Virus record (IMG/VR): IMGVR_UViG_3300047509_000088 | Location: 31,371-95,370 of that record | DNA from: a virus | Length of the DNA stretch: 64,000 bases | Direction: 5' to 3' (one strand) | Shown: positions 1-64,000 of the stretch, in pieces | Position numbering within the stretch: the stretch's first letter is position 1 | Layout of the letters: each line of letters starts with the position of its first letter | The notes under the pieces: model-generated | Databases searched by the model: none | What the model was told of the DNA's origin: nothing | Seen by the model: only the letters and a program-made list of their open reading frames with translations | Position numbers and translations under genes: made by a program

Positions 1-392
1 GACGGCGCCTCGAAGCCTTGATCGAACTGCCGGGCGATGATCATCTCCAGTTCGGGCGGAGACCAGTCCGGCCCCTTCAGGAGCTTGCCGTCCGCTCGAA
101 CTGGACCGCCGGCCTTGGTCATGTTGGACCTGTGGACCTCCGCGAAGATCGGCTCCAGGTCGAGTCCCCATGCCTCGCCTGCACCATATACGACATACAG
201 TAGGTCCGCGAGCGCGTCCGCGACCCCCACGACGTCTCCGCTGTCCGATGCTTCGCAGAACTCCTCCCACTCCTCAAGGATCAATCGCTTGCGGAGGGTG
301 CGGATGCCGGTCGTCGGGGCGGACGGGCGGTCGGCCGAGTAGGCGCCGATCAGACGGTGAAAGCTTCTGACCGAGGACTGTTCTTTGTTCAT
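1..392 (-). CDS. MazG-like / PRA-PH nucleoside triphosphate pyrophosphohydrolase (3' end runs off the window)
   Basis: Not in the ORF track. Manual translation from ATG 392 gives MNKEQSSVRSFHR...LILEEWEEF...VADALADLLYVVYG...EVHRSNMTK...RADGKLLKGPDW, with the EExxE...DxxxD and HxSNMxK..RxDGK motifs. Confidence 0.88.
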   Translation of the reverse strand, partial: MNKEQSSVRSFHRLIGAYSADRPSAPTTGIRTLRKRLILEEWEEFCEASDSGDVVGVADALADLLYVVYGAGEAWGLDLEPIFAEVHRSNMTKAGGPVRADGKLLKGPDWSPPELEMIIARQFDQGFEAP

Positions 393-396
393 TTCG

Positions 397-3342
397 CTAA
401 ATCCTATACCCCTGATGCCCTTCCGCAATCCAGATGAGCGTCTTCTTGGCGCGGGTGGCGGCGACATAAAAGACCCGATTTTCGCCGTCTGGATTGTCGT
501 TATATTCCTGGTAGGTTCGGCGGGTCATACTAACTGAGGTGGCGACGTGGTCGGCCTCCTCGCCCTTGGCGCCGTGAATAGTCGAGATCTCCACTCGCGG
601 CTTCTCGGATAGACTAGCCAGACCGAACCGCTTGACAATCCGTTTGAGGTATTTCCGCTCATACGGCTCCATCCGGATTGCCTCAAGGGGATCATTCCAG
701 AGCTGTTCGGTTAGACGAGAAGAGGCGCCGGCCTTCATCAGGTCGGGAAGACCATACAGGTGCGACCACTGCGTCCTGTCCACTTCCCACTGATCGGGAT
801 AGATCTGGCGCATTAGTTGCTTGAGGCGGCCCTGTCGAACCAGCCGACCCGAATTGAGTTCGGCGGCAACCTTGATCGCCAAGCCTCGATCCCGAGTCGG
901 ATCGGGGATTCCCTGGCTGGACGTTCTGTCTTTGAACGGTATACCCCCCTCTACGAGCATCCCCCGGGCGACTTCGGCAAACACCCGATTCCTGACCAGG
1001 AGCAGCCACGAGTCATCCGCCGTCGCCGCGATCCTCTCGGCCAGCCCCATCCCCCCCTCCGGCTTGTCGGCCCAGCCGAACAGACGGTCGACCTCCCCGC
1101 CTTCGTAGTGGGGCTCGAAGCCGCCCGGGGCTCGCTCGGCAACGGGAACTCGATTGATGATCGACAATGCTTCGGCGTGAACGACGGACGGCAGCCGGTA
1201 TGAATGCGAGAGGTACATCTGGTGGCCGGGACGCTCCCAGACCTCAGACGGGATGGCGCCGCTGAAGGCAAAGATGCACTGATTCACATCACCAAAGGCC
1301 ATGAGATAGTCCGCGTCCTCTTTCCACATGTCGACTACCCGCCACTGACACGGCGTCAAGTCCTGGCAGTTCTTTACGAGGATTCCATTGGCGAAGAAGT
1401 TGTGGTTGTCCTCTACGTCGAGGCAATAAACTGACCCATCGAGTTGCGCTGCCTTCGACTGAAGTCGCGGGGCCCCGATGTTTTCCAGCTCAAGTCTGCT
1501 TGGCACTGGTCGCTGCATGTTCGAGGAAGAGGATGACCCAGCGCCTTCCTGGTAGTGCTGAACTGATCGCCACAGATCACGCAGATTCCGGTTATTGTCT
1601 CTAGTTTGGCGGGGTGGCGCAATCGAGATTGTGCCGTCATCAACCTGAATCGTGCTAGCTCGCATTCCCTGGAGTCGCAGATTCGCCACGTTCCGCGATT
1701 GCTGATTTGGCGTCCACAGATATCGCAGAATCGAGGTGGCGGCTCCATTTTGATCGTTACTTCCGGAAGGGTTGGCCTTAGATCGCCTCGAAGCTTGTAG
1801 ATGAGAGAGGGATGAATGTATGGTCGAAATCGCCTGCGCAATTCGTTGACGTAAGCTGAGGGAAAGTAGATCACCGGACCCTTCTTGGTTTCGTGGATGT
1901 GACATCCCAGCCCCATCGATATCAGATGATCCCGGACGAACTTCACCTCTTCGCGCGAACGACTGCTCACTGTTATACACATGCTTCTGTCGCGTGATGA
2001 TCCATCGTCCATGAACCAAACCGCCAAGGCCAGGTTGTCCACCCACGATAGGAGCTGAGGGGTGATAATCTTGGGGCCATTGGGTCGAGCTATTCGATGA
2101 ATCTCGGTGAAGACTGGATGGCTCTTGGTGGAGAAGCTGTAGACAGAGCCGCCGAAAGAGGTGGGGGATGGACCTCTTATGGGGGATGACCACCGAACCA
2201 GCATGTCGTGTTTCCACCGAAGGTATCCGAGTTGTGCTTGCCCCTGAACGAATCGAACTCGTGCGTTCCCCCGTGGACCGGGGCTCAAGCTGATCGAGGC
2301 GTCTCCAAGTAGCGATCCGACCACGATTGATCGCTCCGACGGTGAGAGCTTCTCCGAGGGGTCGTATGTTTTCACTGGTCAATTGTAGCACGCGGTCCAA
2401 GATCTGACACCGCTCCAGTGGAACGTATCCCTTTCCCAGTACGAGAAGAGGATGGTTGCCCGTGGCTGTGAGCGGTCCCGCCTGGTACAGCGAACGTCCG
2501 CGCAACGGATTCATATGCCAGCCAGTAACTCGTTTGGGTTCGATTGAATCGGTGGCGGGGTTGTAACTGAGGACCGATACTGACAGTCGGCGCTCGACGA
2601 TCTCTCGGATAGGCATCTGGCTGCCGTTCGCCAGCGTAACCATCGAATCACCGGGAAGGCACTCGTCAGTGAATATCCATTTGACGGGTGGGCGAAGGCG
2701 TTCGCGGAGGACAATTTCAAGCATGTCCGCGAAATCAAACAGGCCGGAGGATTGCTTCCACTCATGGTACGTATCCGAGAACTTCGCGGCGTCCCTCTCG
2801 CCCCAGGGGGTGTCCGTCGGATTCTTGAGGCGCATCATTCGAACTATCTCAGGGATGGTCTTGACCAGCGCCCGTCTAAGTTCTTCGGCGACGTAGCACC
2901 AGTCCCCGAAGGTGACAATCGATCCCACGGCATACGGATCGTCAACCGACCTTTGATTCAATACGCCCTGGAACTTGTAGCCAGACGACTCGCCGAACTC
3001 CCGGAGGCCGGACATGGTCACAACCTGCTCGGATCTGAGTTGAAGCAATTGAAAGCACGTCGAGTGAATCGTCCTGACCCAGGGCATCTCGTTATCGGTC
3101 AGACCGTATTCGGTTGACAGGCGGCGTCTTAGTTCCTGAGTAGCGTTTCGGGTGAAGGCGTTCACGAGCATTTGGTCGGACGGCAATCCCGCCTTGAGGT
3201 GGGCGTCGAGGATCACACCCAGGCTTCGCGTCTTGCCGCACCCGGGGCTTCCGTAGATCATCACCTCGCGGTCATTGTCGACTTCGCGGTGCAGCTTGAG
3301 ATCTGGAAGCAGCTCAAGCAGGCGGGCGGTCAGGGCGCTCAT
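397..3342 (-). CDS. UvrD/PcrA-like superfamily 1 DNA helicase containing an intein
   Basis: Walker A GSPGCGKT, AFTRNA, RTIHS, DFADML, Walker B FTDE|CQD interrupted by the intein, GDVNQCIFAFSGA, STIHGAKGEEAD, YVAATRAK. Confidence 0.95.
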   Translation of the reverse strand: MSALTARLLELLPDLKLHREVDNDREVMIYGSPGCGKTRSLGVILDAHLKAGLPSDQMLVNAFTRNATQELRRRLSTEYGLTDNEMPWVRTIHSTCFQLLQLRSEQVVTMSGLREFGESSGYKFQGVLNQRSVDDPYAVGSIVTFGDWCYVAEELRRALVKTIPEIVRMMRLKNPTDTPWGERDAAKFSDTYHEWKQSSGLFDFADMLEIVLRERLRPPVKWIFTDECLPGDSMVTLANGSQMPIREIVERRLSVSVLSYNPATDSIEPKRVTGWHMNPLRGRSLYQAGPLTATGNHPLLVLGKGYVPLERCQILDRVLQLTSENIRPLGEALTVGAINRGRIATWRRLDQLEPRSTGERTSSIRSGASTTRIPSVETRHAGSVVIPHKRSIPHLFRRLCLQLLHQEPSSLHRDSSNSSTQWPQDYHPSAPIVGGQPGLGGLVHGRWIITRQKHVYNSEQSFARRGEVRPGSSDIDGAGMSHPRNQEGSGDLLSLSLRQRIAQAISTIHSSLSHLQASRRSKANPSGSNDQNGAATSILRYLWTPNQQSRNVANLRLQGMRASTIQVDDGTISIAPPRQTRDNNRNLRDLWRSVQHYQEGAGSSSSSNMQRPVPSRLELENIGAPRLQSKAAQLDGSVYCLDVEDNHNFFANGILVKNCQDLTPCQWRVVDMWKEDADYLMAFGDVNQCIFAFSGAIPSEVWERPGHQMYLSHSYRLPSVVHAEALSIINRVPVAERAPGGFEPHYEGGEVDRLFGWADKPEGGMGLAERIAATADDSWLLLVRNRVFAEVARGMLVEGGIPFKDRTSSQGIPDPTRDRGLAIKVAAELNSGRLVRQGRLKQLMRQIYPDQWEVDRTQWSHLYGLPDLMKAGASSRLTEQLWNDPLEAIRMEPYERKYLKRIVKRFGLASLSEKPRVEISTIHGAKGEEADHVATSVSMTRRTYQEYNDNPDGENRVFYVAATRAKKTLIWIAEGHQGYRI
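1413..2375 (-). CDS. LAGLIDADG homing endonuclease with C-terminal Cys-rich Zn fingers, in the +1 frame inside the helicase intein
   Basis: IVVGSLLGDAS and LAVWFMDDGS LAGLIDADG-type helices; CDICG..CDSREC and CVICG..CSDQC; GTG start at 2375. Confidence 0.9.
   Translation of the reverse strand: MKTYDPSEKLSPSERSIVVGSLLGDASISLSPGPRGNARVRFVQGQAQLGYLRWKHDMLVRWSSPIRGPSPTSFGGSVYSFSTKSHPVFTEIHRIARPNGPKIITPQLLSWVDNLALAVWFMDDGSSRDRSMCITVSSRSREEVKFVRDHLISMGLGCHIHETKKGPVIYFPSAYVNELRRRFRPYIHPSLIYKLRGDLRPTLPEVTIKMEPPPRFCDICGRQISNRGTWRICDSRECELARFRLMTAQSRLRHPAKLETITGICVICGDQFSTTRKALGHPLPRTCSDQCQADLSWKTSGPRDFSRRQRNSMGQFIAST
2382..2390 (-). promoter_or_regulatory. Extended -10 promoter for a leaderless transcript of the nested endonuclease
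   Basis: TGCTACAAT followed by 6 nt and then the GTG at 2375, the same spacing as other leaderless genes in the window. Confidence 0.65.
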
Positions 3343-3647
3343 CTTCCGTCCAGCACAGCCCGCTCGATCGCCTCCCAGCGTTCTACCTGAGTCGGCAGGT
3401 TCAGCTCATCAAACGATTCATCAGCCTGCCATCTCCGCCACAACATGTGATAGTACGGCATTCGCTCATACGGTTCCAGATCAGACCAACAGTCCTCGCA
3501 CAAAGGAAAGCAACCTCCCCCCTCCCGAGGATACGTGACGTGTCCGTGAACAAACGCCCAGGGCATCCCGCACCTCAAACACTGTCCGTAGCCGTGCGAG
3601 AACCACCGAGCGAAGGGTGCAAGTAATCGGCGGGTCCGGTAGGTCAC
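3339..3647 (-). CDS. Cys-rich hypothetical phage protein
   Basis: CLRCG..CFPLCEDCW; overlapping start/stop with both neighbours. Confidence 0.6.
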   Translation of the reverse strand: MTYRTRRLLAPFARWFSHGYGQCLRCGMPWAFVHGHVTYPREGGGCFPLCEDCWSDLEPYERMPYYHMLWRRWQADESFDELNLPTQVERWEAIERAVLDGR

Positions 3648-3862
3648 CTTCCGCAGTCCATGCAGAGATGCAGATCCCGGAACCTGACGGCGCCCTGGAT
3701 CAGTAGGCCGTGAGCTTGGACCCATTCACGCGGCCAGGTTGGATGGGGGACCGCCTCGATATCGAGCGGCGGTGGCATCCAGGTCGGGCGGTTTCGGAGG
3801 TGGGGGCAGTCCGGCCTCAGATGGGCGGTCTTTGAGGTTCGATTAGCGAGCCAGACGATCAT
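3644..3862 (-). CDS. Small Zn-binding hypothetical protein
   Basis: HLRPDCPHL...LCMDC; ATGA overlap with the upstream gene. Confidence 0.55.
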   Translation of the reverse strand: MIVWLANRTSKTAHLRPDCPHLRNRPTWMPPPLDIEAVPHPTWPREWVQAHGLLIQGAVRFRDLHLCMDCGR

Positions 3863-4059
3863 CTCCCGTACCGGACATACGCATAGATCCCGGCGCCGGG
3901 CAGGTAGTACCAGTCCGAGTCCAGTTGGGTCAAGGTTCGATAGTATCCTCCGAACTCGACCGCTTGTGCCTTGAGCTTGATGCGGTGTTTCGCCAGATCG
4001 AACAACCTGATGTCCAAAAACGTGAACGTCCCCCAGAATGCGAACATGATCCAGGTCAT
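3859..4059 (-). CDS. Small hypothetical protein (leaderless)
   Basis: ATG lies 6 nt after a TTGACT-N17-TATCCT promoter. Confidence 0.6.
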   Translation of the reverse strand: MTWIMFAFWGTFTFLDIRLFDLAKHRIKLKAQAVEFGGYYRTLTQLDSDWYYLPGAGIYAYVRYGR

Positions 4060-4065
4060 CTGGCG

Positions 4066-4094
4066 AGGATATCACCTGGGAGCGTACAAGTCAA
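4066..4094 (-). promoter_or_regulatory. Sigma70-type promoter with TGTACGC box
   Basis: TTGACT TGTACGCTCCCAGGTGA TATCCT-N6-ATG. Confidence 0.75.
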
Positions 4095-4117
4095 ACCCCG
4101 CCTAATCGATAGACCGT

Positions 4118-4726
4118 CTAGCTGGAAGATCGCGGCTGGATGCGCTCAACCCAGACAGCCGGCGGCTGGCCGGGTAAGGCGGTCAGTCGGGAGACACCAA
4201 GCAATCTTAATTTAGCCTTGTAGCGTTTCTTCGCTGCTTTGGCGCAGATTGAACACCATCGCTCACCGCTTGTTTTGCGTCGATCGAACGGATGACCTCT
4301 AGGGCAGACAGTTTTTCGAGCGTTGATAGCGGCCGGACCTTCTCCGCGAAGTGTATTCTCTCGTTCCGTGACCGGTTCCCCGCAGCAAGGATTGACACAC
4401 CACGGATTCCGACAGAGATGATCAAGGTCTAACCCAGTAGGGATCGGGCCAATCATTTTCTCGTAGAGGAATCTATGCAGCAGGACTTGTTTACCCTGAG
4501 ACGCAATGACAGCATAACGGTCATCGTTTGATCTCTTACTATTTGAGCGACTCTTACGAAGCCTCCAGCATCCGTTATTGAGAGGTTCGATCCTCGACAT
4601 TGCGCGATCAAAAGCAGAAGCCGATTGAGCCTCGCGTTGAACCCTCCTTCCAAAGGGAAGTTGGTGGCCGTTTACGAATCGTTTGCCCGGGTTCGGAGAT
4701 TCACCACACCCGCATTCACAGCTCAT
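4118..4726 (-). CDS. Free-standing HNH homing endonuclease
   Basis: CECGCG..RFVNGH N-terminus, NGCW, DLDHLCRNPWCVNP, CPRGHPF..CSIC; ATG overlaps the stop of the SLOG gene. Confidence 0.9.
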   Translation of the reverse strand: MSCECGCGESPNPGKRFVNGHQLPFGRRVQREAQSASAFDRAMSRIEPLNNGCWRLRKSRSNSKRSNDDRYAVIASQGKQVLLHRFLYEKMIGPIPTGLDLDHLCRNPWCVNPCCGEPVTERENTLRGEGPAAINARKTVCPRGHPFDRRKTSGERWCSICAKAAKKRYKAKLRLLGVSRLTALPGQPPAVWVERIQPRSSS

Positions 4727-5214
4727 ATTCTTTCTACCCATACTTGGGGCGGAAGGCCAGGTAAGGCAACCACGACTTTGCCGGATAGCTTCATAGCTTT
4801 CCGGATTGTGTCGGCGGTTCCGTTTGACTCGCCGTTCCAAAACGCGACTATCACGTCAGACGCCAGGACGATTACGGTATTCCGCTCAAACAGGGTTCGG
4901 ACATATCGCTCACCCTGGGCGGTGACCTCGATAACGTCTCGGCGGTACGTCTGGGCCTTGAGGCGAGCTTCCCGGTCGACCCCCCGAGCGCCTCCAGATA
5001 TCACATATGCGTCGGGATGAAGCAGTTGTATGAGCTTGCCGACCCGGTCAAGCTCGGGATAGTTCCGCGAACCGACGATTCCCACCCGTCTGGCGTCCTT
5101 CAAAATGTCAATTGAGGTCTTGATCGAAAAACACCCCGCCTCGTCCGCGACCTCGGCGCCGACCTTGTTCATCGCCAGAGCGGGGTTGACCAATCCGGTA
5201 TTGACGTCGGTCAT
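4723..5214 (-). CDS. SLOG-superfamily (YspA/DprA-like) nucleotide-binding protein
   Basis: GIVGSRNY, VISGGARGVD, RN..IV..SD.IVAFWNGESNGT. Confidence 0.85.
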   Translation of the reverse strand: MTDVNTGLVNPALAMNKVGAEVADEAGCFSIKTSIDILKDARRVGIVGSRNYPELDRVGKLIQLLHPDAYVISGGARGVDREARLKAQTYRRDVIEVTAQGERYVRTLFERNTVIVLASDVIVAFWNGESNGTADTIRKAMKLSGKVVVALPGLPPQVWVERI

Positions 5215-5414
5215 GCTTTCCCATCTCTCAGGCGGATGATCTCTTGGTACATCTCTTCGATCAGATTTGCGCAGTCGAGCAGGTATTGACCGTCCCCTCG
5301 ACTGTACGGCGGATTCATCCATCGAACAATCAAAGCCCTGCGCCGGAGCCCTTCAATTGTGCGATGAACCTTCTTACCGAACCTGGCTGACCCCGGGGCT
5401 GGATACACGGTCAC
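5211..5414 (-). CDS. Hypothetical protein
   Basis: GTGA/ATGA overlaps with both neighbours. Confidence 0.5.
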   Translation of the reverse strand: MTVYPAPGSARFGKKVHRTIEGLRRRALIVRWMNPPYSRGDGQYLLDCANLIEEMYQEIIRLRDGKA

Positions 5415-6283
5415 GCTATGTGATCCCCGGCCCCGAAAAAGCAGAAATACCACCATGGGCAGTATTTTTCATGGCATGATCGACTCGACGGTTTGGCCGG
5501 GAAAATGCCTGCCTCGACCTGGTCGACCTTTCGGCGAACGACGGCATCGATATATCGCTGTATCTTGCTCGGATCAAACGGGATCTCCCACTCCTGGATC
5601 TCATCCTTTCCGAACACTCGTGGTATGACCAGAAATTTGAAGGTCGGGATTCGATCGTAATGGGCGAAGTATGCACCCATATAGAGGTTGGCCTGGAGAT
5701 CGTATTTGTCCGGGTTGTCCCATGGCTCCGTCGTTGACTTGAGGTCCGCGATCAGGTCACCCTCACACTCAAGGTCCAATTTAGCCTCGAAAGCCCAACT
5801 GTCCCTCCAGCTCGACTTGGGCGTGAGCGGGACGAAGATCGAGTGCTCCGTCCTCAATATCCGGATGGAACCGTACTTCTTGATGTAGACGGGAATCTGG
5901 CGTTCGAGCCAGTACACCGCCACCTCGCGGCACCACAACTTGCCGTAGTTGCCTCTGGCTTTGCTGATTGAGCCGTCTTTGTTCAGGTCGGGTGGGTCAT
6001 CCCAGGTTAATGGGAACTTCTTTCGGTTCGGTGAGTTGATCTCTCGGTCGAGAAATGCAATTGCCGCCCGAACCGCTTCGGACGAATTGCGTGCCTCGCC
6101 CTTGTTGTGCGCCTCGATTCCGCGATGGATCGCTGAGCCGTAGATTACGAAGATCCCAATCCCGGAGCGGGGAATTCTTTGTCTGTGATAGGAGAGCGCC
6201 AGGTCACAGTCATGGTTGAGCTGGCTAAAGCTGATCGAATTGCCGACCGGCCGGCTGACGGTACGTTCTACGGTAAGTGGCAA
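5411..6283 (-). CDS. PD-(D/E)XK Cas4/RecB-like exonuclease
   Basis: ISFSQL..C, GSAIH, KLDL..IADLKS, QANLY, C-terminal C..YCPW...C. Confidence 0.88.
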   Translation of the reverse strand: MPLTVERTVSRPVGNSISFSQLNHDCDLALSYHRQRIPRSGIGIFVIYGSAIHRGIEAHNKGEARNSSEAVRAAIAFLDREINSPNRKKFPLTWDDPPDLNKDGSISKARGNYGKLWCREVAVYWLERQIPVYIKKYGSIRILRTEHSIFVPLTPKSSWRDSWAFEAKLDLECEGDLIADLKSTTEPWDNPDKYDLQANLYMGAYFAHYDRIPTFKFLVIPRVFGKDEIQEWEIPFDPSKIQRYIDAVVRRKVDQVEAGIFPAKPSSRSCHEKYCPWWYFCFFGAGDHIA

Positions 6284-6284
6284 T

Positions 6285-6473
6285 TCAGCCTCGAAGCCAC
6301 CACTTCACCAGGCCGCGAAGTGTACCGTACACAAGCCGATAGTCCTCGCGGTCTGCGGACCCCACGTCAATACGCATCTCGCTGATTCGACGTTCATTCT
6401 CGGGGGTGCGCGGGAAGGACATCGCCATGATCTCGGCGATATACTCGGACTCGATGCGATGTTGATCTCTCAA
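6285..6473 (-). CDS. Hypothetical protein
   Basis: Tightly packed ORF in the operon. Confidence 0.45.
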   Translation of the reverse strand: MRDQHRIESEYIAEIMAMSFPRTPENERRISEMRIDVGSADREDYRLVYGTLRGLVKWWLRG

Positions 6474-6552
6474 ATTCGATTCTTCAGTCTAGCGGTTTGA
6501 GGGCTGCCGGCCGAGATGACCGGCAGCCCGTCACGTGGGGTGTGAAAGTCCT

Positions 6553-7380
6553 CTAGAAGGTGATCTTGGGGGCCGCCGGCTGACCAGCCGGCTGACCACC
6601 GGGTACCGGCGGGAGGGGTGGCGGGGCGGGGGGAGCGACCGGCGGCGGAGCGACGGCGGCGGCCGGAGGTGGTGGCGGGACGGGCGGTGCGGTGGGGATC
6701 GGGGCCCACTCGTACGCGGAGCCGTTCAGCCAGAGGCCGTGGCCGTTCTCGATCCTCTCGAAGGGCTGGCCGTTCGGCGCCAGGGGAACCGCAGCCTGGC
6801 CGTTCCCGGGGGTCGGGAGGGGTGGAGCCGCCTGGGTCGGCTGGACGGCCGCAGGCGGCGGCTGAGCGGCTTGAGGAGGCTGGAAGGCGGATGCAGCGGG
6901 TGCGCCGGGGGTCGCAATCGGAACCCCGACCTGGCCCGGGACGTACCTCGACCAGCCGATCGGCTTGAGGCGGAGCACCTCGGCATTCGGGTTGGCGTAG
7001 TTGCCGACGAATACGACCCGCTGCCCGACCAGGGCCTCCAGGTCGATCGCGTACGCCTGGTCGTCGGTGATCGGGCCGTAGATCGCCTCGACGAACTGCC
7101 GGAGCATCGACTTCTGACCGGACGTGGTGGCGGACATGGTGAGGTTCATGAAGACCATCAGTTGACCCGGGACGGCCTTCGGCATGTTCGTCAACGGGTC
7201 GGTGATCGTGATCTGACTGTACGGACCCTCGAACACCTTGAAGTGGATCTTGACCTGGTCGTTGCCGAACTTGGGTCCCTTGTCGGCCTTCGGGGCTTCG
7301 GCGACCTCGACCGGAAGTGGGGTCATCGGAGGCAGCGGCGGCCACTGTTCCCTCGCCTTCGGATTTGCCTTCAGCGGCAT
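6553..7380 (-). CDS. Putative ssDNA-binding (OB-fold-like) protein with Pro/Ala-rich tail
   Basis: SD AAGGAG before ATG 7380; KSMLRQFVEAIYG..DLEALVGQ motif; next to the exonuclease; C-terminal Phe. Confidence 0.55.
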   Translation of the reverse strand: MPLKANPKAREQWPPLPPMTPLPVEVAEAPKADKGPKFGNDQVKIHFKVFEGPYSQITITDPLTNMPKAVPGQLMVFMNLTMSATTSGQKSMLRQFVEAIYGPITDDQAYAIDLEALVGQRVVFVGNYANPNAEVLRLKPIGWSRYVPGQVGVPIATPGAPAASAFQPPQAAQPPPAAVQPTQAAPPLPTPGNGQAAVPLAPNGQPFERIENGHGLWLNGSAYEWAPIPTAPPVPPPPPAAAVAPPPVAPPAPPPLPPVPGGQPAGQPAAPKITF

Positions 7381-7426
7381 TAATTGTCTATCTCCTTGAA
7401 CTGACGAACAGACGGGTGGGCAAAGA

Positions 7427-7615
7427 TCAGACCAGCTCGACGAGCCCCTTCTCGATGATCTGGGTGACGGCGCGATGGATCTCACGGACGGCGTTGTCGT
7501 AGTTCACCGTGCCCTTCATCGGGACGAACTCCAGCAGTCGGCGGGCGGCGGTCTCCAGTTCGCGGTAGGACTGTCGCTCCGAATCGAGCCTGGCCCTGTC
7601 TGCGTCAGTCACCAT
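7427..7615 (-). CDS. Hypothetical protein
   Basis: SD GGGAGG upstream. Confidence 0.55.
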   Translation of the reverse strand: MVTDADRARLDSERQSYRELETAARRLLEFVPMKGTVNYDNAVREIHRAVTQIIEKGLVELV

Positions 7616-7710
7616 TGACGGCCCTCCCTTTGATTCTATGTGTGACGAACCAGATGACCGCCAGCGCGATCAGGAACTCGCGAAATAGCCGGTTCATCAG
7701 ATCAGACGAC

Positions 7711-8112
7711 CTATCCCTTCCCGAGCTTGGCGACCGCAGCGCGGTATTGCGTCATCAGGTAGGCGCCCATGTCCATCCCCGGGTCGTGCCACAGGTCACG
7801 ATTGAACTCCAGCTTGACGCCGGTTCCGTCGGGCGACTGAAAGGTCACCACGTAGGACTCAGGGTGGGTGGTCGCCGTCGGGACCGGGTCCGGGCCGTGA
7901 GCGAATCCGGATATCGGGGTGCCGTCTGTATAGCGTCCGCGTTTGGTCGGATCGGCATGCTCCCGATACCGCATCCAGAGGTAGCCGCCCACATCGACCC
8001 CGGAATCCTCGAACAGCTCACGGCTGAGCTGTATCAGGCAGTCCGTGGTTGTATCGGGCGACTCGAAGGTCACTGCGTAGAACATGCCTCCGTTGGTCAA
8101 ATCTACCATCAG
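7711..8112 (-). CDS. Hypothetical protein with an internally duplicated domain
   Basis: YAVTFESPD..RELFEDSGVDVGGYL vs YVVTFQSPD..RDLWHDPGMDMGAYL. Confidence 0.65.
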   Translation of the reverse strand: MMVDLTNGGMFYAVTFESPDTTTDCLIQLSRELFEDSGVDVGGYLWMRYREHADPTKRGRYTDGTPISGFAHGPDPVPTATTHPESYVVTFQSPDGTGVKLEFNRDLWHDPGMDMGAYLMTQYRAAVAKLGKG

Positions 8113-8113
8113 G

Positions 8114-9082
8114 TCATCCCTTCCCGAGCTTGATCTCGCGGCCCACCTCGTCCGCAACCTGATTCACCTGCCAGACGACCAGCCCGATCAGACCGGAGAT
8201 GTTGGTCATCATCGTATGTCTCGGATCAGGCTCGGCCTGGATGTGCGCCTGGACCTCGAAGCTCTCATAGGCGCCGACGTTGACGACCCGCTTGGCGGTC
8301 GCGTGAAGCGCGAAGACGTCCGGCCGGAAGGGTGCGTCGGGATCGAGGTCGACCTTTGGGCGGTTCCGACTGCCGACCGGCCGACCGCGCCTGGGTCTCG
8401 GGGTGTCGACCGTCCGACCGTCCTCCCCCGGACCAGCCGGCTGATCATCCGCCGTCTGGTTGGGCGGGATCTCGTCGATTGGTACCGTGACGACCTCGCC
8501 GTTCGACATCATCACTCCGGCCTCGACGATCGTCCGGGTGTTCGCGGCTTCGGCCGTCAGGTCGGTCAGAGGTGGCGGCTCGGCAGCGGCCGGCGGTGGC
8601 GGTACGTGTGGCCCCGGCTCGGGGGCTGGCCTGGTGGCGGCCGTCTGACCGGCTGTCTGAACAACCGGCTGTTCGGCCGTCAGATCAACCGTCTGAACAA
8701 CCGTCTGGCCGATTGGAGGCGGGAGCGGAGGAGGTGGCGGCGGTCCAGCCGTCTGTTGTCCGGCCACCTGGACAGGCGGCGGCGGTGGCGGCGGGACGGG
8801 TGGACTGGCCGGAGCCGGAGGCGGGGTCGCCTTCGGGACAGATCGAGCGCGGGGGGCCATTCGCAATCTCCTTAACTTAATATGCCAGCAGTCGGGAGCG
8901 GTTTCGAGGCCCCCAGCGCGACATTCACACGTGATTGTTCCGTCAGATAATCCTACCTGACGGTATCGGGTTTGTCCATCCCGGCTGATAATTCGGGTTG
9001 TGTTTGGATCAAGAGTTCGATAGACCCGACGAACGCGAGCGATCTCTTCAATTGACGCCGAACGACTAAAGAGTTTTGCCAC
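8114..9082 (-). CDS. SWIM Zn-finger / AT-hook DNA-binding protein
   Basis: TCECRAG..CWHIK, Pro-rich linker, RRGRPVGSRNRPK. Confidence 0.7.
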   Translation of the reverse strand: MAKLFSRSASIEEIARVRRVYRTLDPNTTRIISRDGQTRYRQVGLSDGTITCECRAGGLETAPDCWHIKLRRLRMAPRARSVPKATPPPAPASPPVPPPPPPPVQVAGQQTAGPPPPPPLPPPIGQTVVQTVDLTAEQPVVQTAGQTAATRPAPEPGPHVPPPPAAAEPPPLTDLTAEAANTRTIVEAGVMMSNGEVVTVPIDEIPPNQTADDQPAGPGEDGRTVDTPRPRRGRPVGSRNRPKVDLDPDAPFRPDVFALHATAKRVVNVGAYESFEVQAHIQAEPDPRHTMMTNISGLIGLVVWQVNQVADEVGREIKLGKG

Positions 9083-9098
9083 TTGGTTGGCGGACTGA

Positions 9099-10013
9099 TC
9101 AAGAGGTGAATGCGGTCTTGATCCTGGTCCAGAGGGTTTCTAGGGCGGTGACCCGGCCGGTCAGAGCGGAGTCGTCGTATGCCGGTCCGGCCGGTCCAGT
9201 CGGGTAGGTCATGGCGACAGCCGCCTTGGCCGCCGTCCAGTCCTGCTCGACCTTGCCCGAGAGGTTGACGACCTTGTAGTAGACCTGTTGACTGCCGACG
9301 CCCACCACGCGGACCATGAAGTGCTGTCCGTCCGGGGACCAGTCGGTCCGCTCGGTACCGGGGACGCCGACTCCTCCCCAGTCCTCCAGGGTGACATTCG
9401 CCGGGTTGCCGTCTGGCGTGACCATGTGATAGATGTGGCCATTGCCGCCGACCACAGCGTCATCCCAGCGTCCATTTCCGGACGGGTGATACATTGAGTT
9501 TCCCTCCCTTGTGGGTGGCGGTCCTGGATCAGGCGCGGGTGCGGGCCCCAGACCGAGACTTGCCATCCAGCCGGGGTCCGTGATGTTCGAGACGTCGTAG
9601 TGGCCGCCGGCACCCATCGCCGGATCAGCGTACTGCACGGCCGCCGCACCCGGGATGCTGTGCGGACGTCCCGTGTAGTGTGCGATCCAGAGCGAGTAAT
9701 TGAGCCCCGCGCATGCAGCCTGGACGGCCATCATGGTACTGAGGTTGCAGTAGATACAGGGTTTCGCCAGACCGGCGGCCTGGCGCATCCTGATCCAGCC
9801 GGGACATTCGCCGGGGGTGGCGTCTCCGGTCTCGCAGTCGAGCACATGGCCGCCGTTCCACCCGGCCGAGACCGAGATGACCAGCTTGTACGGCGTGCTG
9901 AACCGGTCCCAGTCGGCCTGTGACCAGCGATAGATCCCGTTCCCGTATCCGCCGACGGCCGGAGCATCAGCCGGGATATCTCGGGCCGTGACCGAATCGT
10001 ACAAGTCAGCCAT
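9099..10013 (-). CDS. Endolysin, GH25-like muramidase with C-terminal binding domain
   Basis: LYDSV, VLDCETGD (DxE), CIYCN, LWIAHY, AVQY, YDVS; SD GGAGG before ATG 10013. Confidence 0.72.
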   Translation of the reverse strand: MADLYDSVTARDIPADAPAVGGYGNGIYRWSQADWDRFSTPYKLVISVSAGWNGGHVLDCETGDATPGECPGWIRMRQAAGLAKPCIYCNLSTMMAVQAACAGLNYSLWIAHYTGRPHSIPGAAAVQYADPAMGAGGHYDVSNITDPGWMASLGLGPAPAPDPGPPPTREGNSMYHPSGNGRWDDAVVGGNGHIYHMVTPDGNPANVTLEDWGGVGVPGTERTDWSPDGQHFMVRVVGVGSQQVYYKVVNLSGKVEQDWTAAKAAVAMTYPTGPAGPAYDDSALTGRVTALETLWTRIKTAFTS

Positions 10014-10354
10014 CAGTCCTCCTTCGGATAGACGAGCCGCATGATCGGCTTCGGATGGTGCCAGACGATTCTGGGATGACGAGCGTTCGGCAGGCCGTCC
10101 CGGCATTCGACACGACCCTCCCCCCGTCCCCTCCGAAACCACTCCTTCTTGGCCCAGATCGGCCACATCGACCAGGGCATCATGTCGAACATCAGCTCGA
10201 CCGACACCGGGGTCAAGGCGCCGTATACCTGAGCTTGAACCATGAAGTCGTGAGTGGGTCGAGGGTCCTGGAGAAGCTCGTCCGACATCACCGGATCAGT
10301 CAGCGCCGGGAGATGGGCGGCGAGATAGTCCTCCAGGTGGTCGCCAAGCGTCAT
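10013..10354 (-). CDS. Hypothetical protein
   Basis: Overlapping start/stop with neighbours. Confidence 0.55.
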   Translation of the reverse strand: MTLGDHLEDYLAAHLPALTDPVMSDELLQDPRPTHDFMVQAQVYGALTPVSVELMFDMMPWSMWPIWAKKEWFRRGRGEGRVECRDGLPNARHPRIVWHHPKPIMRLVYPKED

Positions 10355-10827
10355 CCCGGGAGCGGCGCTTCCATGGTGTTGGCCGGCGGCGCCAGCGGCG
10401 GGACAGACGGCCCCACGGGCTGTCCGATCTTCGGCTTCCGGACCCGCTTCGGCTTTGACGCGGTCTGTTCGGTCGCGGCCGGGACGTCGGCGGTCGAGGT
10501 GCCATTGCCGGCCTCACGCTTGGCGGCGCGAGCTGCACGTGCCTTGGCGAGCGCCGCACGCTTCCGGGCGAGGACTTCGGGGTCGGTGATCGGCCGGCGC
10601 GTCTTCTTGACCGGCTGATCGACCGTCTGACCGCCGGGCGGACGGCCGCGCCGCTTGCCGCCGGTTGAACCGATTGAACCGGGAACCGTGCCGAGCGCGG
10701 AGTGGACCTCGTCCAGCTCTGCCTTCAGGGTCGAGTTCTCGGCCTCCAGCTCGGCGTTTCGTGCGACCAGCGCGGCGATTGAGCCGGCGGCGCTTCCGGT
10801 GGTCCGTGTCTTCTTTCGGGGTGCCAT
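10351..10827 (-). CDS. Basic coiled-coil plus AT-hook nucleoid-associated-like protein
   Basis: Coiled coil, KRRGRPP, K/R/A-rich helix; leaderless promoter GTGACA-N17-TATCCT-N6-ATG. Confidence 0.7.
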   Translation of the reverse strand: MAPRKKTRTTGSAAGSIAALVARNAELEAENSTLKAELDEVHSALGTVPGSIGSTGGKRRGRPPGGQTVDQPVKKTRRPITDPEVLARKRAALAKARAARAAKREAGNGTSTADVPAATEQTASKPKRVRKPKIGQPVGPSVPPLAPPANTMEAPLPG

Positions 10828-10989
10828 TTCGCGAGGATACACTTTCTATCGGGCGATGTCACCAGAATTTCGAGATGAAGTGGGCGACGACATAGACGAT
10901 CAAGCCGATCAAACCGATTGCGACCAACGCGACGAAGACGAACCAAGCGACGAAGCATCCAGAGCTGGGTCCGGGTATGGACGGGCCGG

Positions 10990-11157
10990 TCATGAGATCA
11001 CCACGCCATCCGGGTCCAGCTCGACCTTGGTGACCTCGACCAGATCTTTCGCGTCGGCTGGCTCGCCGGCCTCGATCCGAAGGGGTTCAACCTGCATGAA
11101 AACGTCCACGCTCGGCGGCAGCTTCGATAGGAGGTTCTGTAGGCGCCAGTTCTTCAC
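10990..11157 (-). CDS. Hypothetical protein
   Basis: GTG at 11157 overlaps the upstream TGA. Confidence 0.5.
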   Translation of the reverse strand: MKNWRLQNLLSKLPPSVDVFMQVEPLRIEAGEPADAKDLVEVTKVELDPDGVVIS

Positions 11158-11558
11158 GATCCTTTCTCCAGCAGCTTCTTCGCGCGGCGTTCCAGCCGGC
11201 CGACCCAATCCGTCTGGCGCCGGGACGGAGCCATGACCACCCGCCCCAATTTGGCTTCCTGTCTGCGGAGCGCCTTGATCTGACTGGACAGGTGCTCGAC
11301 ATGGGCCCGTCCTTTCTCGAATCGGTCGGTCGGATCGACGTCGCCCAGGGCGTCCGCGATCTCCAGCTTGAGTGGCTTGTTCTCGGTCAGGCCGCCAGAT
11401 CCGGACGGTCGAGACATCGGGTTTCGCATCTTCGCCTCACTGACGGCTGGCAGAATATACGTCCTGTGCCACCATTCCTGCTCCTGTATGAGCTTACCGA
11501 TCTCCTTCAGGAGCATCATGCGTTGTAGCCGGACGTCTTTGTCTGCCTGTTTGGTCAT
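11154..11558 (-). CDS. Hypothetical protein
   Basis: ORF track; operon packing. Confidence 0.55.
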   Translation of the reverse strand: MTKQADKDVRLQRMMLLKEIGKLIQEQEWWHRTYILPAVSEAKMRNPMSRPSGSGGLTENKPLKLEIADALGDVDPTDRFEKGRAHVEHLSSQIKALRRQEAKLGRVVMAPSRRQTDWVGRLERRAKKLLEKGS

Positions 11559-11563
11559 ATCGG

Positions 11564-11896
11564 TTACTGAAGTCTTGCCGTGTCGGGATCAAGCTCGGAT
11601 CGCCCCTTCGCGATGGGCGGGTTGAAGTGGATGTGCGATCGGTTCCGGGCCCAGACCCAGACCGGCCCGGCATGGATGCCGGGCGACCCTATCCGGCAAA
11701 CAACCGGCGTCTCCTCGCCGATGACCATCCGCTTCCGCTCCGGGTCGGCCAGGACAATACAGGTCCCATCGTCTGTCTGCGCGGACCAGTAGTGCGCGCC
11801 CGTACCGGGATAGTTGGGGTCCTCGTGGTAGCCCATGTCCTCGACCACGGTTGCTGTTCGGGTAGTTCCTCCAAATGGCGTCGGCTTCCAACCCAT
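11564..11896 (-). CDS. Hypothetical protein (leaderless)
   Basis: TGGACGC-N10-TATACT-N6-ATG upstream (11903-11925). Confidence 0.65.
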   Translation of the reverse strand: MGWKPTPFGGTTRTATVVEDMGYHEDPNYPGTGAHYWSAQTDDGTCIVLADPERKRMVIGEETPVVCRIGSPGIHAGPVWVWARNRSHIHFNPPIAKGRSELDPDTARLQ

Positions 11897-11931
11897 CCCA
11901 GGAGTATATCAGGTTCGAGCGTCCAGCCGAT

Positions 11932-11975
11932 CAGCCGGTTTAGCCGGTTAGCCGGTTAGCCGGTTTAGCCGGTTA
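11932..11975. repeat. Tandem 8-9 bp microrepeat AGCCGGTT(T), about 5 copies
   Basis: cagccggtt tagccggttagccggttagccggtttagccggtt. Confidence 0.85.
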
Positions 11976-12203
11976 GACGGTCAATCTCTTACGCGGTGGC
12001 GGATAGACACGGATGGCTCGCTGGCAACACCACGTCTCGACCCGGTCATGCGAGTGCCGGACGTCCACCCCGAGATCGTCCTTCTCGTAACGCGTTTCGA
12101 CGCCATGACGAATGATCGTCACCACTCGGTTCATGTGATGACAGAGGCATCGACAGGACTGAAGGTCGTCGTTCGGGGGTAGTCTGTCATACTCAACTGT
12201 CAT
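11973..12203 (-). CDS. Hypothetical protein
   Basis: ATGA overlap with the SNF2 helicase stop. Confidence 0.5.
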   Translation of the reverse strand: MTVEYDRLPPNDDLQSCRCLCHHMNRVVTIIRHGVETRYEKDDLGVDVRHSHDRVETWCCQRAIRVYPPPRKRLTV

Positions 12204-13660
12204 CCCAGTACACTCTCCAGACTGATTGACGTGAACAATGAAGCCTTGTGGGTATCGTCGCCGATGATCTCGCTTATCCGTTCATCAAAGGTATTCTCGG
12301 CTTCGAGAATAATGACGGATAGATGATCATGTCGGGTAGTCAGGCGGTAGTTCCTGTCCAGGGATTGCAGGACCGCTTCCGTATCCGGAGTTCTAGAATG
12401 ATAAATCATAACGCTGGCTTCCGGCAGGTTGAGACCGGCACTACCCTTCGCAAGGGTGCTAACAAACACATCCGACTTACCTGACTTGAATGAGTCATGC
12501 GCAGCCAGGTTGATGCTGTCCCGACTGGGTCCGGAGCCGTAGTAAGCAACCGCCTTATACCCGGCTTGAACGAGTAGGTCGGTAACCCTCTGGCATTCCG
12601 GCCTGAACGCGGTCCAGACAATCGCCTTCTCGCTCTCGATCTCGGGCATGATCACGTCTATCAGGTGACGGGTCTTGGCATTATCGTCATGCCACTGCCA
12701 TCTATCCGTATCAATTGCCTCGAACCCGGCTGTCACTTGACATAACCTGAGCATCTCCGTCAGCCGGGAGGTGATCGCCCCTTCTACAATTCGGCCGGTC
12801 TCGGGGTCGGTCAGACGGACTTTCAATTCTCGCCGGATGTAGTTGTACGATTTCCTCTGCCAGTCCGGCAGCGTCAGTCGGTCATACCGAAACGTCCTGG
12901 GGATATTCAACACGGCCGACTTGGGGACCTGGTATCTAACCGAATCCAAAAGGCGGTTCAATCCGGCTGGGTCTTTGACGACCAGCTCCTTGCCGCGACC
13001 ATCTACTACGAGAAATCGATCGATAAATTCCTGTTTGTTCCCGGGCTTCAAGGAGCCGTCTGGGCGCTGAACGGTCCAGGCGCCGAGCCAGCGAAGTATC
13101 GGATAAAGGTCGGTCGTATTCTTGATCATCGGCAAACCGGACATGGCCAACTTGAAGTCGGCGTCTAATCGGGGCTGGTGATAATTGGTCAACAACTTGG
13201 TTCGAGCGGCCGAGGCGGTTCGGAAGCCGGCGCACTCGTCGATCACGATCATGTCCCACTCGTACCCGGCCAAGATCTTGCCGAATGCTGGCAGATCTTC
13301 GCGGTCGTGGACCCATACGGTCGCCTCGTCAGGCGGGGTTTCTTCGAGCAACCTTTGTCGCTTTACACGCGGACAATCCAGGATCACATATTTGAGGTTA
13401 GGGGCGTGGGTTCGTAGTTGATCTTGCCAGACTGTCCGGAGGTTGGAGTGTCTTGCCAGGACGAGGACTTGACAGGTTGGTCTGTGGACTGTCAGCTCAA
13501 GAATCTCTTCAATCGCTGATAGAGATTTCCCCAAACCTAACCCCGCCTCCAATAGGCAATTTTCATGCAGTTGACCGTCGACCTGGCCGCGCCTGAACTG
13601 TTTGAACTGATATTGATGCCAATGCGGTTTGGTCGGCGATCTCCACTTAATTTGGGTCAT
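12200..13660 (-). CDS. SNF2-family (SF2) helicase
   Basis: GLGKS, IVIDEC, MSGLP, RLCQV, SAGLNL, QSLDRNYR. Confidence 0.92.
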   Translation of the reverse strand: MTQIKWRSPTKPHWHQYQFKQFRRGQVDGQLHENCLLEAGLGLGKSLSAIEEILELTVHRPTCQVLVLARHSNLRTVWQDQLRTHAPNLKYVILDCPRVKRQRLLEETPPDEATVWVHDREDLPAFGKILAGYEWDMIVIDECAGFRTASAARTKLLTNYHQPRLDADFKLAMSGLPMIKNTTDLYPILRWLGAWTVQRPDGSLKPGNKQEFIDRFLVVDGRGKELVVKDPAGLNRLLDSVRYQVPKSAVLNIPRTFRYDRLTLPDWQRKSYNYIRRELKVRLTDPETGRIVEGAITSRLTEMLRLCQVTAGFEAIDTDRWQWHDDNAKTRHLIDVIMPEIESEKAIVWTAFRPECQRVTDLLVQAGYKAVAYYGSGPSRDSINLAAHDSFKSGKSDVFVSTLAKGSAGLNLPEASVMIYHSRTPDTEAVLQSLDRNYRLTTRHDHLSVIILEAENTFDERISEIIGDDTHKASLFTSISLESVLG

Positions 13661-13666
13661 GACTTC

Positions 13667-13981
13667 TCATGACTTCTCTTGGGCGCGGCGCTTCTCGATA
13701 TCGGCGATCACCTCCGAGAACGACTTACCGGTCCTCTGCTCCCAGGCGGCGGTCATCTCCGGGGTTATGTAGTCGTCGTCCGATTCGTACACCAATCGAG
13801 GGTGGGTCGGATAGGTCTGGTTCTCGGCGTCGATCATGGACCCGCAGACGGCGTGCTTCTCGAACCAGGCGTCGAGCTTGGCTTCGAGGTCCGGCTTGGT
13901 GGCCCAGGGCTTCACGAAGTGCTTGGCGAGCATGAAGTCGTCACCACAGACACACCGTAAATACATGCGGTCGTTAGCCAT
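13667..13981 (-). CDS. Hypothetical phage protein
   Basis: MANDRMYLRCVCG..WFEKH..C. Confidence 0.6.
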   Translation of the reverse strand: MANDRMYLRCVCGDDFMLAKHFVKPWATKPDLEAKLDAWFEKHAVCGSMIDAENQTYPTHPRLVYESDDDYITPEMTAAWEQRTGKSFSEVIADIEKRRAQEKS

Positions 13982-14093
13982 TATCTCGCGAGTATCTCCC
14001 ACCACATCATCAGGACCAGAGTCGTCTCGATCCAGAGGATAAGCGCCATGATGCGATTGACGATCTCCCAGGTTGATTGATTAGATTGGTCGG

Positions 14094-14261
14094 TCATTGG
14101 TTCGAGTCTGGGTCGTACATCTGAGTCGGCCAGATTGTGTAATGAGCCCACTCGTGTAAACGGGAAATCCACTGCCAGTCAACTCGCCGATTCCAGATCA
14201 GCCAATTCGTGAACTGCCAGATCCACCAGAGCGGATACCGGAGTGGATTCCTCGGGTTCAC
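14094..14261 (-). CDS. Small Trp-rich protein (55 aa, leaderless)
   Basis: Below the ORF-track cutoff. MNPRNPLRYPLWWIWQFTNWLIWNRRVDWQW...; GTG lies 6 nt after TGATATACT. Confidence 0.55.
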   Translation of the reverse strand: MNPRNPLRYPLWWIWQFTNWLIWNRRVDWQWISRLHEWAHYTIWPTQMYDPDSNQ

Positions 14262-14498
14262 GGCCGGAGTATATCACCACGGACCGTCCAACCTCGTCAA
14301 GCTGGTTAGACGGAAGAGACGCCGGTTGGCGTACCGGCGCCTCGCATGCCAGACGACCGACCGATTGTCCGAAACAGGTGTCATCGAGTTTGGGACGGGA
14401 TCGATCTTACCACCGGCCTAGCCGGCTGGATGGGAGAGATCTGAGCCAGCGGAGGCAGGGTTCCTCGCCCTGGAGGTTCCTCCGCTGACCGATCAAGT

Positions 14499-15023
14499 CT
14501 ACCTCAGCCGAGCGACCGTCTCGACGTCCTCTTGGAGGTAGAAGACATTCATCGGACTCCAGTACAGGCTCCGAATCGACCCCTGTTTGGCCAGAAGCTG
14601 GAGGCTTGATCGGCCGATCGACAACCGCCGCCTGGTGTCCGCGCCGGTCAGGTAGCCCTCCGGCGCCGGAACCTTGATCCCCAGCTCGGCTACGGCCTTC
14701 ATGTCCAATCCGTCAAGATCGGACTCCAGCACCCACGTTCCCCCCAGCGGGTTCGGGAGCGTGACCCCAGTGACCAAGCCGGCCTCTACGAGCGCTGGGA
14801 CGTGGTTCCTGGATATTCTCAGGCGCTTGGCGGCCTCCGGCGCCGAGATGTACTCCTCGGGCAGCCGGTACGTCGCGCGGAACCGCTTAACGCTCCCAGG
14901 CGTGACCCCTCCCCCCTCGGCCGGTTCCAGTCGGCCGATCCGAAGGAGGTACATCACGTGCGGATAGCCGATTCCCAGGAGATCCGCAGCTTCGTCATAC
15001 CCTAGCTTCGCGGCGACCTCCAT
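14499..15023 (-). CDS. DNA-binding protein with three excisionase/MerR-like HTH repeats
   Basis: GYDEAADLLGI, ISAPEAAKRLRIS, LTGADTRRRLSIG; own promoter at 15032-15054. Confidence 0.8.
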   Translation of the reverse strand: MEVAAKLGYDEAADLLGIGYPHVMYLLRIGRLEPAEGGGVTPGSVKRFRATYRLPEEYISAPEAAKRLRISRNHVPALVEAGLVTGVTLPNPLGGTWVLESDLDGLDMKAVAELGIKVPAPEGYLTGADTRRRLSIGRSSLQLLAKQGSIRSLYWSPMNVFYLQEDVETVARLR

Positions 15024-15042
15024 GACCTCCGAGTATATCCGG

Positions 15043-15336
15043 CTAGGGCGTACGCGCAGTCTCGATTGATTCGATTGATTCGAGCCGGTGATCTAGCCGG
15101 TGATGGCGCACGGCTGCCAGGTAGGACGTCATCAGGATCGTCCCGACCTCGGTGGGGCGGTTGGCGACCATCTCGGGGTCGAAGCTGAACTGGTACTCGC
15201 CGCCGTACGGGTCCACGATCAGGACCATGACCACATGCGCCTCACGGGCCGCCTGATGGAGGCTGGACGGGCGAGTCCTGGGCGGCTTGACGGTCCTAGC
15301 CGGCTGGTCGACTATTCGATTGGTCGGCTGATTCAT
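15043..15336 (-). CDS. Hypothetical protein
   Basis: ATGA overlap with the sortase stop. Confidence 0.5.
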   Translation of the reverse strand: MNQPTNRIVDQPARTVKPPRTRPSSLHQAAREAHVVMVLIVDPYGGEYQFSFDPEMVANRPTEVGTILMTSYLAAVRHHRLDHRLESIESIETARTP

Positions 15337-15920
15337 CTCGAATCCTCGATCTTCTTGGTCCAGAGCCATCGCCAATCCAGGCGGGCGATCACCACCGTCC
15401 TCCGATCATACGTCCCCGCCGCCTGATCCCACGCCCCAGCACAGGTCAGTAGCGAGATGATCGAGGCCCCGTCCGGGCTGAACAGATCGGCCAGGTCAGA
15501 GTTGTACGGGACCGACCTGACTGAAACGACGTGATAAACGAGGTCATACCCGGTTAGGTCGTCAATCTGGATAAGATCCCCAAGCTTGAGCTGATCGAGG
15601 TGAGAGAAGACGGCCGGAACAATCTGGGGTCTACCCGTCTGTCTGTTGAGAGGTCCGTACCAGTCAAGATGTCCTGCCATGACCGTTCCGCCAGACTGAC
15701 CTGGCGACTGTCCGAGTGACCACCAGGCTACGTCCTGACCGTTCGTAGGAACCCCCATCCGTCCAGCCGAGTCCTCGCCTACAGGAACAACCGGAGCGCT
15801 GACTCCAAGGGCGGGTATGACTATCCGGGCAGGAGCCTGGATAGACGGAGGAGCGGCGGCCACGTCGGCCACCGCTCCCTGAACCTGGATCGCCGCCAGT
15901 ATAGCGCCGAGCAGGATCAT
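15333..15920 (-). CDS. Class F sortase
   Basis: PARIVIPALGV, VAWW, PG..G..VMAGHLD, LLTCAG..YDRR (H-C-R triad); SD GGAGG and hydrophobic N-terminus. Confidence 0.92.
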   Translation of the reverse strand: MILLGAILAAIQVQGAVADVAAAPPSIQAPARIVIPALGVSAPVVPVGEDSAGRMGVPTNGQDVAWWSLGQSPGQSGGTVMAGHLDWYGPLNRQTGRPQIVPAVFSHLDQLKLGDLIQIDDLTGYDLVYHVVSVRSVPYNSDLADLFSPDGASIISLLTCAGAWDQAAGTYDRRTVVIARLDWRWLWTKKIEDSR

Positions 15921-15942
15921 CCTCCCTCTCACGGTCGACCTT

Positions 15943-16392
15943 CTATCCCGGGTCGACGCCCGTGGCCGGCGCCAGGGGAACAACCGTCCGACGGACCGGG
16001 TGGACGACAACCGGAACATCAACGTCCTCAACCGGCACCGGGACAGTCACGACCACGGTAACCGGCGGGGGAGGCGTCGCAACCGGCGTCGGGACTGGCG
16101 TCGGGACGGGGGTAGGAGTGGGGGTGGGAATGGGCGTGGGGCACTTGTACTCGCAGGGCGGCGGCGAGCACTTGGGCTGATGATCGCCGGTGGTGGTCGC
16201 GACGACGCACGGCGGCGGCTTGCAGCCATGCGTATCGGGACAGGGGGTCGGACAGTAGGTCGAACAGGGCGGGTTGCCGGCGGCGGCGCTGACCACCCCG
16301 AACCCAACCACGCCCATCAGACCGAGGATCGCGGACAGAACGATTGAACCAATTGAACGAATTGGACCGACTGAACGAATTGATCGCTTCAT
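15943..16392 (-). CDS. Secreted Cys/Pro/Thr-rich protein with LPxTG-like APATG, probable sortase substrate
   Basis: Signal peptide, Cys-rich CPTPC repeats, PT linker, ends VPLAPATGVDPG. Confidence 0.7.
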   Translation of the reverse strand: MKRSIRSVGPIRSIGSIVLSAILGLMGVVGFGVVSAAAGNPPCSTYCPTPCPDTHGCKPPPCVVATTTGDHQPKCSPPPCEYKCPTPIPTPTPTPVPTPVPTPVATPPPPVTVVVTVPVPVEDVDVPVVVHPVRRTVVPLAPATGVDPG

Positions 16393-16647
16393 GCCGGGGA
16401 CCATAACACGAAATCATCCGTTAATCCGTGCCGAGTTTTGGTCGGACCCGTCAATCAGGAAGACAAGCGGAAACAGACATGTCGTCAGGACCGTCATCAG
16501 AGCGGCGTACAGCTTCTCGCGAAAGTCATCCGGCCGGGTGGTCGGGCGATTGGGGAGTGGGGCGTGGATCATCTCTTCCTTCTATCTCGGTTAAAGGTCT
16601 ATCCGGATTGAGCAGCCAGGCAAGCCAGCGCAAGACAAACGTCCCCG

Positions 16648-17789
16648 TCATCTTGACTGGATGAACCGGATGACGTCGGTGAAAGCGCCGATCTCGGAGA
16701 CTAGGCGAACCTTCCGGGTCTGGGTCTGACCATCCGATTCCAGGGAATGCTCGCGGTCCTCGATCTGACGGCGACAGTATTGAACGACGTCAAACGACGA
16801 TACAGGGGCGGTGGCGAGCTTGATTTGGTCTGTCATGTCGACCTCGAAGTTGGGCGGCTGGTATTGGCCTCTGGAGTTTAGCCGATTGGAAGTTTAGCCG
16901 ATTGGGACGAGGTAGTCAAACCTCATGATCAGGTAGACCGCCGATCCGGCCAGGACCAGGACGACGATTGTCCAGAGGATTGTTCGGAAGATGTCCCGGA
17001 TGAGATCGATCGGTTTCATCTCAGCCTGCCGGGATTGATCCACCTGTCATACGGCGCCGTCACGGTTATCCAGACGGCCCAGACCGCGAGCACGACCAGG
17101 AAGATTGGAATGGCCATGATCCCGAAGAGAACGTCGCCGAGGGGCGGTATGTGACGACGGCGATTCGTCAGGTTGGCTCTGAGGTCCAGCCGGTCAGTCA
17201 TCCGGCCGCAGCTCGTCGCCCGCGAAGACGAACGCTACTGCGATCAGCGGCGCCGCGAAGACCGCGAAGACCGTGAACATCCCGCCCGCGAACCGTCTGA
17301 TCAGGTTCGGCGAGGGCGAGGGGAGGGGTTGGGCGATGTTCCGGCTGATGTCGTCGATCAGTCTGTTGAAGTCGGTCTGCTCAGTTGATCCGGTCTGCTC
17401 AGTTGATCCGGTCTGCTCTCTGGTCATGATCCCTCTGGCCTGGTGTGGCCGTCTGACGGTTGGCTGTATACCGTCATCACGATGATCGGGATGAGGATAT
17501 GGGTCGACAGGTTGCGCGAGACCCTGAGAAGCTGAAGCCGGATCTCGGTGCCGTGGCCGGGCGTCGGGTCCTCGGCCGGCGGGACCTGGCTGATCAGAAC
17601 CTCCAGCTCGTGTATGCGGGTGACGAGCAGCTCTATCGTGTCGCCCATCTCCTCGGCCTTCTTGGCGACGGCTTCGCAGGCGGCGGACTTGACCGGCTTG
17701 TCGGCTGGCTGGCTGTCGGCTGGCTGGTTGTCGTCCGGTCGGCTATCACCTGACGGCGCCTGACGGGGCCCCCTGATCATGACGTCCAC
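16648..17789 (-). other. Cluster of small hypothetical and membrane protein genes (16648-16836, 17016-17201, 17194-17427, 17424-17789)
   Basis: Overlapping short ORFs, two with single TM helices. Confidence 0.55.
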
Positions 17790-18009
17790 CTCTCAAACAG
17801 CTCGGCGTCGGGCCCGGAGAATGGTTCGGGTGGACGGCGCTTGGACGGAAGGGGATAGGCTTCCACAATCCCGAGGGTCCAGGCCAGGCCCAGTCCGAAC
17901 TTGGCGATCAGGCGGATCATCCAGGTCATGTCAAATTGGTCTCCTGCTTGGTGCCCCAGCCCGACTGTCGGGCTGGGGCGTGGAAAGAGGGTGAATTCTG
18001 TTTAGTAAG

Positions 18010-18042
18010 AGGAGGGCCAGCCCAAGCCTGAACTGACCCTCC
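18010..18042 (-). terminator. Probable intrinsic terminator after DUF932
   Basis: GGAGGGTCAGTT..GGCTGGCCCTCC followed by TCTT. Confidence 0.55.
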
Positions 18043-18060
18043 GATTGAAGGAGGAGTGTT

Positions 18061-19164
18061 CTAGGAGGAGGTCAGCAGCTCGAACGCCCTCGTGCCGAGG
18101 TTGGAGCCGCCGATCACGGAGAGCATCCGGCTCTCCTCGGGGGACGAGTCGCTGGACGGTATGTTTCGCCGGGTGATCATGTGGTCGTTGACGAAAGTGA
18201 CTGCCGAGTACGCGCGCCAGTCCGTGTGGTCGAGCATCGTGACCGTCGGGTGGTCCTGGTAGACCTCCTCGATCGCCTCCCGCCTCTTCATCACCCCTCG
18301 AACCTGGCGCGGGGTGAGTTCCTCGGTCTCGGGCAGGAGATCAGCCAGGAAACGCTTGAACCGGCTGTCTGACATGCTCTTGGCGATCATGGCCTCCGCG
18401 ATCTCGGCGGCGCGGTTGGTCGCGCCCTGGGCCATCCCGAGCGTCTGACGGGCCATGCCCAGCTTGTCCTGAGCCGACTTCGTGTGGCGGATGGTGACGG
18501 TTGACAGCGCTCCCGCGAGGGACCTTTCGAGCGTGTTCTGGCAGACCACGCGGATGGTCACGATCGAACAGGTCACCTGACCGAGGCCGTCGTGCCGGTT
18601 CGAGATCAGGAGATAGGTCTCCAGCTCGTCGGCGCCCGTCAGCTCGACCTTGAAGGGGGTCGACGCGACCAGGAACACGACCCTTCCGCCCTTGAGGCTG
18701 CCGGCCGACGTGAACATCGACCCATCTCCCCCGAGCAGGTATTCCGCCCAGTCGAAGGCGGACTCGTTCGAGACGATCTCGTACCGGCCCTGGACCACCC
18801 CGAGGATCTTGGAATCGGTTGAGCGCTGGACGCCGAACCAGCCCGGTACCGGCTGATATGAGGTTGTCGGGACCGGCTGATCGGCTGGCCAGGTTGGCGG
18901 CGCATAGAGCGGGACCTTCTTCAGGTCCCAGCCGGCCAGGTGGCTGTACTCCAGGGCTTCCTTGACGGTCATCTTGCCCGGAAGGACGGTTGACGTCTTC
19001 TGCCACGGCAGCCACCAGGGCTTCTCGTCGTCTCCCGTGGCGACCCAGTCGTCCTTCTCGATCCCGGTCCGCTTCTCGACACGGGCGGTCTGCTGTTCTA
19101 GCTGCTCTTCGGGCGACAGCCGGATCTCGGCCTTGTCAAAGCGATCCATCCACTCCTGGCTCAT
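18061..19164 (-). CDS. DUF932/DUF945 family phage/plasmid protein
   Basis: LGVV..RYEIVSN..AF, SAGSLKGG..VF, YLL.SNRHDG, IRVVCQNTL, IRHT. Confidence 0.9.
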   Translation of the reverse strand: MSQEWMDRFDKAEIRLSPEEQLEQQTARVEKRTGIEKDDWVATGDDEKPWWLPWQKTSTVLPGKMTVKEALEYSHLAGWDLKKVPLYAPPTWPADQPVPTTSYQPVPGWFGVQRSTDSKILGVVQGRYEIVSNESAFDWAEYLLGGDGSMFTSAGSLKGGRVVFLVASTPFKVELTGADELETYLLISNRHDGLGQVTCSIVTIRVVCQNTLERSLAGALSTVTIRHTKSAQDKLGMARQTLGMAQGATNRAAEIAEAMIAKSMSDSRFKRFLADLLPETEELTPRQVRGVMKRREAIEEVYQDHPTVTMLDHTDWRAYSAVTFVNDHMITRRNIPSSDSSPEESRMLSVIGGSNLGTRAFELLTSS

Positions 19165-19165
19165 G

Positions 19166-20236
19166 CTAGTTACTCCTCTTTCCGTTTGTCGAATCGGACT
19201 TGGGGCGGACCTCGATTGTCCGTCCGATCAGGGGTCTGATGTCTTCGGGGTTGCCGGTTGAAGCCATGATGAACAGGGATTCCATCACGGTCCTGACGTG
19301 CTGGTCGAGGATCTCCCGGACAGACGCCTGCTGCTGGCGGTAGCGCCGGCCATCTGGTCCCTTGAACTGGATGACGAGATTGTCCGGGTCGTCGGCGATG
19401 ATGCCGACAATTGTGAGGATCACTCGCTTCCCTCCGACAGATGGGCAGCGATCCGCCGAAGAGACCGAGCGATGTCCAGCAGGGCGATCGTGTTGGCCGT
19501 CTCTCGGATATCCACCTCGATCACCATCGTTCTGGGTTGGTCGAGAGACAGGTCGACTATCCGTTGTGCCCAGTCGAGATCCTTCGACCTCACGACTGAG
19601 CCTCCGGCTTGACGTCAGACGGCTGGCCGGCGAGCTTGGCGGCTGCCCGCTTCACGGCTGCCAGGGCGCGGCGGCGGGCGTTCACGGCGTCCCTTTTGGC
19701 GGCTTCGGCCGAAATGATCACACCCTCCACCCCTGGCGCGGCCGGATTGACGACCTTCTGGACGACCGGCTCGGGGTAGACGGTCTGACGGTTTGGTCGG
19801 TTCATCCGGTTTGATCGTCTGGCGGTCGCCTCATGCGGGCCCGCCGGCCCTCGACCGGTCCCGCGAATCTTGCGGGCGGTCAGACGGTAGAACTTCGGGA
19901 ACCACACGGATTGAAAATCGAGGTAGGACATCTGCCGGATGATCCCCTTGCGGATCTGAGCCGCGCGGGTCATACCCGGAAGCCCGGCTTGACGGGGCCC
20001 TGATGCGCGAGCGCGAACAGACCGGGCAGCGCGCCGTCGCGCTCCCGGCGGACGACGTGGTTGCCGTTCTCGTCCAGGAGCAGGGCGATGAGCCGTGGTG
20101 CGTGACGCTTCTCGGGGTCGATCCGGACGACCTGAAGGATCGCCGGATTGACGAGTCGACCGTCGAACCTTGCCGCCAGCTCCGCGCGAAGCTCGGCCGG
20201 GGCAGCGTTGACGACTCGACCGTTTCTCTGGTTCAT
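19166..20236 (-). other. Four small hypothetical genes (19166-19423, about 19420-19593, 19590-19973, 19970-20236)
   Basis: Overlapping start/stop codons; purine-rich SD and TGCTACAAT promoter upstream of 20236. Confidence 0.5.
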
Positions 20237-20615
20237 CTCTCTTTCCTCTTTCCTGGGTGGTCTTAGCCGGTTTGGAGCCGGTCTGGCCGGCAGGACGGAT
20301 TGTAGCATAGATGGACGGAGAGCGTACAACCTATCTCGACTTGGCCGGCTCTGGCGGCGGACCCGAGATCCCCTGCCCCAGCCTCTTGATCCCGCAGGCT
20401 TGTGCTTCGGCGTCGGTTCGATGCCAGCCAAGCTCCGGCTCCTCGTCTTCGTGCTCTCGGTAGAGGTGGCAGGGGGTCTCATTCGGGCACACGGCCCGAT
20501 AATACGTGTTGCCTCAATAATTCCGGGAGTGAATCTCGATCCGACAGTCATATTCGTGAAGGATACGGACTAGCATCTCAGGGGCCTCAGATTATCAGAT
20601 GGACGGCCAGACGGG

Positions 20616-20690
20616 TGGTACCGGGGGCGGGACTCGAACCCGCACCTCCGCATCTTAAGTGCGGCCCTCTGCCAATTGGGGCACCCCGGC
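20616..20690 (-). tRNA. tRNA-Leu(TAA), short variable loop, CCA encoded
   Basis: GCCGGGG acceptor, CCGCA-CTTAAGA-TGCGG anticodon arm, GGTTCGAGTCC T-loop, ACCA end; 75 nt. Confidence 0.9.
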
Positions 20691-20780
20691 TTAACGGTCA
20701 TACGAAAGTGGGCCGAGACGCTTCCTCCCCTTCCTCCCTAATGGAGTATGGCGCCCCGGCCCCGAGTTGAGACGACTAGA

Positions 20781-21140
20781 TCAGGTTGTCGACCGCCTTC
20801 CCGCGAAGTGGGTCCAGACCACCGCGACCAGAAGAATGGTCAGGACGGGCATGATGCCGACGTCGTCGCCGAAGTCACCTGAATCGTGGATCTCCGTGAT
20901 GAAGCCGAACAGTTGGGCGAGGAACGCGAAGACCACCAGTATGACCGGCCAGACCGAATAGGTCTCTCGACCCGACCTGGCCGCGAAGTACCAGATCACG
21001 AGGACGAGGCCGAACAGGATGATCAGAAGGTCGTCCGGCGAACCCTTCTCCTCCATCAGCGACAGCCCTACCAGGCTGACCGAGATGGCGGCGAGGAAGA
21101 GGGTGATCCATGTGTTGCGGGTGCGAGCTACGGCGTTCAT
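20781..21140 (-). CDS. 4-TM membrane protein
   Basis: Four hydrophobic segments; SD AGGAG. Confidence 0.7.
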   Translation of the reverse strand: MNAVARTRNTWITLFLAAISVSLVGLSLMEEKGSPDDLLIILFGLVLVIWYFAARSGRETYSVWPVILVVFAFLAQLFGFITEIHDSGDFGDDVGIMPVLTILLVAVVWTHFAGRRSTT

Positions 21141-21206
21141 GCGGATTCTCCTGATAGACGATTTGACGGGACGGATCTAAGGTCCAGTGAGCTAAGGTCC
21201 AGTGAG

Positions 21207-21773
21207 CTAAGGTCCGGTGCAGAGGTTCTTCGCGGGGTTGGCGCAACCTCCCGGCGTTCCGACCGGATTGACAACCGGCTGATTCGGACGGGTGGTCGGA
21301 TAGCCGGTTGGAACCGGCTGGACGGGCAAACTGGTCGGAGGTAGATGGGACGGCGCCGAGGTGGCGCCGAAGACGTTCCGGCAGATCGCGGCGGATGTGA
21401 TGGATGAGACGGGATCGTCGAGGGTCTGTCGGACCTCCTCGTCCTGGTAGCCGGTTACACTGGCAACACACGCGGAGGAGGAGTTGGCAGGCTGAGCGGC
21501 CTTGAAGATATAGAAATTGTTGTAGTACGTATTGGTCAGGGCCTCCATTTGGGCGAGGTGTTGTTGGGTCGCCGCCACGAAGTAGGTATGCGTATCACGT
21601 AGGCCGGCGGTCGGGTTGGCGACGATCAGTTGGACGGTCAGACTGCCGCCGGATGAACCGGATGAACCGGATGACTGGCCGTTTGATCGATTGGCTGTCT
21701 GACCGGAGCAGGCCATGAGGCAGACCACGGTCGTACCGGTGACTAGAAGTCTCACCAGCCGAGCGCCTTGCAC
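21207..21773 (-). CDS. Lipoprotein
   Basis: Lipobox LMAC. Confidence 0.7.
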   Translation of the reverse strand: MQGARLVRLLVTGTTVVCLMACSGQTANRSNGQSSGSSGSSGGSLTVQLIVANPTAGLRDTHTYFVAATQQHLAQMEALTNTYYNNFYIFKAAQPANSSSACVASVTGYQDEEVRQTLDDPVSSITSAAICRNVFGATSAPSHLPPTSLPVQPVPTGYPTTRPNQPVVNPVGTPGGCANPAKNLCTGP

Positions 21774-22267
21774 GCCAGATTGGCGGTCGCGGAGTCGGTT
21801 CCGTTTCGGACCACGAACACGCTCTCATCCGAACTGGCGCAGAACCATTCCCGCGTGGAATCAGCCCAGCCCTCAGACCTGGAGGCTGATCCGACTTGCA
21901 GTCCGCTGGCCTTTGCCTGACTGATAAGCGGATCGAGCTTGTCCTGTGACGTTGCAACCAGGAAGTACGAGCCAGAGGTCACGGAAGCGAAGACTTCACG
22001 AGAGGGAACCGCTCCAGAGGGGACCGAACCGTCGTTGGTGGGCGCCGGGACATAGAACACATGGACCGCGACGTTCAGGGCCGGATTCCAGGCCGGGATG
22101 GGGTGGCCGTTGACGCTCAGGTAGACCTTCGGCGCGGGGGTTGGCTGATTGGCCGGCTGGGCGGCGACCGGCTGACTGGTCGGCTGGCTGGCGGAAGGGT
22201 GGTTCGAGCTGCCTCCGCACGCAATCAGGGAGACGAATAGACCGGCGGCGATCAGGGCGAATTTCAA
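21752..22267 (-). CDS. Lipoprotein
   Basis: Signal peptide with lipobox LIAC; SD AAGGAG. Confidence 0.75.
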   Translation of the reverse strand: MKFALIAAGLFVSLIACGGSSNHPSASQPTSQPVAAQPANQPTPAPKVYLSVNGHPIPAWNPALNVAVHVFYVPAPTNDGSVPSGAVPSREVFASVTSGSYFLVATSQDKLDPLISQAKASGLQVGSASRSEGWADSTREWFCASSDESVFVVRNGTDSATANLACKALGW

Positions 22268-22293
22268 GACGAACTCCTTTGATTGATCTGGGA

Positions 22294-22563
22294 CTACAAG
22301 ATCTCAGTGATCTGGCTGATCGGCAGGGATCGGTGGGGCCAGTCGGGCATTCCTCGACCCTCCGTAATCTTGATCCAGCCTGACCCGTCTTCGTCGTCTA
22401 CGTAAAAAACCGAATCGTAATACCGCACCTCCACCACCCGCCTTGCCTGACCGGCCAGTTTTGAGCACCACCACCCTTTTGGACTTTCTCCCACCACGCC
22501 TTTCAGGCGACGAGCAACAACCGGCTGCCCGTTCCATCTGGTCTGACTTTCGAACCCGCTCAT
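22294..22563 (-). CDS. Hypothetical phage protein
   Basis: Trp/Gly-rich compact ORF with AG-rich RBS. Confidence 0.6.
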   Translation of the reverse strand: MSGFESQTRWNGQPVVARRLKGVVGESPKGWWCSKLAGQARRVVEVRYYDSVFYVDDEDGSGWIKITEGRGMPDWPHRSLPISQITEIL

Positions 22564-23105
22564 CTCTCTCTCTCTTTGGCTGAGCCGGTTGAGCCGGTTG
22601 ATCGTCTATCTATTCGATCCACGAGCCAGACCATCAGTGCCGCCGCGAGGAAGGTGATCCCGAGGATCGCCAGGCTGATCTCGGCAAGGGTCCGAAGGAT
22701 CAGGTCTACCCAAGTCATACCGATCTCCTGGCCAGACCGACCAACCTGGAGTCTTGATGACGCGCGGCGGCGTGCATGTCGAACTCGGTCCAGGCCAGAT
22801 TCTCGGCCGAACGCTTGGCGTCACTCTGGGACACATCCGAATAAGCCGTCCGACTGATCGTGGTCGGAAGGCCGGTGACCTGACAGTCAAGGCACTCGAC
22901 CTCGACCGTCCAGACGAACCTCGATTTGTTGATTCGACCGGACGGTCGGATGGTCGACGTCAGACGGATGGTCTGATAGACGGCCGTCTGATTGGCTGGC
23001 TGGCTATTCATATCGAGCACCGGCCTATGATAATCGAGTTGATGGTCGGCGACAATAGGACAGCCAGGAAGAAGAGGAGCAAAAGGACGGTTACGATCAG
23101 GACCC

Positions 23106-24191
23106 TCATATCGGAGCTGGCCAATTCGACCTGGTCAGATCGTCCGGATCATCAGGGTTGAAACCGATAGACGGTTGTGACGGCGGGTCGAGGTCGTGCT
23201 TCCAGGCGGTCGCCGTCAAATTGGACGGCGTCAAATTGGACGACGGACCGGCCTCCCCCCGGAGCCGGCTGGCGAGAACGTCATGGGCCAGCCGGAGCTT
23301 GTCCAGGTTGTCGCGGGCTTGATTCCGCTCCTCGATCAGGCGGGTGTAATCCAGACGTGCCTGGTCGCGCTCCTTGGTTCGACTGTCTCGCTCGACCCGG
23401 GCGCGATTTCGCTCACCCTCTATCCGGACCAGGTTGTCGAGGAGGGTCTGTTGGCGCGCTTCGGCGCCGGCCGTCTCGCGCCGCTGACCCTCAAGCACTT
23501 CACGGGTGGCGCGGAGATCGCTCTCCAGATTGACGATCGTCTGACGGAGAGATTCGTTCAGCCGGCCGATCGACTTGACCTGGTCCCGGGCTGCCGTGAG
23601 CTTCTCCTCCAGTTCGACGACCTCCTCCCCTCGGGCGCGGATCGTCTGAACCTGATTGGCGTTCATCTGTTTGAATTGGCTGACCTGATCCTTGAGATAA
23701 GCGGTTTCGAGCGCGCGGACGTTGGCCTCTCGGAGGGACTGGATCGTCTTCTCCAATTTGGCGCGGACGTCATCGCGTTCATGTATGAGCTGATGGCGCT
23801 GTTTGCGGAGGTCGTCGTCCGACTCGGATAGCGATATGTCATGAGGCGGCCGATCGTCAGGCGGCTGGACGAGGTAGTTGACCGGCTTGAGCATCGCCCA
23901 GGCGTGCATGATCTCGTTCCGGGTCGAGACGCCGATGTACCCGCCCGGGTTGATCACATAGACCTCATCTGACATGTCGATCTTCTGACGGTGGAGTTCG
24001 TCCAGGCGGGACTTCTCGTCCCTTGACACATCAAGCCAGACGCCCGGTCCGATTACTATCGTGCCCTTGAGGGTCAGGTCGCTGGTGACTTTCTCGAACT
24101 CAGACTTGAACCGCCTTGACCCGACCAGACAGACGATTGTCGGATGACCCGGTTGAACAGGATTCATGTTCTCAGTCAGACGGCCAGACAT
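23106..24191 (-). CDS. Nucleoside 2-deoxyribosyltransferase-like (DUF4406-type) domain fused to a long coiled coil
   Basis: IVCLVGSRRF..LDELHRQKIDMSDEVYVINPGGYIGVSTRNEI, then about 170 aa of heptad repeats. Confidence 0.75.
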   Translation of the reverse strand: MSGRLTENMNPVQPGHPTIVCLVGSRRFKSEFEKVTSDLTLKGTIVIGPGVWLDVSRDEKSRLDELHRQKIDMSDEVYVINPGGYIGVSTRNEIMHAWAMLKPVNYLVQPPDDRPPHDISLSESDDDLRKQRHQLIHERDDVRAKLEKTIQSLREANVRALETAYLKDQVSQFKQMNANQVQTIRARGEEVVELEEKLTAARDQVKSIGRLNESLRQTIVNLESDLRATREVLEGQRRETAGAEARQQTLLDNLVRIEGERNRARVERDSRTKERDQARLDYTRLIEERNQARDNLDKLRLAHDVLASRLRGEAGPSSNLTPSNLTATAWKHDLDPPSQPSIGFNPDDPDDLTRSNWPAPI

Positions 24192-25134
24192 CGGCTCCCT
24201 CCCTTCCATTCAGTGCCGGCTGGTTATCGAGGTAGTAGGCGCCGCCGTAATACCCGGACTCGGGGACGATCCCCTTTGATTCGAGGTAGGCCCGCGCTTC
24301 GATCAGATGGGTGGCCACGAAGTCGGCATGGCCGTGAACCATGATCGAGTAAGCTTCGCAGTCCATCACGAGGCACATGAGAAGGAGGTCCGATTTGGTC
24401 ATCTGGCTTGCGAGGGAGACATGTCTGTCGAACCCGGGTATGGGCGGGAGCTTCTCGCGCTCTGCTGTTCGGCGGCTGTACTCTTCGACGGTCATCCTTC
24501 AACCTCGCCAGCCGGCTCCGGACTGACGCCGGCCGTCTGACCAGCCGGCTGACCGGCCGGTTGGTCAGATAGTTCGTTCTCGATCTCGAAGATCGCGTTG
24601 GCGGCCGCGATCATGTCCTGACTCGCCTTCCGCCGGATGTCTCGGAGCTTCGCCAGGCCCGATACAAGCGCCTCCTTCCGGGTCGGGTAGGCGCGTTCCT
24701 CCAGCCGAGAGCGACTCTGCCTCGGATCGTGAGGCGAGAAGCCGTTTGCCTGGTGAAGGGTCCGCTCGTCCGACTGGCCGTTGACGGCGGTAACCCGATA
24801 CACAACCAGGGTTGATCCGCCGCCTGTCACGACGCACCTTTCGAGTCGGGGGACCTGGAGGATTGTGTCGTATCGTCTGACGTATATGAGCCAGAACTCG
24901 TCGCCAGTCTGTAGGTTCATATAGTTAGTTCTCCTTTATCGAATGGTCATACACGACCATCCCAAGCCAGCCGCCCGTATAGCCGATCACGAGCCCGCCG
25001 ACGAATATCATGAGATCGCCGGTCAGGTCGGTCGGGTGGACGTATATCAGAAGGAACGGAATCCACAGAACAATCGCCACCGCCCAGCCGGCCAGTTGAG
25101 CCCACGCCCTGGGGGATGGCGGTCTAGGCATCAT
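24172..25134 (-). other. Small hypothetical genes (24172-24495, 24492-24920, 24925-25134 membrane)
   Basis: ORF track; operon packing. Confidence 0.55.
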
Positions 25135-25674
25135 CTGGCTGGTCGTCGTCTGACCGGTCAGACGGAGGCTGGTCGCCAGACGGTCTATCGCCGTCAGGTT
25201 GGTCGTTAGACGGAGGTTGGTCGAGGATTGGCTGGATCTTGTTCCACCTGTCCGCCACCAGTTTGAGGCGACGGCGGCCCTCCTTCTCCTCGGCTTCGGA
25301 ATCGTCCCAAGCGGATAGGCGGATTATCGCAACGATGAAGGACGTGCTCGCCAGGATTCAGCGGTCCCCAGACAAGCTGCCAGGCAACTACGTGTGTAAG
25401 CTGCGGCACATCGAAGATTGCACGAGCGTTGACTTGACCATAGCCGAATCGAGTATGACTGCCACCAGTCCAGGGCCAACATCCGCCAGCGTCCGAGAAA
25501 TCGACCCGCTCCCAGAAACGATCGATGAACTCATCGACAGTCATCGGCCGCCGACCGCGCTTACCCAAGGTCGTATCCCTGGGCGGCGTAGTCGGCGATG
25601 ATCCGATTTGCCTGATAGATCGTCTCCAGGGCGGCTTGACGGAAGTTCTTCTTCTCGTATCGGATCAGGGGCAT
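25124..25674 (-). pseudogene. Remnant of a TopoVI-A/TOPRIM-like gene interrupted by a truncated HNH endonuclease
   Basis: 25561-25674 encodes MPLIRYEKKNFRQAALETIYQANRIIADYAAQGYDLG*. The HNH (25568 onward) breaks off after VLHRCDNPP. A C-terminal host-like fragment (AWDDSEAEEKEGRRRLKLVADRW..) follows in another frame. Confidence 0.6.
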
Positions 25675-25675
25675 A

Positions 25676-27550
25676 TCAGCCAGTCGGGTCCGATTTGACC
25701 ATGATCATCGCGGCATCTTCCGGTATGCACTCGGCCAGCTCACGGAGTTCGTCCGCCAGGTCGCCATAGTACCCGAGGTCTGATAGTAGATCGTCAAGCT
25801 TGTCGAGCTTGGTCCGGAAGGCGCCCATAAGGGTCGTCATGTTCCGGGGATTGGGGGTCAGGTTCTCTCCGGTTAGGTTCGGCATATCAGTCGATCTCCC
25901 TCATCAGATTCAATCGCTCGGATATCCGTCTGACCTGGCCGATGTTCGGATAGGCGTCGTAGAATCCCCGGCAAATCGGGTCTTCGAGGTTGATCTCGAC
26001 CAAACCTTCCGAGTCGGTATTGCGGGTCAGACGGTCATGACACGGGATGTGAACGTCATGCGTTATGCACGCCTGGACCATCCCCTTGACCCGGCCGGGA
26101 CGCAGGAGCATCTTGTTTCCCGGCCTGAATATGCAAGTTGGGCACATCTCGCGAAGGACTTTCATTCAGGCGCGCTCGCGGCCTGGTTCTCGGCCAGCGT
26201 TTCCACTCCGACTCGAATACACTCCTCGACGGTCATACGGATGATCGAGCTGTCGTGGCTGTTCCTTTCACGGATAACAAGGCCGTTGTTCCGTCCGAGG
26301 ATCGACATCCGCCTGTCTCGCATGTCCACGAGATAGTCCTCGACCGCCCTGCGGGCGCGCTCGTAATCCTCGTCCGTCAGCTTATCGAGATCGAGGATCA
26401 CCTCACCCCCGCTTCCACAAGCCGACCGCGTAGACCCCGAGCAGGAAGGACGCCATGTGATCGTCGTCCGGCAGGGTCACCATGAACGGCGCCCCTCCCC
26501 GGATTGTCCGTAGGCCGACCGTCCAGCTCAACCCCAAAGGGTCCGTGGGCAGGACGTATGCGATCACGCCCAGCTCGGCTAGTACTCTGAGGTTCGCGAG
26601 GATCTCCTGGGAGGTCATGAGGCCGGCTGATCATCTCAGGATTGACGACCGACCGGAATGGGACTCTCCGGGCCGGACCCGTGACTGACCGGCAGGCGAC
26701 CGTCTGACCGGCTACCACCTCGCCATGCCCGCCGAGAGGTAGTAGTACGCGAGCAGGGCCCCAACCAGGATCAGGACCATGAACGTCCAGAGTCGGCCAA
26801 GGCGCCTCTCGGCTCGGCGGCTGATGTAGTTAACTGGCCTGTAGTTCATCTCTCTTCCTCGGATTGATCGGTTAGACGGGTTGATCGGTTAGACGGATTG
26901 GTCGGGCTGATCGGATTGAGAATGTCGGGCGGTGATTATCGCAATTTGGGCGCGGATTCGGGCTATGTCCGATAGGTAATTCGCGTCATGCAGATAAACG
27001 ACCTTGTCAGACGGGAAGTCCATCCCCAAGAGCTGCTCGTATCGCCAGACGTGACGGAAGTCCTTCCGGGCGATCCTGTGCTCGCGTGTGTAGTTGGCAG
27101 CCGCCCTGGTTCCGCCGATTAGGATCTTGGGCCGACGGGGTCTATCCGGCTGAGGCGGCGTCTCCTTCGGAGCCGTCATCAGAAGATCACCTTCTTCATC
27201 CTGTTTAACCGATCCTGCTCTTTCTCTTGGGCCGAATAGTTTGGGGTCGGAACCCCGCCAGGACCCTGAACGGGCCGGAGGGTTACTTGATCGACGACTA
27301 CGTAACGGTAGTCGCCTCGCCCGACTTGATCCGCAATTACAACCTTGAACCGTCCGAATGGATAGTCCGCTGTCCTGGTCGGGGTCGCCCTCCGCTTTCT
27401 GTCCATCAGCTTGATCTCCAGCCGGTCCAGGCGCTCCTCCTCGGTTTCAGCCGGCCTGATTTCAGCCGGCTTGGCCAGGCGGACAGTCACCAGCCGAAGG
27501 AACTCCTCACATTCAGCCTGGGTCATCATCAGTCCTCCCGCCTCTGCCAC
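25676..27550 (-). other. Cluster of small hypothetical genes (25676-25885, 25887-26165 Cys-rich, 26162-26401, 26403-26618, 26889-27179, 27179-27529)
   Basis: Tightly packed short ORFs. Confidence 0.55.
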
Positions 27551-27750
27551 TTGGAGATGGTCACGGCCGACACCCCGGCGAGCTTGGCGACGGCTCTTGT
27601 GGAGTGGCCATACTGAATCGCCAGGTCGGCCGAAGCCTCGATCAGATCGTCCGTAACGACCGCCAGCTCATTCTTGAGGCGAGTGCGCTCGGCGCCGAGT
27701 AGTCGGACCTTCTTCTCGGCGACGTCTCGCGCGGCGTAATAATTGTCCAT
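27529..27750 (-). CDS. Small HTH DNA-binding protein
   Basis: HSTRAVAKLAGVSAVTISKW. Confidence 0.75.
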   Translation of the reverse strand: MDNYYAARDVAEKKVRLLGAERTRLKNELAVVTDDLIEASADLAIQYGHSTRAVAKLAGVSAVTISKWQRRED

Positions 27751-28091
27751 CAGGCGGGATCTCCATTTCGTCGAATGTCAGTCGGGTCTATTCCCACCCG
27801 GCCGGATATGACCTTCGACTCGACCTCTTGGCCTATAAGCTGTTCGAGATCCAGTTCCCAGGCTTGCTCGTCTGGCATGGGCCCGTACACCGCTTCCACC
27901 AGCCGTCTGAGCGCGGAACGGTTCGGTCGGCCGTCCGGCAGCGGGTCGGGGCGAGGATTCATGGTCGGGATGTAGACCTTCCAGAAGTCCACCCGGCCCG
28001 ACTTGGCGGACGGGCGGCTGGTCGGCCGGAACTGGACCTCGATCAGACCGGTCTGCGGGTTGAGTCGGACGGCGATGATCTTGAAGGTCAT
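27750..28091 (-). CDS. Paralog of the SSB-like protein at 6553-7380
   Basis: SALRRLVEAVYGPMPDEQAWELDLEQLIGQ vs SMLRQFVEAIYGPITDDQAYAIDLEALVGQ. Confidence 0.7.
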   Translation of the reverse strand: MTFKIIAVRLNPQTGLIEVQFRPTSRPSAKSGRVDFWKVYIPTMNPRPDPLPDGRPNRSALRRLVEAVYGPMPDEQAWELDLEQLIGQEVESKVISGRVGIDPTDIRRNGDPA

Positions 28092-28527
28092 CGGTCAAAC
28101 GGCCTTTCGGTCTGACGGCCGGCTGAACCGATCCAGTACCAGATTGACGAGTCGGACCGCCGAGACGGTCAGACGAGGAATCGGCTGGATATGAGCGGTT
28201 GTTCCAGTCGCCCGGATTGCAATACCCGGACGACCCTTGATCCAGACGATGCCCCTCGGCTTGACGGCACCTGGAGCGGTCGTGATCTGAATGGTCATAC
28301 CGACAGGTCGACCTTTGATCCGAGGTGGATCGACGCGCCCAGGACCCGAAGCTCTTTGATCGTCCGAATCGGCGGGTCCTCCGCGAACTCCTCCCGGAGC
28401 GCGGTGAACTCCCAACCGGCGTACAGGTTGGGGCTTGGATAGACGGATTGATCGGGTGCGGGGCATGTGATTCTCTCTTTCCTTTTCCGGATTGATTAGG
28501 CGGATAGACGGTCAGACGGCTAGACGG

Positions 28528-28722
28528 TTAGGCGGCGAGTCCGGCTCGACGCAACTGCGCGCAGGTTCGCTTGTAGGCGGAGTGGTTGTCGATCTGGAGG
28601 TTCCGGGGGAGGATCGCGACCAACTTGCCCTGATACGTGAGCTTCAGGTGGGAACCGCCGTTCGAAGTCTCGACGCCCTGACGGCGGAGGCTCTTGATCA
28701 AGTCGGGAAGGGGACTTGCCAT
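28528..28722 (-). CDS. HicA-like mRNA interferase
   Basis: LIKSLRRQG..GGSHLKL..VAILP..QLRRAG, the HicA dsRBD-like pattern. Confidence 0.7.
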   Translation of the reverse strand: MASPLPDLIKSLRRQGVETSNGGSHLKLTYQGKLVAILPRNLQIDNHSAYKRTCAQLRRAGLAA

Positions 28723-28735
28723 TTCTTCAAACCGG

Positions 28736-28764
28736 AGTATATCAGGGTAGGGCGTACATGTCAA
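28736..28764 (-). promoter_or_regulatory. Near-consensus sigma70 promoter with TGTACGC box
   Basis: TTGACA TGTACGCCCTACCCTGA TATACT. Confidence 0.85.
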
Positions 28765-29203
28765 GCTGGTTTACTGGCTTGTCTTCCTTCTTCTGATGCG
28801 CTGCTTCTCGCGGGCGATCCATTCGTCAGTTTGGCGCAACTCGTTCCGCCACTTTTGCTCCCGGCGTTCCCACTGGACCGTCATTCGACCACCCTTGCGA
28901 TACCTACGCGTGGTCGGCAACCTGAAGCTCCCCCAGCTCGAACCAAAGCCTCCCGTTCGGCGAGTCGATCCACGCCCCGTCAGGATCGACCTCGGAGACC
29001 GTCCCCTCCAACCCGTCAAACATCCCGTCCGGGTCCACGACTTTGACGGTCTGGCCGATCTTGAACTTCTTGCTCATCCTCATCTCTCCCGGATAGACGG
29101 TCTGACGGATAAAACGGTCTGACGGATAAGTCGTGGCGGAGCGACCACCCTCTCCGGTAATGCCCCGCCACCGCTATTCACTTCGTCTGATCATAACACC
29201 CGG

Positions 29204-29599
29204 TTAAAGAGATCCATCAAGGATCGTGTGGAACGTCTGTTTGGTAATCTGGCGACCGCCGGTCATATCGAGAGATCCGCGAGCGGGGGTCGGGTCTGGG
29301 CGGAAAGCGGTGATCGTTCTAAATTGCTCGTACTGGACCAACAAGACGTAATGACCGCCGGCTCGAACGACCCTGGCGAGAGATTGTCTTTGTTGAGGGG
29401 TCCATCTTGACAGGGGAAAGGTCGAACCAGTAGCAACGGACTTGCACTCAATCGCAGTAAACACCCCACCCGTTAGAACGAGGAAGTCGGCCGGCGCCCA
29501 GATCTTGAAGTGCCCCGAATAGTCCGGGGGATGATAAGCGAAGTAGCTCGGGTCCGACAGCCAGGCCGCGATCTTGTTCTCAAAGGGGTTGTTTGACAC
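29204..29599 (-). CDS. RecU/Hjc-like Holliday junction resolvase (PD-(D/E)XK)
   Basis: FENKI, PPD, PADFL, AIECKS, QRQSL..GGHYVLLV. Confidence 0.8.
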   Translation of the reverse strand: MSNNPFENKIAAWLSDPSYFAYHPPDYSGHFKIWAPADFLVLTGGVFTAIECKSVATGSTFPLSRWTPQQRQSLARVVRAGGHYVLLVQYEQFRTITAFRPDPTPARGSLDMTGGRQITKQTFHTILDGSL

Positions 29600-29776
29600 T
29601 TCCTCCCTCCGATTTGGTTCGCTTCAACCTCGCCTCCCGGATTCGATTCACGGCCAATTCTGCATACTCGGCTGACAGCTCGATTCTGGGATCAATCGCA
29701 ATTGGTCGATCACGTGCCCTACCAATATGACGCCTGACTGGCCGGGCGGTATCAGGTCGACAGCCGGCTGGATCAT
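29580..29776 (-). pseudogene. Internally deleted DNA methyltransferase
   Basis: MIQ..GVILVGHVIDQLRLIPES (MTase N-terminus) joined out of frame to IELSAEYAELAVNRIREA (MTase C-terminus). Confidence 0.65.
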
Positions 29777-30231
29777 CTTTTCAGGTCGTCTAGCGACGAC
29801 ACATTCAAGACGTCATACCGCTCCGCCAGATCAGACGCGTTATAAAGGGCCGTGATCTGGGCGTACTCGCATCTCAGGCCGGTCTGATGTTCGATCATAC
29901 GGCCCCAGACCTGGACGGACCCGATCACGTGCCTGACCGGGGGGTCGTAATCAATGGTGGCCGCCTGAACCATCTGAGATCTGACGAAGTGCATCCATGT
30001 CAGGGCTTGGGTTGATAAGTATTCCAGGACATCATTTACGGACGGTAGAACCCAGATCCCGCAGGAACACTTTTCGAGCGGGGCCGGGTGATCCTCGGAT
30101 GGCATCGGCGGCCAGGCCAGGTGCTCAGCCTGATTGACGCCAGGACTCCACTTGTGGCGGGTGAAGGTCAGAGAGTTGAGAGTCGTCCTATCCGGAGAGA
30201 CGGCCACGAGCCAGGCCCTATACCCGGTCAT
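29773..30231 (-). CDS. GYRAW-family paralog 6
   Basis: MTGYRAW..W.PG.N.A..H.AP...CSCGIW..GSVQVWGRMIEH..GLRCEYAQI. Confidence 0.8.
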   Translation of the reverse strand: MTGYRAWLVAVSPDRTTLNSLTFTRHKWSPGVNQAEHLAWPPMPSEDHPAPLEKCSCGIWVLPSVNDVLEYLSTQALTWMHFVRSQMVQAATIDYDPPVRHVIGSVQVWGRMIEHQTGLRCEYAQITALYNASDLAERYDVLNVSSLDDLKR

Positions 30232-30249
30232 TTCTATACCCGGTCATAC

Positions 30250-30693
30250 TCATCCCTTCCAGGGGGCAGGCAGTTCCTCGGGCATCTTGTAGGTCAAGAC
30301 CGGGCAATCATACCGTTCGGCAAGACGGTGGGTCCGCTCGGCGTCCGGCGACTTCCAGATCACCAGGCCAGTGACGGCTGCTCGCTCGGCTCTGTTCCCG
30401 AGCTGGTGTTCGATCACCTTGCCCCATGCCCTGACCTGGCCGATCACGTAGTTGGACGGATTGAAGTCGTTCCACACCAGATAGCTGATTGTCTCTTCAA
30501 GACTTTCTAACAACCAGAAGCCGCAGTGGCATCCCTCATCCGGCGCCTCATGACGGCTATCGCGGCCGAGCGGCAGGATGTTGCGCCAATTGTCGCAAGC
30601 CGAGATGTTAGGACCAGGGTGCCAGACATACGGATAGAAGAGACCTCTCAATTCCGACTTGCCGGACAGTCGCCAAGCCCTATAGCCGGTCAT
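30250..30693 (-). CDS. GYRAW-family paralog 5
   Basis: Same motifs (CHCGFW, AWGKVIEH). Confidence 0.8.
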   Translation of the reverse strand: MTGYRAWRLSGKSELRGLFYPYVWHPGPNISACDNWRNILPLGRDSRHEAPDEGCHCGFWLLESLEETISYLVWNDFNPSNYVIGQVRAWGKVIEHQLGNRAERAAVTGLVIWKSPDAERTHRLAERYDCPVLTYKMPEELPAPWKG

Positions 30694-30721
30694 ACGAATA
30701 TCCGATCAGACGAATGGTCGG

Positions 30722-31204
30722 TCATACCAATTCATGTGAGAAGTCCGCCAGCAAGAGGTCGTCCGGCGGGTCAAGTAAGGGGACGTCATATACCTTAGAG
30801 AGATGTTTGGCGGTTTCGGTAAAGGCGCCGAGGAACGTCTGAAAATCGCGGATATATCTGAATGACGCCGTCTGTATTCGCCTTGGGTCATACAGGCCGG
30901 TCACCTGACCGTACTCGGATCTGAACCCACGCTCGTGTTCGATCATCTTCCCCCAGGCCAAGATCGTTCCGTATACGAAATAGGGAGGATGGTGGAGGTA
31001 CTCGACTGCCTCTTTGAGGGTTTGGAGCGACCAGATACCGCATTGACATCTTATGCCGGGGATGTGGGGGCCATGTAGCCTGTCGACCGGTTCGATCGTC
31101 AGGTTCGAACACTCTGCGTGGTTGACCCCCGGCGACCACTCGTATGCCCGGCTGACGGCGAACAGCCGATTGGTTCCCGGCCGCCAGGCCCTATAACCGG
31201 TCAT
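30722..31204 (-). CDS. GYRAW-family paralog 4
   Basis: Same motifs (CQCGIW, AWGKMIEH). Confidence 0.8.
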   Translation of the reverse strand: MTGYRAWRPGTNRLFAVSRAYEWSPGVNHAECSNLTIEPVDRLHGPHIPGIRCQCGIWSLQTLKEAVEYLHHPPYFVYGTILAWGKMIEHERGFRSEYGQVTGLYDPRRIQTASFRYIRDFQTFLGAFTETAKHLSKVYDVPLLDPPDDLLLADFSHELV

Positions 31205-31848
31205 CCAGGCCGCCGGCCAGGTCGGACAGGTTGGATCGATATGACGTCATCTGACCGATGATCATCCGGAGACTGGTGGTATGACTCGGCGAAGGCAATT
31301 AAGTCGTTTGGGATATTGAACATGGGAACGTCAAACCGCTGGCCGATTGACTGTATATCCGTATCCAGCCGCCGCCAGATCGCGACGTTCTCGGATCGGG
31401 AGGACGTAAAGAACACACGACCGGTCAGGTGGACATCCGGGTTTGGAAAGTGACGAACCACGATCTCTTTGACTTCAATTCCCGCCAGAAGGGCGATCAC
31501 CTGAGCGTATTCGCATCTAAAGCCATTCGCGTGTTCGATTATCCGACCCCAAGCCTGGACCGCGCCGAAGATGAAGAGGTGGCGGGGCTGGACGTAATCA
31601 CGAACCTCGCGTAAGGATGACCTTATCCACAATCCGCAATCGCACAGGGGAGCAGGCGCGGAGTGATACTGTTCGTGACTGGCGCGATTGATGCCCGGCT
31701 TCCAGGGTCCGTCGCCGCGAACGATCGACCAGAGGTCAGGGGAAGCGGTCGACCAGAGGTCAGGGGAAGCGGGGGACGGTGGCAACGTATAGCCCAGGAG
31801 ATGTGTCAATCGCCAGTCGTACGGCGACCAGGCGCGGTATCCGATCAT
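31201..31848 (-). CDS. GYRAW-family paralog 3
   Basis: Same motifs (CDCGLW, AWGRIIEH); internal 21-bp duplication (ASPDLWS x2). Confidence 0.8.
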   Translation of the reverse strand: MIGYRAWSPYDWRLTHLLGYTLPPSPASPDLWSTASPDLWSIVRGDGPWKPGINRASHEQYHSAPAPLCDCGLWIRSSLREVRDYVQPRHLFIFGAVQAWGRIIEHANGFRCEYAQVIALLAGIEVKEIVVRHFPNPDVHLTGRVFFTSSRSENVAIWRRLDTDIQSIGQRFDVPMFNIPNDLIAFAESYHQSPDDHRSDDVISIQPVRPGRRPG

Positions 31849-32372
31849 ATCGATATCAATCCGAGCTTGCTCTTGCCGAATACCCGGGCGTAGGTATTGA
31901 TCGGTTCGGGTAGGTCGGCCGTCTCAACTGGAACGTCATATCGCTCGGCATATACCTCGATTCGTCGCTGCTCCCATTCGGTGAAGTTTGGGGAGGTATA
32001 GAGGGCGGTAATTTGCGCGAACTCAGACCGGAATCCGAAGGTGTGTTCGACGATCTTGCCCCAGGACTCGACCTGGCCATAGATTGCCGACGGCAGAAGG
32101 TTGAAGCGGCCGGTATAGGCAGGGACCTCCTCCAAAGTTGGGAGCGACCACAGACCGCACTGACCATGGTCATGTGGTATCTCGTCTGAGTGAAGCATTC
32201 TGTTCAAACCGGATCGGCCGGAAGGTATACCGGATTGGTCGCATGTTGCGCGGTTGATTCCGGGCTGCCAGACGAACTGCCAAAAGAGGCCGCGAAGCCC
32301 AAACTGGAGGTTGGTCGATTCGCCGGCCGGGACAGGAAAGCCGATTGGCAACCAGGCACGATAGCCTAACAC
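31845..32372 (-). CDS. GYRAW-family paralog 2
   Basis: Same motifs (GQCGLW, SWGKIVEH). Confidence 0.8.
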   Translation of the reverse strand: MLGYRAWLPIGFPVPAGESTNLQFGLRGLFWQFVWQPGINRATCDQSGIPSGRSGLNRMLHSDEIPHDHGQCGLWSLPTLEEVPAYTGRFNLLPSAIYGQVESWGKIVEHTFGFRSEFAQITALYTSPNFTEWEQRRIEVYAERYDVPVETADLPEPINTYARVFGKSKLGLISI

Positions 32373-32430
32373 TTCGATCCAACCCTCAAGCCGTTAATCC
32401 TCATACCCACTTCGTGGGCATTCGAGCCAG

Positions 32431-32958
32431 TCATACCGGCCAGTCGGTCATGACGACTTGACCAGACAAATCGTATGACTCGGCAAACTCGATCAGGTCG
32501 TACGAATGATCGAACAAGGGCACGTCAAACTGTCGTCCAATCTTACGGCCGACCCGACCAGAGGACTTCATGTCCCATCTAATTGAACCGGGTAGGCCAT
32601 CTGAACCCTGGATCTTTTGGGCGACCTGACCGTACAGGCAGATTGGGGCCGCGAACTCGGCGCGGAAGCCGTATTGATGTTCGATTATCCGACCCCAGGC
32701 ATGGATCGCGCCGAGGGTGAACCTCGTCCCACCCGGGATATACTCTAGGATCTCCCCCCAGGAACGCCTGAACCAGAACCCGCACTCGCATTCAGGGTCG
32801 GGGGCGGCGTGGGGAGGATGGAGGTAGCGGTCGGTGTCCAAATAGTGAGGGAACTGCTGACAGCGAGCCTGGTTAGGGCCGGGGGTCCAGGCGCCAGAGA
32901 CACTGATCGAATCCAGGCTCTCGATGCCGGTCCAGAGCCAGGCGCGATAGCCTAACAC
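32431..32958 (-). CDS. GYRAW-family paralog 1
   Basis: Same motifs (CECGFW, AWGRIIEH). Confidence 0.8.
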   Translation of the reverse strand: MLGYRAWLWTGIESLDSISVSGAWTPGPNQARCQQFPHYLDTDRYLHPPHAAPDPECECGFWFRRSWGEILEYIPGGTRFTLGAIHAWGRIIEHQYGFRAEFAAPICLYGQVAQKIQGSDGLPGSIRWDMKSSGRVGRKIGRQFDVPLFDHSYDLIEFAESYDLSGQVVMTDWPV

Positions 32959-33430
32959 TCCGTGTTAGTCCTCATACCCACTTCGTGGGCATTCGAGCCT
33001 ATCATATCGGTTGGCCGGTCATGACGGCCGTCTGGTCGCGAACAATCGAGGTAACTCCTCCAGCCGTCGTCTGGGTGGAGACCATACATCCTGTCGACCC
33101 AGTCCGCGAAGCGAGCAAGACGTTCGAGCAGCCAGGCACGGGGCCCTGAGACCCGGTGAACGGTCAAGGTGGTGCCGTCGATTCGATCCACGACGTGCGG
33201 GCGGCCCTGGTAATGGACGATGTCACCACACCTGATCGGTCCGGGGGTCAAGCTGGTACCTTTTCGCGCTCGGGGATGGCTGGCTGAGGGACGGCCGGTT
33301 GAGGCGGCTCTCCGATCGGTTTGGCCGGAGTCTTGGCTGGGGCGGGGATGTAGAGGGGGAGGGGAGCGGGCTCTTCGAATATACGACGCACGGGTCCGCT
33401 GACGCCAAATCGGATTGACCGGATGGCCAT
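32952..33430 (-). other. Two small hypothetical genes (32952-33251, 33248-33430)
   Basis: SD AGGAG at 33430; downstream of the promoter at 33509-33531. Confidence 0.5.
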
Positions 33431-33508
33431 GTTGATCTCCTGTTGAATTGAGATTGGCGGACCGGCTTGAGGGAGGATTCCGAGCCCCTTACCGGACCGC
33501 CTCCCCCG

Positions 33509-33531
33509 AGGATATCACCATGAGGCGTCCA
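33509..33531 (-). promoter_or_regulatory. Leftward promoter with TGGACGC box
   Basis: TGGACGCCTCATGGTGA TATCCT. Confidence 0.6.
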
Positions 33532-33630
33532 GGGGAGGGCCTGATTCGAACTCGGATTGGACGCTGGCGCACGATCCGGGAAAGGGTGCTAGGCTGGGCA
33601 GTCTGCCCATATGGATGGCCAGATAGGGCG

Positions 33631-33843
33631 ATGATCGAGAACGGGAGCGGGAGCGAACTCCTGGGCGCTCGCGACGTTATGGCGTTCTGCTCGGTTGGCC
33701 GAACAGCAGCGTACGCGATCATGGCCTCGATCCCGGAGCGGATTCGGGTGCCCGGCGGATTCCGGGTCCGGCGGCGCGACTTGGAGAGGTATATCGAACA
33801 TCTGATCGAATCCCAGCAAGAGGAGGTCGCGGCATCCCTCTGA
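33631..33843 (+). CDS. Excisionase/AlpA-like HTH protein
   Basis: LLGARDVMAFCSVGRTAAY..RVRRRDLERYI. Confidence 0.75.
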   Translation: MIENGSGSELLGARDVMAFCSVGRTAAYAIMASIPERIRVPGGFRVRRRDLERYIEHLIESQQEEVAASL

Positions 33844-33881
33844 CCGCACCTGAACCAAGACGGTCTAACCGAAGAAAGAGG

Positions 33882-34124
33882 GTGGAGTTCCCAACTTCGT
33901 TAGACGTCGCGCGCCAACTAGAGTGTACGCGAGCCCATTGCCCCTGTCATCGGACTGCTCAGACAGGAACGGGGGTGACGCATTGCCCCTCCCACACCGA
34001 CGAACATGCGAGCCTATCAATAAGCCAGAGGGGCGACATGTGCTTGTGGAACGACCACGGTGGTTGTGACAAGTACGAGGTCCGGGATGCGCTGATCCGG
34101 GAAGGGATCTGGCCGCGTGTCTGA
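33882..34124 (+). CDS. Stand-alone primase zinc-binding domain
   Basis: HCPSHTDEHASLSI..LWNDHGGC..EVRDAL, a CHC2-like primase N-terminal pattern. Confidence 0.75.
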   Translation: MEFPTSLDVARQLECTRAHCPCHRTAQTGTGVTHCPSHTDEHASLSISQRGDMCLWNDHGGCDKYEVRDALIREGIWPRV

Positions 34125-36546
34125 CAATCAACCGGCCGAGAGGCTGTTTCGCCAGCTCGTGAACAACAAGTCCGAGTTGGAGTTGTTGGAGTGGGACGAC
34201 TGCGGGTTTGATTCGCTCGTCTGTGATCCGCCGGCCGGGATCGCGTTCATGAATCGGAGCTGGGATAGCGACAAGGGCGGAAGAGATCTCTGGATTGACG
34301 AGATGACCGTCATATTTGTCGAATGCTTTCGCGTCCTGAAGCCAGGTAGTCATGGTCTCATCTGGGCGATCCCGAGGACGAGCCACTGGACCGCCACGGC
34401 GCTTGAGGATGCCGGGTTTGAGGTAAGAGACGTTATTGACCATTTGTTCGGCTGTCTGTCGGACGATATCACCGTCCTAACTCGACGTGGCTGGCTGCAT
34501 CATACCGAACTAACGTCAACCGATGAGGTTCTTCAGTCATCGGGCGATATCCTGACCTGGGCTCGACCTGAGATGGTTCACCGCTACCCGTACAGGGGTC
34601 CGATGATCAATCTCAGGAATCGCCACACCGACCAACTACTGACACCCAACCACCGTGTCTATGCTAATGTGCGGCGTTCCTCGCAATACACTTTCATCGA
34701 AAAGATGGTGGTCGAGGCGAGAGAGCTACGGCCGTCATGGGTCGTAGACCTACCGATGGCCGGCTGTCTGAATGACGGCTGGGATGGCCCCGATCCGAAG
34801 CGGGCCTATCTGGTCGGTTGGTGGTTGACCGACGCTTGGCCGCACAAAGACGGCAAGGCAGCGATGTTCTCGCAGTCTAAGCCAAAGATGCTGGCCAAGC
34901 TACGGACGGCGCTGGCTCCGTACCAACCCTCCGAGTACGTCAGGCGCGGAAAGCTGCCACAGCATTCAGATGAACATACCTTCTATGTGACTGGACCACT
35001 TGCCGACTACTTATTGGCAACATACCCCGACCGGAAGCTCGATTGGTCGGTTCTCGGGTGGTCGGTTCCGGCCCGGCATGCGCTGCTTGAGGGATTGCTG
35101 GACGGAGACGGATCTCGCCGCGAAAGTCAACACTCGGAAGCGTTCTGGTCGAAGGATCAGGAACGACGAGATATCGTGATGGCGCTGTGTGTCTCACTGA
35201 ACATCCGAGCATACGATGATCCAAAGAAGTGGGTCGTCAATCTCAATCGAACCCACAATTCAACTCAGCTCCAGAAGCATCATCGCGATGCAGCGCCACC
35301 AAGGGAATACGATGGGATCGTATGGTGCCTGACGGTACCAAGCGGGGCATTTGTCGTCAGGCGGAATGGGCGGCCGTTCATCACCGGGAACTCGGGTTTT
35401 CCGAAGGGATTGAACATCTCCAAACAGATAGACAAGATGGCCGGCGCCAAGCGGGAGGTGATTGGCCAGGGGCCAGATCACGCCAAGAGGACGTCGGCGG
35501 CCGGTCGCGGCGGAACGGTCTCTCGGGAAGGGGGGGACGCTCCACTCGGACAAATATTAACCGCTCCCGCCACACCCGAAGCCGTGAGGTGGGACGGCTG
35601 GTCAACCGCTCTCAAGCCGGCACACGAGCACTGGATCTTGGTAAGGAAGCCGCTTGAGAAGGGATTGACCGTAGCTCAAAATGTCCTCAAGTATGGGACG
35701 GGCGGGATCAATATAGACGGGTGTCGAATAGAGGGGGCGGTGCCATCCACGATCCAGGAACAATCGTCTCGGCAAGGCGAGGTCTATGGTACCGACCAGA
35801 GGAATCAAAGAGCGTTTGTCGGTAGTCCGGCTGGGCGCTGGCCCGCCAATTTGATCCTCTCGCATAATCCGGATTGCAAACTGGTCGGGACGAAGAGGGT
35901 CAAGGGCGACTTCGGAACCAGGGGAAGCGATCAGGGAAATGAGATGTACGGGCAGGGTCGGGGGATGAACCGGCCGGCGACCGGTCAGACGGTCGGGTAC
36001 GCTGACCCGGATGGCCTCGAAGAGGTCGAGGCGTGGGAGTGTGCAGAGGGCTGTCCGGTAGCAGAGCTGGATCGGCAGTCTGGTCAAACTGGAAGTAGTG
36101 AGCGCAGAGTCGCCGGACCGGGACAACAGCCGTTCAAGGTTGATAGAGGCTGGAATCAACACTCCATGACCCGAAAGGGTCAAACCGCACCCGAAAGCTA
36201 TGGCGATACAGGTGGCGCAAGTCGCTTCTTCAAGACGTTCGACGGTCGATTAGATCCAGGGTTCGCATATATACCGAAAGCTTCCACCCGCGAGCGATCC
36301 GCCGGCTTGCCAGAGGGTTCGAGATCGAGCCATCCGACTGTTAAGCCGATTGACCTCATGCGCTATCTGGTCAGACTGGTCACGCCGCCGGGTGGTGTGG
36401 TGCTCGATCCCTTTGCCGGCTCCGGGACAACCTGTATAGCGGCCGTCCTGGAGGGGATGGGGTTCATGGGGATTGAGAAGGACCCGGAGTCATACCAGAT
36501 AGCGGCTGACCGGATAAGACATTGGCTAAACCGGATGGACGGCTAG
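34117..36546 (+). CDS. Beta-class N6A/N4C DNA methyltransferase with intein
   Basis: CDPPAG (motif IV variant), RVLKPG, HPTVKP, VLDPFAGSGTT, GIE. Confidence 0.93.
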   Translation: MSDNQPAERLFRQLVNNKSELELLEWDDCGFDSLVCDPPAGIAFMNRSWDSDKGGRDLWIDEMTVIFVECFRVLKPGSHGLIWAIPRTSHWTATALEDAGFEVRDVIDHLFGCLSDDITVLTRRGWLHHTELTSTDEVLQSSGDILTWARPEMVHRYPYRGPMINLRNRHTDQLLTPNHRVYANVRRSSQYTFIEKMVVEARELRPSWVVDLPMAGCLNDGWDGPDPKRAYLVGWWLTDAWPHKDGKAAMFSQSKPKMLAKLRTALAPYQPSEYVRRGKLPQHSDEHTFYVTGPLADYLLATYPDRKLDWSVLGWSVPARHALLEGLLDGDGSRRESQHSEAFWSKDQERRDIVMALCVSLNIRAYDDPKKWVVNLNRTHNSTQLQKHHRDAAPPREYDGIVWCLTVPSGAFVVRRNGRPFITGNSGFPKGLNISKQIDKMAGAKREVIGQGPDHAKRTSAAGRGGTVSREGGDAPLGQILTAPATPEAVRWDGWSTALKPAHEHWILVRKPLEKGLTVAQNVLKYGTGGINIDGCRIEGAVPSTIQEQSSRQGEVYGTDQRNQRAFVGSPAGRWPANLILSHNPDCKLVGTKRVKGDFGTRGSDQGNEMYGQGRGMNRPATGQTVGYADPDGLEEVEAWECAEGCPVAELDRQSGQTGSSERRVAGPGQQPFKVDRGWNQHSMTRKGQTAPESYGDTGGASRFFKTFDGRLDPGFAYIPKASTRERSAGLPEGSRSSHPTVKPIDLMRYLVRLVTPPGGVVLDPFAGSGTTCIAAVLEGMGFMGIEKDPESYQIAADRIRHWLNRMDG
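34453..35391 (+). mobile_element. Intein (313 aa) with in-frame LAGLIDADG domain
   Basis: FG|CLSDD..LTPNH..AYLVGWWLTD..LLEGLLDGDGS..VWCLTVPSGAFVVRRNGRPFITGN|SGFPK. Confidence 0.93.
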
Positions 36547-36578
36547 TCGGATGGACGGATAAGTCTGACGGATAACCT

Positions 36579-37808
36579 ATGGCCGATATCAAGTACGTCA
36601 TCCGTGATCGAGCCGGGAATCCCCTGGCGATCCATAGGCGGGTTGACTTTGTCGATTCGTCCGGCAAGTCGGATAAAGATGTGACGTGGCTCAAGTTGGA
36701 TGGAACAGCCGGATTGCCAGACGGTTTGTCGGTAAAAAGACTCTTGTACGGCCTTGAGTTGTTGGATCAATATCCAGATGTTGGGACGGTCGTGGTGTGC
36801 GAGGGCGAACCGGCGACCGATTCGGTTAATCGCGTAGGGTTCCTCGGACTGGGGACGGTCTGCGGCGCTACGACAATTCCCGATAGGGAAGTGCTGGCCA
36901 ATCTCGTGGGTAGAAAAGTGGTGCTCTGGCCCGACGCCGACCCGGCGCCCGACCCGCAGTTCCCAGAAAGATATCCGCAGGGCAAGGGGCAGTGGCACAT
37001 GGACCAAATCGCTCAAATCCTGACGGGGCTCGGAGTAGAGGTGAACATCCTCGACTGGCCGGAAGCTCCCCCCAAGGGAGACGCCGCCGACCTGATCCGG
37101 AATGGCACGGGGCCGGTCGAGGTCAAGTTGGCGACGAGGTTGAGCGTCTACATTCCTCCTCCCCCTCCCCCAGTAGCCGGCCTGAACGGAAATACGGTAA
37201 TTGGGGACGGCCGTCCGGACAAGTTGCAAGTGGAGATGTCGGACCCGAAAGTCTGGCTGCTGCATTGGCCAGGAGTGGGCGTGCAGCGTTTGTCATCGGG
37301 GCTGCTGACCGGGGCCTGGGGGAGGGTGCAGACGGCGTTCGTCGAGCAGTTCGAGCGGACACCGCGCTGGTTCCCGACCCGGACCGATACCTGGACGGCG
37401 CTCGTCTCCGACCTGATGGACGCTATGTCCCCTGGGGACCATCTCGACCCGCCGCCCGAGCTGACGATCCGTGGCCGTGTCCTCGACCTCTTGGTCAGGG
37501 TATGCGGTACAGAGCCGCCAGATGACCCAGGTGACCCCCGGGCGGGGGAGTCGAACCTGGACAGGGGGGAGGCGTGGTGGAACCTTGACGAGGGTCGTGT
37601 GTACTTCCGGTTTGGGGTGCTCTACAAGCAGCACCAGCAGGACTCGATGCCGGGCGACCGCCTGACCCGGCCGCAGATCAGGGCGGGCATCGTCGAGCTG
37701 GGGGGACAGACGTCTGAACGGGTGGATCGTACCAACCCGGTCAATCAGACAAACCGATGGCAGCAGCGGATCTCCTGGGTGCCGTGGTCCGTCCTGGTGG
37801 ATGACTAG
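36579..37808 (+). CDS. DNA primase TOPRIM domain protein lacking a Zn finger
   Basis: LYGL, VVVCEGE, VVLWPDAD, KGDAAD. Confidence 0.85.
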   Translation: MADIKYVIRDRAGNPLAIHRRVDFVDSSGKSDKDVTWLKLDGTAGLPDGLSVKRLLYGLELLDQYPDVGTVVVCEGEPATDSVNRVGFLGLGTVCGATTIPDREVLANLVGRKVVLWPDADPAPDPQFPERYPQGKGQWHMDQIAQILTGLGVEVNILDWPEAPPKGDAADLIRNGTGPVEVKLATRLSVYIPPPPPPVAGLNGNTVIGDGRPDKLQVEMSDPKVWLLHWPGVGVQRLSSGLLTGAWGRVQTAFVEQFERTPRWFPTRTDTWTALVSDLMDAMSPGDHLDPPPELTIRGRVLDLLVRVCGTEPPDDPGDPRAGESNLDRGEAWWNLDEGRVYFRFGVLYKQHQQDSMPGDRLTRPQIRAGIVELGGQTSERVDRTNPVNQTNRWQQRISWVPWSVLVDD

Positions 37809-38485
37809 CCGCGCTCCTGAAGTAGCTGGGCTAGCTGGGACTCGATCATAGCCAGCCGCGTGACAACCTCAGTCTCCTCGTGCCCGACGAAAGAGGCGGC
37901 GATGCTGCCGGCGAGGGTGCTCACCAGTCCGATGCCACCGATCATAAGGACGCCGGCCACGATCCGGCCGGGGCCGGAGTGCGGCGCGATGTCTCCGTAT
38001 CCGACGGTGGAAGCCGTCACGACCGCCCACCAGATCGCATCTCCGAGGTTCCCTCCCCCGACCGCCGCCGGCTCGATCACGCTCATCAGCGCGGCGGCGG
38101 CCATGATCACGAACGTCGCCCCTCCCGACATGTAGAGGACGCGGCGCCGGCCGGCGGTCGCCCGCAGTCCCGCAAGAGCACGGACCATGAAGGCCAGGGT
38201 CCGGACAAGTCGCAGGGCACGGGTGAAAGCCAGCGCGGATGGTAGCGCCGGGAGAGAGACGACGACGATCGCCAGGTTGAGCCAATGGGAGCGGACGTAT
38301 GCCGAACGATTATCCGCCAGAGAGAACGTGACCGTGAACTCGACCAGAAATGCCGCCCAGACCAGCCAATCCAGGATCATCAGTCCATCTGGGATAACCG
38401 GCATCCGCAGCTCGACAAGGGTGAGCGGCACAGAGAGGAGCGCCAGCGCCATCATGCCGCCGTCAACCGTCTGACGGCGGGTCAT
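37805..38485 (-). CDS. Potassium channel (Kv/KvAP-like)
   Basis: WWAVVTASTVGYGDIAP selectivity filter; S4-like RALRLVR; multiple TM helices. Confidence 0.95.
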   Translation of the reverse strand: MTRRQTVDGGMMALALLSVPLTLVELRMPVIPDGLMILDWLVWAAFLVEFTVTFSLADNRSAYVRSHWLNLAIVVVSLPALPSALAFTRALRLVRTLAFMVRALAGLRATAGRRRVLYMSGGATFVIMAAAALMSVIEPAAVGGGNLGDAIWWAVVTASTVGYGDIAPHSGPGRIVAGVLMIGGIGLVSTLAGSIAASFVGHEETEVVTRLAMIESQLAQLLQERG

Positions 38486-38835
38486 GCCGTCACCTGGCCA
38501 CAGTACCTGCAAGCCTGTCCAGACGAAACGGGAGGCGCACCGCAGTTCGAGCACTCGGCCGCAGTCACGACCTGTTCGAGGACGTCAGCCTGACGATTGA
38601 TCCTGATGACCAGACGAGCCTGCGCCAGCATGGCAGCTTCATGGTCAATAACGGCTTGACGAGCAGCGGCCCTGCGGGATCGGTCGGCCGCTCGGTCGTT
38701 GCGCCGCGTGATGAGGATTACGGCGACCGCTGATCCCCCAAGAAGGACCGCGAATCCGTACTCTCCACCGACCGCCGCGAACACACCGACGATACCGAGG
38801 ATGGCAACCAGGGCGTCACGCTGACGGCGAATCAC
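38482..38835 (-). CDS. Membrane protein with C-terminal Zn ribbon
   Basis: 2 TM plus ECSNCGAP..CRYCG. Confidence 0.7.
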   Translation of the reverse strand: MIRRQRDALVAILGIVGVFAAVGGEYGFAVLLGGSAVAVILITRRNDRAADRSRRAAARQAVIDHEAAMLAQARLVIRINRQADVLEQVVTAAECSNCGAPPVSSGQACRYCGQVTA

Positions 38836-39437
38836 GTCGCCACCGTGCCACAATACCTGCAAACCTGGCCAGACGGGGACGGCGGGGCGCCACAATGCGG
38901 GCACTCGGTGACGGACACGACGCCTTCGAGCTGGCCGGCAGTACGGTTAACACGGATCTGACGACGGGCCTGCTCTACCATCTCGGCCTCTTGGCGGCGC
39001 TCTCGCTCGATCCGTTCGACCTCTTGGCGGTGAGCCTTCTCTACCTGAGCGGCTGCGTGGGCGGCGTCGATACGGGCGTCGTACGCGGTCCGCTGTGGCT
39101 CAGTTTTGTCGTTGATCCACTTGACGATGACCAGTGTCTTGGCTCGAATGCTGGAGATCATCCATCCATTCGCGATTAGCCTCTTCGCCTCGCCAATCAC
39201 CGTGTTGTCAAAGCCGATGACCTGGAGCCCAATGCCGTTGGTGTATTCCACGGCCTTGGCGTACGCGACCGACGCCAGGGGGACGTTCGCTCCCCACGGC
39301 GCAATCGCAAATCTACCAGTCACGCTGATATGGAGCCGGTCGCCACGGACAGTAGCCTTGAAGGGGTCGAATAGCCCGCCGATCTTGTCCACGTTTACCG
39401 GGGGAGGAGTCCATTTGGGGGTGGTGGTGTTCTGCAT
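38832..39437 (-). CDS. Protein with C-terminal Zn ribbon
   Basis: ECPHCGAP..CRYCG; promoter-like motif upstream. Confidence 0.7.
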   Translation of the reverse strand: MQNTTTPKWTPPPVNVDKIGGLFDPFKATVRGDRLHISVTGRFAIAPWGANVPLASVAYAKAVEYTNGIGLQVIGFDNTVIGEAKRLIANGWMISSIRAKTLVIVKWINDKTEPQRTAYDARIDAAHAAAQVEKAHRQEVERIERERRQEAEMVEQARRQIRVNRTAGQLEGVVSVTECPHCGAPPSPSGQVCRYCGTVAT

Positions 39438-39482
39438 GTAAACTAGGTTTACAGATCTAAGGGTAAAAGTCAAGTTCTCCGA

Positions 39483-40187
39483 TCAGATCACCCACCCGCC
39501 ACTGCCGTCAGACCGAAGCATATTGTTGGCCTGAAGGATGGCCGTGAATCGATCCGCTTCATCCTGGTCAATGAACGTTAGCTCGTGCTCGCCTCCAGTT
39601 ATGAGCGTATCGAGCTTGGTACGGAATCGGACGCGCTCCTCCAGGGACAGCGCAACAAAAAGCTCGGCGGCCTCGCGAGTGATGCCGGCAGGGATCTCCG
39701 ACGGATTAGTCGAGCCCGCGAGACGGCCGTCCGCATCCCGCACATAGCGCCACTTCGGCTGGCCGGGCTGGCTATCCCATTCAGTAGGACCATTGGTTGG
39801 CTGGCGATACTGCGGCTGGTTTCCCGGCGGTGGTTGGATGACCGGTTGTCCCTCCCTCCCTTTGGCTACAGCCCAGACGACCCAACCAACGACGAGACAG
39901 ACCAGAAGGCCAATTGCCAGACCCGGCGAGGAGCCGAGTATCACAAGCCAGACGAGAACGCCGAGGGCGATCAGGCAGCCGGCCCCGTTCGAGTTCGAAG
40001 CGGTGACCTGGCGGGACCGACGCTTGCTGTATGGCTTGCTATGGCTGTACCAGAACGGCCCGACGCCGCCCGAGATCCCGCTCGACTTGGTGCCGACCCT
40101 CACCCCGAAGATGCGCGGGCCGACTCTGACGCCTGACCGGGTGACTCTCACGCCGGGAAGAATCTTGAACCGGAATCCGAATCTCAT
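39483..40187 (-). CDS. DUF4236-like membrane protein
   Basis: MRFGFRFKILPGVRVTRSG N-terminus plus 2 TM. Confidence 0.7.
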   Translation of the reverse strand: MRFGFRFKILPGVRVTRSGVRVGPRIFGVRVGTKSSGISGGVGPFWYSHSKPYSKRRSRQVTASNSNGAGCLIALGVLVWLVILGSSPGLAIGLLVCLVVGWVVWAVAKGREGQPVIQPPPGNQPQYRQPTNGPTEWDSQPGQPKWRYVRDADGRLAGSTNPSEIPAGITREAAELFVALSLEERVRFRTKLDTLITGGEHELTFIDQDEADRFTAILQANNMLRSDGSGGWVI

Positions 40188-40519
40188 GAATTATACTCCC
40201 GTGCAAACAACATCCCGATCCCACCGACCGCAACCAGACCGAGGGACGCGAACACGACCTTTGCGATCTTTGGTGGAAAGATGACCTCGGACAGAGGGGT
40301 GGGGTCGCCGAGGTATCTCTGGAGTGGTCGAAGTGGACAGTGCCCCTTGCCGATCACGAGACCGACTCCTTCCGCCGCGAGGATTCCGACCGACCACTTG
40401 AGAAGACGACCCCGCCGCCTGCCGGCTAGAGCGTGTGCCCAGACAGAGGATATGGCCCCCAGCTCGACCGCGACTATCCCGAGGTGAACGACTCGGAGGA
40501 TCTTGGCGGGTCTATTCAT
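40184..40519 (-). CDS. Small membrane protein
   Basis: 3 TM, HCPL motif. Confidence 0.6.
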   Translation of the reverse strand: MNRPAKILRVVHLGIVAVELGAISSVWAHALAGRRRGRLLKWSVGILAAEGVGLVIGKGHCPLRPLQRYLGDPTPLSEVIFPPKIAKVVFASLGLVAVGGIGMLFAREYNS

Positions 40520-40890
40520 CTCGTGTACTCCAGGTTGAGGGGCTGTCTATGTCCGACGAAGTGGATGAAGATCGACGTATCCCAGGTGATTGACGAATTG
40601 GGATCGCTGGCTCGGCGGACCAGCTCGAAGCGACGGTGATTCCCTTCGCGAACGATCCCGTGAGTGACGGATATGTACGCTCCGGTCTGAGGGTGAAGGA
40701 CAGACGTCAGGAGCTGGGCGTCCGTCTTGCACCGAGCCAGCGGAACCTTCCAGAACAGGGCGGGGTTGCCGGCCGCGAGATCGATCAGGTCGCGGACGAC
40801 TGCGTTCGGTCGAGGGGTCTGACCGCGAAGCTGATAGTTCGCGACCCAGGTCCGGAGGATGGCCGGGATGCCGAAGAGCCAGGTGACCAT
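40516..40890 (-). CDS. Hypothetical protein
   Basis: Operon packing. Confidence 0.5.
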   Translation of the reverse strand: MVTWLFGIPAILRTWVANYQLRGQTPRPNAVVRDLIDLAAGNPALFWKVPLARCKTDAQLLTSVLHPQTGAYISVTHGIVREGNHRRFELVRRASDPNSSITWDTSIFIHFVGHRQPLNLEYTR

Positions 40891-40892
40891 AT

Positions 40893-41327
40893 CTAGACGC
40901 CCCACTTTGCCACGCCGCCATGATGTGAGCAGGCGCCGGAATGGCTGGTCGAATAGCTCACAGAGCCGTCACGACAGGTTGCGGTCGGCGTACGCGCCGC
41001 AGGCGGGGCGGGAGTCGGGACAGCCGTCGGGGTGGCGGTAGGGACAGGGGTGGCGGTCGGAGTAGCCGTGGGGGTTGGAGTAGGTACGGGTGTTTGCGTA
41101 GGGGTCGAAACGGGGGTGGGAGTAGGAGTGGGTGCGAGGGTCGGGATGGGGGTCGATACAGCCGCAGCCGGCTGATCGCTGCTGAGTGGCACGATGCCGG
41201 TCGCGGCGAGGATGGCCGTCCAGACGAAGAGGCCAATGAACCCGGCCAGGGGGACGGCGACGATGCCGGCGCCGATCTTGACGGCGAGCGGGAGGCGGGC
41301 GGTCCAGTCGAGCAATCTATTGATCAT
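40893..41327 (-). CDS. DUF3761-domain membrane-anchored protein
   Basis: TM, PT linker, TATCRDGSVSYS..SGACSHHGGV. Confidence 0.85.
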   Translation of the reverse strand: MINRLLDWTARLPLAVKIGAGIVAVPLAGFIGLFVWTAILAATGIVPLSSDQPAAAVSTPIPTLAPTPTPTPVSTPTQTPVPTPTPTATPTATPVPTATPTAVPTPAPPAARTPTATCRDGSVSYSTSHSGACSHHGGVAKWGV

Positions 41328-41384
41328 ATTAACTAGGTTTACAGATCCAAGGGTAAAAGGCAAATATTGAGTTCCGGCGACGGA

Positions 41385-41490
41385 AAATCAGATAGGGCCG
41401 TGACGGGTGTGACGGATAATGTCGATGACCCAGTTATACCCTAATTGCAGGATAAGGGTAAATCAGATATGGACCGTGACGGGTGTGACG
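41385..41490. repeat. About 30-bp imperfect direct repeat (AAATCAGATA..CCGTGACGGGTGTGACG) in a divergent intergenic region
   Basis: Copies at 41385-41414 and 41460-41490. Confidence 0.8.
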
Positions 41491-41926
41491 CCCTTGGTTT
41501 TTCCCGCATACCTCGGACTGGGTCGTACGGGTCAACTCGAACCTCGGGTCGAAAGGGGCGATTCGAGGTTCGGGTCATACGGGTTGAGCCATTCTTGTTG
41601 AAGGGTCGGCCGACGGGCGCACAGCGCCCCGCGAGATGTCGCTCGACATCGGCCCTCTTGTGCGGCGCCAGCGCCCGCGTGATACGCATAGCGCGTACGC
41701 GCATAAGGGCTGACGGCGCCCGACGGGATGGTGTAGGGTATGCCCGATGAGCGTTCATGGTTAACCCGGAGCCCTTCCGGAATGCGATGCGATGGATCGA
41801 GGTCGGCCTGGTGGACCTCCCGGTCGAGTGGGAGAGGAGGCGCCGTCGGCTTCAGGGCATGGTCCGCCGGCTGGAGACGCTTGTGGATGCCCTGGAGAGG
41901 AAACAAGCACGGGAGAGTGAGCCAAA

Positions 41927-42439
41927 GTGACCGATCATGGCCCAAGCGCCGAAACCGAAACAGCCGACATCCCTGATGGATACTGTCAGTGTCAGTGCGG
42001 CCAGCGCACGGCCCCGGGCAAGCGATTCGTTCGCGGCCACCAGCTTCGAATCCGAGCCAACCGGCAGCGGACGTCCTGTTCAAGTCATTGCCCGACGTGC
42101 AATACCTGCTTTACAGGCACCGCATCGTTCGACGCCCACCTGGTCCGGTCGGCGGTCGGCCTGAACGACCTCGGGGCACCAACCTACGAGCTGGTCCACC
42201 TCACGGCCGAGGAGGCTGGCCTGGAGGCGGCGGTGACAGGCGGCGTCTGTACGCTGGCGACACCCGAACTCCAGAATGTGACGGTCTGGCGGATTCCGCT
42301 TGAGCAGGGCGAGGATCAACCGTCTGACGATCAGCCGGTTGAGCCGATCAAGCCGCCACCTCTTCAGGTCAGCCCGGACGGATATTACGGCTGGGACGGC
42401 TTTTCATGGCGGCCGATGACCGATTGGACGGCTACCTGA
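41927..42439 (+). CDS. Zn-binding protein (CxCxCG..RFxxGH plus HCxxC..FDxH)
   Basis: YCQCQCG..RFVRGH; HCPTCNTCF..SFDAHL. Confidence 0.7.
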   Translation: MTDHGPSAETETADIPDGYCQCQCGQRTAPGKRFVRGHQLRIRANRQRTSCSSHCPTCNTCFTGTASFDAHLVRSAVGLNDLGAPTYELVHLTAEEAGLEAAVTGGVCTLATPELQNVTVWRIPLEQGEDQPSDDQPVEPIKPPPLQVSPDGYYGWDGFSWRPMTDWTAT

Positions 42440-42492
42440 TGGCCGGCATCCCAGCCATATCCGTTACCGAGACGGCCGAAGCGAGCTGACGA

Positions 42493-42939
42493 GTGCTGCC
42501 GGTCGTCTCGCCATACGTTCGATACCATCCGGTAACGAAGATCATCACTCGGCTATACGGCGCCGATCAGGTCAATACGTCGTCCGACGAGGAGGCGTAT
42601 TACCGATTGTTGGATAGATACTGGCGAGCGGGTCGGGGGATGATCGTCGTCGAACATGACATTCTTCCGTATGGCCTGGGTGGTTTGTCGAGATGTTCGC
42701 GGGATTGGTGTGTTAGGCCGTTTCTGGTCGGTGGAAAGTTGCTCGTCAGGCAATCCCTTGGCATAGCCAAGTTTTCACCAGCTCTTCAACTCCAGCATCC
42801 TGACCTGGTCGAGATGTCGGGCTGGGTTGATCCGCCGTCGCTGAGCTGGCGGGGGATGGACCAGCGGATCGCCTGGATGCTCAGGAACGTGGCTGGCCAG
42901 GAGCCTCATCAGCACTTGCCGACCTTGCATTTTCACTAG
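42493..42939 (+). CDS. Small GT-A-like glycosyltransferase
   Basis: IVVEHDILP (DxD-like), LGIAKFS, D..I, terminal H.H. Confidence 0.55.
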   Translation: MLPVVSPYVRYHPVTKIITRLYGADQVNTSSDEEAYYRLLDRYWRAGRGMIVVEHDILPYGLGGLSRCSRDWCVRPFLVGGKLLVRQSLGIAKFSPALQLQHPDLVEMSGWVDPPSLSWRGMDQRIAWMLRNVAGQEPHQHLPTLHFH

Positions 42940-43085
42940 GACTGAGCCTTTAACCGAGGTAAGGGATCTGTAAAACCTGGATCAGCCGGCACGTTGGCTG
43001 ATCGGGTGGTAAGGTGGGCGGCTCAAGTGGGGAGAGCCGATCCTTAGCCGGGTGGGAGCCGGGCATTTCCGAGGAGTGGGCCTCG

Positions 43086-45500
43086 ATGTTGAAGCGTTAC
43101 CTCGCCAGGGCGGCGTTCCCGCTTGCCCTGATCCTGGTCGTGGCCACCCAGGTCGCGGTCACCCCCGTCCGGGTGGCTGGATTCTCGTTCAACTGGAACG
43201 GAACGCCGGCCACGCCTTTGGCCTGGAACCCGTCGACCGACTTCGCCCTGGTCAAGCACGACCGAGACGTGACGACGAACTTTGTGAATCCCTATCCGGC
43301 GATTGGCCAGCACGGTCCGGACTGTGGCGCGTTCTCGAACTACAGTTCAGGCGGTGGAAATCATCTGGTCACCACCTATCCGGATGAGACGTTCATCTGC
43401 AACAACCACATGATGACGACCACTCGCGGTGACGGCTACAGCGAGATCACCTTCACGCCCAACCAGATGCTCGATTGGTCAAACGGCCCGGCCACGGCGA
43501 CCTGGCGAGTATCGACGTTTAGATCGAGCTGCCGCGATTGGTTGTCTTTTGACCTGATGAACTTCATGGACAACCTGCCGTTGACCGAGGGGGAGGGAGC
43601 CGATCTGGCTGGGCAGGCGAAGAACGAGGTCCAGATCAGCAACGGTGCCTCGTGCCGGAATATCTTCAACGCGACCGACATCCGGAACTTCAATGAATCT
43701 GATCTGGCGCAGACCGGCAACCAGGTCACGGATGTCCTATCCCAGTCAGCTTCGGTCAGGACCCTGTTCAGCTTGACGGTCAGCTCGACTCACATCAGAC
43801 TGAGCTTGCCGGAGCACAATGACTATCCGCTGGTGGATGCCAACTTCGCGTCACCACTTCCGTACAGTCAAGCAATTTTGCAGTTTGAGCATCACTCATA
43901 CGATCCGCTCAAGGATTGCTCGCCGACGCCGATCTTCTGCCATGAGGACACCTGGCACTGGTCCGATCTGTCCTACTCGGCGGCGATCCCGTTCTCGATC
44001 GAAAACGCCAACCTCTTCCAGGCTGACGCTGCTCATCCGACGGTCAGCCTGCCGGCGCCGACTCTTGTTGGCAGTTTTCTTCGAATGGAGGAGTGGTCAA
44101 GCTCCCTGTCAGTTACGACCGATACTGGTCAGACCGTTCCCATCACAGCCGCGCAGCCGAGCACGTTGAATCACTCAGGCAGTCTGACCACGGGTCAGAC
44201 GAACCTGATCTGGATGCCGATCCCGGCCGGGGTATCAAGCCTGACTTTTACAGGGCGGGATATTCAGGGATTCACGCCCTGGTTGGCGAGGAACATCTCA
44301 GTCTGGTCGCTGGCGGGGCCAGGGCCTACACCAACCGCCACGCCAACCCCGACCGCCACACCTACACCTACTCCAAGTCCGACGCCTACGCCAACCCCGT
44401 CGCCCACGCCGACCCCGTCGCCGACCGGAATCCCGATAAATGGTCTGCCCTGCGTGGTGACATTCCCGGCTGGAGATCAGACCGGTACCTGCTCGGGGAC
44501 GTTCGTGCCGGCCGTTACTCCGAGTCCAACTCCGTCTGCCACGCCGTCTCCTACGCCGCCTGCTACACCAACTCCAACCGCCACCCCGACGCCGACCCCG
44601 ACGCCGCCGGCCGGTAGTCGGGTCGGTGGCTTCTTCCTGGCCGGCGCCAACATGCCGTGGCTCAACTTCGGATCGGATTTTGGCGGTTCATCTGGAGACG
44701 TGGCGAACAACACGGCCGAGGTTGATACCAAGCTGGCGGCGGCGCACAATGCCGGTCTGCACATGGTTCGCTGGTGGATGTTCGAGGGCGGCAGCTCGCA
44801 GATCCAGAGAGACGGATCTGGCACACCCACGGGCCTTAATCCGGCGGTGTATACGGATATCGACGCCGCTCTGACTGAGGCGGCGAAGTACGATATCTAC
44901 TTCGACTTCACGCTCTTCGGCAGTACGAACGATGACGCCACTACTCACCAGTGGTGGGAAGATCCGGCCAAGCGGGCGGCGTTGACGACCGTTCTGACGC
45001 CGCTGTTCGCGCATTATGCCGGCAATTCCCGGATCAACACCTGGGAGATCGTGAACGAGCCCGACTGGCAGACTCGGAATGGGATCACCACCCAGGCCGG
45101 CGCGATCGATACGGTCAATTCCCTCGCGGATGCTGTTCACGCGAATTCGACGGCGCTGGTCACGGTTGGTCAGGCTCAGATCCAGGACGTCTCGACCTGG
45201 GTTGGAAGCCACATCGACTACGCCTCGCCGCATTATTACGACGCTTTTTCAAATACCGGCGGCGGCGTTCCTTTCACGGAGAATGCGCCCAGCTTCGGCG
45301 GCAAGCCGGTAGTGATCGGCGAGTTCCAGGCCGGGACGGGCGCCAGCCAGACCAGGTACCAGGGTTTGTACGATCACGGCTGGGCCGGCGGCTGGGCCTG
45401 GAGCCTTTCCCCCGAGCACACCTCGGATGCCTTCGGGATCGACCTGGCCGGCTGTGCTGCCTTCGCGGCGGGCAAGCTGGACATCGGCCCTCACGTTTAA
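43086..45500 (+). CDS. Secreted multidomain GH5-like glycoside hydrolase
   Basis: Signal peptide, beta-rich N-domain, PT/PS linkers, GANMPW..DFG, RWWMF, WEIVNEP (acid/base), VVIGEF (nucleophile), GWAWS. Confidence 0.88.
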
Positions 45501-45691
45501 CCGTCTGACCTAGCCTCTCTCCCCACGAGGGGTCGTCCTCGGATCTTCCGGGGGCGGCCCTGGTCTGACCGGTTAGGGGCTGGAGGGGATATGCGATATC
45601 TCCCGGCCTCGGACGGGCGGTCGGCAAGGTTCTGGACGTTCCAGCCGGATAGGTCGGCAGGATCAACCGATTAGGCGTATACCGGTGGCAT

Positions 45692-45976
45692 GTGATGGCC
45701 GCTCAGCCCGTGCCCGCTCTGCCGGAAGGGGTTCCCGGTCTCGACGCCCAATTCGCCGAGATCGTCGAGGTGATCCTGGGCCAAGAGCGGGTAGCCAGAC
45801 GGTGGGGCTGGTTGAACGGCGGTCTGGGTCGGCACATCTGTTCGCCGCCGGAGAAGCTCTCGATCGGCTGGGGCACCCAGATTGTGAACGGTCTGCCGGT
45901 CTGGAGATGCCCGGGGTGCGGCCAGGCTTGGACCCAGACCCTCTCTGGGCCTTGGCATACGACCGATCTATCGTAG
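45692..45976 (+). CDS. Hypothetical protein (Zn ribbon)
   Basis: HIC..WRCPGCG..W. Confidence 0.5.
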   Translation: MMAAQPVPALPEGVPGLDAQFAEIVEVILGQERVARRWGWLNGGLGRHICSPPEKLSIGWGTQIVNGLPVWRCPGCGQAWTQTLSGPWHTTDLS

Positions 45977-46094
45977 ACCGCACGGTCGCCATTTGGCGGG
46001 TAGACTTTCCGACCAGACGAGTTCGAGACGAGCCGGTCAGCCGGAGAGTGGGAGCGTGAAGCCCAGACCAGTCGATTGCTAGGAGGCATCCGTA

Positions 46095-47138
46095 ATGGGC
46101 GCTGTCGATCTCGTCAACCCGTTCAGTCGTGGCATCCGGCTCCGCGAGGCTGGCCGGCATCTCCGCGAAGACCTCGACGCGGCGAAGTTGGGAATCCTCG
46201 ATCTCCGGTCGCTGGCGGCTGGCTATCAGCGTCAGGCCAACCCGGTCGAGGTCACCACCACCAGCTTGATCCGCGACTCCGTGGAAGTGGACCCCAGGCG
46301 GCTGGCGACCGACCCCAAGCTGTTCACGGAACCGATCTGGGACGGCAAGGTCTGGCGCGATCTAGCTCATGGCCGCGACCGTCGGATTGTGCGAGAGGTC
46401 CGCCGGCAGCACAACATTCAGTGGCGGGCGGGTCGTGACCGCGTGATGATCCCGGCCATGTTCGGGGATGCCGGCGCGGGTCTGTCCGGGTTCACTGGCA
46501 ACCTGACGTCGATCGCGTCCAACGTGGCGACCGACTCCGGTGCCACCTGGCCGACAGCGACCTCGGCGGCCGGGAACTCGGGCCTCCAGGGGCACATCAT
46601 GGTGTGCGGCGCCAATGCCTCCGGGACCGGGTCGAAGGTGCTGGGCGTGATCGTCTCGAACATCGCCACGGCGGCGACGGTGGACCAGTGGTACGCGGTC
46701 CCGGTGACAGGTGCGGCCGGGACGACGCCGAACGGCACCGCCGGATACTGCATCCTGCCCGGGGGCTCGGGCTGGCTGCCCTGGATCGCGCTCTCGACCG
46801 ACACCACCGCCGTGGCCGCCACTGGCTCTGAGCCGGCCGGTGCGACGTTCACCGGCGAACAGACCGCGAACGGCCTTGCGCGGGCGTTCGTCGGCCAGGG
46901 CGGAGCGACGGCTCCGATCATCACGCCCGGGACGACGACCAGCACTGTGGCGCTCGACCATACCTGGACTTATAGCACGACAGGTGCGGTTGTGCTCGCG
47001 AAAGTCCTGCTTTACAATTCGCTCTCGGTCACTGGGAATCTGATCAGCTTCGAGACCCTCCTGAACGCAACCGGGACGGTCTCTCTGTCGGGCGACACCC
47101 TTCGCGTGACGTGGACCTTTACTATTACGACATCGTAA
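46095..47138 (+). CDS. Probable virion structural (tail-associated) protein
   Basis: SD AGGAGG; Gly/Thr/Ala-rich; C-terminus GDTLRVTWTFTI typical of phage tail proteins. Confidence 0.65.
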   Translation: MGAVDLVNPFSRGIRLREAGRHLREDLDAAKLGILDLRSLAAGYQRQANPVEVTTTSLIRDSVEVDPRRLATDPKLFTEPIWDGKVWRDLAHGRDRRIVREVRRQHNIQWRAGRDRVMIPAMFGDAGAGLSGFTGNLTSIASNVATDSGATWPTATSAAGNSGLQGHIMVCGANASGTGSKVLGVIVSNIATAATVDQWYAVPVTGAAGTTPNGTAGYCILPGGSGWLPWIALSTDTTAVAATGSEPAGATFTGEQTANGLARAFVGQGGATAPIITPGTTTSTVALDHTWTYSTTGAVVLAKVLLYNSLSVTGNLISFETLLNATGTVSLSGDTLRVTWTFTITTS

Positions 47139-47172
47139 CTAGGGTCAAATAGTAAGCGGGAGACTTGGCCGG

Positions 47173-47433
47173 ATGGCCAGTGTTACTCATGTCCTGATCT
47201 CGGTTCGCAATCAGGCGGGCGGAATCTTCAGCGTGACGCTCGTGTACGACTCGATCACGGGCGTCATTTCGGCATGCACGATCGTCAACTCGACCGGCGT
47301 CGCCAAGACCATCACAATTGGAACTTTCACCGCCTCGATCCCAAATGGGACCAACCGAATATTCGCGATCGGCGCTCAGACCATGGCCCATCTGACTGAC
47401 AAGGTCCCGTCAATCGACATGCGGTCAGCGTAG
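47173..47433 (+). CDS. Small beta-rich structural protein
   Basis: Position in the tail cluster. Confidence 0.55.
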   Translation: MASVTHVLISVRNQAGGIFSVTLVYDSITGVISACTIVNSTGVAKTITIGTFTASIPNGTNRIFAIGAQTMAHLTDKVPSIDMRSA

Positions 47434-47446
47434 AGGGATGTGAGGG

Positions 47447-50400
47447 ATGGCCAGCATAGCCCTACGCGGTACGCCGACCTCAACCCTCAACTCGACGACC
47501 GACTCAACCATTATCAATGTCCCGACCGGCGTCCTGGACGGCGATCTCCTGATCATGGCCGCCACCACCCAGGCCAACAACGGCGGTACCCCGCCAACCG
47601 TCGCCACTCCGACTGGCTGGACCAAGTTCGGTCAGGTGGCTGGGAACTCGGCCAGCTTCTCGAACTATAGCTTGGCGCTGTTCTGGCGGATCGCGGCCAG
47701 CGAGCCGGCCAGCTATACGATCACGGACGGGACGCCGGCCGTTCACCGCCTGGACGTGTCGATGATGGCCTTCTCGGGGACGGACGGCACCGCGCCAATT
47801 GCCTTGACGGCGGTGTCGACGCATGGCAACTCGGACAGCAGCACGACCAACCTCGTTTCGGCCGATCTGGGCACGACGCCGCGTGACGGTTGCTGGCATG
47901 TGATCTGGTGGGTTGATACCGGCAACATGGCCGGGGCGCCCACTGGATATACGCGAGACCTTTCCCTGGGCGGTCCGACCAAGGCGGTCGACCATAAGCT
48001 GATCTCGCCGGCCGGTTCAACTGGCGCGCAGACCGTAGTCAATACCGGGAGCGGCTCCTGGGCCACCTGGACGCTGGCCATCACGCCGGCATTCGTGGCT
48101 CGGACGGCAGCCGATACGATCGTAGCTCAGTCCGACTCGGCGGCCAGGCATACGATGGCGTTTGTTCGGACCGGCGCCGACACAATGGTCAGCCTGACTG
48201 ATCTGGCTAACCGGCTGCTGAAGTTTGTTCGGACGGGCGTGGATACGTTGGTCAGTCAATCCGATCTGGCGGTTAGGTCGGTGATGGCATTGGTCCGGAC
48301 GTCGGCCGATATCCTCGTTAGTCAATCCGACTTAGCGGTTAGGGCGGTTATGGCATTTGTTCGGACAGCGGTTGATCCGAACGCGATCCTGGAGCGGGGC
48401 TCTCCGACCAGCGCCACCGGCACCAACTCGGTCACGATCAACAAGCCGACCGGGGTGGTGGATGGCGATCTGATGATCATGGCGATCACGAGCTATTCCA
48501 TCCTTTCGGGCGGGACTACGGCAGTCCCGAACACGCCGGCCGGCTGGACCTCTCAGGGCGAGGCGCATACCTCCAGCGGCAGCGCCATCAACACGGACGT
48601 AGCTATCTATACGAGGGTGGCTTCGTCGGAACCGAGCAGTTATGCCGTCAGCTCCTCGAACTCGGGCACGCCCACCATGCACGGGAGCGTCATCGCGTTT
48701 GTCGTCCCTAATACTGGAGCGCCGTTCGATCTCAACAAGGGATTCCTGTTCGAGATCGGCAACACGGGGAATGTGACGTGCGATGATCTGGGCACGACGT
48801 CGATCGGCGGCTGCTGGCACGTGATCTGGTTCTCGGCGGCCAACGGCATCTCGGGCGGGGTTCCGGCTGGATACATCCAGGATTTGGCGTTTGCTTCGAC
48901 CGACGAGATGATCTGCCACAAGATCATCAGCCCAGCCGGCGCCACCGGCCACCAGACATCCGCCAGCACGGGGACGTACGTGGCCTGGACGTGCGCACTG
49001 ACGATGGCGTCGGCTCCGATCACCGACCTGGCTAACCGGCTATTGACCAAGCTGCGGACCGGGGTTGATACGATCGTTAGTCAGTCTGATGCAGCGGTCA
49101 GGCCGGTTATGGCGTTTGTCCGGGCGAGCGTCGATACCCTTGCGAGCCAGACCGATTCGGCAGCCAGGTCGGTTATGGCGTTTGTCCGTACGGCGCCCGA
49201 TCAAATCGGGGAGGTGATTGAGTCGGCCGTCAGGTCGGTTATGGCGTTTGTTCGGACGTCTTCCGATACGACAGTCAGTCAATCTGATCTGACGAACAGA
49301 GGATTGATGGCGTTTGTCCGGATAGGGGCCGATTCAACCCAGACCATAACGGACCCTGCGATTAGGCCGGCCATGACCTTTGTTCGGGCGGCTCCCGACC
49401 AAATTGGAGAGATCCTTGAATCTGCGGTCAGGTCGATTATGACCTTTGTTCGGACGGGGGTCGATTCAATCCTCGAAATAACCGGCTTCGCGAATCGTCT
49501 GACTGCGGCTAGGCGGGCCGGCGGCGATCTGATAGCCGAAGTGACGGACGTCGCGATCAGGGTCATAACCGGAGTAGCCGTCATAGCAGCGGACACGATC
49601 CTGGAGGTGACGGATCAAGCCGCCAGGTTGATGGCTTTAGGTAGATCGGTTATTGACAGTTTGTCGGTTGATGAGATAGTAGCGAGGTTGCTGGGGCTGG
49701 GGGTTGGCGCAGTCGACCTGATCGGAGAGATTAATGAGTCTGCGGTCAGGCCGGCTATAACCTTTGCTCGGTCCGCGCCTGATCAGATCGGAGAGGTTGT
49801 TGACTCTGCGGTTAGACGGCTGATGCAGTTTGTTCGGACGGCGCCAGACCAGGCGCCGGAGATCCTTGAGTCTGCGGCTAGATCGACGATGACCTTTGCT
49901 AGGTCGGTATCCGACTCAACCGGAGTAACCGATCTCGCCGTGAGGTTGGAGGGGATTGTCCGGACGGCGCCTGATCAGATCGGAGAGATCCTTGAGTCGG
50001 CGGTCAGGCCGGTTATGACCTTTGTTCGGACGGCCGGTGATCTGCTGGGCGCGATCTTCGATTCAGCCGGCGGACCCGGCCAGGTGGTCCGGATAGCAAT
50101 TGACTCAACCGCTGAGGTGACTGACTCTGCGGTCAGATCGATCATGCAGTTTGCTCGGGCGGCATCCGACCAGACTGGAGTAAGTGACCTGGTAGGTAGA
50201 CTGATTGGTCAGATAAGGGTGGGATCTGATTCGGTGACGGAGGTTGCTGATTCTGCTGTTAGGCGGGCGATGGTCTTCGTCAGATCGGCGGCGGATTCAT
50301 CTGGGGTAAGCGATCTTGTCATTAGGCTGGTTGCGGTTAGAAGGTCAATTGGCGACCCTATCCCCGGAATAACCGACGCAGCCGTGAGATATGGGACGGC

Positions 50401-51976
50401 GCTTGCGCTGACGGCGGTTGATTCGGTTGGTGAGATTGTGGAGTCGGCTCTACGAGGGATCGGGATAGTCAGGCTGGGGTTGGATTCGGTACGGGAGATC
50501 ATTGATTCGGCGGTACGGGGGCTGATCGCTCGGGTTAGGGCGGCGGTCGACTCGGCTGGTGTGGGCGACTCGGCGGGACGGCTGGTCAACCTGCCCCGAG
50601 TCGCCCTGGACCAGGTTGTCGACGTAGTCGACCTGGCAGTAAGACGGCCCATGACGTTCATCCGATCAGCGGTCGATAACCCGGTGGTGATCACGGATCT
50701 CGCGATCAAGCTGGTGGCGGATCTCCGGACGGCGGCGGATTCGCTCGGACCAATTGCGGACTCAGCCGGTAGATCGGCGATGCACCTGATCAGACAGGCC
50801 GGTGACTTGCTCGCGGCGATCTTGGAGGCGGTTGATTCCCCGGGCAAGCTGTACCGGTTCGCGGTCGACTCAATCGCCGCAATCCCAGACAATGCCTCGC
50901 GGTCAGCGATGGCCTTCATTAGGTCGGCGGGTGATTCGGCGCTGGTTGCGGATGCGGTTGACCGAACCCTCCGGATTACGGTTGGCGCAGTTGATCTGGT
51001 AGTAGAAGTTCGTGACCTCGCGGCCAGACAAGCGATGTCCTTTAATCGAATTGCAGGTGACGTCTCGGGTGTGACGGATTTGGCAGTAAGACGGGCGATG
51101 ACCCTTGTCCGGGCCGGAGCAGACCAAACCGGAGTAACTGATTTCGCTATGAGGCTGGTCGGACTGGGGCGGTCGGGCGTGGATTCGATCGTCAACGCAG
51201 TTGACTTGGCGGTAAGAGGTTCAATGGTCCTCGGTCGAATCGCTAGCGATTTGATGTTGGGTATCCCTGATGTGGCTGGCAAGCTCAGTCGTCTCTACCG
51301 GACTGCGGTTGATTCGATGCCGGAGATCCTTGCCTCGGCGGTTCGGTCCGCGATGGCCCTGCTCCGATCTGCCGCCGATGCCTTTCAGGTCAACGACATC
51401 GCTACGCGAACGGTTACCCTGGGTCGGGCAGCCCTGGAGGCGGTTCCGAGCCCAGGAGATACCGCATATCGCGCCCAGATGGCATTTGCCCGGGTCGCGG
51501 TCGACACCATGGCCAGCCTGACCGACCTGGCGCACCAGGCCCAGGGCAGGTATCGGGTCGCGGCCGATCAGGTGGTCGAGGTTGCGGAGTCTGCGGTTCG
51601 GCCGGTTATGCAGTTCGTTCGGGCGGCCGTGGATCGAATCGACGTAGTCGATCTGGCCAAGCGAATCGAGATGTCGTTCTATCGGACAGCCGGCGATGCT
51701 ATGCACACGATCGGTGATCTCGCGCACTCAGTTCGTGGTGCTTTCCGGTTCGCGGGAGATCTGATTGTTGAGGTAGTCGATCTGGCCGAAAGAAGTCCGA
51801 TGGCCTTTGTCCGAGTGGCCGGTGATCTGCTCGCCCTGATCCGGGACGAGTCTTACCGGGTGGGGACGATTGGCGCCTACCTGGTCAAGGCGGGCCAGCC
51901 ATTTACGCGATGGGTTGCCAAGGCGGTGCTAGGATGGCGGGCAGGCCCGACCGATACGGGCGGAGATCACGACTAG
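47447..51976 (+). CDS. Large repetitive tail fiber / virion protein
   Basis: Two homologous ~200-aa domains (PTGV.DGDL..TP.GWT..ASEP.SY..CWHVIW) plus dozens of 21-23-aa repeats (AVR..M.FVR.A.D). Confidence 0.8.
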   Translation: MASIALRGTPTSTLNSTTDSTIINVPTGVLDGDLLIMAATTQANNGGTPPTVATPTGWTKFGQVAGNSASFSNYSLALFWRIAASEPASYTITDGTPAVHRLDVSMMAFSGTDGTAPIALTAVSTHGNSDSSTTNLVSADLGTTPRDGCWHVIWWVDTGNMAGAPTGYTRDLSLGGPTKAVDHKLISPAGSTGAQTVVNTGSGSWATWTLAITPAFVARTAADTIVAQSDSAARHTMAFVRTGADTMVSLTDLANRLLKFVRTGVDTLVSQSDLAVRSVMALVRTSADILVSQSDLAVRAVMAFVRTAVDPNAILERGSPTSATGTNSVTINKPTGVVDGDLMIMAITSYSILSGGTTAVPNTPAGWTSQGEAHTSSGSAINTDVAIYTRVASSEPSSYAVSSSNSGTPTMHGSVIAFVVPNTGAPFDLNKGFLFEIGNTGNVTCDDLGTTSIGGCWHVIWFSAANGISGGVPAGYIQDLAFASTDEMICHKIISPAGATGHQTSASTGTYVAWTCALTMASAPITDLANRLLTKLRTGVDTIVSQSDAAVRPVMAFVRASVDTLASQTDSAARSVMAFVRTAPDQIGEVIESAVRSVMAFVRTSSDTTVSQSDLTNRGLMAFVRIGADSTQTITDPAIRPAMTFVRAAPDQIGEILESAVRSIMTFVRTGVDSILEITGFANRLTAARRAGGDLIAEVTDVAIRVITGVAVIAADTILEVTDQAARLMALGRSVIDSLSVDEIVARLLGLGVGAVDLIGEINESAVRPAITFARSAPDQIGEVVDSAVRRLMQFVRTAPDQAPEILESAARSTMTFARSVSDSTGVTDLAVRLEGIVRTAPDQIGEILESAVRPVMTFVRTAGDLLGAIFDSAGGPGQVVRIAIDSTAEVTDSAVRSIMQFARAASDQTGVSDLVGRLIGQIRVGSDSVTEVADSAVRRAMVFVRSAADSSGVSDLVIRLVAVRRSIGDPIPGITDAAVRYGTALALTAVDSVGEIVESALRGIGIVRLGLDSVREIIDSAVRGLIARVRAAVDSAGVGDSAGRLVNLPRVALDQVVDVVDLAVRRPMTFIRSAVDNPVVITDLAIKLVADLRTAADSLGPIADSAGRSAMHLIRQAGDLLAAILEAVDSPGKLYRFAVDSIAAIPDNASRSAMAFIRSAGDSALVADAVDRTLRITVGAVDLVVEVRDLAARQAMSFNRIAGDVSGVTDLAVRRAMTLVRAGADQTGVTDFAMRLVGLGRSGVDSIVNAVDLAVRGSMVLGRIASDLMLGIPDVAGKLSRLYRTAVDSMPEILASAVRSAMALLRSAADAFQVNDIATRTVTLGRAALEAVPSPGDTAYRAQMAFARVAVDTMASLTDLAHQAQGRYRVAADQVVEVAESAVRPVMQFVRAAVDRIDVVDLAKRIEMSFYRTAGDAMHTIGDLAHSVRGAFRFAGDLIVEVVDLAERSPMAFVRVAGDLLALIRDESYRVGTIGAYLVKAGQPFTRWVAKAVLGWRAGPTDTGGDHD

Positions 51977-51989
51977 GTTGAGCTGAGAA

Positions 51990-52205
51990 ATGGACATCGT
52001 ACGAACCGCCAGCGACTCAATCGGTCCCGTACTGGACCGGCCGATGAAATACGTCTCGATATTGTTCACGGTCGGGCGTCTGGGGTTGGCCTGGCAGTCG
52101 TCTGAGCCAACGGTTGCCTTTTCTGTTGGCCGTCCGGTGTTTAGTTGGTCTGCTTCCGAGGTGATGGTGGGCTGGCGATCAGGTCAGACACAGAGAGGAG
52201 GTTGA
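51990..52205 (+). CDS. Small protein resembling the C-terminus of the preceding repeat protein
   Basis: VRTASDSIG..D; (V/A)G.P...W.. repeats. Confidence 0.55.
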   Translation: MDIVRTASDSIGPVLDRPMKYVSILFTVGRLGLAWQSSEPTVAFSVGRPVFSWSASEVMVGWRSGQTQRGG

Positions 52206-52206
52206 G

Positions 52207-52518
52207 TTGGCAGAGATTAGTTCGCTCTCTACAGAGTACGTCTTGGTCCCAGTGTCCTTCGTGGACCCGGTAACTGGGGCGCAAATAGATCCGACTGGCG
52301 ATACGATCGCGATGGCCTTCACTCAAGGGTCGGCTGATCCGGCGGGTCCGGACTGGGTCTCGGCGACCTGGCGGTCTGGCGGTCCACCGTATGTCGCACA
52401 GACACTTGTCGGTCCCAACGGGAAGGCGCTGGCGAAGGGAGGGTGGAAAGTGTGGACCAAGATCACATCGAATCCAGAATTACCGGTGCTTCGCGCCGGC
52501 TATCTCAAGGTGACCTGA
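52207..52518 (+). CDS. BppU-like small structural protein
   Basis: SD GGAGG; IDPTG..W..WTKIT..PE.PV..AG.LKV. Confidence 0.6.
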   Translation: MAEISSLSTEYVLVPVSFVDPVTGAQIDPTGDTIAMAFTQGSADPAGPDWVSATWRSGGPPYVAQTLVGPNGKALAKGGWKVWTKITSNPELPVLRAGYLKVT

Positions 52519-52614
52519 CGCGAAAATTGGACACACGAAATTAATCGGTAAAATCTGTCCGACTGATCCGGGCCCGAAATTGAGCAAACAGTTTTGGGTG
52601 GTAGAATCTGCCTG

Positions 52615-52944
52615 ATGCCACTGAAACGGGCTCCGATGTGCAGGGTCGGAGGCTGCCCCAACAGACAGCCCTGTCCTCGACCTGGTCATGATCTACGTCG
52701 CCAACGGTCAATTGATTCGGCCGAGTGGAATCGTCTGTTAAAGCTCCGAGCTTGGATCTTGCGTGCCAGGGAATATCAGCGCAAGTATCCCGCATGCGCC
52801 GACTGTCTCTCCAACGGCAAGATAGTCCTCGGTGTCGACGTTCACCACCTTGTGCGCCGCGAGTTTCCCTGGGAAGCAACCGATGATGAGCTGATGAACC
52901 TCTGCAAGCCACATCACTCGACCAGAACCGGCAGGGGAGAGTAG
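52615..52944 (+). CDS. HNH endonuclease, packaging-associated type
   Basis: CRVGGC, W.KLR, PACADC, DVHH, NLCKPHHSTRT. Confidence 0.85.
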   Translation: MPLKRAPMCRVGGCPNRQPCPRPGHDLRRQRSIDSAEWNRLLKLRAWILRAREYQRKYPACADCLSNGKIVLGVDVHHLVRREFPWEATDDELMNLCKPHHSTRTGRGE

Positions 52945-52984
52945 CGATCCCAACGGTATCGATCCGACCAAACAATCGTTCTAG

Positions 52985-53013
52985 TTGTGCTGTACGCTTA
53001 GACCTGATATGCT
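52985..53013 (+). promoter_or_regulatory. Promoter of the tRNA, with TGTACGC box
   Basis: TTGTGC TGTACGCTTAGACCTGA TATGCT. Confidence 0.7.
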
Positions 53014-53033
53014 CTTGATCGCAGGTGGGTGAC

Positions 53034-53108
53034 GGGCCAATAGCTCAGCCTGGACAGAGCAGTCGACTGCTAATCGACAGGTCGGGAGTTCAAATCTCCC
53101 TTGGCCCA
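53034..53108 (+). tRNA. tRNA with GCT (Ser) anticodon on a short-variable-loop, non-Ser body
   Basis: GGGCCAA/TTGGCCC acceptor, GCTC-AGCCTGGACA-GAGC D arm, GTCGA-CTGCTAA-TCGAC, 5-nt variable loop, GTTCAAATC, A73, no CCA. Confidence 0.9.
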
Positions 53109-53681
53109 TCTGCACTCAAAGGTTCATAATTCGAGAAGAGGTCGGCACGGAGTAGCACCTCCCCGCAGGCGCAGGGCGTCAGCCGGAGACCCGAAGAGAA
53201 ATCTAGGGGTGCGTGTCGACCTCAACCTTTTCTCCCAACGGTCAGATTGTCAAATCGCCCAACGGGTAGACCCCAACGGTCAGATTGTCAATTTGCCCAA
53301 CGGCTTGACTATCACAAAGCCTAACGGTCCATAGGCATGCTTTCTGATACCCAAGATCATCAGCTCCCCGGGCAGCCGGAACCCTCTGGTGAGGATTCCG
53401 TCTGAGCCACTAGGTCGCGATGCCTACCCGAGACATCCCGCCCGAGTTCACCACCTGGTTGCATTTTGGTCCCCAGCGCTACCAGGAAGACTGGGCTGAT
53501 ACCAGGGCCCGCCGAGACCCCATGACCAAATCGGATGATAGCATCATCAACGGTCGTATCATTTATTCGCTAGGTCGAGTGCCAACACGGCCAAGTTCGA
53601 ATGGGCGGGCTCCCGTTAGGTGATTCCGGGGGGCCCGTCCATTTTTCCCAAGGGGGCCCGCCGGTCGTCAGGCCCGCCGGT

Positions 53682-53755
53682 CAAACGGCCCGCCGCGTGC
53701 CAAAGCGCCAAACGGCCCGCCGCGTGCCAAAGCGCCAAACGGCCCGCCGCGTGCC
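53682..53755. repeat. 27-bp tandem repeat (CAAACGGCCCGCCGCGTGCCAAAGCGC), about 2.7 copies
   Basis: Direct reading. Confidence 0.9.
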
Positions 53756-53942
53756 GTCCGGCTCGGCCGGTCGTGTCTATGGTGCTGTCTACGAACATTC
53801 ATACGATTTGTATTCAGCGCTGTCTACGAACACTTGTCCGTAGACAGCAATTCGCATTGCTGTCTATGCGTCTATGGGGTATGAGGCACGCGCAGAGTCC
53901 GGTACGCACACGTACCGGGCCCGAGTTCGTGTACGAACCATC

Positions 53943-54078
53943 CGTCAGGCTCGGCCGGTCGTCAGGCTCGGCCGGTCGTCAGGCTCGGCCGGTCGTCAGG
54001 CTCGGCCGGTCGTCAGGCTCGGCCGGTCGTCAGGCTCGGCCGGTCGTCAGGTTCGGCCGATCGTCAGGTTCGGCCGAT
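53943..54078. repeat. 17-bp tandem repeat (CGTCAGGCTCGGCCGGT), 8 copies
   Basis: 6 exact plus 2 variant (CGTCAGGTTCGGCCGAT) copies, no spacers. Confidence 0.95.
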
Positions 54079-54377
54079 CTGATCTCAGCCGGGCCCTGTA
54101 GCGCCACACGAGCCTCAGCCTTGCCTCAAAACCGCTTAGGTGGCTCCGGATACTCCCGCGCCTTTTTCGAGCCGTACGGGCCGTTAGACGGACTCGCCTA
54201 AGCCTCAGCCTCGGCGCAGATTGCCTTACCCCTACTCCGACACTTCGGGCCCGGTTTGGCGTCAGGTAGGGCATTAGGTGGCTCGACAGGAGTAGCCTCG
54301 GATGAGTTTGTCCGGCGCCGGATCGTCCGACTACGACTCGACAGGTGGTAGTCAAATGCTGACTACCACCTAGACAC

Positions 54378-54421
54378 AAAAAAAGACTCGACAGACGAGA
54401 TGATCCGTCTGTCGAGTCTTT
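54378..54421 (-). terminator. Intrinsic terminator closing the leftward early-like region
   Basis: AAAGACTCGACAGACG..CGTCTGTCGAGTC followed by T7 on the minus strand. Confidence 0.8.
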
Positions 54422-54992
54422 ACTCTGGCGTACCGTGCCGATACCAGTGGGCGTAATGCATTCGACAGAAACCATGTCCGTAATGCTTGCGTCCACATTC
54501 ATCGATGGAACAATTATGCTGAGGGGAGGAGGCGGTTTCCTTCCGTAGTTGAGCATGGAGTTTGGAATGTTCGCTAGGTGTTATCCATCGTAGATGAGTA
54601 GGGTTGACGCACCCATGATCGAAACATAGATGGTGCGGTACGGTACCTACTGGGGGTTTGCCGATCATGTAGTGGTAGATAGCAGAGTGAAGTTTGAAGC
54701 CCTCGGATTGAGCATATCCTTGGGAATTGTGACTTTTGCTATCCCAATGCCAACATCCGTTTGTGTCAGTAGTGATCTTGCCGAGCCATCGTTCGATGAG
54801 CGCCAGGCGCTGCGGCCGATATTCTCGGTAATGAGGGCCGCACATTCCAAATGCAGCGTAGCCACGTCTGTCACATTCGTCGATTATGCACTTGGGCTTA
54901 GCCTGTCGGTATTGGCGTCCATAGTGAAGGACACATAGCCCAATCGCGTGTATCGGTCGTCCGCAATCGCTGATCAAACATACAGGGTTCAT
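54420..54992 (-). CDS. HNH endonuclease with Cx4C..CxxHY Zn-finger repeats
   Basis: NGCWHW, PHHLCFDHGCVNPTHL, three CxIxxC..HY repeats. Confidence 0.9.
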   Translation of the reverse strand: MNPVCLISDCGRPIHAIGLCVLHYGRQYRQAKPKCIIDECDRRGYAAFGMCGPHYREYRPQRLALIERWLGKITTDTNGCWHWDSKSHNSQGYAQSEGFKLHSAIYHYMIGKPPVGTVPHHLCFDHGCVNPTHLRWITPSEHSKLHAQLRKETASSPQHNCSIDECGRKHYGHGFCRMHYAHWYRHGTPE

Positions 54993-55056
54993 CTAGGTTC
55001 TATTTTACCCTCAAAATGCAAAAGGTCCGGCCGGACATCACTGTCCGGCCGGTCCT

Positions 55057-56784
55057 CTAGTTCCTGTCGGTTCGTCCGACTACGATTCCTGACGCGCCAG
55101 CCTTGACGCTGTCGCGAACCCTGATGGCTTCGGTTCTGTCGAGAACGAAGATCGACACACGATCCCCGTCGGTATCTCGACCGCACACGAGCCAACCATG
55201 TTTGCCGCTTCGTACGGCATAACGAATCTGGAGTCTTGCGATCATCCCTGGGGCCTGATGGTCACGTGGTATGCCATTCGCGGCGCCCAGTCTGCTGAGC
55301 CGACGCGAACGGGATGCAGCACGACCGACGGGTCAAGCTCGGCATGGTCAAGCGGCTTGTGCGTGTACGGGTTGATGGCGCCGGGAAGCTCGTTCCGGTA
55401 GGCGACGACGCTGTACGGCCGCACAGTCAGCCCATCATCGATCAGGTAGAACGCGCCGGACATCTTGCGGATGAATCCGACTCGCGGGAGATTGACGATC
55501 ACGTACATCGTCTGATCGTCCGGCGTGTGCTCGAATCGGCCGGTCCCGGGGATGGGGCCGCTGTACCTGATCGCTTCGAACCGGCCGGTCTCCGAGCGGC
55601 GGCCCCACGGCTCATACCGGTTCAACTGGATACTGGCGTCCATCCTGTCGACACGGCCGAAATTCCGAGCAATGTCGTCCATGTACGTCTCAAGCTCTGA
55701 TGTTCTCATACCCGAAAAGGCCCGGCGGCCCATCACTGGGCCGCCGGTACAGCTAGGCTACAGACGAGGACAATGGATGTAGCGGCAGAGATGGAACGGC
55801 TTGGACTTGCCCTTTGTCGGCGGTACCTGCTTGTATGGGCTGACGTAAGGCACGTACGGCGGGTAGACGTACGGGGATGGCGTCGGAGCGGGGGTAGGTG
55901 TCGTCATGACCCATCCTGCCGCTTCCGGGCCCGGTGCTGGAGGCGCAGTTTTGCCGATGATCGACATCAGCAAGAGAATGCCGAGAACCGCAAGCGCCGC
56001 TTTGACTCTACCGTTCATCTCCGGTTTCTTCGGTTAGACGTCGGTCGGTTAGACGGTTGGTCGGTTGTTCGCCTGACTGGCTTCTTTCCCTTGCCAGTCT
56101 GCCAGGTGATCAGGATTGCGACCATCAATCCGGCGATTGCCCAGGGATGATCCAACAGCCATCCAAGCAGCGCCAGCGCTACCAGGATCACTATGACTAT
56201 GAGGCATCCGCCTTGGGTCTGACGTGTGGTTACGAGCCTCATCTCAGTACAGGTTACGGATTTTGGGCGGACTCGACCGACGAATCTTGTGCTCTGGCAT
56301 CTCGGTCCAGCCGTCAAACCATGGTCCGAGCTTGCGAGTCCGAGCCTTGCCGACCTTGGTGGTGCATGTCGTGCTTGACGAATCCAGGGATGAGCAGTGC
56401 TTCTGTACTTGCGCGAGCGTCAGACCCGTGTCGAGAGTGCGGTTTGGGGTGTCGCGGTTCTGATAGAAGCGGATCAACTGGTACATTACGAATTCCGTCC
56501 CATTCCGGACAGACCCATTCCGTATGCGGACAGGAACCTGTATGCCTGATTGAGCCCGAGCGTCGTCTCTATTCCGTTTTCGGGCCCGAAGTAGGTTTGA
56601 CCAGGTCCGGCGCCGGGAGTGTTGAGGGTTGAGTCGAGCGTGACTTCGCCCGTCCACGGATTGACGCTCGCGAAGTTTCGGATCCGGAAGAACCGATACC
56701 TGACGGCACCGTCGCCAGGAGCCCACGTTCTGACGGTGAGTCCTCGTGCCCTGGCTGCTAACTCTAGGATTTCAAGTCTGGTCA
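55057..56784 (-). other. Small early-type genes (55057-55245, 55242-55709, 55758-56018, 56015 to about 56240, about 56300-56486, 56486-56784)
   Basis: Packed short ORFs; two with TM helices. Confidence 0.55.
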
Positions 56785-56819
56785 TTGAACGTTCCTTTTG
56801 TTTCATGTATCCTGTAGGG

Positions 56820-57347
56820 ATGCGATTTTGTTCTGTCGAAGGTTGCGGACGACAACACGTATCTCGCGGATGGTGCTCGCAGCATTACTATCTGTACGTG
56901 AAGCGCGGACACCCTAGCTCTCCACCTTTGATTGAGCAGTGGCTAGACGAATGGGTCATCGTCGGGACTGATGGATGCTGGCATTGGCAAGGCCGTTTCA
57001 ACGATGACGGATACGCGCTAAGGAGCGGCGGAGTCAAGGTGCATATCCATGCTTACCGATTCCTGATTGGAGATCCGCCGGCCGGTATGTCGCCACACCA
57101 CACATGTTTTAATCGTGATTGTGTCAACCCTACTCACCTTCAGTGGATGACACCGGGGAATCATGCACGTCTTCATCATCCACGTAAGAATCGACTCTGT
57201 TCGATCGATGGATGCGATCGGCCGCATAAAGCTCGTGGATGGTGCCAAATGCACTATGTTCGTTGGTGGAGCCACGGTACGACGGACTTAGAGCTGAGGC
57301 AGGACACGCTGGGACGTTGGCGTTACGGCCGGTTAACCCTGGGCTAG
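56820..57347 (+). CDS. HNH endonuclease with Zn-finger repeats (leaderless, opposite strand)
   Basis: DGCWHWQG, PHHTCFNRDCVNPTHL, CSIDGC..HY; promoter TTGAAC-N17-TATCCT-N6-ATG at 56785-56813. Confidence 0.9.
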   Translation: MRFCSVEGCGRQHVSRGWCSQHYYLYVKRGHPSSPPLIEQWLDEWVIVGTDGCWHWQGRFNDDGYALRSGGVKVHIHAYRFLIGDPPAGMSPHHTCFNRDCVNPTHLQWMTPGNHARLHHPRKNRLCSIDGCDRPHKARGWCQMHYVRWWSHGTTDLELRQDTLGRWRYGRLTLG

Positions 57348-57547
57348 ATACCTGGTCTGCCCATCTCCTGGCGACCACGTTCGAACCGTCAGCCCGCGAC
57401 CTCTCGCCGCAAGCTCCAGCCTCTCAAGTCTTGTCATGTTGTCTGTTTGGCTCCTTTTTCGAACAAGTGTTTGTTAGGAACTGTTAGATTGTCGAATCTA
57501 ACAGTTTTTGAATACGAATTGGGGTCGAATCTAACAAATCGCGGTCC

Positions 57548-58603
57548 TTATACAGACTCGACCTTTCCCCATGCTTTTGCCTCCTTGACGGCATCTCCGC
57601 TCAGATCCAACTGAGGAGAGAAGGACTCGGCGATGGACGGCACAAGGTAGAACCGAGCGGTTTCCCGTTTGATCGCTGACGGCTCGGAGGATGACAACTG
57701 ATGGAGAATCTGACGAGTCGCATCGTAGTCACGATCCATGGCACGCGCGATCTCCGGTGCGGTTTGTCCGGGATGCTTTTTGACGTATGCGACGATCGCG
57801 ATCTGTAGTGCCGTGGTCGCTTCGTACTCAGTGGTCATGATCGTCCACAATCCCGACTCTCCATCGAATGTCATCGGCACAGTGGAATCAGGCACACCTT
57901 TCCCGCCTAGGATGAGGACTCCTTCGGTTTCCCCCTCGTCGCGCGTCAGCATGGCCGTTGTGCGCGCCGCACCTACGCCGCTACCCTGAATTTGGTCCTG
58001 GCTCGACCACTGTCCTCCGCGCGCCTTCCCTTTGTTCTTATGGAGTAGGACGACGATCGAAACCCCGTACTTGCGTCCAAGCTTGTCTATCGTCTCAATC
58101 GTTTTGTTGTCTTTGTTGTAGGACACGACCATCGGGCCGAAGTGGCGTAGATCGTCGATGATGACCAGTTTGAGCGGGCCGCCGGTTGCTTCGTTCCCGT
58201 AGTCGACGAACAGTTTCTCTAGAACCTTCAGCCCTCCGTCATCGATCTTTGGGAAGTCTGTCACGATCTCCAGTCGCTTTGGGACGACTGGAATTTCCAA
58301 CTTCTCACACTGAAGCTTGATTCGACGTTGGATCGTTGCGAGTGTGTCCTCATACGCGATCAGGTACACGTCGCCATGCGCGACCGGCCAGCGGCCCAGG
58401 AAGGGTCGGTCAGCCGCTACGTGGATGCCGGCCGAGATCACGAAACCGGATTTGCCACCCTCACGCTTGGCACCACCGGCGAGCATGTTGCATCCCGCCG
58501 TCCACATACCGGCGATTGCCCATGGTTCATCCGGGATGATGGCTCGGACGAGTTGATTCGCGTTCATCCGCGCGCGCTCAGTCGTCGACTGGTTAGACGG
58601 CAC
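57548..58603 (-). CDS. RepA/AAA_25 RecA-fold helicase with C-terminal wHTH
   Basis: MLAGGAKREGGKS, LIAYED, LVIIDD, VLLH..K, GQTAPEIARAM. Confidence 0.85.
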   Translation of the reverse strand: MPSNQSTTERARMNANQLVRAIIPDEPWAIAGMWTAGCNMLAGGAKREGGKSGFVISAGIHVAADRPFLGRWPVAHGDVYLIAYEDTLATIQRRIKLQCEKLEIPVVPKRLEIVTDFPKIDDGGLKVLEKLFVDYGNEATGGPLKLVIIDDLRHFGPMVVSYNKDNKTIETIDKLGRKYGVSIVVLLHKNKGKARGGQWSSQDQIQGSGVGAARTTAMLTRDEGETEGVLILGGKGVPDSTVPMTFDGESGLWTIMTTEYEATTALQIAIVAYVKKHPGQTAPEIARAMDRDYDATRQILHQLSSSEPSAIKRETARFYLVPSIAESFSPQLDLSGDAVKEAKAWGKVESV

Positions 58604-61444
58604 GCAAGGTCGAGATGGTATCGGTAGGCATCTTCATCACTGAAGAGTCGGAGATACGCGATCGGGCCCACGAAAACCTCGCCATTCGATTCGATCCATG
58701 CGCCATTCGAATCGATGTCGAGCAATCGTCCTTCGCGTTCGAAGATTTCATGGCTCCCATCCTCGAAAGCCAAAACGAACAACTTATCAGGCATCGTGCA
58801 TTACCTCTATTTGCCGCACATGAATGCGGTCCCACGCAAAAAGGACCGGCCGGACATAATCTGTCCGGCCGGTATCTGACTGACTAACCTCCGCCATAGA
58901 TCGAAGCGACCACGCGCGACTTGCGTCCGATTGTGACTTCCTCGACGTTTGGCGCATACTGGCACATGTCAGACATTCTCGGATCCTCCGCTAGCGCTAG
59001 CGCCATTGCCGTATTCCACGTCAGTCCGGAGTATTCGGTAGGCTGCTCGACGGTTCCGTCAGGGTAGTGAATCTCCACGCGCCAAGTCTTGACGGGCTTG
59101 ACGGGCTTGTCGCGCTGTCTGATGTCCATCTTGGTCGGAGTCATCGACACTACAGGTCCTCCAGTACCAAGTTTGCAAGCTCGCGGGCTTCGTTCAGGAA
59201 CTCATAGCCGGTCAGATGCTCGCCATTTATCCGGGCCACACGCTCGGCGAGATGGCGCTTGCGGTTCGTTCGCTCAGTCAGCTTGCGCGCCGCTTCCTGC
59301 TCGGCGTTGACCCACTCGCGGGCTTCCATCGCAAGCTCGGCATTGACGACTCGCCGGTACTCGTCTGAGGCATCTCCGATGGCTCCGAGCGATGCGACTA
59401 CGGTTCCGTTGAGGAACGCCGCTGCTGTCTCGTAAACCGTATTCGGACTCTCATCCTCAAAGTCCGTATAGGAGACTTCCTGATCGTAGTCCCATACGAA
59501 CGTCAGCCCTACTGACTTTGCCCAGGTCTCCGCTTCAGCCAAGTCACGCGCGCCGCGAGCCCTACCCTCATCCGCTGTCTCAGTCTTCGGGTCATAGCCG
59601 TATCCAGCCTGATCGAAGAAGAAACGCTCGGCCGAGGTTAGGTTGTCGGTTGACATCAGAACGTCTCCGAGTAGAACGAGTCAGACGGCTCGATACCGTA
59701 CATCGCGTCGAACTGCTCTGCGCGCTCGGACTCGTCAAGCTCCGCATAGATGTCCTCGGCATGGGACGGATAGCCGAGCGCTTCGGTTGCTGACTGCTCA
59801 TCCGTCAGCCGCAGAGTATCCCAATACTCCGAATCAGCGGGCTGAGGATCGAATCGGTTGGACTCGTCAAGCTCGCGGTTCAAGTTGTGCATCCTGATCA
59901 TCTCGGTTGAATACCTCTACAAAGCGCTACGGGCCATCGTGTGACAGCCTACACGACCAAACGACCCATCAGCCATCACTGGCCGATGGGTCGAGGCTGA
60001 GGCTTACAGCGCTTCCTGCTTTGGGCTGTACTCGTCATGGTCGGGCCAGGATGAGACATCCACGTCGAGTCCGCTGTTGTCCGAATCATCTCCGTAGGCA
60101 TTCCACCATGCCTTCAGGATGCACGCTCGGCCGGTTCTGTCGTCGGGATGGCTGTCCATCTCGGACAGATGCTCAGCCATTGCCTGGGCCACGTACGCGT
60201 AGCCGTCGGATGTCAGCCGATGTTCAATCAGACTCTCGCACACTGAGCAATGCGTCGGACTGTCCGACTCATCCTCGGCCGTTATGATCAGCGGTTCGTC
60301 CCATGATTCGAAGCCGGGCCATTCCGAGAAGTCATCCTCAGCAAAGCCCGATGGCGCACATGCCGTACAGACAGCGTCATCACAAGTCAACCAATAACCG
60401 ATTGGATCTCCGTACATCAGTTGATCTCCTTCAGCGTGCTGCTCATCAGCGGATGAACGTATACGCACTTGATTCCCTTTCGAACTCGGACGATCGGCCG
60501 GACTGGCTTGACTGGCAGCTTGCGCCAGAATCGAACGCTCATATCTAGCTTTGCTCCCTCAGTACCCATTTCTGAGCCTCGTGCGACCACACGCGCTGAC
60601 TGAGCAGCGCATAGCCTCTATCCATGTCCTTCAGGACAGCAGCCCAATCGATCGTCTCCGCTTTCATGTCTCTATTCCTTGTGTGCTGAAGTGTTGGCAA
60701 GCAGTAGCGTCCAGTATTGCTCCGAGTACCGAACGATCGGCTCGACAGGCCCGTACTTGCGCTCCATCCTGTAGACCGTATCAAGGATCGATTCCATCTG
60801 ATCGGCAAGCAGCGCGCAACCCTCCGTTGCTTCGGGCGGACGGGCTGACGGCGAGTCAAACAAGTGTCTTGACGTTGGATGGATTCTCATACGCGAAAAG
60901 GTCCGGCGGCTGATCACTCAGCCGCCGGAACGATCAGAACTCGGCCGGCGAGTCTGAGTCTGAATTGTTCACGTAGTACGTGGGAAGCGGACAGATGTAG
61001 TCATCGTCCGTATCGGCAATGATCTGATCGACGGTATCGATGTTCACCCATATTGCCGGGCTACCATCCAACTTGCTGAACTTGGAACCGTACTCACAGT
61101 TCGTGGGATCGCTCGTCATGACTGAGCAGATGTGCTCGTAACCGAGCTTGACCAGGTTTCGCTTTGCGATCGCCAACTTGAGTCTGAGTTCTGAATCTCT
61201 CATACGCGAAAAGGTCCGGCGCGGCATCACTGCCGCGCCGGAACGTTCAACCCTAGTCGCCACTTGGGTTGGCTTGCATCTCGCGAATCTGGATACGAAG
61301 CGCGCGAATCTGGCGCATCGTCCGCTCGCGGTCGCGGCGATCGAAACTGCTACCAGCCAGTCGGTTTGCTTCGCCCTGAAGCATTGCCAACTGGACTTTG
61401 TAGTTTTCGATCTCCTGAAGGCTGTACGTGCGTTTGGTTCTCAT
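58564..61444 (-). other. Small early-type genes (58564-58794, 58884-59150, 59150-59656, 59656-59901, 60004 to about 60416, 60545 to about 60667, 60672-60890, 60934-61203, 61253-61444)
   Basis: Short, mostly acidic ORFs, several starting right after the conserved hairpins. Confidence 0.6.
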
Positions 61445-62081
61445 ACGCCAAAAGGTCCGGCGCGGCATCACTGCCGCGCCGGAACATTCGACAAGCTATA
61501 GTCGCGTTGACTAGCTTTCGCTTGTCTCTTAATCGGTAGGTTCAGGTTTGATCTCTGCTTCTACCGTTCGTCAAGTTCAACCGTACTTCCTACTTGTCTG
61601 CCTCAGTGTCTTGTCCTCACTCAACAGTCAGGGTATTCCGCTCACGCACGGCCGCATGACTTACCTAGCTTCGGATGACTACCTTGGGTGGTTGCTTTCC
61701 TGGTAGTGCCGATGAGCCTATGACGTCCGGGTGTTTGTTAAGGTTCTCCGCTCTTCCGTCCCCGCCGCTTGTCTGACTGTCCATAGTAAACCATGCTTAC
61801 AGGCATCGTGCCTATCTAATATTGGGTGACTTTTACAGGTATTTGTGCAACGCCCGTTCGATCTGCTGGCGCGCGTACGCGTACGGGTGTCGTCCTGGCC
61901 GTCGGATTGGCTGGACGTCCAGATAGACGCTCGGCCGGTTGTCGAGCCGCTAGGGCCGCCGTAGGGCGCATACGCGCCATCGTGCACTCGCAACGGCGAG
62001 CACACGCTAGCTCGGAGGAGGGTACGGGCGATCCGGGATCTTGGGTTGGATCTTGCCAGGATCGATCCCGGATCGTTTGCG

Positions 62082-62154
62082 TGGTGCCGAGCGGATTCGA
62101 ACCGCTATACTCCAGCTTGGCGGGCTGGCGCTTTGTCCCTTAAGCTACGGCACC
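62082..62154 (-). tRNA. tRNA-like gene with GCC (Gly) anticodon and atypical identity elements
   Basis: GGTGCCG/CGGCACC acceptor, CCAGC-CCGCCAA-GCTGG (C33), GGTTCGAATCC T-loop, A73. Confidence 0.75.
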
Positions 62155-62584
62155 ACGATCAGGCTATCGGGCGGACGGGACAAGGGCAATGGGTCGTTTG
62201 GGATGCTTGTCCCGAGCGGCCCTTTTGCTTGTCAGAACGGCTCCGAAAGGCGCTTTTGGACATAGCCCTAGAACGCGCTGTAAGCCATCCTAAGCCACTG
62301 AATCCTCGGAGCCTCATCCGCCTACCCTAGGCGATTTTGCGTGTCTGAGGCTCGAAAATCGTATTTCATTATCCGTAGCGCCGACTACGATCGACTAGTG
62401 GATATCCGTATAGCCCTGATTGATTCGTATTCGAAAAGTGCCTGTATCGGGCCCGGTCTATACCGGTATGTCTTAACTGAGAAAATATCGTCTGTATTAT
62501 CTGTCTTTACGGATTCTCAAACAGCACACCAAATAGACGTTCGTTTTCGATCGTACGGCCCGCAGGGTATTCGTGTGCTCGTAT

Positions 62585-62887
62585 TCAGGCTGGTACAGGC
62601 TTGCCGTTCGGTGCGACCGATCGTGTCCGGTCCCTATGCGCTTTGACCCATGACATCGCATCCCGCCGACCGGTAGGCACGAGAAGGACGGCCGTCAGCT
62701 TGGCTGTCAGATCGTCCAGCCCGTCAGCGTCCAGCGCATACCCGGGTCTGGCCAGATGATCCCTGATCGTTCGAGCGTCCAGCACCGGCAGGCCTAGGAG
62801 TGCTTCTAGGATCTGCGCCAAACGTTCGTTCGTAGTAACCGGGAGCGGCATCCATTCCATCATATGCGCTGAACCGTACTGGTGCAT
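62585..62887 (-). CDS. Hypothetical protein
   Basis: ORF track; start uncertain. Confidence 0.45.
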   Translation of the reverse strand: MHQYGSAHMMEWMPLPVTTNERLAQILEALLGLPVLDARTIRDHLARPGYALDADGLDDLTAKLTAVLLVPTGRRDAMSWVKAHRDRTRSVAPNGKPVPA

Positions 62888-62956
62888 TGCCCTATTGTCT
62901 ATGGGCAAATGGCCAGGCGCCCGACCGGTAGGGCGCTTCGCTCGGAGGGAGGGAGG

Positions 62957-63136
62957 CTAGTTGATCTCGTTCAGGTGGGCGGCCCACCGATCAGCGTCGA
63001 CCTTGCTTGCGAAGGTCATCTCGTCGCCGTGATGGTCAAGCACGTTCTGGGCAGTGCTGTTGTCGACGATCACGTAGCTCGTGACAGGGGCCATGAAGCT
63101 GTAGTGGTTGACCTTGGTGCCGCTTGTGAATCTCAT
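62957..63136 (-). CDS. Small hypothetical protein (59 aa, leaderless)
   Basis: Below the ORF-track cutoff. MRFTSGTKVNHYSF..RWAAHLNEIN; TACAAT-N7-ATG. Confidence 0.6.
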   Translation of the reverse strand: MRFTSGTKVNHYSFMAPVTSYVIVDNSTAQNVLDHHGDEMTFASKVDADRWAAHLNEIN

Positions 63137-63382
63137 AATCCAGATTGTAAGCCTAGTTAGCGGGTTGTGCCGCTATCACTTTCCGGAAATTGTGCTATCA
63201 CGCGCATGCGCCTACGCGTGGGGCCGCCCGTACGGCGCGCGCGTGTGCGCTGGCGCGCCTAGTCCATTGCCCTACCGAATAGCGGCATTACAGGGCACTA
63301 CAGCCCGCTGTAGGGGTATGTCCGGTATGTGGCCACAAGGGCGCCGGGTAGTCGGTAGGGCCGTGTAGGGCATTAGGTGGCT

Positions 63383-63440
63383 CCGCAGGGCAGGCACCTG
63401 GACAGCCGCAGGGCAGGCACCTGGACAGCCGCAGGGCAGG
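63383..63440. repeat. 23-bp tandem repeat (CCGCAGGGCAGGCACCTGGACAG), about 2.5 copies
   Basis: Direct reading. Confidence 0.85.
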
Positions 63441-64000
63441 GCCCGAGAACGTCGTTTTTGACGTTTTGAGCATGGCTGTAGGAGGCCCTGTAGTCGACGC
63501 TACGGCCCTCAATCTGGCCAGTGGCACTGGGCTAGGGGTACCCCTGTTACGGTGGCTTAGGCTCGATAATCGACATTTACCGTAGGTACGTATGTACGTA
63601 TAGTCAGGGTTACAGGGCATGGAACCATGACTATACAGGCATACGGGCCATCCCCGTAGCCCAGCACTAGCCACTAGGGCATGGTAGTACGGATTGGGTT
63701 CGTTGCCCAGGTAGACTGTATAGCGGTACCTTATCTATGACGCAGTACAGTACGTGGACCGAACATACGCTTGTATACCCTGCCTATACAGCCTTATATC
63801 CTCATCAGATATCGTATATGATCTCGTATCAAGCGGCCCTGCTGACCAGCATGGCGCCGTGCATGGTCAGTGGCACCTGGTGAGGCATGGGTCGCCGCAT
63901 GGCCGTACGGTGGCTCGTAGGGCTCGGAGGAGGCATGCCAGGGGCCCTACCGGCGGAGCAAATGTTCGGTCTTTTTTTTGGACTGGGCAGATGGCCGGAG

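Follow-up and report, generated by a model that had tools for sequence, protein, structure and literature searches.

The window that we analysed is a 64,000-nucleotide stretch of a soil phage contig (IMG/VR record IMGVR_UViG_3300047509_000088, positions 31,371 to 95,370). Near its beginning, on the minus strand, lies a gene for a UvrD-like SF1 helicase whose start overlaps the stop codon of an upstream ORF at 3339–3725 (ATGA). Profile searches with the 981-residue product returned the Pfam families UvrD-helicase (E = 7e-22) and UvrD_C (E = 6e-11). The gene is interrupted at the Walker-B site of the helicase, DE|CQD, by an intein, and a homing endonuclease (HEN) ORF is written into the intein DNA in another reading frame. 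The features of the locus are as follows.

397–3342, minus strand: ORF for the UvrD-like SF1 helicase precursor, 981 amino acids, stop codon at 397–399.
2662–3342, minus strand: N-extein, 227 amino acids, ending in the Walker-B motif ...FTDE and aligned to the intein-less alleles P0002–P0004.
1369–2661, minus strand: intein, 431 codons, from Cys1 to LVKN, followed by Cys+1 at 1366–1368.
2374–2661, minus strand: N-terminal splicing domain, intein residues 1–96, with block A at Cys1 and block B at T67 to H70.
1438–2373, minus strand: intein-frame linker, residues 97–408 (312 amino acids), stop-free, Ser/Arg-rich and not conserved.
1369–1437, minus strand: C-terminal splicing region, residues 409–431, with blocks F and G (VYCLDVEDNHNFFANGILVKN).
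400–1368, minus strand: C-extein, 323 amino acids, first residues CQDLTP.
1413–2375, minus strand: HEN ORF, 320 amino acids, from the GTG at 2375 to the TAG at 1413–1415 within block F.
2295–2330, minus strand: LAGLIDADG motif 1, HEN residues 16–27 (SIVVGSLLGDAS), with Asp25.
1998–2033, minus strand: LAGLIDADG motif 2, HEN residues 115–126 (LALAVWFMDDGS), with Asp123 and Asp124.
1662–1727, minus strand: first zinc-ribbon-like tail, CxxC...CxxxxC, HEN residues C217, C220, C233 and C238, as read from the sequence.
1503–1583, minus strand: second zinc-ribbon-like tail, CxxC...CxxxC, HEN residues C265, C268, C287 and C291.
2382–2410, minus strand: candidate promoter-like site, GTGTCA, 17 nt, TG-n-TACAAT, ending 6 nt before the HEN GTG.

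The class-1 splicing residues (Cys1, TxxH, block F, the terminal Asn and Cys+1) are all present and conserved, and C1, T67, H70, H420, N421, F422, F423 and N431 are invariant across seven related inteins. The penultimate residue of block G is Lys (LVKN|C) and the usual His is absent; five of the relatives have HN and one has SN. Splicing without a penultimate His occurs in some natural inteins. Because Lys stands in place of His here, the splicing efficiency of the window intein is assumed. In AF2 predictions, the N-terminal splicing domain contains beta strands with a pLDDT of 73–92 and the C-terminal region scores 79–90, and linker residues 97–408 have no secondary structure and a pLDDT below 50. 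The linker is also rich in Ser (13.8%) and Arg (11.5%) compared to the exteins (6.0% and 8.9%). The sole Pfam match in the intein frame is Intein_splicing (PF14890), which is split across residues 8–431 by the 312-residue linker and scores 30.7 bits (E = 3.3e-7), below the gathering cut-off of 35.8. As modelled, then, only the N-terminal HINT part of ~96 residues and the C-terminal part of 23 residues are both conserved and confidently folded in this frame, and the evidence supports reading the middle as a non-conserved linker that is predicted to be disordered. A first-pass annotation made from the sequence had described the intein frame as open over all 431 codons, with a featureless, Ser/Arg-rich middle, and both descriptions hold.

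The HEN ORF begins 286 nt into the intein, an offset of +1 relative to the intein frame, and sits between the splicing blocks. Its product matches LAGLIDADG_2 (PF03161) over profile positions 1–165 of 168 with 118.7 bits (E = 3.2e-34; cut-off 25). A profile search of the PDB returned I-WcaI and I-SceI (E ~1e-22), and a Foldseek search with the predicted structure, whose core has a pLDDT of ~90, returned 6x1j (E = 1.5e-15, target-normalised TM 0.74) and 1r7m (E = 1.7e-13), assigning the model to the monomeric, pseudo-dimeric alpha-beta-beta-alpha-beta-beta-alpha LAGLIDADG fold. In motif 1, G24 and D25 do not vary within the clade of the HEN, and LLGD25A aligns with LILGDA of I-SceI and with the motif of I-WcaI; in motif 2, residues A118–G125 are invariant, and FMD123D124G aligns with WFMDDG of I-SceI and again with the I-WcaI motif. 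The window HEN thus resembles these two monomeric enzymes (PDB 1r7m and 6x1j) in fold and in both motifs with their catalytic Asp, but it is only ~24% identical to them, and they are intron-encoded and lack the zinc-ribbon tails. Of those tails, the first has a weak DUF2256 match (E = 0.025, under the cut-off), and the second, in which C265 and C268 are invariant in six relatives, is modelled as a beta hairpin and a helix with a pLDDT of 60–80. The profile matches and the model show that the +1 ORF is predicted to encode an intact, two-motif LAGLIDADG enzyme of the I-SceI/I-WcaI type with two C-terminal zinc-ribbon-like tails, in line with the first-pass reading. That annotation had contrasted this arrangement with an MTase intein elsewhere in the window whose endonuclease is in frame, and we indeed found an in-frame LAGLIDADG_3 match within the MTase ORF (34117–36546).

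Stop codons are distributed very unevenly over the 1293 nt of the intein: 0 in the intein frame, 4 in the HEN frame (every one outside the HEN ORF), 19 in the third frame and 16 in each of the reverse frames. When we shuffled synonymous codons of the HEN ORF, the intein frame acquired a mean of 10.7 stops, and zero stops were reached in 0 of 20,000 shuffles, bearing out the earlier claim that two open frames of this length are unlikely without selection. The avoidance is visible in codon choice. Before a codon beginning with AA, AG or GA, 0 of 66 window HEN codons end in T, compared to 51 of 253 elsewhere. Both frames are also open in five complete relatives, which have no intein-frame stops against shuffle means of 9–23, with zero reached in 0 of 5000 shuffles for each. 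Across all six loci, 0 of 428 HEN codons before AA, AG or GA end in T, a clean signature of selection purely for the openness of a frame.

The HEN frame is the conserved one of the two. Amino acid identity between relatives is 25–47% in the HEN frame versus 12–25% in the intein frame, and nucleotide differences are highest at the third HEN codon position (0.64–0.73, compared to 0.31–0.63 at positions 1 and 2). The HEN frame is under purifying selection, on the basis of amino acid identity and codon-position differences between sequences that are saturated (HEN divergence of at least 53%). The intein-frame linker is shown by these comparisons to be a 'shadow' of the endonuclease gene that is kept only stop-free. 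Shuffles and relatives agree in supporting the earlier view of a dual-coding selfish element from whose intein frame stops were purged. The layout on this soil phage contig, a helicase intein with an overprinted homing endonuclease, is confirmed as real and maintained by selection.

The same nesting, in which the HEN lies at +1 relative to a long host ORF, occurs in nine other loci: six viral contigs (L002–L006 and L027), one contig of a Nostoc MAG (L082) and two metagenome contigs (L183 and L184). The hosts are helicase-like in seven cases, the Nostoc MAG contig among them, and a terminase and a putative terminase in the other two. In every relative checked, the HEN starts with ATG or GTG directly after the N-splicing domain, and in every +1 relative checked it stops at a TAG inside block F, supporting the endonuclease as a distinct ORF that is conserved and has a start codon of its own. 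The closest helicases, P0002 (85% identity in the N-extein), P0003 (81%) and P0004–P0008, lack exactly this intein block; in P0002–P0004, which are 69–80% identical overall, exactly residues 228–658 are missing, and the intein-less P0003 retains DE|CQD. The absence of the intein from the closest helicase relatives points to recent arrival, not long residence. The same intein-plus-HEN unit is found in helicases and in a terminase-type ATPase, and the element is, as far as its distribution among these sequences tells, mobile. A megablast search of isolated phages with the region gave no match, a tblastn search of isolated phages with the C-extein gave only helicases at most 30% identical (from Acinetobacter, Dinoroseobacter and Pelagibacter phages and others), and the N-extein, scanned against viral contigs, had no relatives there.

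We interpret the locus as a mobile intein inserted at DE|CQD, within the Walker-B motif of a UvrD-like phage helicase, with the homing endonuclease as a separate gene overprinted at +1, and put the probability of this reading at roughly 0.85. The helicase frame reads stop-free through the entire insert. The precursor would be translated through the linker, the HINT halves would associate and the intein would splice itself out to leave a 550-residue helicase. The endonuclease would be made independently from its own GTG. It would then cut intein-less helicase alleles of co-infecting phages in the GAY-GAR|TGY-CAR-GAY region, and repair would copy intein and endonuclease together.

The first-pass annotation had placed an internal leaderless promoter at an extended -10 just ahead of the HEN GTG. 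The -10 is present, 6 nt upstream, but as a promoter it is no more than a candidate: the sigma-70-like match is 9/12, 2.4 kb of sequence contain two such sites against a chance expectation of 0.9, and the site is not conserved in relatives. We found no conserved -10 or Shine-Dalgarno sequence before the HEN start, either in 70 nt upstream in five relatives or in 12 nt upstream in L082 and L183. Predicted RNA accessibility at the HEN start, compared with control positions in eight loci, ranked anywhere from 2/27 to 23/27 and therefore gave no consistent signal of an unstructured start. Leaderless spacing, which had been said to be used elsewhere in this phage, showed no clear pattern in a crude survey of the window, with TANNNT lying 4–10 nt before 6 of 118 first starts and 2.6% of internal starts. 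The endonuclease could be expressed from an internal leaderless transcript or by internal initiation on the operon mRNA.

The missing expression signals are also what one would see if the endonuclease ORF were a silent or decaying relic and the intein persisted as an immobile mini-intein with a long linker. Loss of the penultimate His would fit such a history, as would the homing-cycle model, which predicts decay of the endonuclease after fixation. Yet the HEN ORF has its full length and has lost neither of the catalytic Asp motifs nor any clade-invariant residue, the structure model is confident, and the pattern of presence and absence among the closest helicases suggests a recent arrival. 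We consider a relic improbable.

Alternatively, ribosomes might shift to +1 after the N-splicing domain and back before block F, making an in-frame endonuclease domain and a canonical intein by programmed frameshifting. A shift site would have no room in the window, L002 and L003, where the HEN frame has a stop 3–6 nt upstream of the start codon. All relatives checked have a start codon at this same position, we found no conserved slippery motif, and ribosomes that left the intein frame would give no reason for the stop purge there. The HEN borders do coincide with the splicing-domain borders, and our search for a HEN ribosome-binding site found none, as frameshifting would have it; even so, we regard this explanation as very unlikely.

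A third possibility is that the insert does not splice and that the helicase tolerates it as a loop on its surface. This was suggested for the ShiLan hidden-HNH insertion, and out-of-frame endonuclease insertions without splicing domains do exist (PMC11855218). The window insert, however, has the full and conserved set of class-1 splicing residues and HINT parts that fold confidently in AF2, and it breaks the Walker-B/DExx motif, where a 431-residue loop is unlikely to be tolerated, making this explanation hard to credit. Finally, two compensating indels could mask an ordinary in-frame LAGLIDADG intein, as the HEN ORF borders match the splicing-domain borders exactly, where a canonical in-frame domain would sit, but such an assembly or sequencing artefact is refuted in practice by a stop-free intein frame over 963 nt in which ~11 stops are expected, by the same arrangement in nine loci of other samples and by contigs of a second soil study that are identical and indel-free across both frame junctions (1367–1587 and 2187–2422); the sequence is also identical in an independent assembly of the probable source run, and a HEN-frame stop lies 6 nt ahead of the GTG.

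Overprinted or hidden endonucleases have precedents. Non-canonical inteins of actinobacteriophages (Gosselin, Arsenault & Gogarten 2025, bioRxiv 10.1101/2025.01.02.630785) likewise have an endonuclease encoded outside the intein frame, an unstructured in-frame middle, signs of ongoing transfer and jumps between genes with a common nucleotide-binding motif. That survey describes antisense LAGLIDADG, antisense VSR-like and frame-3 endonuclease VII-like HENs in genes for DNA polymerase, minor capsid protein, terminase and thymidylate synthase, and reports neither a same-strand LAGLIDADG enzyme nor a helicase host, unlike the element in the window. The ShiLan hidden HNH insertion in phage DNA methylases (Arsenault, Gosselin & Gogarten 2025, PMC11855218) shares an out-of-frame, GTG-start endonuclease within an insertion that is stop-free in the host frame, but its nuclease is HNH and splicing domains are absent, whereas the window element combines a complete HINT domain with LAGLIDADG. 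In the fractured genes of Dassa et al. (2009, PMC2677866), a free-standing endonuclease gene lies between the halves of a split intein and runs at its end into the coding region of the C-intein; that host gene comes in physically separate pieces and its product is trans-spliced, whereas the window intein frame runs continuously through the endonuclease gene.

A further precedent is the cyanobacterial dnaX intein, whose out-of-frame LAGLIDADG endonuclease goes back to Gorbalenya 1998 (NAR 26:1741), as cited by preprints, and is also treated by Phillips, DeSimone & Gogarten (2026, bioRxiv 10.64898/2026.09.14.751524). It shares with the window element a same-strand endonuclease overprinted between the splicing domains, an intein-frame middle predicted to be disordered, purifying selection in the endonuclease frame, a PF03161 HEN (profile E down to 1e-32 in the cyanobacterial loci L163–L173), an insertion at a Walker-B DE|C site and a similar N-splicing domain. 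The differences are that the HEN of L163–L173 lies at +2 to the host and not +1, that the dnaX HENs group in a clade of their own (SH-aLRT 100), to which the eight closest +1 HENs do not belong, that they carry N-terminal CxCGCG repeats where the window HEN has C-terminal CxxC tails, and that the host is a cellular clamp-loader gene instead of a phage helicase or terminase. Because out-of-frame intein endonucleases were already published, the novelty implied by the first-pass annotation was overstated, and the overprinted design opens no new principle. What sets the window element apart is a distinct clade, the +1 offset in place of +2, phage hosts and C-terminal zinc-ribbon tails. To the few known inteins with an overprinted HEN gene, the locus adds a well-supported clade that numbers ten loci or more, hosted by phage helicase and terminase genes. 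For annotation, gene callers would give a 981-residue helicase with a 'low-complexity' middle, and the nested endonuclease may be missed or misread.

Members of this one HEN family are found as free-standing genes, in frame within canonical inteins and as overprinted ORFs. Counting +1 and +2 separately, this I-SceI-like family exists in four states, all around Walker-B-site inteins, and is useful for studying how inteins and endonucleases become associated. The first-pass annotation had proposed that a free-standing endonuclease invaded a mini-intein; given the states of the family and deep tree nodes that shift between builds, we treat this direction as one possibility. The +1 clade had different neighbours in each of three quick trees: in-frame intein HENs, a long-branched free HEN, and the non-intein L185 with an intein-associated group. 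An AU test did not reject a single clade of seven +1 HENs (p = 0.746). It is conceivable, although we think it doubtful, that the +1 clade represents a second, independent origin of overprinting in the dnaX (+2) lineage of I-SceI-like HENs and Walker-B inteins, with a leaderless HEN promoter of its own in the window. A second origin would make overprinting a recurrent, stable evolutionary solution and not a one-off accident, and a leaderless promoter would allow homing to be timed independently of the helicase operon.

As a separate observation on the dnaX inteins, the two preprints that cite Gorbalenya 1998 give different strands for the Synechocystis dnaX HEN, one antisense and the other the same strand; in the dnaX loci examined here, it lies on the same strand at +2.

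The window comes from an IMG/VR viral contig of 95 kb, recovered in a soil metagenome, and contains the following features:

3-467, minus strand: MazG-like (PRA-PH) pyrophosphohydrolase ORF, directly downstream of the helicase
397-3342, minus strand: UvrD-like SF1 helicase ORF, 981 aa
2661-1369, minus strand: intein, 431 aa, with Cys first and Cys+1 after its end
GTG 2375 to TAG 1413-1415, minus strand: endonuclease ORF, 320 aa, +1 relative to the intein frame
4118-4840, minus strand: ORF with an HNH_3 endonuclease domain (E 2.4e-7), 240 aa, two genes upstream of the helicase
34117-36546, plus strand: N6/N4 DNA methylase ORF, 809 aa, with an in-frame LAGLIDADG_3 match (E 4.4e-5)

Three close relatives of the helicase (P0002-P0004) are helicases of 548-553 aa that share 69-80% overall identity with it and lack exactly residues 228-658. 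The insertion point falls in the Walker-B motif, FTDE|CQDLTP, and the intein-less junction of the P0003 type reads ...ACTGACGAG|TGCCAGGAC.... Cys1, block B residues T67..H70, a block F/G reading ...VYCLDVEDNHNFFANGILVKN and Cys+1 mark the insert, as judged from its motifs, as a class-1 intein with one oddity, a penultimate Lys instead of the His found in five relatives and the Ser found in one. AlphaFold, applied to the intein frame with seven aligned inteins, folded residues 1-96 and 409-431 confidently as a HINT domain and left residues 97-408 without structure (pLDDT <50).

The first-pass annotation had claimed that the intein frame stays open throughout and that the +1 frame holds a clean two-motif LAGLIDADG endonuclease, and both claims were borne out. 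The +1 ORF matched Pfam LAGLIDADG_2 (E 3.2e-34), and the profile of its family matched the solved enzymes I-WcaI and I-SceI (E about 1e-22), with both catalytic Asp motifs aligning. An AlphaFold model of the endonuclease (core pLDDT ~90) found its best structural match in I-WcaI (6x1j, E 1.5e-15). Two CxxC...CxxxC segments lie C-terminal to this core.

Across the insert, the intein frame contains no stop codons, as compared with 19 in the third frame and 16 in each reverse frame. When we permuted synonymous codons of the endonuclease, keeping its protein sequence and codon usage, the intein frame acquired a mean of 10.7 stops, and all 20,000 shuffles contained at least one. A stop in the intein frame requires an endonuclease codon ending in T and then a codon beginning with AA, AG or GA; before such codons, 0/66 endonuclease codons end in T, versus 51/253 elsewhere in the ORF. 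The five complete relatives that we tested also had no intein-frame stops, against shuffle means of 9-23, and none of the 428 critical codons in the six loci (the window's and these relatives') ended in T. Endonuclease identity between loci is 25-47%, versus 12-25% when the same DNA is read in the intein frame, and nucleotide differences are highest at endonuclease codon position 3. Two coding frames overlap in the insert: one is preserved at the protein level, the other merely kept open. The dual-coding reading of the helicase intein, with stops purged beyond chance as had been proposed, is strongly supported.

Ribosomes could instead shift frame and yield an intein-endonuclease fusion. This is unlikely because three loci have a stop in the endonuclease frame 3-6 nt upstream of its start, and because an unused intein frame would not need to remain open. 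The concern, raised in the first-pass annotation, that two compensating indels from assembly or sequencing hide an ordinary in-frame intein is ruled out by the stop purge, the relatives and low-depth contigs from a second soil study, which match without indels over 1367-1587 and 2187-2422, the two junctions where compensating frameshifts would have to sit; the probable source run, assembled independently, also gave an identical sequence.

Endonuclease-based scans recovered nine further nested loci, all with the endonuclease at +1 of the host ORF. They come from viral contigs (L002-L006 and the truncated L027), a Nostoc MAG contig (L082) and metagenomes (L183 and L184). The hosts of L002, L003, L004, L027, L082, L183 and L184 read as UvrD-like helicases, confirmed by Pfam only for L003, and are cut at DE|CQD wherever the junction is present. 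The L006 host matches the Pfam terminase large subunit; that of L005 is terminase-like from sequence alone, with no Pfam match. In every locus the endonuclease start codon, ATG or GTG, immediately follows the N-splicing domain, and its stop, TAG, falls within block F. The distribution of the intein-endonuclease unit is sporadic, since the closest helicases are without it and it occupies different ATPase genes.

The terminase large subunit gene of L006 (2439-5982) is interrupted by two inteins, one with an ordinary in-frame middle (ending ...DIIVHN|CSRRSGKS) and, beyond it, one with the +1 overprinted endonuclease. The helicase family is itself an intein hot spot, with the relatives P0009 and P0010 bearing different inteins at two additional positions (DDDQ|C...HN|S and STIH|C...HN|SVKG), and L027 (1-2578) has the overprinted intein plus one of these other two.

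The overprinted design is already known, and the window's element adds to the published cases. A 1998 study by Gorbalenya is reportedly a source for the out-of-frame endonuclease of the cyanobacterial dnaX intein. That endonuclease has since been published (Phillips et al., 2026), as have actinophage inteins whose endonucleases are antisense or in frame 3 (Gosselin et al., 2025) and an HNH endonuclease hidden in phage methylase genes (Arsenault et al., 2025). Two preprints from one group differ on whether the Synechocystis/cyanobacterial dnaX endonuclease is antisense or a same-strand +2 ORF; in the cyanobacterial loci that we fetched and examined (L163-L173), a PF03161 endonuclease is encoded on the strand of DnaX, at +2 relative to it, and the intein sits at a Walker-B DE|C. 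Endonuclease-family matches occurred in 55 of 201 sampled cyanobacterial genomes. The dnaX element is of the same kind as the window's, with related nuclease and intein, but the window's has another frame offset, belongs to another clade and carries extra zinc-binding segments placed elsewhere; its type is hosted by phage helicases or terminases, unlike dnaX.

The proposal that a free-standing endonuclease invaded a mini-intein out of frame was not supported. Of 156 endonuclease-family loci, 114 are free-standing, many in Patescibacteria, 35 lie in frame within canonical inteins, such as those of actinobacterial RecA and, at DE|C sites, of phage ATPases, and 7 are overprinted. The +1 endonucleases group as a clade; its six closest members are supported by SH-aLRT values of 95-99 in the initial two tree builds, and eight, with L183 and L184 included, by a value of 88. 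A single clade of all seven tested was not rejected. The neighbors of this clade differ between builds; in one, L185, a relative that shares the zinc tail but does not lie in an intein, is its sister (support 99). L185 (1-756), the closest such relative, zinc-ribbon tail included, lies on a GC-rich (66%) metagenome contig that begins inside the endonuclease gene and has a transposase-like ORF directly after it. RecA inteins from Nocardioidaceae, Jatrophihabitans and Nocardioides MAGs (L094, L118 and L129) contain in-frame AVWFMDDG-type (PF03161-like) endonucleases and have an N-splicing domain similar to that of the helicase intein (...VLSYD...).

Motifs for both splicing and nuclease activity are intact. 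The helicase precursor would be translated through the linker and then spliced, and the endonuclease would be produced separately; it could cut empty DE|CQD sites, with repair copying the whole intein-endonuclease unit. An internal leaderless promoter had been suggested for the endonuclease. The extended -10 is present (TG-n-TACAAT, 6 nt upstream of the GTG and paired with GTGTCA as the -35; 9/12 match), but a promoter function is not supported: about one such 9/12 match is expected by chance in the stretch examined, and upstream of the starts in relatives we found no conserved comparable -10 element and no Shine-Dalgarno motif.

The methylase at 34117-36546 carries a second, canonical intein of this phage, in agreement with the earlier annotation of an in-frame endonuclease there. 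The ORF at 4118-4840 is probably a free-standing homing endonuclease, which would bring the phage to at least three selfish nuclease elements.

What the first reader, a model, noticed from the sequence alone, without database searches (positions are those of the whole stretch)
53034..53108. tRNA with Ser anticodon (GCU) but Arg-type identity elements: potential mistranslating or decoy tRNA
Seen: a perfect cloverleaf with its own promoter, anticodon GCT, a 5-nt variable loop, A73 and D-loop AGCCTGGACA (A at position 20). Established: bacterial SerRS depends on the long variable arm (usually with G73), whereas ArgRS reads A20, C35, U/G36 and A/G73, all present here. The acceptor also resembles tRNA-Ile. 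Inference: it may be charged with Arg and insert Arg at AGC/AGU codons (host proteome sabotage), or act as an uncharged decoy for anticodon nucleases. Wholesale reassignment looks unlikely, since the helicase Walker A GSPG uses AGC where Ser fits.
Basis: partly seen in the sequence, partly recalled or inferred. Interest (0 to 1): 0.75.

Follow-up and report, generated by a model that had tools for sequence, protein, structure and literature searches.

The report
Phage tRNA: arginine marks, serine anticodon
A soil phage carries an intact transfer RNA whose anticodon reads the serine codons AGC/AGU but whose recognition marks fit the arginine-charging enzyme, so if it is made it would most likely put arginine where serine is encoded; whether that is useful to the phage or an accident could not be settled.

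Summary
Window 53034-53108 (+) is a perfect 75-nt cloverleaf (Rfam tRNA 69.8 bits) with anticodon GCU, a 5-nt variable loop, A20 and A73. It lies in a 95-kb soil phage whose likely host is an actinomycete.

It cannot be a normal tRNA-Ser: it has no long arm and A73 instead of G73. It carries the full published bacterial ArgRS set: A20, C35, U36, A73, G2-C71. A20 occurs in 13 of 13 tRNA-Arg in my reference set.

The body is a mosaic. The acceptor stem and first 19 nt are identical to actinomycete tRNA-Ile(GAU), and the D-arm is the tRNA-Arg type. The anticodon is one base from UCU (Arg) or GAU (Ile).

AGC/AGU are not reassigned. They encode two invariant serines in the phage's own portal, and no gene module avoids them. 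"Host sabotage" is therefore unsupported, because mistranslation would hit phage proteins first.

No ortholog, antisense partner, transposase or phage synthetase was found. The phage's other two tRNAs are also odd: a type-I tRNA-Leu-like UAA and a GCC tRNA with C33/A73/A20.

This scan noted arginine-type GCU/ACU tRNAs before on other mobile DNA. I found 35 such loci in IMG/VR.

Verdict: real, probably arginine-accepting, function unproven.

The parts
53034..53108 (+). 75-nt class-I tRNA gene, anticodon GCU, no encoded CCA
   Evidence: ARAGORN; Rfam RF00005 69.8 bits; zero differences in a depth-18 Logan contig
53069..53071 (+). anticodon G34 C35 U36 (reads AGC/AGU); C35 and U36 are ArgRS determinants
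   Evidence: identity table in PMC9976931
53052..53056 (+). G18 G19 A20 C20a A21: D-loop end with A20, the main bacterial ArgRS determinant
   Evidence: A20 in 13/13 reference tRNA-Arg, and GGA(C/U)A in 11/13. Among class-I non-Arg tRNAs, A20 occurs only in 2 Asp and 1 phage Phe
53058..53071 (+). perfect 14-nt palindrome AGCAGTCGACTGCT spanning the D-stem 3' strand, the anticodon stem 5' strand and the anticodon. It allows an alternative hairpin that hides the anticodon
   Evidence: self hit on the minus strand; alternative fold -33.1 vs cloverleaf -30.1 kcal/mol; of the 11 anticodons tested, GCU favours the alternative most; UCU, CCU, ACU, GAU, GGU and CAU keep the cloverleaf as the best fold
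52594..52944 (+). HNH homing-endonuclease gene, same strand, ends 90 nt before the tRNA; likely start ATG 52615
   Evidence: PHROG phrog_144 E 4.2e-12; ORF
52580..52607 (+). sigma-70-like promoter site (TTGAGC-16-TAGAAT with TG). It would start a leaderless HNH transcript that may run on into the tRNA
   Evidence: consensus match only; co-transcription is inferred
   Evidence: read from the sequence; below the threshold of the scan
54420..54992 (-). second HNH endonuclease gene flanking the gene-poor tRNA region
   Evidence: Pfam HNH_3 1.6e-7; phrog_826 2.6e-19

Best explanation
It is an intact phage tRNA that the host's arginyl-tRNA synthetase, not SerRS, would recognise.

Shown:
- The gene and its cloverleaf are real.
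- The anticodon GCU pairs with AGC/AGU.
- The full bacterial ArgRS determinant set is present (A20, C35, U36, A73, G2-C71).
- The SerRS determinants are absent.
- The phage itself reads AGC/AGU as serine.

Inferred:
- It is transcribed, possibly behind the upstream HNH gene, then processed and given CCA by host enzymes.
- It is charged with arginine and delivers it at AGC/AGU in competition with the host's tRNA-Ser(GCU). That would give low-level Ser-to-Arg substitution in proteins made during infection.

Origin: the anticodon is one substitution from a cognate tRNA on either of two routes.
- U34 to G from a codon-compensating tRNA-Arg(UCU).
- A35 to C, plus U20 to A, from a captured host tRNA-Ile(GAU).

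Whether the mistranslation is selected or merely tolerated is open.
For: - Structure and sequence.
- The review table of bacterial identity sets lists A/G73, G2-C71, C3-G70, A20, C35 and U/G36 for Arg, and calls A20 the main E. coli ArgRS determinant (PMC9976931). The tRNA has all but C3-G70.
- In two complete actinomycete tRNA sets plus a Streptomyces phage, A20 is present in 13/13 tRNA-Arg and is nearly absent from other class-I tRNAs.
- The exact 19-nt D-arm occurs in cellular genomes mostly in tRNA-Arg: 61 of 79 ARAGORN calls, 37 of them UCU.
- No other synthetase's published set is matched. Ser needs the long arm. Ile needs A35, U20 and G16. Thr needs G35. Gly needs C36 and U73.
- The phage uses AGA+AGG for 25% of Arg codons, against 3.6% and 10.7% in sampled genes of two genomes of the likely host phylum. 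An ancestral tRNA-Arg(UCU) would therefore make sense beside the phage's tRNA(UAA).
- Arg-type D-arm class-I tRNAs with GCU or ACU recur in IMG/VR: 35 loci, 28 confirmed by ARAGORN, and 53-68 bits for the 12 scored against Rfam.
Against: - No aminoacylation, expression or conservation data exist. No ortholog was found in any collection.
- With the anticodon masked, the body is closer overall to tRNA-Ile (0.76), Met/Ile2 (0.74) and Lys (0.72) than to tRNA-Arg (0.68).
- A20 is not proof of arginine ancestry. The phage's own tRNA(GCC) has it, and in IMG/VR the exact 21-nt D-arm sits in four tRNA-Pro and one tRNA-Arg.
- The phage encodes invariant portal serines with AGC/AGU and shows no AGY avoidance, so Arg insertion would cost the phage.
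- Nearest-neighbour folding prefers a non-cloverleaf fold by 3 kcal/mol, more than for any of the ten other anticodons tested. Such predictions also miss the cloverleaf for genuine tRNAs.
- ArgRS rules were established in E. coli, T. thermophilus and plants, not in the unknown host.
Confidence: 0.45

Rival explanations
1. The RNA is inert in translation. Either it is a neutral or mildly harmful relic of a tRNA-Arg(UCU) or tRNA-Ile(GAU) gene that is poorly folded or poorly charged, or it has a non-translational job. Such a job could be a decoy for a host tRNA-cutting defence nuclease, or an RNase P/Z processing signal at the end of the HNH transcript.
For: - The anticodon is one base from two cognate anticodons.
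- GCU creates a 14-nt palindrome, and the predicted best fold hides the anticodon. Cloverleaf probability is 0.4% with GCU against 24-30% with UCU, CCU, ACU, GAU or CAU.
- No ortholog shows that the state is conserved.
- The phage does not avoid AGY, as expected if the tRNA does not decode.
- Phage tRNAs that counter anticodon nucleases are documented in actinophages (PMC10264068).
Against: - Every stem pair and every conserved tertiary nucleotide is intact, and it scores highest of the phage's tRNAs. That is unusual for a decaying gene.
- A tRNA with A20, C35 and U36 would be charged by ArgRS whether or not that is 'intended'.
- No nuclease target is known.
- 2D energy models routinely miss the cloverleaf of genuine tRNAs (reference Arg and Ile).
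Confidence: 0.3
2. It is a type-I (short-arm) tRNA-Ser charged by the host SerRS. The precedent would be the type-I tRNA-Leu that Streptomyces LeuRS accepts.
For: - Actinomycetes do use a short-arm tRNA-Leu(CAA) (PMC6614811). Homologs occur in 20 of 95 genomes of one order.
- This phage carries a tRNA(UAA) of that kind.
- G1-C72 and G2-C71 fit tRNA-Ser.
Against: [quoted passage not shown]
- All 10 tRNA-Ser in the reference set (8 from the two actinomycete genomes, 2 from the Streptomyces phage) are 86-93 nt with G73.
- No short-arm tRNA-Ser was seen in those genomes.
Confidence: 0.08
3. It keeps enough isoleucine identity to be charged by IleRS, and would place Ile at AGC/AGU.
For: - The acceptor stem, A73 and the first 19 nt are identical to tRNA-Ile(GAU) of an actinomycete order.
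- It has A73, C4-G69, U12-A23, C29-G41, G34, U36, A37 and A38, which is 8 of the 12 listed Ile determinants.
- Its masked identity is highest to tRNA-Ile.
Against: - It lacks A35, a strong anticodon determinant that IleRS must use to reject tRNA-Thr, tRNA-Asn and tRNA-Ser.
- It also lacks U20/U21 and G16.
Confidence: 0.07
4. The G at position 34 (or the C at 35) is an assembly or sequencing error, and the real gene is an ordinary tRNA-Arg(UCU) or tRNA-Ile(GAU).
For: It is a metagenome-assembled record, and a single base separates it from a cognate anticodon.
Against: - An independent assembler's contig at word depth 18 is identical over 51500-53711.
- A tRNA-Ile reading would also need A20 to be an error.
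Confidence: 0.03

Closest known systems
Bacterial and phage tRNA-Arg(UCU), the AGA reader often carried by phages of high-GC hosts
   Same: Class-I size. The D-arm AGCUCAGCCUGGACAGAGC with A20 is found mostly in tRNA-Arg. The anticodon loop CU-NCU-AA, C35, U36, A37 and A38 match. A purine discriminator fits too: A73 is allowed for Arg.
   Different: Position 34 is G, not U, so it pairs with AGC/AGU (Ser) instead of AGA/AGG. The acceptor stem GGGCCAA is the tRNA-Ile type, not the GCGCC/GCCCC type of the actinomycete tRNA-Arg sampled.
Actinomycete tRNA-Ile(GAU)
   Same: Identical acceptor stem, A73 and first 19 nt. It shares G34, U36, A37, A38, C4-G69, U12-A23 and C29-G41.
   Different: C35 instead of A35. 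A20-C20a instead of U20-U20a. A different anticodon stem. The two identity-relevant changes are exactly those that create ArgRS determinants.
tRNAProX / tRNAProA with ProRSx of Streptomyces and Kitasatospora (natural mistranslating tRNAs; PMC10404621, review PMC11415595)
   Same: Actinomycete setting. A tRNA whose anticodon belongs to one amino acid while its identity elements belong to another.
   Different: Those tRNAs come with a dedicated synthetase and have been shown to mistranslate. Here no ArgRS-type or class-IIa (Ser/Thr/Pro/Gly-type) synthetase gene is in the phage, nothing has been tested, and the pair would be Ser codon/Arg rather than Ala, Thr or Asn codon/Pro. Neither paper mentions an Arg-type case.
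Arg-type GCU/ACU tRNAs on prophages and small transposons noted earlier in this scan (e1-1577399, e1-6022958, e1-4565356, e1-5059377)
   Same: The same combination: Arg-type D-loop, class-I body and an anticodon for AGY, on mobile DNA. I confirmed independently that such tRNAs recur in IMG/VR.
   Different: No sequence relative of this tRNA is among them. No antisense partner RNA and no transposase lie beside it. It sits between two HNH endonuclease genes instead.
Phage tRNAs that evade host anticodon nucleases (PMC10264068)
   Same: It is a phage-encoded tRNA in an actinophage-like genome, and its sister tRNA(GCC) has an unusual anticodon loop (C33).
   Different: Those tRNAs keep their cognate identity and change loop bases around the anticodon. 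Here the anticodon and the identity disagree.

Membership tests
tRNA (Rfam RF00005) | Cloverleaf with conserved tertiary nucleotides, scoring above the gathering score of 29 bits | tested here: met
   69.8 bits, full-length match 1-71; ARAGORN cloverleaf
Bacterial tRNA-Arg (ArgRS substrate) | A20 in the D-loop | tested here: met
   A at 53054 after G18 G19; determinant per PMC9976931
Bacterial tRNA-Arg (ArgRS substrate) | C35 and U/G36 | tested here: met
   C 53070, U 53071
Bacterial tRNA-Arg (ArgRS substrate) | A/G73, with minor acceptor pairs G2-C71 and C3-G70 | tested here: inconclusive
   A73 and G2-C71 are present; pair 3-70 is G-C, not C-G
Bacterial tRNA-Arg (ArgRS substrate) | Anticodon that reads an arginine codon (NCG or YCU) | tested here: not met
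   GCU pairs with AGC/AGU only
Bacterial tRNA-Arg (ArgRS substrate) | Charged with arginine by ArgRS | not testable with these tools
   Needs an aminoacylation assay
Bacterial tRNA-Ser | Long variable arm (class II) | tested here: not met
   5-nt variable loop and 75 nt total. All 10 reference tRNA-Ser are 86-93 nt
Bacterial tRNA-Ser | G73 discriminator | tested here: not met
   A73 here; 10/10 reference tRNA-Ser have G73
Bacterial tRNA-Ile | A35 (with G/k2C34 and U36), plus U20/U21 and G16 | tested here: not met
   C35, A20, A21 and C16
Bacterial tRNA-Ile | A73, C4-G69, U12-A23, C29-G41 | tested here: met
   All present. The acceptor is identical to actinomycete tRNA-Ile(GAU)
Natural mistranslating tRNA with partner synthetase (tRNAProX/ProRSx type) | A dedicated synthetase gene accompanies the tRNA | tested here: not met
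   No PF00750 or PF00587 match in the 95-kb record; only these two synthetase families were searched
Natural mistranslating tRNA with partner synthetase (tRNAProX/ProRSx type) | Demonstrated misincorporation | not testable with these tools
   Needs expression and mass spectrometry
Arg-type RCU tRNA cassettes of earlier scan notes | Antisense small RNA complementary to the anticodon arm, and/or a transposon setting | tested here: not met
   No minus-strand match longer than 13 nt anywhere in the genome except the internal palindrome. The neighbours are HNH genes and there is no transposase

The most novel reading that the evidence does not exclude
The phage deliberately keeps a tRNA that host ArgRS charges and that reads AGC/AGU. 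It would be one member of a recurring, undescribed class of arginine-bodied GCU/ACU tRNAs on phages and mobile elements. These would cause controlled Ser-to-Arg statistical mistranslation, for example to diversify or disable particular proteins, or as a toxin-like device. If it arose from a captured host tRNA-Ile(GAU), then the two changes U20 to A and A35 to C amount to a natural identity switch from Ile to Arg.
Probability: 0.2. Interest if true: 0.85.

Novelty: new variant of a known kind. Interest (0 to 1): 0.55.

Why it matters
Natural tRNAs whose anticodon and charging identity disagree are rare. They are the raw material of genetic-code change and of regulated mistranslation. An arginine-for-serine case has not turned up in the papers I could search.

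This tRNA is a clean, testable candidate: 75 nt, all ArgRS marks present, no SerRS marks. It sits in a phage whose whole small tRNA set departs from the textbook rules.

If charging by ArgRS is confirmed, it would show that phages can carry mistranslating tRNAs. Together with the 35 similar IMG/VR loci, it would define a new class. If it proves inert, it is an example of how one base change strands a phage tRNA gene.

Tried and rejected
Searches for relatives of the phage or the tRNA that found nothing useful:
- Megablast of 52000-55000 against the phage records and tblastn of the 1509-aa neighbour gave no match.
- The search for related loci with the 1509-aa protein and with the portal found no relatives in IMG/VR.
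- Five DNA patterns for orthologs of the tRNA returned only unrelated tRNAs or nothing. They were: the anticodon arm with a free anticodon, acceptor plus D-stem, D-loop plus T-arm, and the D-arm alone, all in IMG/VR, and one pattern in the JGI metagenomes.
- BLAST of the tRNA against 201 genomes of the likely host phylum and 95 genomes of one order gave only tRNA-Thr, tRNA-Ile and tRNA-Arg at 73-86% identity.
- Homologs of the neighbouring 103-aa protein exist (P0122-P0127, 56-86% identity). The distant loci that could be read carry no tRNA.

Sequencing runs:
- No RNA holder is listed.
- The second study's run X2 holds the phage at 99% or more on both flanks. Its cover of the tRNA itself is mixed with a bacterial tRNA-like contig and could not be resolved.

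Readings considered and rejected, or left ambiguous:
- Classing the isotype by overall similarity is ambiguous, so I rely on identity elements.
- Reassignment of AGY to Arg is rejected.
- AGY avoidance by module or gene: none seen.
- Antisense partner RNA: none found.
- ArgRS-type or class-IIa (Ser/Thr/Pro/Gly-type) synthetase gene in the phage: none found; other synthetase families were not searched.
- The literature searches found no described Arg-identity tRNA with a Ser anticodon.

tRNAscan-SE isotype models are not available here.

Full report
**What is there.** The window is bases 31371-95370 of a 95,370-bp IMG/VR virus record rated 92% complete. It has a terminase, an HK97-type portal, a protease and a capsid. 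Its portal's named relatives are prophage proteins of Streptomyces and Pseudonocardia at 47-52% identity. The likely host is therefore an actinomycete, and the sample is soil.

The record has only three tRNA genes. The one in question, 53034-53108 (+), is called tRNA-Ser(gct) by ARAGORN. It scores 69.8 bits against Rfam's tRNA model, the best of the three. All 21 stem pairs are Watson-Crick. The anticodon loop is CUGCUAA, with the anticodon at 53069-53071. The variable loop has 5 nt, the D-loop is AGCCUGGACA, the discriminator is A, and CCA is not encoded.

A contig built by a different assembler from run X1, at word depth 18, is identical across 51500-53711. The same phage is present at 99% or more in a second soil study. 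Only the 'own promoter' is weak: the consensus scan finds none directly upstream, and the best site lies before the neighbouring gene.

**Surroundings.** The tRNA lies in a 3.3-kb gene-poor stretch between the end of a 1509-aa repeat protein and a leftward block of small genes. It has these features:
- An HNH endonuclease gene (52594-52944, phrog_144) ends 90 nt upstream on the same strand. A promoter-like site at 52580-52607 would start a leaderless transcript at ATG 52615.
- A second HNH gene lies at 54420-54992 on the other strand.
- Downstream are CCAACGG-bearing 38-nt repeats, three 27-nt repeats and eight 17-nt repeats.
- There is no transposase.
- No sequence in the genome is antisense to the tRNA beyond a 13-nt chance match.
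- The record holds no ArgRS-type or class-IIa (Ser/Thr/Pro/Gly-type) synthetase gene.

**Which synthetase would take it.** I used the published identity sets (Giegé and Eriani 2023, PMC9976931).
[quoted passage not shown] This tRNA has neither.
- The bacterial arginine set is A20, C35, U/G36 and A/G73, with minor G2-C71 and C3-G70. This tRNA has all but C3-G70.
- The isoleucine set is A73, C4-G69, U12-A23, G16, U20, U21, C29-G41, G34, A35, U36, A37 and A38. This tRNA has eight of the twelve. It lacks A35, U20, U21 and G16.
- The listed sets for Thr, Gly, Cys, Met and Val do not fit either.

To see whether A20 means arginine in the likely host group, I extracted 89 of the 91 tRNAs of two actinomycete genomes and 26 tRNAs of a Streptomyces phage.
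- A20 is present in 13 of 13 tRNA-Arg.
- The ending GGA(C/U)A is present in 11 of those 13.
- Among other class-I tRNAs, A20 appears only in two tRNA-Asp and one phage tRNA-Phe.
- All ten tRNA-Ser are 86-93 nt long with G73.

ArgRS is thus the only enzyme whose known requirements are fully met. That it actually charges this tRNA is inference.

**Where it came from.** The body is a mosaic.
- D-arm: the exact 19-nt D-arm occurs in cellular genomes mainly in tRNA-Arg. That is 61 of 79 ARAGORN calls, 37 of them UCU, plus several intron-bearing archaeal UCU genes.
- Acceptor: GGGCCAA...UUGGCCC-A is the isoleucine type. In IMG/VR it accompanies CAU 18 times, GAU once and CUU once.
- 5' end: the acceptor stem, A73 and the first 19 nt are identical to tRNA-Ile(GAU) of one actinomycete order. 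Relative to the D-loop of that tRNA, this one differs only by U20 to A and U20a to C.
- Anticodon arm and T arm: these resemble actinomycete tRNA-Thr(CGU).
- Overall: with the anticodon masked, identity is 0.76 to Ile, 0.74 to Met/Ile2, 0.72 to Lys, 0.71 to Thr and 0.68 to Arg.
- In phages the exact 21-nt D-arm sits in four tRNA-Pro and one tRNA-Arg.

Ancestry is therefore unresolved. The anticodon is one change from UCU (Arg) at position 34, or one change from GAU (Ile) at position 35.

Codon use favours an arginine past. The phage uses AGA+AGG for 25% of its Arg codons and TTA+TTG for 16% of its Leu codons. Sampled genes of the two reference genomes use 3.6% and 10.7% AGA+AGG. A tRNA-Arg(UCU) beside the phage's tRNA(UAA) would be a textbook compensating pair.

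The isoleucine route would be more remarkable. Its two identity-relevant changes are exactly the ones that create ArgRS determinants.

**What it would do.** AGC/AGU are not reassigned. In an alignment with 120 homologs, two portal positions encoded by AGC and AGT are serine in 118 of 119 and 116 of 120 sequences. Arginine is not enriched at any AGY site of the portal or terminase. The helicase Walker A serine is also AGC.

AGY makes up 23% of the phage's serine codons, and 22-29% in every module, with no gene standing out. A tRNA that inserts arginine at AGY would therefore damage phage proteins, which are what the cell mostly makes during infection. It leaves low-level, tolerated or specially timed mistranslation, or no decoding at all.

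One observation bears on the last option. GCU completes a 14-nt palindrome at 53058-53071. ViennaRNA then prefers, by 3 kcal/mol, a fold that pairs the anticodon with the D-stem strand. With UCU, CCU, ACU, GAU, GGU or CAU the cloverleaf is the best fold. This is weak evidence, because the same program also misses the cloverleaf of genuine reference tRNAs.

**Context: the phage's other tRNAs.** The other two tRNAs are also irregular.
- tRNA(UAA), 20616-20690 (-): it is short-armed, with G1-U72, A73 and encoded CCA, and a leucine-type D-loop. It resembles a conserved 75-77-nt tRNA(CAA) that I found in 20 of 95 genomes of one actinomycete order, with compensatory stem changes. Such a type-I tRNA-Leu(CAA) is known and is leucylated in Streptomyces coelicolor (PMC6614811). 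This fits an actinomycete host. It also shows that a short arm alone does not disqualify a 'class-II' anticodon there.
- tRNA(GCC), 62081-62154 (-): it has C33 instead of U33, A73 instead of the bacterial U73, G2-C71/U3-A70 instead of C2-G71/G3-C70, and an A20 D-loop.

The GCU tRNA is thus not a lone oddity in an otherwise orthodox set.

**Recurrence elsewhere.** Earlier notes of this scan describe arginine-type GCU or ACU tRNAs on prophages and small transposons, some with an antisense partner. None is a sequence relative of this one, and the partner is absent here.

Independently, I ran one IMG/VR scan for an Arg-type D-arm (UGGAYAGAGC), the loop CU(A/G)CUAA and a short variable region. It returned 35 loci. 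ARAGORN confirms 24 ACU and 4 GCU tRNAs among them (20 distinct sequences), and the twelve scored against Rfam reach 53-68 bits. I could not count the cognate UCU/CCU background, so this shows recurrence, not selection. One further case, an Arg-type ACU tRNA, is in an Actinomycetota MAG (L049/L144).

Some claims rest on genomes flagged as unpublished:
- The L049/L144 case rests on G002.
- Single rows of the tallies rest on G087 and G093.
- Single rows of the tallies rest on G210, G211 and G214.

**Verdict.** The gene is real and intact.
- The best-supported mechanism is charging by host ArgRS and decoding of AGC/AGU (confidence 0.45).
- The main rival is a translationally inert relic or a non-translational RNA (0.3).
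- Serylation as a type-I tRNA-Ser (0.08), isoleucylation (0.07) and sequence error (0.03) are minor.

No paper I could search describes an arginine-identity tRNA with a serine anticodon. The closest published analogues are the tRNAProX family of Streptomyces. I class it as a new variant of a known kind and score interest at 0.55. A charging assay and one look at the orthologs in related phages would settle it.

Noticed in passing
window 20616-20690 (-): Phage tRNA with anticodon UAA but a 4-nt variable loop (type I). It has G1-U72, A73, encoded CCA, G37 and a leucine-type D-loop (A15, G18G19, A20a). It resembles the type-I tRNA-Leu(CAA) known from Streptomyces coelicolor (PMC6614811). A phage-borne UAA version seems not to be described.
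   Followed up: partly
L303-L314 (e.g. G057:C1:2055772-2055847, G012:C4:290657-290733): A 75-77-nt short-arm tRNA(CAA) is conserved, with compensatory anticodon-stem changes, in 20 of 95 genomes of one Actinomycetota order. In G057 it is the only CAA tRNA among 45. Three of the rows rest on genomes flagged unpublished (G210, G211, G214).
   Followed up: partly
window 62081-62154 (-): tRNA with anticodon GCC that breaks bacterial glycine rules. It has C33 instead of the near-universal U33, A73 instead of U73, G2-C71/U3-A70 instead of C2-G71/G3-C70, and an arginine-like D-loop AAGGGACA with A20.
   Followed up: partly
window 53058-53071: The GCU anticodon completes a perfect 14-nt palindrome, AGCAGTCGACTGCT, which contains GTCGAC. 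The predicted best RNA fold then sequesters the anticodon. Of the 11 anticodons tested, GCU favours this alternative fold most strongly.
   Followed up: yes
window 53234-53333, 53682-53762, 53943-54078: The gene-poor stretch after the tRNA holds three kinds of direct repeat: 38-nt units with CCAACGG motifs (3 copies), a 27-nt unit (3 copies) and a 17-nt unit CGTCAGGCTCGGCCGGT (8 copies). They could be iterons or a regulatory or origin region.
   Followed up: no
window 54343-54371 and 54382-54421: Two perfect hairpins (12-bp and 16-bp stems) around an A-run, between the repeats and the HNH_3 gene. They look like bidirectional terminators.
   Followed up: no
window 52594-52944 (+) and 54420-54992 (-): Two different HNH homing endonuclease genes bracket the tRNA region. 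The first has low GC3 and a promoter-like site placed for a leaderless start at ATG 52615.
   Followed up: partly
L179-L213 (IMG/VR): 35 viral loci carry class-I tRNAs with an arginine-type D-arm and anticodon ACU (24) or GCU (4). One sequence recurs in many contigs of one sample and has a decayed 3' acceptor strand. Others are perfect tRNA-Arg look-alikes with CCA.
   Followed up: partly
L049 / L144 (Actinomycetota MAG; genome G002, flagged unpublished): A chromosomal tRNA with a typical actinomycete tRNA-Arg body (acceptor GCGCCGG, the same D-arm) but anticodon ACU.
   Followed up: no
window 47447-51976 (+): A 1509-aa protein made of dozens of roughly 30-aa repeats (...SAVRxxMxFVRTxxD...). 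It has no Pfam hit, only a weak tape-measure PHROG hit, and no relatives in the phage collections.
   Followed up: no

Follow-up and report, generated by a model that had tools for sequence, protein, structure and literature searches.

The window analysed here is a stretch of 64,000 nt from an uncultured soil phage (record length 95,370 bp). Capsid relatives of this phage are prophages of Actinomycetota, and an actinomycete is the probable host. An arm of small genes close to the right end of the phage genome is transcribed leftward and carries seven hairpins (H1 to H7), all in the same orientation as the genes (Table 1). Genes g4 to g15 and g17 are packed tightly or overlap, and most are preceded by a Shine-Dalgarno (SD) sequence of the AAGGA/GAGG type. 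None of the small ORFs of the arm, which the first-pass annotation took for early host-takeover genes, gave a family match, and no promoter feeding the array was identified. The same arm also holds a gene with an ATG-AGA start 7 nt after a TACAAT -10 box, which resembles a leaderless transcript. The first-pass annotation regarded the genes between the hairpins as unrelated to one another, which is correct except for the g12 partial duplicate and two HNH paralogs. It also gave an HNH gene a hairpin-bounded slot of its own; this gene instead lies on the opposite strand inside g12.

Table 1. Hairpin elements and genes of the small-gene arm, with positions in the window.
Feature	Position	Strand	Description
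Hairpin-bearing span	55027-61483	-	Seven copies
H1	61439..61485	-	GTT, 12-bp stem (61483-61456), GUGA loop, CCTTTTGGCGT, ATGAGA (start of g1); no ORF directly upstream
H2	61198..61244	-	Stem 61242-61215; follows stop of g1; ATGAGA opens g2
H3	60885..60931	-	Stem 60929-60902, mid-stem differs (CGGCTGA); follows stop of g2; ATGAGA opens g3
H4	59959..59993	-	14-bp stem 59993-59962 with one G-U pair, sequence unrelated; follows stop of g6; g7 (with SD) 60 nt downstream
H5	58834..58873	-	12-bp stem 58873-58845, GAUUA loop, tail CCTTTTTGCGT; follows stop of g9; g10 (with SD) 50 nt downstream
H6	55704..55750	-	GTA, 11-bp stem (55747-55722), GUGA loop, GCCTTTTCGGGT, ATGAGA (start of g16); follows stop of g15
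H7	55010..55055	-	11-bp stem 55052-55027, GUGA loop, tail ACCTTTTGCATTTTGAGG; follows stop of g17; g18 starts 34 nt downstream
g1	61253..61444	-	63 aa, Arg-rich, no family match; first gene of the array
g2	60934..61203	-	89 aa, no family match; ATG-AGA after H2
g3	60672..60890	-	72 aa, no family match; ATG-AGA after H3
g4-g15, g17	55057..60667	-	Genes of the array
g11	57548-58567	-	AAA_25 ATPase with wHTH-like C-terminal region
First HNH gene	56820-57347	opposite to array	Inserted into g12
g16	55242..55709	-	155 aa, rare family; ATG-AGA after H6
g18, second HNH gene	54420-54992		Downstream of H7
Canonical terminator of the phage	54382-54421		
Gene of the same arm	62957-63136		ATG-AGA start

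Seven minus-strand copies were confirmed; the loop is GUGA in six of them and GAUUA in the other. The pattern CCGG-N18-CCGG-N-CCTTTT gave eight matches against 0.89 expected, a number that was reached in none of 100 shuffles; six of the eight are the minus-strand hairpins. The tail CCTTTTSGSGTATGAGA occurs exactly four times. A search of the complete 95,370-bp record with a covariance model returned these seven copies and no others, and a perfect-stem scan agreed with it; no Rfam family matched the hairpins. The stems differ while pairing is kept: 97.6% of the cells are paired and changes on both sides are found in nine of the 12 pairs. None of 500 shuffles reached the observed pairing or covariation score, and in slid controls the pairing falls to 17-50%. 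Elements of 59-63 nt are predicted to fold with an energy of -29.5 to -37.5 kcal/mol (z-score -3.6 to -6.5), and the stem alone with about -27 to -28 kcal/mol. As judged from these alignments, selection acts on the structure and not on the stem sequence. What stays constant is the loop, the CA/UG pairs at its foot (the top of the stem), the CCGG at the stem base and the tail of 17 nt. The loop with its two closing pairs (CA-GUGA-UG) is invariant in six of the seven copies, including H4, and the reading as a GNRA tetraloop holds only on the coding-sense strand. The stems of H2 to H7 begin 10, 4, 10, 10, 10 and 4 nt, respectively, past the preceding stop codon. The hairpins are thus a genuine punctuation of gene boundaries that is structured and specific to one strand, and in this respect the first-pass annotation is supported.

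The copies differ in how much of the element they carry. H1 and H2 are identical in 46 of 47 nt and enclose a single ORF without family match, and the stem of H7 is identical to that of H5, which lies 3.8 kb away. The fixed start without SD that had been noticed earlier is found in four of the seven copies (H1, H2, H3 and H6), as CCUUUU(C/G)G(C/G)GU-AUG-AGA. The distance from stem to ATG is 11 nt in H1-H3 and 12 nt in H6, which has one pair fewer. No SD sequence is present in the CCUUUUCGCGU linker, which lacks a GGAG-type core, whereas other genes of the array have one. In the genes marked in this way (g1, g2, g3 and g16) the ATG-AGA frame shows a GC3 typical of coding sequence (0.66-0.80) and gives positive codon scores. 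Openness of the start window is 0.46-0.54 as compared to 0.39 +/- 0.12 at random ATGs, a gain of only about one standard deviation. Since H1 carries the full element with no ORF directly upstream, the 3' half appears to serve the downstream gene. In H5 the ATGAGA is lost and replaced by GGGACC, the tail of H7 looks like a decayed start context, and H4 retains the CA-GUGA-UG top and has UUU directly after its stem.

Two relatives were compared as predicted proteins, the DNA of their elements being deduced from the protein sequences. P0003 is a homolog of g16 (78% identical) and P0007 a homolog of g2 (65% identical). In both, the gene callers read through the element: the N-termini ..CNRSGGPVMGRRTFSGMRT of P0003 and MGRRSFWRMRD of P0007 correspond exactly to translated DNA of the element type that ends in ATGAGA. 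The element has thus been kept while the proteins diverged to 78% and 65% identity, and in both relatives it precedes the same downstream genes as here. The order g15-hairpin-g16 is apparently kept as well, as far as proteins tell. At this level the pattern is the opposite of shuffling, though over very short distances. The element before the g2 homolog combines a 3' arm of the H6 type with a tail of the H1 type and is not of the H2 type, which hints at exchange between copies.

With respect to termination, the elements are GC-rich stem-loops, in six of the seven copies close behind a stop codon, with stems of 11-14 bp and loops of 4-5 nt in the orientation of the genes, as in terminators. The U-run is short, with four U (five in H5) that are offset by 2-3 nt in six copies; in H4 three U directly follow the stem. 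Intrinsic terminators typically have at least five U in 8 nt, and only H5 passed a generic terminator scan. In tail scores calculated in the style of TransTermHP, six copies obtained -2.07 to -2.63 and H4 obtained -3.82, as compared to -4.62 for the canonical terminator of the phage at 54382-54421. The short U-run and the tail scores fit leaky stops rather than full ones. By standard criteria four offset U make a poor terminator, and it may be that the hairpins cause no termination. The earlier remark is a fair one that termination alone does not account for a U-tract lying 5 nt from the ATG.

The reading that we prefer, to which we give about even chances, is that the element acts at the RNA level as a junction module, combining a weak terminator or 3'-end-protecting stem-loop with an SD-independent start. 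The GC-rich stem with its GUGA cap just past the stop codon would be a weak, leaky intrinsic terminator or attenuator, and the same stem could be a barrier against 3'-to-5' exonucleases. Both effects would give each block of genes its own expression level and RNA stability. In the four copies with the full sequence the conserved stretch continues as an 11-nt linker, U-rich and poor in purines, into AUG-AGA. The hairpin would sequester the sequence upstream, leaving the start codon in a defined open window where it could be used without SD pairing; initiation without SD is common in Actinomycetota. In H4, H5 and H7 the start part would have been lost or never present, and the genes that follow use ordinary SD sites. 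The unit of stop, hairpin, linker and start can therefore be regarded as a portable junction module of which copies have been made within the genome. We infer the three activities, termination, stabilisation and SD-independent initiation, from sequence features.

An unlikely but not negligible alternative is that the element is a processing site. A host or phage endonuclease would cut the polycistronic RNA in the single-stranded UUUU(C/G)G(C/G)GU linker and leave a protective 3' hairpin on the upstream RNA and a leaderless or nearly leaderless downstream mRNA, a type of message that actinomycetes translate efficiently by the leaderless pathway. The sequence of the linker and its distance to the AUG are conserved beyond structural need, the start has no SD and the weak U-tract speaks against pure termination, all of which this reading would accommodate. 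Moreover, the leaderless-looking ATG-AGA start of the gene at 62957-63136 may mean that AUG-AGA is the preferred leaderless start of the phage. On the other hand, perfect 12-bp stems are short for RNase III, no RNase III domain was found among the phage proteins, and to our knowledge the linker contains no known actinobacterial RNase E/J cleavage motif. A point against the preferred reading is that GUGA loop and linker are conserved more strictly than a generic terminator or an open window would require, which suggests that a protein or a nuclease recognises them by sequence. We also considered a 'cut-and-start' signal, somewhat less probable than simple processing, in which a nuclease or phage protein would read the GUGA top and the UUUUCGCGU linker. 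From a single long early transcript it would yield hairpin-capped upstream RNAs and near-leaderless AUG-AGA mRNAs, and the conserved flanks would let copies swap stems and move genes into or out of the arm.

The element could also be a protein-binding operator, by analogy with lambda N-boxB and T4 RegA. A phage RNA-binding protein, for example that encoded by g1, would bind the CA-GUGA-UG top, the linker or both and so switch termination or translation of the marked genes together. We consider this improbable. The invariance of the loop and its two closing pairs, even in the otherwise unrelated H4, would suit such a role, as would the Arg-rich character of g1 and its place at the head of the array; GNRA-type folds are known targets of arginine-rich peptides. 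However, g1 has no match to any RNA-binding family, GNRA loops occur in many terminators and are in any case the most stable of loops, and the pentaloop of H5 is not of the GNRA type.

Lower still is the probability that the main role is at the DNA level, as joints at which the repeats mediate insertion, deletion and exchange of cassettes in the manner of PeSLs or boundary sequences. The near-identity of H1 and H2 around a single ORF, the identical stems of H5 and H7, the mixed element of the relative and the unrelated genes without family matches between the copies could be explained in this way. Compensatory changes and a strand-specific GNRA loop instead point to selection on RNA and not on DNA homology, which the mid-stem divergence lowers, and in the relatives each element remains in front of the gene that it precedes here. 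A search of the record for a tyrosine recombinase found none, and the contigs of three soil runs showed no deletion joints.

Finally, the suggestion that the hairpins are promoters, extruded and read by a polymerase that starts at or near the AUG to give leaderless mRNAs, as for the N4 virion RNA polymerase, is very improbable: the constant distance from hairpin to ATG, the lack of an SD and the location near a genome end would suit it, but three copies have no gene start nearby, no promoter-like site was found at or within the elements, the sequence before the ATG contains no fitting -10 or -35 motif (ACCTTT occupies positions -12 to -7), and the stems of 11-14 bp with loops of 4-5 nt are unlike N4 promoters, which have 5-7 bp stems and 3-nt loops. 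Neither a sigma factor nor an RNA polymerase domain of the T7/N4 type was detected in the record, where the longest ORF is at most 1509 aa; PF00940 had no match there, in a weak search in which control genomes also gave none.

If the reading as an RNA-level junction module is true, the element is a minimal portable junction which, within 47 nt, ends or attenuates one unit and launches translation of the next gene without SD. It would be a compact natural part with which to study how high-GC Gram-positive hosts punctuate operons and initiate translation independently of an SD, and would add to the growing set of 'cassette boundary' signals of phages (PeSL, SAS/ESAS). The element alone opens no new category.

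Among known systems, the RNase III sites of the T7 early region (R0.3-R1.3) are likewise repeated hairpins between early genes, in an arm transcribed from the genome end, and each could leave a protective 3' hairpin on the upstream RNA. The T7 hairpins are longer and irregular, with about two helical turns and an internal loop, and normal ribosome-binding sites come after them; the short, perfect 12-bp stems found here do not fit that shape. Integron attC sites, which are imperfect hairpins with extrahelical bases and R/L core sites (GTTRRRY) used by an integron integrase, were also considered and rejected; the stems are perfect, the 5' flank GTTCCGG is unlike GTTRRRY and no tyrosine recombinase was found in the record. 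With intrinsic terminators and attenuators, as they are treated in papers on selective RNA processing and stabilisation by operon stem-loops (PMC4423207) and on internal terminators that set stoichiometry (PMC9045158), the element shares a GC-rich stem, a stable tetraloop, U residues, the orientation of transcription and a place between cistrons just past the stop codon. It differs in its U-run, which has just 4 nt and starts 2-3 nt away from the stem, and in a 3' flank that is conserved through the next start codon, a feature not seen in ordinary terminators.

The closest systems are the PeSLs of T4-type phages and the SAS/ESAS of actinophages. PeSL (promoter-early stem-loop) cassettes have a strong sigma-70 -35/-10 promoter at their core and an SD at the end, and experiments have demonstrated mini-circles and indels mediated by PeSLs (Arbiol et al. 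2010, PMC2839356; Comeau et al. 2014, PMC4122927). As here, a repeated composite intergenic element starts near the upstream stop codon and leads through a terminator-like stem-loop to the downstream start codon, and its copies cluster in a plastic genome region ahead of small genes that match no family. The present element has neither the sigma-70 promoter nor the SD, and only 11 nt separate stem and AUG. The SAS, known from mycobacteriophages of Cluster K and Microbacterium phages of Cluster EF, is a motif of 13 bp (GGGATAGGAGCCC type) that includes an SD and lies 3-8 bp before the start codon, and the ESAS has sequence-conserved, imperfect arms of 17 bp with variable spacers; their function is thought to concern initiation (Pope et al. 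2011, PMC3203893; Jacobs-Sera et al. 2020, PMC7302621). Similar to the hairpins described here, these are actinophage repeats at a fixed distance from translation starts, in a subset with an inverted repeat just upstream, and they are kept before the same gene families in relatives, as the P0003 and P0007 proteins indicate for our element. Unlike SAS/ESAS, the element has no SD and combines a variable but compensated stem with a fixed GNRA loop and a subsequent U-run. It belongs to neither group and is a new form of a familiar phage gene-boundary signal.

The seven hairpins of the first-pass annotation, which run along the minus strand from H1 (61483) to H7 (55027), were all recovered at the same positions, both in the sequence and in a scan for perfect stems. 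The skeleton CCGG-N18-CCGG-N-CCTTTT has 8 matches against 0.89 expected, a number reached in 0 of 100 shuffles, and six of these matches are the hairpins themselves; the tail CCTTTT(C/G)G(C/G)GTATGAGA has four exact occurrences. When a covariance model of the seven copies was searched across the entire 95,370-bp record, it returned those copies only. The aligned helix of 12 pairs is 97.6% paired and 9 pairs are altered on both sides, which bears out the claimed covariation of the stems among these seven paralogs. Neither the pairing nor the covariation score was reached by any of 500 shuffles, a control that overstates independence since the aligned copies are paralogs of one genome; shifting the partner columns by 1-3 lowers pairing to 17-50%. 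Despite the paralogy, five different mid-stems that are all perfectly paired are hard to explain otherwise. The fixed parts of the hairpin are the CCGG/CCGG base (6/7), the CA..UG pairs at the top (7/7) and the GUGA loop (6/7; H5 carries GATTA), whereas the five middle stem pairs vary; the 17-nt tail is kept in four copies. Selection probably acts on RNA, because GUGA forms a GNRA tetraloop on the sense strand only. No Rfam family matches at the hairpins.

The gene layout described earlier was likewise found: six copies follow the upstream stop codon by a few nucleotides (see the table), and four are followed at fixed spacing by a Met-Arg start that lacks a Shine-Dalgarno (SD) sequence. H1 has no ORF immediately upstream, and some 600 nt with poor coding scores extend back to a tRNA gene. 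The four starts belong to H1, H2, H3 and H6, with stem-to-ATG distances of 11-12 nt and no purine-rich SD in front of them; they open ORFs of 63, 89, 72 and 155 codons (genes g1, g2, g3 and g16), whose GC3 is 0.66-0.80 and whose codon scores are positive. Most other array genes have an AAGGA- or GAGG-type SD and are tightly packed or overlapping. A partial tail remains in H5 (GCGT) and H7 (TTTGAGG), and H4 keeps only the hairpin top; the genes behind these three copies begin 34-60 nt downstream with normal SD sites. H5 and H7 look like decayed copies of the module of hairpin, U-rich linker and AUG-AGA. Comparison confirmed that the genes lying between the hairpins are not related to one another, and apart from g11 (AAA_25 ATPase) none of them matches PHROG or Pfam.

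Features in and around the hairpin array (window positions)
Feature	Position	Strand	Remarks
tRNA-Gly (GCC)	62081-62154	minus	about 600 nt upstream of H1, same orientation
59-codon ORF	62957-63136	minus	best coding score of the arm; ATG-AGA 7 nt after TACAAT; no SD
Stop codon-to-hairpin distance	H2-H7	minus	10, 4, 10, 10, 10, 4 nt
Palindrome	57479-57545		perfect 12-4-12, AACTGTTAGATT-CGAC-AATCTAACAGTT; positions are those of the whole spacer between g11 and the g12 fragment
Truncated g12-start copy	57333-57437		34 codons; upstream of HNH gene
HNH endonuclease gene	~56820-57347	plus	inserted at g12 5' end (56619-57437)
Textbook terminator	54382-54421	minus	17-bp stem then TTTTTTGTG; ends the arm behind HNH gene g18

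The two HNH genes, the one within g12 and the one behind H7 (54420-54992), share 42% identity. The truncated copy and the intact start of g12 (56696-56785) share 83% protein and about 78% DNA identity and differ at many synonymous sites; the arrangement looks like a homing-endonuclease insertion that brought along its target in recoded form. The neighboring spacer contains, besides the palindrome, one more direct copy of TGTTAGATTCGAC, and each TGTTAGATT in it can be read as an extended -10 box (TGn-TAGATT). It is likely an internal promoter with operator sites, which possibly serve the wHTH-like C-terminus of g11.

Evidence from relatives comes from proteins. Two homologs, P0003 (78% identity to g16; N-terminus ...VLVCNRSGGPVMGRRTFSGMRTSE) and P0007 (65% identity to g2; N-terminus MGRRSFWRMRDSEL), were extended upstream through the element by gene callers. 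Compared with the translations of H1, H2, H3 and H6, their N-terminal peptides are exact in-frame translations of element-type DNA ending in ATGAGA, as read from protein sequence alone with wobble positions and 5' arms unseen. Because of these N-termini, the module appears to be conserved ahead of the same genes across 22-35% protein divergence. The more distant g16 homologs P0004 and P0005 (46-50% identity) have N-termini without the element. The residues preceding the element of P0003 fit, by eye, the last part of a g15-like gene translated in a different frame, the stop-to-stem distance being 4 nt and not 10 nt; if this reading is right, local gene order would be kept. The element of P0007 combines an H6-type 3' arm with an H1-type tail and so differs from H2 of this phage, which suggests that copies exchange sequence. 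Relative to g2, which in this phage ends ahead of H3, P0007 also carries an internal insertion and continues for about 30 more residues past the g2 end, so the downstream g2/g3 junction differs between the two phages.

The element can be written as the patterns CCGG-N6-AGTGAT-N6-CCGG-N-CCTTTT and CCGGNCCTTTTNGNGTATGAGA; the following DNA searches gave no further copies. By megablast no GenBank phage matched the array, a blastn search with a single element gave nothing beyond 18-nt chance matches, and IMG/VR scans with the tail and with the hairpin pattern gave 0 matches each; no g16-family loci were found in IMG/VR and no close relative of the g11 protein was found. Two metagenome-contig matches (L008, L009) to a pattern two bases longer than the hairpin, with N7 in place of N6 on each side of AGTGAT, proved to be common bidirectional terminators with no relation to the element. 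Two other soil sequencing runs yielded only short fragments of near-identical strains, and no joints at hairpins were seen in these contigs; no RNA run is among the listed holders of this DNA. The phage itself, a soil record from IMG/VR of 92% completeness (CheckV) whose final 64 kb make up the window and in which no terminal repeats were found, carries terminase, portal, protease and major capsid genes at its left end. The array lies on the minus strand 2.5-9 kb from the right end, so its genes are read inward from the genome end. At about 63380-63445 (minus strand, coordinates by eye), in the mostly non-coding sequence at the right end, a 23-nt unit, GTGCCTGCCCTGCGGCTGTCCAG, is also repeated in tandem about 2.5 times. 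The host is likely an actinomycete, since the capsid relatives are prophages of Actinomycetota, for example Jiangellaceae, Kribbellaceae, Streptomyces, Amycolatopsis and Actinomadura; GC content is 55-65% in the phage against 68-70% in these relatives. Three capsid relatives of that GC content (G001-G003) lack hairpins of this type, and the tail pattern is absent from five actinomycete genomes with capsid-related prophages and from 401 sampled genomes of the phylum.

We consider it about an even call that the element is an RNA junction module, in which the GNRA-capped hairpin would act as a weak terminator and protect the 3' end of the upstream RNA, and the conserved linker and AUG region would support SD-independent translation of the downstream gene. 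The hairpins are predicted to be leaky terminators at best, because H5 is the sole copy that passes a generic terminator scan and the tail scores (TransTermHP-style) are -2.07 to -2.63 in six copies and -3.82 in H4, weaker than the -4.62 of the terminator at 54382-54421. The latter is this phage's example of a strong terminator, unlike the hairpin family. Leaky termination would suit elements inside a multi-gene arm. Start windows are slightly more open (0.46-0.54 against 0.39 +/- 0.12 at random ATGs), in weak agreement with the junction reading. The main rival, which we rate as rather unlikely, is that an endonuclease cuts the linker and so yields near-leaderless mRNAs; in its favor, the 59-codon ORF of the same arm is probably a leaderless gene, judged from its position behind the TACAAT box. 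This ORF and the hairpin-linked genes have the Met-Arg(AGA) start in common. A sequence-specific protein partner that binds the element would account for the invariant loop and seems improbable.

Recombination between copies probably does occur, given the near-identity of H1 and H2, the stem common to H5 and H7 and the chimeric look of P0007. That it is the main role of the element, the joint for gene swapping proposed earlier, we regard as very improbable, and recombination is rated a side effect rather than the element's reason for existing. The suggestion of a hairpin promoter was not borne out. No -10/-35 pair would suit initiation at the ATG or close to it (the bases from -12 to -7 are ACCTTT); a host sigma-A promoter in or behind the hairpin and an ECF-type promoter were considered and dropped. 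The record yielded neither a sigma-70 domain (region 2 or region 4) nor a T7-type polymerase domain, the latter in a search that gave no match in any control genome and is hence weak. With neither promoter motif nor such domains, and with a largest ORF (1509 aa) that is tape-measure-like, an N4-style or other phage-polymerase promoter is unlikely. The hairpins are not attC sites either: the stems are perfect, the flank is unlike attC core sites and no tyrosine recombinase was found in the record. Translation from the GTG or ATG of the loop was rejected, since the stem would sequester this codon and H3 lacks the ATG; translational coupling was rejected because H1 has no upstream ORF. A twin-arginine signal peptide was dropped as well: the 3' arm translates in frame to the Tat-like 'RRTFSR', but no hydrophobic region comes after it.

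Among known systems, the element resembles PeSL (PMC2839356; PMC4122927) in its order of stop, stem-loop and start ahead of small genes without family matches. PeSL are, however, defined by a sigma-70 promoter and an SD, and the element has neither. The SAS/ESAS sequences (PMC3203893; PMC7302621) are similarly tied to start codons and kept ahead of the same gene families, but contain an SD and have sequence-conserved arms, unlike the element described here. Since these defining parts are absent, the element belongs to neither group. The broader kind is known, namely the repeated composite gene-boundary signals of phage accessory arms, of which the element is a distinct form.
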